Positions 1-20,000 of a stretch of 20,000 bases of DNA are shown here, in pieces. Source of the DNA: Chiloscyllium plagiosum (Eukaryota). Every line of letters begins with the position of its first letter. Within the stretch, counting starts at the first letter, position 1. The stretch is taken from NCBI RefSeq assembly GCF_004010195.1, contig NC_057758.1, positions 1,348,343 to 1,368,342 of the forward strand, in the 5' to 3' direction. The notes under the pieces are model-generated. The model was not told where the DNA came from and ran no database searches. It was given only the letters and a program-made list of their open reading frames with translations. The position numbers and the translations under genes are program-made.

Positions 1-830
1 AGGAAAACCTCTTGGCAATCAAAAGAAAACAACCATCTTACAGAGTTTACATACAGTTTATATACATTAATCATCATCAGACAAGAGCATGATCGCACAG
101 TTATAAACAATCAATAAATATAGATACTTCATGGATAGTAGCTTGTACCAATGATATTGATTAATTGTAATAGCTTATGTCACCTTTTCACAGTTTGCAA
201 CATGTGGTTTAGTATTTCCTCTGCATAGACTCGCAGCTTGCAAAGTGTGGTTAGTTATTTATATAGCTTTAGAGACTAGTTGCAGGTGGTCAGGTAGGCA
301 CAGGGAACCAAGTTGTCACGTAGGAGCTGGGAACCATTTTGTCTCAAACTGCAATTTAGAATTAACCATTATTTCTGGGGTTTGTTTTTATTGGAATTGC
401 AGCAGTCTGCGGTTTCTTGTTTCTGTCTGGTTCAGAGCAATTTAATTTAGCAATGCAGAAGCTTTGTTTTTGTGCACTTTGAAGAAGCCATTTTGTGGTG
501 CTCCTATATCCATTTTGTCCTCCCCTCCCGGGAGACCCATATCCTCAGTTACTGCCCCACAAAGTAAAGAACCAAATTCAGATGTTGTGGAATTTGATGT
601 GTTTCAAAATATATCAAACAATCAGAAAGTCCTTGAGGAGTGGGAGAGGTTGAGAAACTACCTGTCTCAAAGGCAAAGAACACAGTTGAAATTACAGCTG
701 TATGAGGACATAGACAGGAACACCATGGAAAGGACTAAAGCTGTTGTGCATGACGTCGACGTAGGGTGTGCTATCCTGGTAATAAAAAACAAAACTCACA
801 GAAGATTAATCCTTTCAAAAGCCAGACAGG
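1..830. repeat. Arm A of large inverted duplication (partner 5753-6582); probably continues left of the window
   Basis: Position i pairs with 6583-i: 1-42 is the reverse complement of 6541-6582, and 821-830 gccagacagg of 5753-5762. ORFs 245..445(+) and 6138..6338(-) are identical. No mismatches in the stretches checked. Confidence 0.97.
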
Positions 831-2098
831 TCGATGGAAGATGATGCTCAAAGAAGGTTTCATTGAACCAAAGCGAGTGGAGTTCGCTGATTGGGTTCGT
901 TAGTAATCAACGATTTTGTGTGGACTATCAGCAAGTCAACACCGCAGCAAAATCAGGCTCCGACCCAATAGCAAGGTTGGAGGACCGTGTGGAGAAAGTT
1001 GGTCAAGCCAGTTAAATCACGAAGTTAGATTTACTGCGTGAATATTGGCAGGTGCAAGCGAAATAAATCCCTGCATTTGTAACCCAAATGGGCCATAGCA
1101 ATCCAAACGTATGCCTTTGGAATGCAGAACGAACCCGCGACATTCCGACGACCCATGAGCAGAGTTGTGGCTGACTGAACAAAACCGTGCAGTCGATCTG
1201 GATGAAGTTTCCATCTTTACTGAGGTTTGGAAAGATCGCATGGTACAGTTGGCAGAGTTCTTCGAACGATTAAGGGAAGCAAAACTGGTAATCAACTTAA
1301 TCAAAACTGCATTTGCAAAAGCAGAGGTGACGTTTTTGGGGATGTAACAACGATCACGTAAGGTTGACACCAAGCAACGCAAAACCGAAACTGACCACAG
1401 AATTTCCACAGTCGACCTCGAAGAAACTGGTGGGCTTTTTGGGACACAGACGATTCTACCAGAAGTTTGTTCCAAACTTCAGGAGTGCAGTGGCACCCGT
1501 TAACAAATCTGCTGAAGAAGAACACACAATTTAGGTGGACAGACCAATGCAATGAGGTAAAAACAATGACTGCAGATGCTGGAAACCAGATTCTGGGTTA
1601 GTGGTGCTGGAAGAGCACAGCAATTCAGGCAGCATCCAAGGAGCTTCGAAATCAACGTTTCGGGCAAAAGCAATGCAATGAGGCATTTGACAATTTCAAA
1701 GCTTTAGTTACACCAAACTTTTTAAAACCCTTCAAAGTTACAATTGATGCTTGTGATGTAGGAGTTGGAGTGATCCTGTTCGAGGAATATAATGATGGAA
1801 TTGAAGTGCCAGTTGGTTGCTTTTCAAAGAAACTCAACACCCACAAGAGAAAATACTCTCTGATCGAAAAAGAATTAGAGTTTGGTACTGACTTAAAACA
1901 TTTTAATGTTTATGTCACGAGCAATGTATCATAGACGGTTGTGTACACGGTTCACAATTCTCTTACATTATTGGAACGATTAAAGGCAATAATATGAGAT
2001 TATTTCATTCGGGTCTTATGTTACAGACTTCGAATTTGCATATCGTATAAGTTGCGGATCAGAAGAATGTGATAGCAGACGCAATCTCACCGATTTAA
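548..2098 (+). pseudogene. Decayed Gypsy (Gmr1-like) pol 3' part: INT-RT linker, reverse transcriptase, RNase H
   Basis: Translated remnants: HDVDVG..I (pre-RT), FCVDYQQVN, RLEDRVEKVGQA..ITKLDLLREYWQV, AFVT, 'AVDLDE' at the YxDD position, INLIKTAFAKAEVTFLG, KPFKVTIDACDVGVGVIL, and NVIADAISPI* ending at taa 2096-2098. Many frameshifts and stops. Confidence 0.9.
1558..1670 (-). mobile_element. Short Penelope-like element 3' end, truncated inside the hammerhead, inserted in Gypsy pol
   Basis: 13-bp TSD caatgcaatgagg at 1545-1557 and 1671-1683. The reverse complement reads cttttgcccGAAAcgttgat...ttggatgctgcctga...ccagcatctgcagtc, homologous to 2996-3100 and 8056-8160. Confidence 0.88.
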
Positions 2099-2296
2099 TG
2101 GATATAGCAGAGATAAGATTGAATCGACACAAATGCTTTATGTGTCTGTGTAAGTGTGTGTGTGTGAGTGTGTGTGTGCATGTGTGTGTGTGTGTGTGTA
2201 TGTGTGCAGAATTTAATAAGATCCTCAATATGTCCTGAAAAATTGCAAGTATGTTACATTTAGCTGTGATACAAAACTGAGCTTGGATACTATGTT
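1770..2296. repeat. Arm C of inverted duplication (partner 4762-5288)
   Basis: Position i pairs with 7058-i. About 5 substitutions in 527 bp and the same TG-microsatellite length. ORFs 2016..2228(-) and 4830..5042(+) differ by 1 aa. Confidence 0.96.
2141..2207 (+). repeat. Imperfect (TG)n microsatellite; mirrored as (CA)n at about 4851-4917
   Basis: Direct reading of the sequence. Confidence 0.95.
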
Positions 2297-2646
2297 TTCA
2301 CAGCAGTTCGAATTTAACCAATCAGTTTAAACTATACTCCCGATACTAAAAACCAATCGAATTTGAATTTTGCAGATTTAACAACACCACACCAACGTGA
2401 CGATCCAATGTTTTGGCTACGAAATGCAGGCCTTTTGGACAGATCGCCAGAGAAAGAGCACCACCTGCTATTATCATGCAGACAGCCCACAATCTTTCTC
2501 TCTAAAAGGCAGCTTTTCTTTTTATCTGAAATATCTGTGCTGCAGAAATCTGAAGGCGACCCATGGATATCTCTAGAGGCAGATCAACAACGTTGACTGG
2601 CTTTGAAACTTGATTGGCTGTAAATGTAATACGGGCTTCATCGAAT

Positions 2647-3112
2647 GCAGGTCCTTGGCCTCCTCCATCGCCAGACCATGGCAACACGACGCCTGGAGGA
2701 AGAGCGCCTCATCTACCGCCTAGGAACCCTCCAACCACAAAGGATGAATGCAGATTTCTCCAGCTTCCTCATTTCCCCTCCCCCCACCTTATCTCAGTCC
2801 CAACTCTCGGACTCAGCACCACCTTCCTGACCCGAAATCTTCTTCCCGACCTCTCCGCCTCCATCCCCTCTCCGGCCTATCACCCTCACCTTAACCTCCT
2901 TCCACCTATCGCATTCCTAGCCCCCTCCCCAAGTCCCTCCTCCCTTACTTTAATCTTCGCCTGCTTGGCACACCTTCCTCATTCCTGAAGAAGGGCTTAT
3001 GCCCGAAACGTTGACTCTCCTGCTCCTTGGATGCTGCCTGACCTGCTGCACTTTTCCATCAACACATTTTTCAGCTCTGATCTCCAGCATCTGCAGTCCT
3101 CATTTTCTCCTC
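2647..3112 (+). mobile_element. 5'-truncated Penelope-like element: ORF C-terminus, 3' region and hammerhead
   Basis: 11-bp TSD cttcatcgaat at 2636-2646 and 3113-3123. ORF 2645..2830 VLGLLHRQTMATRRLEEERLIYRLGTLQPQRMNADFS matches the typical C-terminus of the PLE GIY-YIG endonuclease region. C-rich 3' tract. Confidence 0.88.
2981..3016 (+). ncRNA. Minimal type I hammerhead ribozyme motif (PLE-associated)
   Basis: CUGAAGA 2985-2991, stem II gggc-ttat-gccc 2993-3004, GAAA 3005-3008, then cgtt (palindromic ACGU stem III, GUU site). Stem I is weak. Confidence 0.75.
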
Positions 3113-3381
3113 CTTCATCGAATCAGCATATTATTATTGAGGGGGAGGAAGGTGAATCGTTAAGACAAAGGTGACTTGGAGTTGTAAATAGTTGTTGTTT
3201 ACTCTTCACTTTTGGAGTTAAAGAATTAAATTGTTATTTTTTTCTTTAGTCATGAAATTTGGGTATTTCTCCATCACTCATACTTTAACAGATTACGAGG
3301 CAAGGCGAGTTTTTCTGTGTGTTTGGTTTAATTAGCAGTATTTAATTATCTGGGGCGTGACACTATATTCTGTGTCACAGT

Positions 3382-3740
3382 GTGACTGAGTGTGTAGAGT
3401 TTACATATTCTCTCCATAGCTGAAAATGTGTTGCTGGAAAAGCGCTTTTCCAGCAACACATTTTCAGCTCTGATCTCCAGCATCTGCAGACCTCACTTTC
3501 TCCTCATATTCTCTCCATGCCTGTGTGAGGTTTCTGCTTTGCTCCCACAGTTCAAAAATGTGCAGGTTTGGTGAAGTCTCCGTGCTAAATTCTCCATACT
3601 GCTCAGGGATGTGTATGTTGAGTTCATTATATAGGGGAAATGTTCTGGAGGTAAATGCTTCTTGTTGGGATATTTTTCGAAGGATCGGTGTGCTGTTGTT
3701 GGGCCAAATGGCCTGTTTCCACTATATAGGGATGCTGTGA
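3382..3740 (+). mobile_element. Old, diverged HE1-type SINE (5' truncated), interrupted at 3418-3504
   Basis: gtgactg..tgtgtagagtttaca.attctc...ctcccacagttcaaaaatgtgcagg...gctaaattc...ttgttgggccaaatggcctgtttccac aligns with the young copy at 12417-12730. Confidence 0.75.
3418..3504 (+). mobile_element. 87-bp fold-back PLE mini-insertion (52-bp perfect palindrome + 35-nt tail)
   Basis: agctgaaaatgtgttgctggaaaagc|gcttttccagcaacacattttcagct at 3418-3469. 14-bp TSD catattctctccat at 3404-3417 and 3505-3518. Confidence 0.92.
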
Positions 3741-4185
3741 CCTGATCAACTTTAATCAGACCTTGTAAACTTCAGAATGAGTGTAGTCCGAAACTGCTCA
3801 ATCTTTATACATGTGGAAAAAAAAACCTTCACCTTTGGTATCTATCAAATGTTTATTACAAGTTCATTGCACAAACCAACATGGCTTTTAGTGAAAATAA
3901 AGTAACAAGGAATACCAGGCTTTCATGAGCCTGAGAATTCTGCAACAGACCATGTGAATATTCCACAAATGGGTTTCATTTGTAAATGTCTGTCTGGGAG
4001 TATCACGTGACTTCTCTGCTTCATTTATCAACGGATTGTTTTGTGGAAATTGGTGGCAAGCCTCTGAGTGACAAATTGTGTCAGAGATATTTAAACTCAG
4101 GTTCGGGGGAAAGGTTTTGCACAAACACAGATGCCATCACTGACAACTACCTATCTCTGCCTCCCTTTGCTGCGCTCTGTGTCGC

Positions 4186-4465
4186 CTCTCTCTCTCTCGC
4201 TCTCTCTCTCACACACACGCACAGGCACACACACATATTCACACTCACATGAATACATACACAATCTCACGTAATAATTAGCTTGCACACGCGTACACGC
4301 TAAAAGTACCACACACTCACACAGAAGTACACACAACGACATGTTCCTTAATGTACACACAATCACATACTATCACACTGACATATGTACACGTACACAC
4401 ACACAATGACATACGAGCATGTAGAGATGCACATTGAGTCACACAACAAACACTCACTGAAACAC
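4186..4465 (+). repeat. (CT)n followed by a degenerate (CA)n-rich low-complexity tract
   Basis: Direct reading of the sequence. Confidence 0.85.
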
Positions 4466-4533
4466 TGGGAATAATGGGTGGGGTGTGTGGGGAGGGATGA
4501 TCACAGTCTAAGGATATGGTGCAGGACTGAGAT

Positions 4534-4597
4534 GAAACGTGAACTCGGTTCCCTTCTCTCTCCACAGATGCCGCCAGACCTGCTGAGCTTCTGCAAG
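4534..4597 (+). mobile_element. Degenerate PLE-type 3' tail fragment
   Basis: gaaacgtgaactc...ctctctccacagatgccgccagacctgctgagctt resembles gaaacgttgactctcc...gatgctgcctgacctgctg at 3005-3048. No TSD seen. Confidence 0.45.
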
Positions 4598-4761
4598 TGT
4601 GGCCCTGATGCTCTCTACATCAAAGGCCTGAGAGGAACATACACTGGAACTCAGTGTACATATCATTGGAGGCTCTGTGTCAACACCTAGCTGACAATCA
4701 AGTGTAGACTGATGAGATAAGACAGGATAGGAACATAGACTCCAGAGTTTTCGCTATAGAG

Positions 4762-5288
4762 AACATAGTATCCAAGCTCAGTTTTGTATCACAGCTAAAT
4801 GTAACATACTTGCAATTTTTCAGGACATATTGAGGATCTTATTAAATTCTGCACACATACACACACACACACACACATGCACACACACACTCACACACAC
4901 ACACTTACACAGACACATAAAGCATTTGTGTCGATTCAATCTTATCTCTGCTATATCCATTAAATCGGCGAGATTGCGTCTGCTATCACATTCTTCTGAT
5001 CCGCAACTTATACGATATGCAAATTCGAAGTCTGTAACATAAGACCCGAACGAAATAATCTCATATTATTGCCTTTAATCGTTCCAATAATGTAAGAGAA
5101 TTGTGAACTGTGTACACAACCGTCTATGATACATTGCTCGTGACATAAACATTAAAATGTTTTAAGTCAGTACCAAACTCTAATTCTTTTTCGATCAGAG
5201 AGTATTTTCTCTTGTGGGTGTTGAGTTTCTTTGAAAAGCAACAAACTGGCACTTCAATTCCATCATTATATGCCTCGAACAGGATCAC
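4762..5288 (-). repeat. Arm C' (inverted copy of 1770-2296: Gypsy RNase H end, TG repeat, LTR start)
   Basis: Reverse-complement match to 1770-2296, about 99% identical. Confidence 0.96.
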
Positions 5289-5514
5289 CTGTACTGATGC
5301 ATCTAGTTACTGTCGCCCATTTACTCAGTTCGAAAGCCACAAGAGATATTGAACACGTATCATGTGGACTCAGTGGAGGATATGGTGAGACTGACTCAAG
5401 TTTTTTTTTCTGAGGGATAAAAGCTGATTGGTTCTTGCATCATGTGATATTTGTCAATCCCAGTTCCTCACTTCGTGATTTATTTGCCCACCAGCGTTTA
5501 CAACTGGATAACAG

Positions 5515-5752
5515 GAGAATGGAGGAACGTATAGAGAATGTTTCACAAGGCAGTCACACCATAAAGTTGGACTTACTGCATGGTTATTGGAAGGAAACGT
5601 CACCAGAGAAAGCAAAAAGAATTTCTGCATTTGTAACCCCAAATGAGCGAGATCAATTGAAAGTCCCTGTCATCACTTTGGAATGACACATGAAAAGAGT
5701 TTGGGCTGTTTTAACAAAGTGTGCGGTCTGTCTGAATGATGCACTGATCTCT
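5515..5752 (+). pseudogene. Independent, diverged Gypsy RT fragment
   Basis: ORF 5435..5686 contains RMEERIENVSQGSHTIKLDLLHGYWK..EKAKRISAFVTPN. It is followed by a ctttggaatga (PFGM-like) remnant and a CAVCLNDALIS remnant at the YxDD position. Confidence 0.8.
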
Positions 5753-6582
5753 CCTGTCTGGCTTTTGAAAGGATTAATCTTCTGTGAGTTTTGTTTTTTA
5801 TTACCAGGATAGCACACCCTACGTCGACGTCATGCACAACAGCTTTAGTCCTTTCCATGGTGTTCCTGTCTATGTCCTCATACAGCTGTAATTTCAACTG
5901 TGTTCTTTGCCTTTGAGACAGGTAGTTTCTCAACCTCTCCCACTCCTCAAGGACTTTCTGATTGTTTGATATATTTTGAAACACATCAAATTCCACAACA
6001 TCTGAATTTGGTTCTTTACTTTGTGGGGCAGTAACTGAGGATATGGGTCTCCCGGGAGGGGAGGACAAAATGGATATAGGAGCACCACAAAATGGCTTCT
6101 TCAAAGTGCACAAAAACAAAGCTTCTGCATTGCTAAATTAAATTGCTCTGAACCAGACAGAAACAAGAAACCGCAGACTGCTGCAATTCCAATAAAAACA
6201 AACCCCAGAAATAATGGTTAATTCTAAATTGCAGTTTGAGACAAAATGGTTCCCAGCTCCTACGTGACAACTTGGTTCCCTGTGCCTACCTGACCACCTG
6301 CAACTAGTCTCTAAAGCTATATAAATAACTAACCACACTTTGCAAGCTGCGAGTCTATGCAGAGGAAATACTAAACCACATGTTGCAAACTGTGAAAAGG
6401 TGACATAAGCTATTACAATTAATCAATATCATTGGTACAAGCTACTATCCATGAAGTATCTATATTTATTGATTGTTTATAACTGTGCGATCATGCTCTT
6501 GTCTGATGATGATTAATGTATATAAACTGTATGTAAACTCTGTAAGATGGTTGTTTTCTTTTGATTGCCAAGAGGTTTTCCT
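5753..6582 (-). repeat. Arm A' (inverted copy of 1-830)
   Basis: Reverse-complement identity to 1-830. Sharp breakpoint at 5752/5753. Confidence 0.97.
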
Positions 6583-6720
6583 GATTCTGGCCAAATCAGA
6601 GCCTGCCAACCCAGCACTGTAACATACAAGAAACAATTGTTTGCATTTTGGACAAAGAGTCGTTTACAGATGTGTTAATTGATCGACCGTGGAACCGAGT
6701 GACTTATAGAGCACCATGAC

Positions 6721-7790
6721 TAACACCTGTTTCTCGCTTTTATAATAAGGTTTCAACATATTCACATGACATACCTGATACAGCTTTTTTTCTATCCGGC
6801 ATCTTTACCAGATAGCTCATCCGACTCAACTCTTTGTCAATTGGATAGGGCCCACTATACCTGGTTTTCAAAGTACCTCCTATCACCAGTGACAATACTA
6901 ACATATCATCCCCACGGGAAAAGTCCGAGTCTCAGAGTTTTTAATCTGCCACCTGCTTCATTGTATGTTCTGCCCTATTTAGGTGCTATTTAGCTAATTC
7001 GCCTACCTGATTTAATCCCTCCCTTACCTCCAATACATAATCTATGTGTGCGATCTCCAACTTCAGTCATGTCAATTTCTATTTAATTCATTTCAAAAGG
7101 CCTCTCACTTCATGTCCGCACGGTAACTCGAAGGTAGAAAAATGAGTAGATTTGTTCTGAGCATTTCTAATGTCAAATAATTCGAATGTGATTACCTTTA
7201 TCCCAGGCACTCGGGTAATCCTGACAGTATGTTTCAATATGGTCTTCAGTGTCTGATGCCACCTTTCCAAAGCTACCTGGGATTCGCAATGATTCGTACT
7301 TGGCTTAAAATGCTCCGCATGTAAATAATCCATGATGTCCTTCAATAGCCGAGCAGTACAATTAGAATTTTGGTCTGACTGAATCTCTCCAGCTAACCCA
7401 TGCCGTGTGAGGAAAGCTACTAACTCCTCGACCACCCTTTTCTGTTTTAATTTTGTCCCTGAAGATCTGGCAGACGGATCTGTGAACAAGGATTGGTTCC
7501 CACTTTTAGATCTTGGGAGGGGACCCACACAATCAATTGTAACCCACATGAAAGCTTCTTCAAATGTGGGAATTGGCAGCTAAAGTGCTGGTTTTATTAT
7601 TGCCTGTGGCTCAACTTATATTGGCAAATATGACACGTACAGCAAAAGGTAACCACATCCTTCTGCATTTCAGGCCAATAGAGATGCTTTTGTACCTCAA
7701 CCTTAATTTTCCGGGCAACCATGTGACCTCCTAAAGGTAATTGGCGTGCTACCCATAGCCCTTCCTGTCTGTATCCTACCGGGGGCACAC
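6721..7790 (-). pseudogene. Decayed Gypsy integrase (H2C2 zinc-binding domain, rve core, C-terminal part)
   Basis: ORF 7597..7788: LPLGGHM...HLYWPEMQKDVVTFCCTCHICQ. ORF 7088..7549: IDCVGPLPRSKSGN...EIQSDQNSN...HCESQVALERWHQTLK. 6721-6780 reads YQVCHVNMLKPYYKSEKQVL on the minus strand. Confidence 0.92.
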
Positions 7791-7954
7791 AACCCGGTGC
7801 GCTTCGGCCGGTTTCTCCTCTGCACTAACTTGCTGTGGTCTCCATTTTGGTCTTCAGCTTCTATCTGTCAGATAATAACTCTCAGAAATAGTCTCTGCTT
7901 CCTTTTCGTAGTACGTATCAACATGTACATGTCTTTTATTGTATTTTATTAAAG

Positions 7955-8169
7955 CTGAAAATGTGTTGCTGGAAAAGCACAGCAGGGCCAGGCAGCATCC
8001 AAGGAACAGGAGAATCGACGTTTCGGGGATGAGCCCGAAGATTCCTGAAGAAGGGCTCATGCCCGAAACGTCGATTCTCCTGTTCCTTGGATGCTGCCTG
8101 GCCTGCTGTGCTTTTCCAGCAACACATTTTCAGCTCTGATCTCCAGCATCTGCAGTCCTCACTTTCTCC
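7955..8169 (+). mobile_element. Fold-back PLE mini-element with hammerhead, inserted between the Gypsy protease and integrase regions
   Basis: Inverted arms 7953-8036 and 8053-8135 (about 83 bp, 2 differences), then a ~35-nt tail. 15-bp TSD tgtattttattaaag 7940-7954 / tgttttttattaaag 8170-8184 (1 mismatch). Confidence 0.92.
8039..8078 (+). ncRNA. Minimal type I hammerhead ribozyme motif with canonical GUC site
   Basis: Stem I agattc/gattct (5 of 6 pairs), CUGAAGA 8045-8051, stem II gggc-tcat-gccc, GAAA 8065-8068, cGUC 8069-8072. Confidence 0.82.
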
Positions 8170-8399
8170 TGTTTTTTATTAAAGTCCATTAGGCGTTCAG
8201 GACTAAACACTTGTGTCTGACTCTCTGCCTGCTCAGGTTTATTTTCTGGACCATTATGTCAAACATGGTGACCGCTAGCTGAACCTCAACTCCTTCAAAA
8301 TTCTCTTTAGTTTTTGCTTCGTGCTGTGACTTTTGTGTGGGGACGTGTCATTACTCCGTCTAGGAAAGTACCAGGATATTTTTCTTTTCACTCATCAGT

Positions 8400-10151
8400 T
8401 TCCTGGTCTTCCTTGGGCTCTTCCACAACAAGTGTTGTCGCTCCCACTTTGGATCCTGCGACATCATTACCAGGAAAAAAAACTGGATCCTGAAAATGAC
8501 ACTCTCAATCACTCCCACTGTTACTTTCCCAGTCTTGAGTTGGCACTCCAACCTGATTTTACGTAGAGGAACGCTAAACTTCTATCCATCTATCGCACAA
8601 ATTACCAGACTCGCGGGTAACAGGTCAGAAAGAGTGAAAATTCGCTCATTTCTTACTACCAGAGATCTCTCAAAAATAAAACTTCTTGCTCTTATCCCCC
8701 TGTTCTTTCTGAGTAGCCTATACACTGAGAGGCAAATTCTTTGTAGAGATCAGGCACTAACTGCCTACCCAGTCCTTGCTTAGTCTATGCACTGTCCTGC
8801 AGCGTGTGGACTTTTTCTTTGTTTTTCCTGTCATACTTGCACTTATGCTGCTGGCTTTGCTTCTGTTCCCACACTTTCCTTTTCCCACAGTGCTTTCCGT
8901 TAACGACCAGCCCTGCAACTTTTTACGTCCCACTTTCTGGCAGTGAAAACACCTTTTCACAGTGGCCTTCTTAAAACATCAGCGCTGTAATTTTCTGTGT
9001 CCCACTCCATTACAGTGAAAACACCGCCGGCATTTGACCTCGTTTCCACCTTCTTGGCCTTCTTTTTAAACCTGTGTTAAACAATTGCCAGTGTTCTGTA
9101 GTAATTGCTTCGTGATTTACAATCTCTCATTCTCCCAGTTTCTATCTCTCACAGGATGAAATTCTTACCAGAAGCCTGTCTTATATACCAACATGTATTC
9201 ACCTGCCAACTCTGCTGCTGTTCTCAATAACGGAAATTTCTGATCATCCACATGAATTCTTATCATCTCTAGAAGTGAGTTATTAAAGTCCTCCAGCAGA
9301 ATATTCGCTCTTCGAGCCACATAGGTTTTACCTATTTTTAAGGCCGGCAGCCATCTATCAAAATACTTCTTTTGAACTCAACTCGACCTGGTTCCTTCTT
9401 TATGTTACTAAACCACTGTCTATTCACTCCTGGTACCAATTCATAAGCAGTTAATATATCTGAGCTCTTCATAATCAATTGACCGCTCATCTCACAGTGC
9501 TGCAAATATCTCCTTCGCTCTGCCGACCATTTTAGTCTGAGCCCGCATTACCCACAACTCCTTGGACCACTCCACCAGCCTAGCTAATTTTTCAAATGCA
9601 ATAAGAATGCTTTGACATCTTGCTCTTCAAAATATGGCAGAGTTTTGACATATTTGTCGAGATCACTGCATTCTCTTTTATTGTCTCCATCCTGTTAATT
9701 TGGCTTTGCTGACTAAGTTACAGCTTCTCATGTTCAAATTCTCTCTCTTTTTCACAATCCCTTTCTTGTCTCTCTCTTTCTCTGTCTCGGTGCTTAGCTA
9801 AGAACCTAATCTCTCTTTCAATTTCCTCTCTCCCATTCTTTCCTCTCTCGATATTTCATTCTCCCTCTCTCTTTCCACTCTCTCACTCTTTCTTTGTTTA
9901 TCTTCTAACTCCATTTCCTCAGTGTCATTATGTTTTTCTAGCTCTGAAGCACTTTTCTGTTTCTCTGACATGCTTAAATGTTTGACTAATTCCTTTACAA
10001 TGTCAGCTTTATTTTTGTCCTTGTTTAAACCGAATTCTAACACCTTTGTTAATTCTAAGAGTATGGTATTTTCTTTACTTTCTAAACTTTCTTGGCAAAT
10101 TTGGGTATCATCTTCAAATCCCAGAACCTCTTCAGCATGATTAAGAGCAAT
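8400..10151 (-). pseudogene. Decayed Gypsy gag (coiled coil, SCAN-related capsid region, CCHC knuckle) and protease remnant
   Basis: ORF 9798..10043 has an E/R-rich coiled coil. 9200-9660 reads AFEKLARLVEWSKELWV...AYELVP...FDRWL...ILLEDF. ORF 8757..8960 has KRCFHCQKVG (zinc knuckle). ILRD near 8665-8680 has lost the following TGA motif residues. Confidence 0.8.
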
Positions 10152-10350
10152 TTATCTCACTTCTAATTGAACCAACCACCGCTAAACTAAATTAAACAAA
10201 TCGTCTCAGTACGTCTTATTCGAAGATATAGGATACTAACCGACAATATTGAAATCTATTGGGCATTTTGTTTTGTACGCCAAATCTATTCAAACCCGTC
10301 CACATGGATCACTCTAAACCTGTCCAAAACACGTACCTGAGATCCGAAAC

Positions 10351-11068
10351 TGTTATGATTTGTGGTAAACACTCTGTCAATTTAAACCAGACACATAGAA
10401 AAGCTCACCTCGCCTCGAAATGTGTTAAAGTATTGGTGACAAAGAACTTTCTAACTTCGACTATTGAAGGAAAGCAATTAACAATTTGTTCATTAACTAA
10501 AAGTGAAGAGTACATTCAACAACTCTCGGTACTGTAAGCTTCCATCACTCGAGTGATTTATCTACCTCCCACTCTACAACAACATACTGATCCGATAAAA
10601 ATCTGGTTAAGATTTACAGAGATAAAAAGAATTCAAAACCAGCGATTTGTCCGTCTTTCCTTTGTACCTTCCTCTACAGATTTTCTGAGTCATCTTTTCT
10701 TTGGTCTTCTGCTGCGCAGGTTTCAAAAAGCGACTGGAGGCAGTCTGTTGGTACTGTCTACACTTTGACTAACTGTTCAAAATGCTTGGGTTTTTTTTTG
10801 TACCACAAAACGTAAGATCGCTTCATTGATTTGATCTCGTCAAAACAGTAAAATTCTAATTTGATTGGTCGTTAGTGTCTGGGGTATCATTTAAACTGAT
10901 TGGCTCAATTTGAATTGTTGTGAGAGAGAAAATTAGCTCAGGTATCTGTTTTAAAGCCAAAAGTTATTTTTTTTTCAGAGCACTCTGTGCTTGAATTCAG
11001 TCACATGACAGACATGCCAGCTTTTCAACTCTCTTAAAGGTTCATTAGTCGCATGCAACTTCTTAACA
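10351..11068 (-). mobile_element. Gypsy 5' LTR (about 718 bp)
   Basis: Termini tgttatga...tcttaaca (TG..CA, short inverted ends). Lies just upstream of gag on the minus strand. Homologous to 2230-3362. Confidence 0.8.
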
Positions 11069-11213
11069 CGCCCGATGAACGAATGAATGCCGAATAACTT
11101 CTTGCCAACTCGCTTGACCTGCGTTCCCATCTTCAGGGGACAATGGACCTGCACACCCAGATCTCTCTGTATATCAAATTACCCCAGGGCTTCTCCATTT
11201 ACTGTACAGTTCA

Positions 11214-11510
11214 GAGAAAGTGACGACTGCAGATGCTGGAGATCAGAGTAGAAAAGTGTGATGCTAGAATAGCACCACCTGTCAGGCAGCAACAGAGAAC
11301 TAGACGTGAGCCCTTCATCAGGAATGGCGCTTGTTGACCAAGGAGGCAACTTGGAGGGGACGGTGGTTGGGACAGTGATGTGCAGTTGAAATTGGGGGTG
11401 AAAGTGATAGGTGAGAACAAAGACGAGCAGGTAGGACCATTCAAGAGAGTGGTGCCGAGTTGGGAGTTTGCCACTGGAAAGGTCCTCGGCCTCCTCTATT
11501 GTCAAGATGT
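11214..11510 (-). mobile_element. Older PLE 3' fragment with a deleted hammerhead, plus a short inverted ORF piece at about 11482-11510
   Basis: gagaaagtga.gactgcagatgctggagatcagag is the reverse complement of the PLE tail. gagcccttcatcaggaat is the reverse complement of the CUGAUGA-stem II half. gtcctcggcctcctc matches 2651-2666 in the opposite orientation. Confidence 0.72.
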
Positions 11511-12416
11511 CCTGGGCACCCGCCATCACCAAATATCGAAGTGAGACAGAACCAAAGTGTTATAAAGTTTCAACATGTCATCCTGACTCTTGAACTCGAT
11601 TCGAGCACCACCTTCTTTACCACCCTTCCTAGCTGCGTGACCATTTTCAGGGAGCTATGGACTTGAACCCAAACATCCCTCTGTATATCAGTGTTTTTTC
11701 AGCTTCCTACCATTCTTTGCCTGAAACTTGGTCTCTCAAAGTGCAGGACTTCACACTTAGGTAGATTAACTTCCGCCTGCCATTTCTCTTACCCATATCT
11801 GCTCCTGACCGACATCCCACTGTGCCCATTCACAGCCTTACACAACATCCTTAACTCCACAAATCTTTGCAACGTCTTCAAACTCAGTAACCCAACCAGG
11901 CACATTTTCACCCCAGTAATTTATATGTCATAAACAGCAGAGGCTGTTGTAGGAATCCCTGCGGAACATCATGAGTCACCGGCCTGCAGCCTGAAAATCT
12001 CCCTCCGCCACTACCCTCGTGCTTCTCTGGGCAAGCCAATTCAGATTCCACCAGGCAGAGTCACAGCAAATCCTGTGCATGTTAATCTTGCAGATGAGCC
12101 TACCATGAGGGACGTTACCGAAAGCTGGACTGAAATCTATGCAGGCAACATCCACTGTTCTATCCTCATTGATGACTTTTATCACTGCCTTGAAAAATTT
12201 GAATGAAGTTAGTAAGGCATGGCTTACCCCACACGAAACCATGCTAACTGTCCATAATTCTGCCATGCTTTACTAACTGAGTGCACATCGTATTCCTAAG
12301 AATTGTCTCCAATAGCTTCCTAACCAGCAAAGTGAGTCTCACCAGTCTACAGTTCACTGGATTACCATTATTCACCTTCTTGAATAGCAGAACCACATTA
12401 GCTACTCACTAATTAT

Positions 12417-12730
12417 GGGCGGCATGGTGGCACGGTGGTTAGCACTGATGCTTCACAGCACCAGAGACCCGGGTTCAATTCCCCCATCAGGTGACTGTGT
12501 GGAGTTTGCACATTCTCCCCGTGTCTGCGTGGGTTTCCTCCGGGTGCTCCGGTTTCCTCCCACAGTCCAAAGATGTGCAGGGTCAGGTGAATTGGCCATG
12601 CTAAATTGCCCGTAGTGTTAGGTAAGGGGTAAATGTAGGGGTATGGATGGTTTGCGCTTCGACGAGTCGGTGTGGACTTGTTGGGCCGAAGGGCCTGTTT
12701 CCACACTGTAAGTAATCTAATCTAATCTAA
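12417..12730 (+). mobile_element. Full-length young HE1-type tRNA-derived SINE
   Basis: A box tggcacggtggt 12428-12439, B box ggttcaattcc 12472-12482, V-SINE-like core (tgtgtggagtttgcacattctccccgtgtctgcgtgggtttcctccgggtgctccggtttcctcccaca), (taatc)n tail. Highly similar to 18898-19152. Confidence 0.92.
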
Positions 12731-13175
12731 TAATTCTCCAGGACTACTCCCGTTGCTAATTTGGATACAAAGATCTTGGTAAAGCCCACAACAATGTACT
12801 CTCCTGCCTCTCTCAATAATATAGTTTAGATACTGTCAGACCCTGGGGACTTACCCATCTTAGTGTTCTTCAGAAGACCCAACGCCATTTTTTTCTAGCA
12901 TATTGGCATGCTCCACACATACGTCACCACCCTCCACATCCATCTCCTGGGTGAATGCAAATTCCTCATTTCCGATCTCATCCACATCCGCTGCCTCCAT
13001 GATCAAGTTCCCTCCTTCAACCTACAGTGATCCTACTTTTCTCCCTCAGTATTTCTTTGTTGTCCAAGTTTATGAATTAAACAACAAAGTCGGGTTGAAA
13101 TGCCCTTGTACCAATTCAATAGACCGGAGTCGATCCATTGTGTTTTCAGACTTTGGATGCCAAATCACAGTTTCG

Positions 13176-13240
13176 GCAATTAGTGATAGGCAATAAATGC
13201 TGTCCCAGAAAGTGACACCTACATCCCATGAATGAGAAAC
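13176..13240 (+). mobile_element. Possible diverged LINE/SINE 3' tail fragment
   Basis: gcaattagtgataggcaataaatgctg...cacctacatcccatgaatga resembles a common elasmobranch retroposon 3' end; recalled, not verified. Confidence 0.35.
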
Positions 13241-13366
13241 AAATACATTTTATATTCTCTGCAACTAACGCCAGCTTGATGAAGCAACTGATGTGGTAGT
13301 CATCTTCACCATCATATTTAAGCCTTTAGCCAATCGTATTCTCTCAACACTTACTGCCTGTTCATA

Positions 13367-14726
13367 CATAGAGCATAGAACATTAAAGCACAGTACAGGC
13401 CCTTTGACCCTAGATGTTGGGCCAACCTGTGAACCAATCTGAAGCCTATCTATCCTACACTATTCCATTTTCATATGCGTGTTCATCCAATGACATTATA
13501 AATGCCCTTAAAGTTGGCGAGTCTACTGCTGTTACAGTGCATTACACGCCCCTGACTACACTCTGAGTAAAGAACCTGCCTCTGAAATCTGTCCGACATC
13601 TATCACCCTTCAACTTAAAGCTATGTCCCTTTGTGCTAGCCATCACCATCCAAGGAAAAAGTCTCATACTCTCCACCCTGTGGAGGGTTACTCTGATTAT
13701 CTTATACGTCTCAACTAAGTCACCTCTCGACCCTATTGTCTCTAACGATCACAGCCTCAAGTCCTTCACCCATTCGTCATAACACACCTTCTCTCCAAAC
13801 CAGGCAACGTCCTTGTAAATCTCCTCTGCACCCTTTCCACCTCCTTCCTATAACGTGGTCACCAGAACTGTATGTAATATTCCAAGTGTGGCCACACCAG
13901 AGTTTTGTGCAGCTACATCATGACCTCATGGCTCTGAAACTCAATCTCTCTGCTAAAACAAGCCAGCACCATATTTCGTCTGAACAACCCTGTCAAGCTG
14001 GGTGGAAACTTTCAGGGATCTATGTATATGGACACTGAGATCTCTCTGCTCATCTACACTACCAAGAAGCTTACCACTAGCCCAGTACTCTTTATTCCTG
14101 TTGCTCTTTCCAATGGGAACCACCTCAAACTTCTCCCCATTAAACTCCATTTTCCACCTCTCAGCCCAGCTCTGCATCCTATCTACGTCCCTGTGTAACC
14201 TACAACATCCTTCAGCATTATCCACATCTCTACCAACCTTAGTATCATCCGCAAATGTACTAAGCCATCCTTTTAAACCTTCATCTAGGTCATTCATAAA
14301 AATGCCAAACAGCAGTAGACCCAAAAGAGATCCTTCTGGTAGATCACGGGTAACTGGAATTCAGGATAAAACATTTCCCATCAACCACCACCCTCTGTCT
14401 TCTTTCAAGCTAGCCAATTTCTTATCCAATATGATAAATCACCCTCAATGACATGTCTCCGTATTTTGTGCAATAACCGACCTTGGGTAACCTTAGCAAA
14501 TGCCTTACTAAAATCCATACACACCACTTCAACTGCTTTGCCCATATCCAGCTGCTTCGTCACGATCTCAAAGAGCAAAATAAGGTTTGTGAGGCACGAC
14601 GTATCCTTCAAAAAACCCTGCTAATTGTCCCTAAACAACTTATTCCTTTCCAGATGATTATAAATCCGATCTCTTATACCATTCTCCAACACTTAATCCA
14701 CAACTGAAGTGAGGCTCACTGGTCTA
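13367..14726 (-). mobile_element. CR1-clade (HER1-like) LINE, 3' portion: RT C-half and 3' UTR/tail
   Basis: ORF 14405..14611: SCLTNLI..FE.VTKQLDMGKAVEVVCMDFSKAFAKV. ORF 13953..14324: LLFGIFMNDLD..LSTFADDTKVG...WAERWKMEFN.EKFEVV. The tail catagagcatagaacatt is the reverse complement of the CR1 (ttctatg)n-type end. Confidence 0.92.
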
Positions 14727-15009
14727 TTTTGAAACACTCGGGGAAGTGCCTTTTCTGAGTCTTTACATCACTCGTCGATGTTGTGTACTCTCTAGCATCA
14801 CCACAGACCAAGGACCAGGTGATACTGGTGGTATATGAGGCTGGTTGTTTTCGTCATTATTACCAGGGATTTCGACCGACTGATGTTGGTGATGTTGTCG
14901 GTGTTTGTGGACCGGCATCCCCCCCCCCGTTTTTAATTTTTTTTTTGGTGGGGTTCAGCCTGTCCATGTCTCGGTGAAAGATCTTGTCTCACCGTTTGCG
15001 GTCATTTGC

Positions 15010-15540
15010 TCACTTGCCACTGAAGAGTTGTAAGAGTTCGAGTGTCAGTGATAGAGTGAATCTTGATGTCTTTTGGGCGAACGTGTCAAATCTCTCGATA
15101 ACGAGGAATTTCACGAGGCGGTTATTCATGTCCAACCACTTGCCTCGTGCGCCCATCACAAAGCCAAAGTATTTGAGGTCCACGCCTCCCACCAATTCCG
15201 TGACCGCGGCATTTAGTTGTTTACATTTCTCGCGTTTTTCTCGCCATGCTGTTTCCAGTGCTTTACTATCATTCTCGTACCGCACTGTGACACCTACAAC
15301 CGCGATCTTCTCCTCTTTTCTAAATCTGAGATCGGGCTTCCATAGGGAGCCGTCTTTGGCAAACAGCCTGGGCTCCACGTACGGTGTCCAGCCGTACTTA
15401 CTGACATGTTTCTGCAACTAGTCAGCGATCGCGTTATGGTGTTTAATTTGAGCGTTTTTCACAAATGGGTAGCATCCTGAGACGTGTGAGATGGTCTCGG
15501 TTGCCGTCTCACACCTTCGGCACGGTTTGCTTCGGGTTTG
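15010..15540 (-). pseudogene. R2 C-terminal CCHC knuckle and restriction-like endonuclease domain
   Basis: ORF 15010..15417 (EPRLFAKDGSLWKPDLRF...VVGVTVRYE...GARGKW) plus the upstream CRRC..H..GC motif at about 15450-15530. The second catalytic D appears replaced by G. Confidence 0.88.
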
Positions 15541-15556
15541 ACCTTTCTCTAGATAG

Positions 15557-16011
15557 GACTAGCCACACTACCATACATCAGGAGCATCTCGGAACTGACA
15601 GCCAGACTACTGCGACCTACCGACATTCTGGCAATAATACTCACGACGTGTGCTCTGGAACTTGACACCTGCCAAGCCAAGCTGTTTCAGTACCAGTACG
15701 ACACTGGCATCTACCGACAGTGTGGAACATCACCGACGTATATTCAGCACAAAAACACAGGACAAATACAAACACATCGACCTGGACCCAATATACCGAC
15801 CACTACAGCGGACAGCTGAAACTGACAACCGGAAGCGGCAGGGACAGGCCACTATAAACACCGGAGGAAACATCAAAGAAGCGCTTCGCAGGAGGCTCCC
15901 AAGCACTGATGATGTCGCCTAGCCAGGGGGCGAAACGTTTGCAACAAAAACTTCCAGCTCGGCGAACAGAACCACAACAACGAGCACCCGAGCTACAAAT
16001 CTTCTCACAAA
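15557..16011 (+). mobile_element. Second-family Penelope-like element, internally deleted or mosaic, inserted in the R2
   Basis: 14-bp TSD ctttctctagatag at 15543-15556 and 16012-16025. Contains LATLPYIRSISELTARLLRP (PLE thumb/linker-like), KHIDLDPIYRPL (PLE C-terminus-like) and a hammerhead near the 3' end. Confidence 0.85.
15903..15942 (+). ncRNA. Minimal type I hammerhead ribozyme motif
   Basis: Stem I gca/tgc, CUGAUGA 15906-15912, stem II gtcgcct-agcc-agggggc (1 mismatch, 1 GU pair), GAAA 15932-15935, cGUU. Confidence 0.8.
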
Positions 16012-18813
16012 CTTTCTCTAGATAGTGTGGCTCTTGTCGGGTATAGATTACACCGCAGGAGCACTCTGTTTATGAATCTAGAGGATTTTTGTTGTACTCC
16101 GGCTTTTGTCCAAGAATTAGAGATCTTGTCATCTCTAAAGTACTGGATGCCTGCCCCTTGACATTCCAGTTATTTTCCACTTTTCGAATTCCCACTCCCT
16201 CAAACCAACATACCTATTGGGTGGTTTTCTGTCCCCCCCACCCCGCGTTTGCCTCCTGGAGTGCAGGCATGATGTCTTGGATGGCGGTCATCGGGTCCAT
16301 TTCCCCCTCGCCACTTTTGCGGCTACTGGGTTGGAAATTTTCAATTTCCGTGAGGATCTTGAGCTCGGGCAGTCCCGCAACGGTCTCTGTGTTGCTCTCT
16401 CCGTTATATTGAAAGGAGGCCCGAAAGACCACATCACTGGACATGTCGAGTGCCTCGCGTTTGCGAACAATCGCGGATGGGATTTGCACTTCCAGTTTTG
16501 GGACACCTGGACTGCTGTCCCTGTTGCTGGCGTATAGCACTCCATCAGTGGTATGAGGTGGCAGGTGTAGGAATTCTTTGGTGGCGTTACGGATTAGTTG
16601 GTCCAGTTTTACGAGAGTTGCCTGAGATGCTTCTGCCAGGATCAGGTGGAAGTACAGTCTGGGAATGACGTGTATCTTGAGGATCTCCAGCCGTTGTCAT
16701 GGTCGGAGTGGTGCCTGCCTGTATTCCTTTAACCCAGGACTTCAGCTTCTCCTCCCACTCCCTTTCTGCCACACCTGCCCATGGATCGAACCGGGCACCC
16801 AGGTACTGCTCTGTGTCGCCTGGGGGTATGTAGGCTAACTAAGGTTTTACTTTTAAATGTGAAGTGGAATCCCTTCGTCTTCACTGTGTTAATACTGAGG
16901 CCTGTATGGTCTGGAGCAGCTTCAGATTCCTAGCCATTCTGGTGTGTGAGTCGCTGAGAAGGCCGATGTCATCCACGAACACCAAGGTCGAGCAGTGGAC
17001 TCTTCTGCCGCCCAGCGGCATGGAGACCCCTGAGTTGGCCCTCTCCAGAGAGCATACCAATGGATCCAAAGCGACGTTAAATAATATTGGTGAGAGCCTT
17101 GTTTTACGCCCCTCTCAATGTTTATTGGTGTGGTTAAGTTTCCGTCCCCTTCCACCACTGCGGTGTTGCCAGTGCATAGGTCTTCGATGAGACTTACAAA
17201 GGCTTTGGGGAGTTTCACTCTTTGCAAGGATTTGATCAAGAGCTTGTGCCCAACTGAGTCACACGCTTTCGCTCAATCGACAAAGACAAGAGCGAGGTCC
17301 TTGCGATTGTGCTTTGCTCACTTCATGCTGTTTTCAAGATGACAATGTTTTCATTGCATCCAGGAGTGGCTGCTAGGAACCCCTTTTGCCTGGGGTTTAT
17401 TTCGACTGCTTCACTCAGGCGTTTTGCCATTATTTTCGTGAACAGCCGGAGCAGCATCAGACCGATGGTTATTGGTCGCCAGTTGTCAATGTTTTTCAAG
17501 CGGCCCTTATCCTCGCACTTAGGAATCAGGACCGTTCAACTTTTTTTTTTAGTGAATCGGGTATCGTGCCTGACTTTAGTCATAGGGAGAAGAGGCAGGG
17601 TAGACTAGTTTCCTCTTGCTCATGTCCTGCAGTTTCAGGCCGTCTGGTCCGGCGGCACTGTTCTCGTCTATCCCCTTAATGCTCGCTTCAACCTCCTCTA
17701 CCTCGATGGGTTTCATCAAGGACCCATCATCGACTTTGCCAGTGTATAGGGCATACTTATTTATGTTTGATTTTTTATTTGGTGCTGACAGTTTCTCAGA
17801 GAAACATGTCTCCAACTCCTCTTTTGAGAGAGGACAGGAGGATGAGGTTGGTGTCCCCGTGATCTAGTTGGCGCTGGTTAGTTTTGTAAAGCTGCTGTGG
17901 CACTTTGCTACCGGTCATTTTGTCTTTCTTGGCCCGGTCTTTTTGAGGCCTCTTGTCTTGTCCTGTCTTTTCCGACTATTCATTAGTAGGTCGGTAATAC
18001 TTTCCACTCGTCCGATTCCGAGGGGAAGCGTGTCCGGGTCGTTCCTCGCACTCAAGAGCACTTCAGCTCGTGTAAGCTGGTCATCTACGTCCCGATGTTT
18101 AGGGATCGAAGCCGGTGTTCTTCGGCTGGCTCTTTGGCGTTGGGCTCGATTGTCGGAATTTTCCTGGACACTCTCTGCCTCGGGATCGTGCGCGTCTCAT
18201 GGTTGTGAACTCTGCCGGGGTGTTTGCCAGGAGCCTGCGGTTATCCGAGATTTGCTTTGGTGTTTTTGTTTTAAGGATGCTGGCGATGGATTTCTTTGAT
18301 AAACTTGCGTCCTGCAAATCTCACCTCCAATTCCCTCAGGAGTGCCACCCCCTCCTGTGACCGTACGCGGTCACTTCTCCCAGGTTTGCCCTTGACTTTG
18401 GGTGCCGGCTTGAGGCGTTTCTCGTTGCGTAGAACCAGTTGTCTGTGCCTCTCGCGTTGACCAAGGCCCGACTGTGTAGAAAACGGTTGCGCTGCATGCA
18501 AAGTCCCCAGTTGGGGGGTGCTTTGCTCCTTTGCATTTTGGATAGTGGTAGGCGATTGAATGGTATTCTCCTGCTTTGTCACAGCGTGAACATTTTGCTC
18601 GGATGTTCTTTATTCCGTGCACTTTAGTGACATGAGTCTTAAACAGGCTCCCCATGGGGAAGAGGGTCTCTGCAGAACAGCCCATCGGCAGGGTAGTGGA
18701 TGATTACCTCTGGGACAAATGTTCTGCCACATGCTGGCTCAATAACAACTCCTTCCATGAAGGCAGTTGCATCAGCTGTTTCCTCGCCAGTCTCATTTTT
18801 AGTCTTTTTGAGG

Positions 18814-19927
18814 TGATGACCAGAGTTGTCTCTCCTCCCCTTCTTAAACAATGGGACGACTTTTGCTCTCCTTCAGTCTGATTGCACTATTTCCGCCGTT
18901 CAATTCCCGCCTCAGGCGACTGACTGTGTGGAGTTTGCACGTTTTCCCCGTGTCTGCGTGGGTTTCCTCCGGGTGCTCCGGTTTCCTCCCACAGTCCAAA
19001 GATGTGCAGGTCAGGTGAATTGGCCATGCTAAATTGCCCGTAGTGTTAGGTAAGGGGTAAATGTAGGGGTATGGGTGGGTTACGCTTCGGCGGGTCGGTG
19101 TGGACTTGTTGGGCCGAAGGGCCTGTTTCCACACTGTAAGTAATCTAATCTATTCCTGTGGACAAAATGATGACAAAAACATCAAAGCCAAAGGATCGGG
19201 AATCTCCTCCCTCGCTTTCCAGAGAATCCTAGGATAAATCCCAATCGGCCCAGGGGGCTTGTCTATGTTCACAGTGACCAGAATTGCTAACACCTCATCC
19301 CTGTGAACCTCAATCACATTTATTCTAGCAGTGTGCATCTCAGTACTCTCATTGACAACACTGTCATTTGCCAGTGTGAAAACTGAGGAAAATTATTCAT
19401 TTAGAAATTCTACTATCTCCGTTTACTCCACGCACAACTTCCCACTATAATCCATGATTGGCCCTAATCTTACACTGCTCATTCTTTGATTCCTGACATA
19501 CCTGTAGAAAATATTATGGTTTTCCTTGTTCCTATCTGCCAACGACTTCGCATGTCTCCTCCTTGTTCTACTTAGCTCTCGCGGTTTCTTGGGTGACTAG
19601 CAACTCTCAAGTACCTTAACTGAAACTTCACATCCTATCCTAACATAAGCCTTCTTCTTCCTTTTGACAAGAACTTCAGCTTCACAGCTCTCTGGTTCAA
19701 CAACTTCCTCCCTGCTGGATAGGTACTTATTTATCAAGGACACGCAGTAGTTGTTCATTTGTGCCCATCCCCTGCAGATTCCCTCCTCATCCTATGCATC
19801 CTAAAACTTGCATAATCGCATCATAATTGCCTTTACCCCAGCTATAACTCCTGCCATCCGGTATACAGCTACCCCTTTCCATCGCTAAAGTTAACATAAG
19901 CGAATTGCGGTCACTCTCACCAAAGTG
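18814..19927 (-). mobile_element. CR1 LINE, 5' continuation of the 13367-14726 copy, interrupted by an HE1 at 18898-19152
   Basis: The minus strand reads VVPLFKKGRRDNSG up to the R2 junction, and RPVSLTS resumes at about 14725. ORF 19150..19338 contains KPPGPIGIYPRILWKAREEI.PLALMF (CR1 KSPGPDGIYPR motif). Confidence 0.88.
18898..19152 (+). mobile_element. 5'-truncated young HE1-type SINE
   Basis: Starts inside the B box (gttcaattcc). Near-identical to 12473-12722 apart from a few substitutions and a short indel. (taatc)n tail. Confidence 0.92.
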
Positions 19928-19952
19928 GAAGTTAGGGATAGGGAAATATAGA

Positions 19953-20000
19953 GGGTAAAAACAATGACTGCAGATGCTGGAAACCAGATTCTGGATCAGT
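19953..20000 (-). mobile_element. PLE 3' tail running off the window (same subfamily as 1558-1670)
   Basis: ggtaaaaacaatgactgcagatgctggaaaccagattctgg is identical to 1556-1596. Confidence 0.85.

Follow-up and report, generated by a model that had tools for sequence, protein, structure and literature searches.

An R2 remnant seated in a CR1 LINE

The window, the whole 20,000-nucleotide stretch of the Chiloscyllium plagiosum genome that was analysed, carries on its minus strand a decayed, 5'-truncated R2 element of lineage A, seated in ORF2 of a CR1 LINE. The 3' UTR of the element occupies 14727–15009 and ends with ...GTGTTTCAAAA at 14727, an end common to the family copies. The 3' junction with CR1 reads GTGTTTCAAAA|TAGACCAGTGAGCC at 14727|14726. 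The decayed ORF (15010–18790, minus strand) is defined by protein alignments, the tree and translation. With approximate bounds, it contains zinc fingers ZnF3, ZnF2 and ZnF1 (about 18650–18400), Myb (about 18370–18230), RT (about 17550–16720), CCHC (about 15530–15460) and RLE (15013–15417). These motifs are discernible in the translation though decayed. A full-length shark R2 protein aligns by tblastn from 18643 to 15058 as 11 fragments, disrupted by frameshifts and by 10 stop codons, and Pfam gave only weak RT matches on the broken frames of the window. The C-terminal frame 15013–15417 aligns with the solved R2 proteins 9nl2, 9nl3 and 9dou (E 1e-20 to 2e-16), and the alignment to 9nl2/9nl3 places the CCHC motif and RLE endonuclease at the C-terminus. 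The second acidic residue of the RLE motif KPDL...DVTV is changed. The three N-terminal zinc fingers and Myb are present in sister copies as well; the P0001 protein has three ZnF-like motifs. The window element is a dead member of a shark R2 family of lineage A.

The sequence-only reading had described a nearly complete R2-type ORF with no rRNA beside it. The ORF remnant is present, but relative to full-length copies of 4.2–4.27 kb it is short by about 520 nt at the 5' end and lacks the leader. An Rfam scan of the window gave no match, rRNA included, and the window copy itself does not lie at the canonical 28S site.

The 3' half of the host CR1 (13390–14726, minus strand, lower end approximate) begins in ORF2 at RPVSL and extends across RT as far as the tail, as judged from translation, an RVT_1 match at 13956–14360 and an 81% match to an empty CR1 copy beginning exactly at the site. 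The 5' part of CR1 ORF2 (18820–19900, minus strand, upper end approximate) is broken by a SINE-like repeat at 18898–19155 (plus strand), which has many matches in the compared loci and is presumably a shark tRNA-derived SINE. The sequence-only reading rightly recognized CR1 ORF2 on both flanks, but the SINE breaks the contiguity that it had described. A second copy of the SINE-like repeat lies at about 12415–12725. The 5' junction between the truncated R2 and the upstream CR1 half (18810–18819, minus strand) can be read in two ways: as a blunt join in which two of the last five target bases are substituted, or as a loss of 5 bp accompanied by filler sequence. There is no TSD under either reading, as had been claimed, and the claimed bluntness is one of the two. 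The upstream half of the target site (18814–18845, minus strand) contains a 28S-like block and, in the window copy, a 28S-like T at −11.

The R2 ORF is interrupted by a later 455-bp insert (15557–16011, plus strand), which is missing from sister copies and flanked by a 14-bp TSD (15543–15556 and 16012–16025). The insert has a hammerhead-like core by motif (15906–15936) and no Pfam match; we take it to be Penelope-like.

A quick protein tree, built without labelled R8, R9, NeSL or Utopia sequences, places the window copy in family A (support 100), a dispersed shark R2 family whose sister is formed by catshark proteins (99). The shark clade (100) is nested in a clade of vertebrate proteins (99) that also includes those of birds, turtles and fish. 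The region from RT to the C-terminus of the window copy groups with vertebrate R2, in agreement with its earlier assignment to R2. Family B is a sister family in the same genome. Vertebrate lineage-A R2 (R2Tg 9dou; 9nl2/9nl3) belongs to the same protein family, with E values of 1e-100 to 3e-93 versus 1e-39 for 8gh6, which we take to be R2Bm. Vertebrate lineage-A R2 is also alike in its three zinc fingers and Myb, the −28 leader, the HDV-like fold and the lack of a regular TSD. A 1555-aa open frame at L161 was rejected as mostly assembly gap.

A single-base hotspot in CR1 ORF2

Tabulation of 55 independent family-A 3' junctions showed that the flanks are not random but combine one CR1 site with TA(G) starts. 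Eighteen of the 55 fall at one position of CR1 ORF2 (17 exactly, one shifted by 2 nt), against a chance expectation of about 1e-4 to 1e-2. This 33% share has a biased denominator because rDNA copies are lost by turnover; it exceeds the 20% of flanks by which a transposon-targeting LINE is recognized (PMC4494074). The remaining 37 junctions lie elsewhere. Family A also departs from the random flanks of non-sequence-specific R2 (R2NS), with 18 of 55 at one site and a TA(G) start at most others.

Products at the CR1 site end precisely on the 3' side, are truncated to differing extents at the 5' end and lack a TSD. The inserts range from about 46 nt to 4.27 kb, and the upstream CR1 half is kept in 17 of 18. 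On the 55-row tree the CR1-site label needs 15 changes versus 14.9 when shuffled; these copies are polyphyletic, since the branches with good support alone require at least 10 changes. Since insert lengths vary and the copies are spread across the family tree, the insertions are independent events. The empty site has 2266 matches at no more than two mismatches, so that R2 occupies only some 18 of 2266 or more sites, and the empty site was also found as loose ends in four public sequencing runs. In run X1, one contig spans an R2–CR1 junction at about 89% identity, representing another copy and not the window locus, which none of the runs confirmed. From an RNA run came 25 reads, most of them in CR1, which are uninformative about expression.

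The opening bases of the non-CR1 flanks (n = 32) are, in order, T in 30, A in 27, G in 17 and C in 14. Truncated non-CR1 copies show a mild upstream likeness to 28S (mean 9.3 vs 8.2 of 18, p 0.0075), although most sites show little of it, 9 of 18 scoring no higher than 8, as controls do. A long TSD was seen in one clear case (L049, 97 bp) and one ambiguous case (L080). At L049 the TSD makes the site readable, and it matches 28S at 15 of 25 bases in exact register (background 2e-4).

The CR1 site as a mimic of the 28S target

The likeness to 28S was thought to need gaps. Instead, an alignment without gaps at an offset of −1 (1 nt) gives 15 of 23 identical bases, plus TAG, between the empty CR1 site and the 28S target of this genome; the upstream block lies one nucleotide outside the 28S register, and the register offsets (0, −1) were picked after the site had been seen. 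In each of three CR1 copies, the site is the best 28S-like one of 6274–7438 positions, and in 658,546 flank positions scanned no TAG position attains 15/23. Chance resemblance is rejected.

The CR1 copies that were hit belong to the upstream-block subfamily in 17 of 17 cases versus 4–5 of 18 among empty copies (p about 2e-6 to 7e-6), and CR1 subfamilies without the block had 0 of 17 hits. Subfamilies with TAGACCAG but a different upstream sequence are commoner, yet unused. T at −11, one more 28S-like base, is found at 8 of 15 hit sites vs 11 of 100 empty sites (p 4e-4), the control being little-decayed CR1 copies that may differ in age or subfamily. A strict search for the 7/7 upstream block plus TAG in the compared DNA was uninformative because three of its four matches lie inside or at R2 copies.

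The CR1 site is used by family A (18/55) and in none of 27 cases by family B (p 4e-4), and a search for CR1-junction patterns of family B found none. The preference is lineage-specific because of this contrast. Since family B has the same 28S target, mimicry and abundance alone are insufficient. The ZnF1 helix reads TQSGLGQH in family A (10/12) and mostly S/T-ARGLGQH or TAIGLGQH in family B; the RT6a loop is KRKT in A versus KNKS/T in B-type proteins, a contrast from a few copies.

Traces of probable residence in rDNA

A 28S-derived leader is present in 20 of 24 5'-complete family-A copies. None begins beyond −29; the start is at −28 in eight, −29 in one and −27 in two. The leader region is a predicted HDV-like ribozyme, in a structure drawn by eye from sister-copy sequences, the window copy being too truncated. 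Among 22 sister copies, P2, P3, P1.1 and P4 pair in 91% of cells and there are 17 double changes, P1 being uncounted. R2 HDV-like ribozymes most often cleave at 28S −28, according to the excerpted text of PMC3774820. Two of 55 copies have 28S tails, of 14 nt and 63 nt, which match the canonical site. Among the family-A copies none had long 28S on both sides, in an assembly where rDNA is poorly represented; for this reason we only infer that the masters resided in rDNA. Five copies of family B have 28S on both sides. The leader from −28, the HDV-like fold and the tails suggest that the masters sat in rDNA, and family A has likely not been retargeted.

Full retargeting and complete loss of specificity are both rejected. 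The proposal of an R2 lineage that had lost rDNA specificity or moved to CR1 fails in its strong form, given the 37 junctions elsewhere, the 28S leaders and the 28S tails. It holds in the weaker form of a lineage-specific preference above the cut-off of PMC4494074. The other proposal, off-target insertion guided by residual 28S-like recognition, gained support, and with 18 junctions at the site the window copy is no one-off.

Probable spillover from rDNA and its alternatives

We consider it probable that family A reflects off-target spillover from rDNA-resident masters, focused on CR1, whose multicopy 28S mimic was the best decoy. A third of the dispersed copies likely lie at the CR1 site because the R2 protein mistook an abundant look-alike for its target. 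A master in 28S would be co-transcribed and freed at −28 by the HDV-like ribozyme, with a short 28S tail. As R2Tg structures and the off-target logo suggest, the GGGAGTA block would be bound through RT6a/ZnF1, together with a C/T-rich and then T/A-rich tract, and one extra base before the nick would be tolerated. The RNA tail may then pair with TAG at the nick and prime reverse transcription. Off-target copies would last by escaping rDNA turnover, inflating their apparent share. Against spillover guided in this way, the excerpts of PMC11371274 state that off-targets share little past primer-complementary bases.

It is possible, though we lean against it, that family A is midway in a target switch, where changes in DNA reading have made the 1-nt-longer CR1 mimic a genuine, lifelong second target that the sister lineage is unable to use. 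If so, the natural A/B protein pair would pinpoint determinants of R2 spacing and specificity. A partial switch in which altered reading (spacing tolerance, ZnF1/RT6a) makes CR1 a true second target, with full-length CR1-resident copies as read-through masters, is unlikely. The A/B difference in site use and in ZnF1 and RT6a, the steady use of the site across the whole family tree, and the leader and fold retained in full-length CR1-site copies all speak for it. However, the leaders of non-CR1 copies are only 28S, never CR1 upstream sequence. Younger subfamilies gained them anew or duplicated them, pointing to a passage via 28S. The tails are likewise 28S and not CR1, few of the available sites are filled, and two thirds of the copies lie elsewhere.

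A generic nick-prone spot, cut for example by another endonuclease, at which R2 RNA primes via TAG pairing only, is improbable. TAG-like starts prevail at all off-target junctions, and tail pairing is the chief common feature in the excerpts of PMC11371274, but the commoner TAGACCAG subfamilies go unused, family B with an identical tail never uses the site, and T at −11 is enriched. A single old R2-in-CR1 chimera, copied by CR1 machinery or segmental duplication so that the hotspot is one event, could account for L071 and L081, in which the 3' CR1 flank lacks its upstream counterpart, and for the window copy and L033 as tree neighbours (support 89), but it is largely refuted by differing 5' truncations against the same upstream half, with both CR1 halves in 17 of 18, and by the polyphyly of the copies, and is highly improbable.

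Relation to known systems

R2 proteins are under development for gene insertion into rDNA, and the Chiloscyllium plagiosum genome is a natural off-target record of two sister R2 lineages. In the excerpts on R2Tg off-targets in human cells (PMC12222951, PMC11371274), the common features are downstream bases that match the tail, a 28S-like block at −25 to −19, and a T/C-rich and then T/A-rich tract. The CR1 site shows all three features of this published logo, so the shark record reproduces what was measured in human cells. The R2Tg events, as the excerpts describe them, were engineered and rare (under or about 1%), whereas here a natural germline record has a single-base hotspot at a 1-nt offset. 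A multicopy repeat can thus serve as a single-base off-target sink, and the contrast of 33% versus 0% between lineages opens the determinants of spacing tolerance to direct tests.

The shark R2 of Hassan et al. is, in the excerpts of PMC13188248, only embedded in 28S, in contrast to the roughly 55 dispersed copies here, a third of them at one LINE site. No paper on R2 insertion into CR1 or on dispersed shark R2 was found in a search of open-access article texts. R2NS-1_SMed and R2NS-1_CSi are likewise R2-lineage elements outside 28S (PMC5035012), but they are of the D- and C-clades and described as non-specific, whereas family A still has its leader and tails from 28S and chooses sites that resemble 28S. 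Utopia of crocodilians, whose U2 specificity is weakened (PMC4640811), and Drosophila R1 and R2 outside 28S (PMC2718515) are, in the excerpts, similarly dispersed at target-like sequences, often repeats; in the Drosophila R1 copies, 28S sequence is present upstream and, over as much as 14 nt, downstream. In these excerpts, they differ from family A by having neither a single-base hotspot in another autonomous LINE nor a contrast with a sister lineage. A 2026 review calls the split into specific and non-specific elements an oversimplification in its excerpted text (PMC13580325).

Tx1, Tx1-Mar and Tx1-8_Crp also insert repeatedly at one place in another mobile element, with more than 20% of flanks (PMC4494074). 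They are APE-type elements of the Tx1 clade for which the transposon is the main target, whereas family A is an RLE-type R2 whose main target is likely still 28S. The shark copies suggest a path by which rDNA-specific elements could gain transposon targets. The shifted-target elements R8 and R9 use another rDNA site, and R9 makes a long regular TSD; in family A, by contrast, the tails match the canonical site and a long TSD is exceptional.

Recurrent off-target insertion of family A

An R2 off-target hotspot at a 28S-mimicking site in CR1 is real, repeatable and lineage-specific in C. plagiosum. The sequence-only reading had offered off-target insertion at a 28S-like site as one explanation; this is supported, and the site is used by family A, the dispersed shark lineage-A R2 family that includes the window copy.

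The window R2 remnant runs from ~18813 to 14727 on the minus strand, as placed by protein alignment and a frame match to solved R2 proteins. The alignment to a full-length shark R2 protein spans 18643-15058, broken into 11 pieces and interrupted by 10 stops, and the last frame is the one that matches the solved proteins. At its 5' end the copy lacks ~520 nt plus the leader. The flanks are as first described: an Rfam scan of the whole window found no rRNA, CR1 ORF2 lies on both sides, broken between GN(Y) and RPVSL, and the copy itself has no TSD. The empty CR1 site is GGGAGTAGAGACAACCCTGGTAATTA/TAGACCAG (slash, insertion point), and a pattern for it has 2266 genome matches with at most two mismatches.

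A later 455-bp insert in the R2 (15557-16011), which we take to be likely Penelope-like, has a 14-bp TSD and a hammerhead-like core (15906-15936). Several fetched loci contain parts of it at 87-98% match. Elsewhere in the window, ~160-2300 and 4730-6420 form an inverted duplication with identical ORFs on opposite strands, and 7088-7579 contains decayed RNase H- and integrase-like frames, presumably of an LTR-type element.

Of 436 candidates from an RLE-frame search, 150 were scored, yielding 151 matches that fall into two identity groups. The family A sample comprised 66 fetched loci and the window. Twelve were dropped: L061 and L062 (100% identical to L063), L074, L076, L087 and L089 (3' end absent), L084 (no match), L078 (end interrupted), L081 (3' deletion reaching CR1 36 bp beyond the site), L184 and L185 (R2 body not clear) and L186 (left out of analysis). 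The window's CR1 site accounts for 18 of the 55 remaining 3' junctions, 17 exactly and L058 2 nt upstream. A further three, placed by eye, fall at another CR1-like position (weak BLAST support for L038 only), and 32 have neither CR1 position nor a 28S tail. The other copies do not mostly abut 28S, since just two of the 55 junctions carry a 28S tail. Nor is this a non-specific family with random flanks: a third of the junctions share one CR1 site, and most others have a TA-type start. The number of hits expected there by chance is 1e-4 to 5e-4, rising to at most 1e-2 if a TA-type start is assumed, a rough figure with site numbers extrapolated from 978 kb. A search for the R2 3' end regardless of flank returned 39 places, 34 of them already in the set, and a junction search returned 15, all already in it. 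Because these searches mostly returned known loci, the set is probably near complete.

The site copies combine precise 3' ends, absent TSDs and recurrence at a single site with variable truncation, the inserts being ~46 nt to 4.27 kb long. The upstream CR1 half is kept in 17 of 18. A tree was built from 55 3' segments, of which 17 were site copies, including L081. The CR1-site label changes 15 times on it, against 14.9 in shuffles, and well-supported branches force at least 10 changes. End branches range from ~0.15 down to 0.02; therefore, the CR1 site was in use through the whole history of family A.

In other subfamilies, a CR1-like RT position appears by eye to be a second, smaller hotspot (3' junctions of L038, L067, L086 and L123), used by three family A copies and one of family B, the sister R2 family in this genome. 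The same old R2 copy with its 3' flank occurs on three chromosomes in L061, L062 and L063 (G000 C28, C17 and C1), with 100% identity over 2.0-4.3 kb and differing upstream DNA, reflecting assembly duplication or very recent copying.

Resemblance of the CR1 site to 28S

The empty 28S site of the C. plagiosum genome itself is GGGAGTAACTATGACTCTCTTAAGG/TAGCCAAA. The resemblance was thought to need gaps, but 15 of 23 bases match ungapped at offset -1, compared with 5-9 at other offsets. The site is the top 28S-like position of 6274-7438 in each of three CR1 copies, with offsets picked after the site was seen. TAG with at least 15 matches to 28S occurs at none of 658,546 flank positions scanned.

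Two internal controls, CR1 subfamily and the base at -11, point to reading of the upstream sequence. Of 18 empty CR1 copies examined, 13-14 share the downstream bases and differ upstream; 0 of 17 hits are in this type (p 2e-6 to 7e-6). Of 15 hit sites that could be read, 8 have the 28S-like T at -11, versus 11 of 100 empty sites (p 4e-4), the latter being the first 100 of 955 and biased toward little-decayed copies.

Away from CR1, the 28S-like signal is weaker. The 32 flanks there start with T/A/G/C in 30/27/17/14. In 18 truncated copies 28S likeness is 9.3 versus 8.2 (p 0.0075), and half score no better than controls. The L049 target, legible via its TSD, matches 28S at 15 of 25 bases in exact register. 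This insertion (G000:C37, ~25189500-25191300) has a 97-bp TSD with 92% identity, and L080 has a possible 48-bp TSD within a tandem repeat.

Three features are described for human-cell off-targets of R2Tg, a structurally solved lineage-A R2: downstream bases that match the tail, a 28S-like block at -25 to -19 that RT6a and ZnF1 bind, and a tract rich first in T/C and then in T/A (PMC12222951). Each of them is present at the CR1 site. A second study describes off-targets that share little besides primer-matching bases (PMC11371274).

Contrast with family B

A quick protein tree, made without labelled R8, R9, NeSL or Utopia, resolves A and B as separate shark lineages inside vertebrate R2, both well supported. 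Catshark proteins are sister to family A, and a bamboo-shark protein groups with family B. Family B has long ORFs, and five copies among 20 loci chosen for 28S have 28S on both sides. It is also dispersed (40 loci chosen irrespective of flanks, 27 with a readable end), but none of the 27 ends is at the CR1 site (p 4e-4 versus A), and a pattern search for such junctions was also empty. Off-target spill is common to both lineages, whereas the CR1 mimic is used by A only. The ZnF1 helix and RT6a loop differ between the families and are candidate causes of this contrast.

The 3' ends of two family B copies (L125, L159) pass straight into sequence resembling the family B 5' start, which suggests head-to-tail tandems. 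Three others (L135, L138, L142, all G000 C8) have a common 3' flank, from local duplication or another repeat hotspot.

Source of the copies and proposed mechanism

28S upstream sequence opens 20 of the 24 family A copies that reach the 5' end. Leaders start at -28 in eight, -29 in one and -27 in two; the rest are shorter, and none extends beyond -29. R2 self-cleavage is most often reported at -28 (PMC3774820). An HDV-like scheme, drawn by eye, has 91% of 403 cells paired and 17 double changes, with P1 excluded from the count. The 28S tails are 14 and 63 nt long. Leaders, -28 start, HDV-like fold and tails together indicate that family A RNA was probably made from 28S-resident masters. Since no family A copy among the loci examined has long 28S on both sides and the longest open frame among copies examined is 531 aa, family A appears extinct in this assembly. 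In younger subfamilies the leaders are longer or doubled, with stepwise growth by 28S target duplication (5' ends of L031-L058).

Beside the observed 28S likeness, 28S leaders and tails and lineage contrast, the following mechanism can be proposed. R2 masters would reside in rDNA, their protein would recognize the block upstream, tolerating one base of slack, and reverse transcription would be primed through the tail. Copies outside rDNA may escape its turnover and survive. A low off-target rate would fit about 55 copies over a long family life; the number of on-target insertions is irrecoverable, a caveat also raised in PMC13580325.

Family A works like lineage-A R2, with the protein and ribozyme features present. 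Precedents include non-specific R2NS (PMC5035012), Utopia with weakened specificity (PMC4640811), Drosophila R1 and R2 copies outside 28S (PMC2718515), Tx1 elements targeting transposons (PMC4494074), shark R2 in 28S (PMC12247875, PMC13188248) and A-clade R2 structures (PMC11601368). No R2 hotspot in CR1 is described in the literature searched.

Other dispersed 28S and R2 sequences

Read by eye, R2-type 3' ends precede 26 of 30 fetched 28S-motif loci (L091-L120), where the 28S tails are 39 to >200 nt long and the sites are dispersed. The 28S fragments in L094 and L095 begin upstream of the R2 site, by 14 and 9 nt. Turtle and bird R2-like proteins (P0005, P0034, P0050, P0061) have host gene names and lie on long contigs, a hint that R2 may also be dispersed in other vertebrates.
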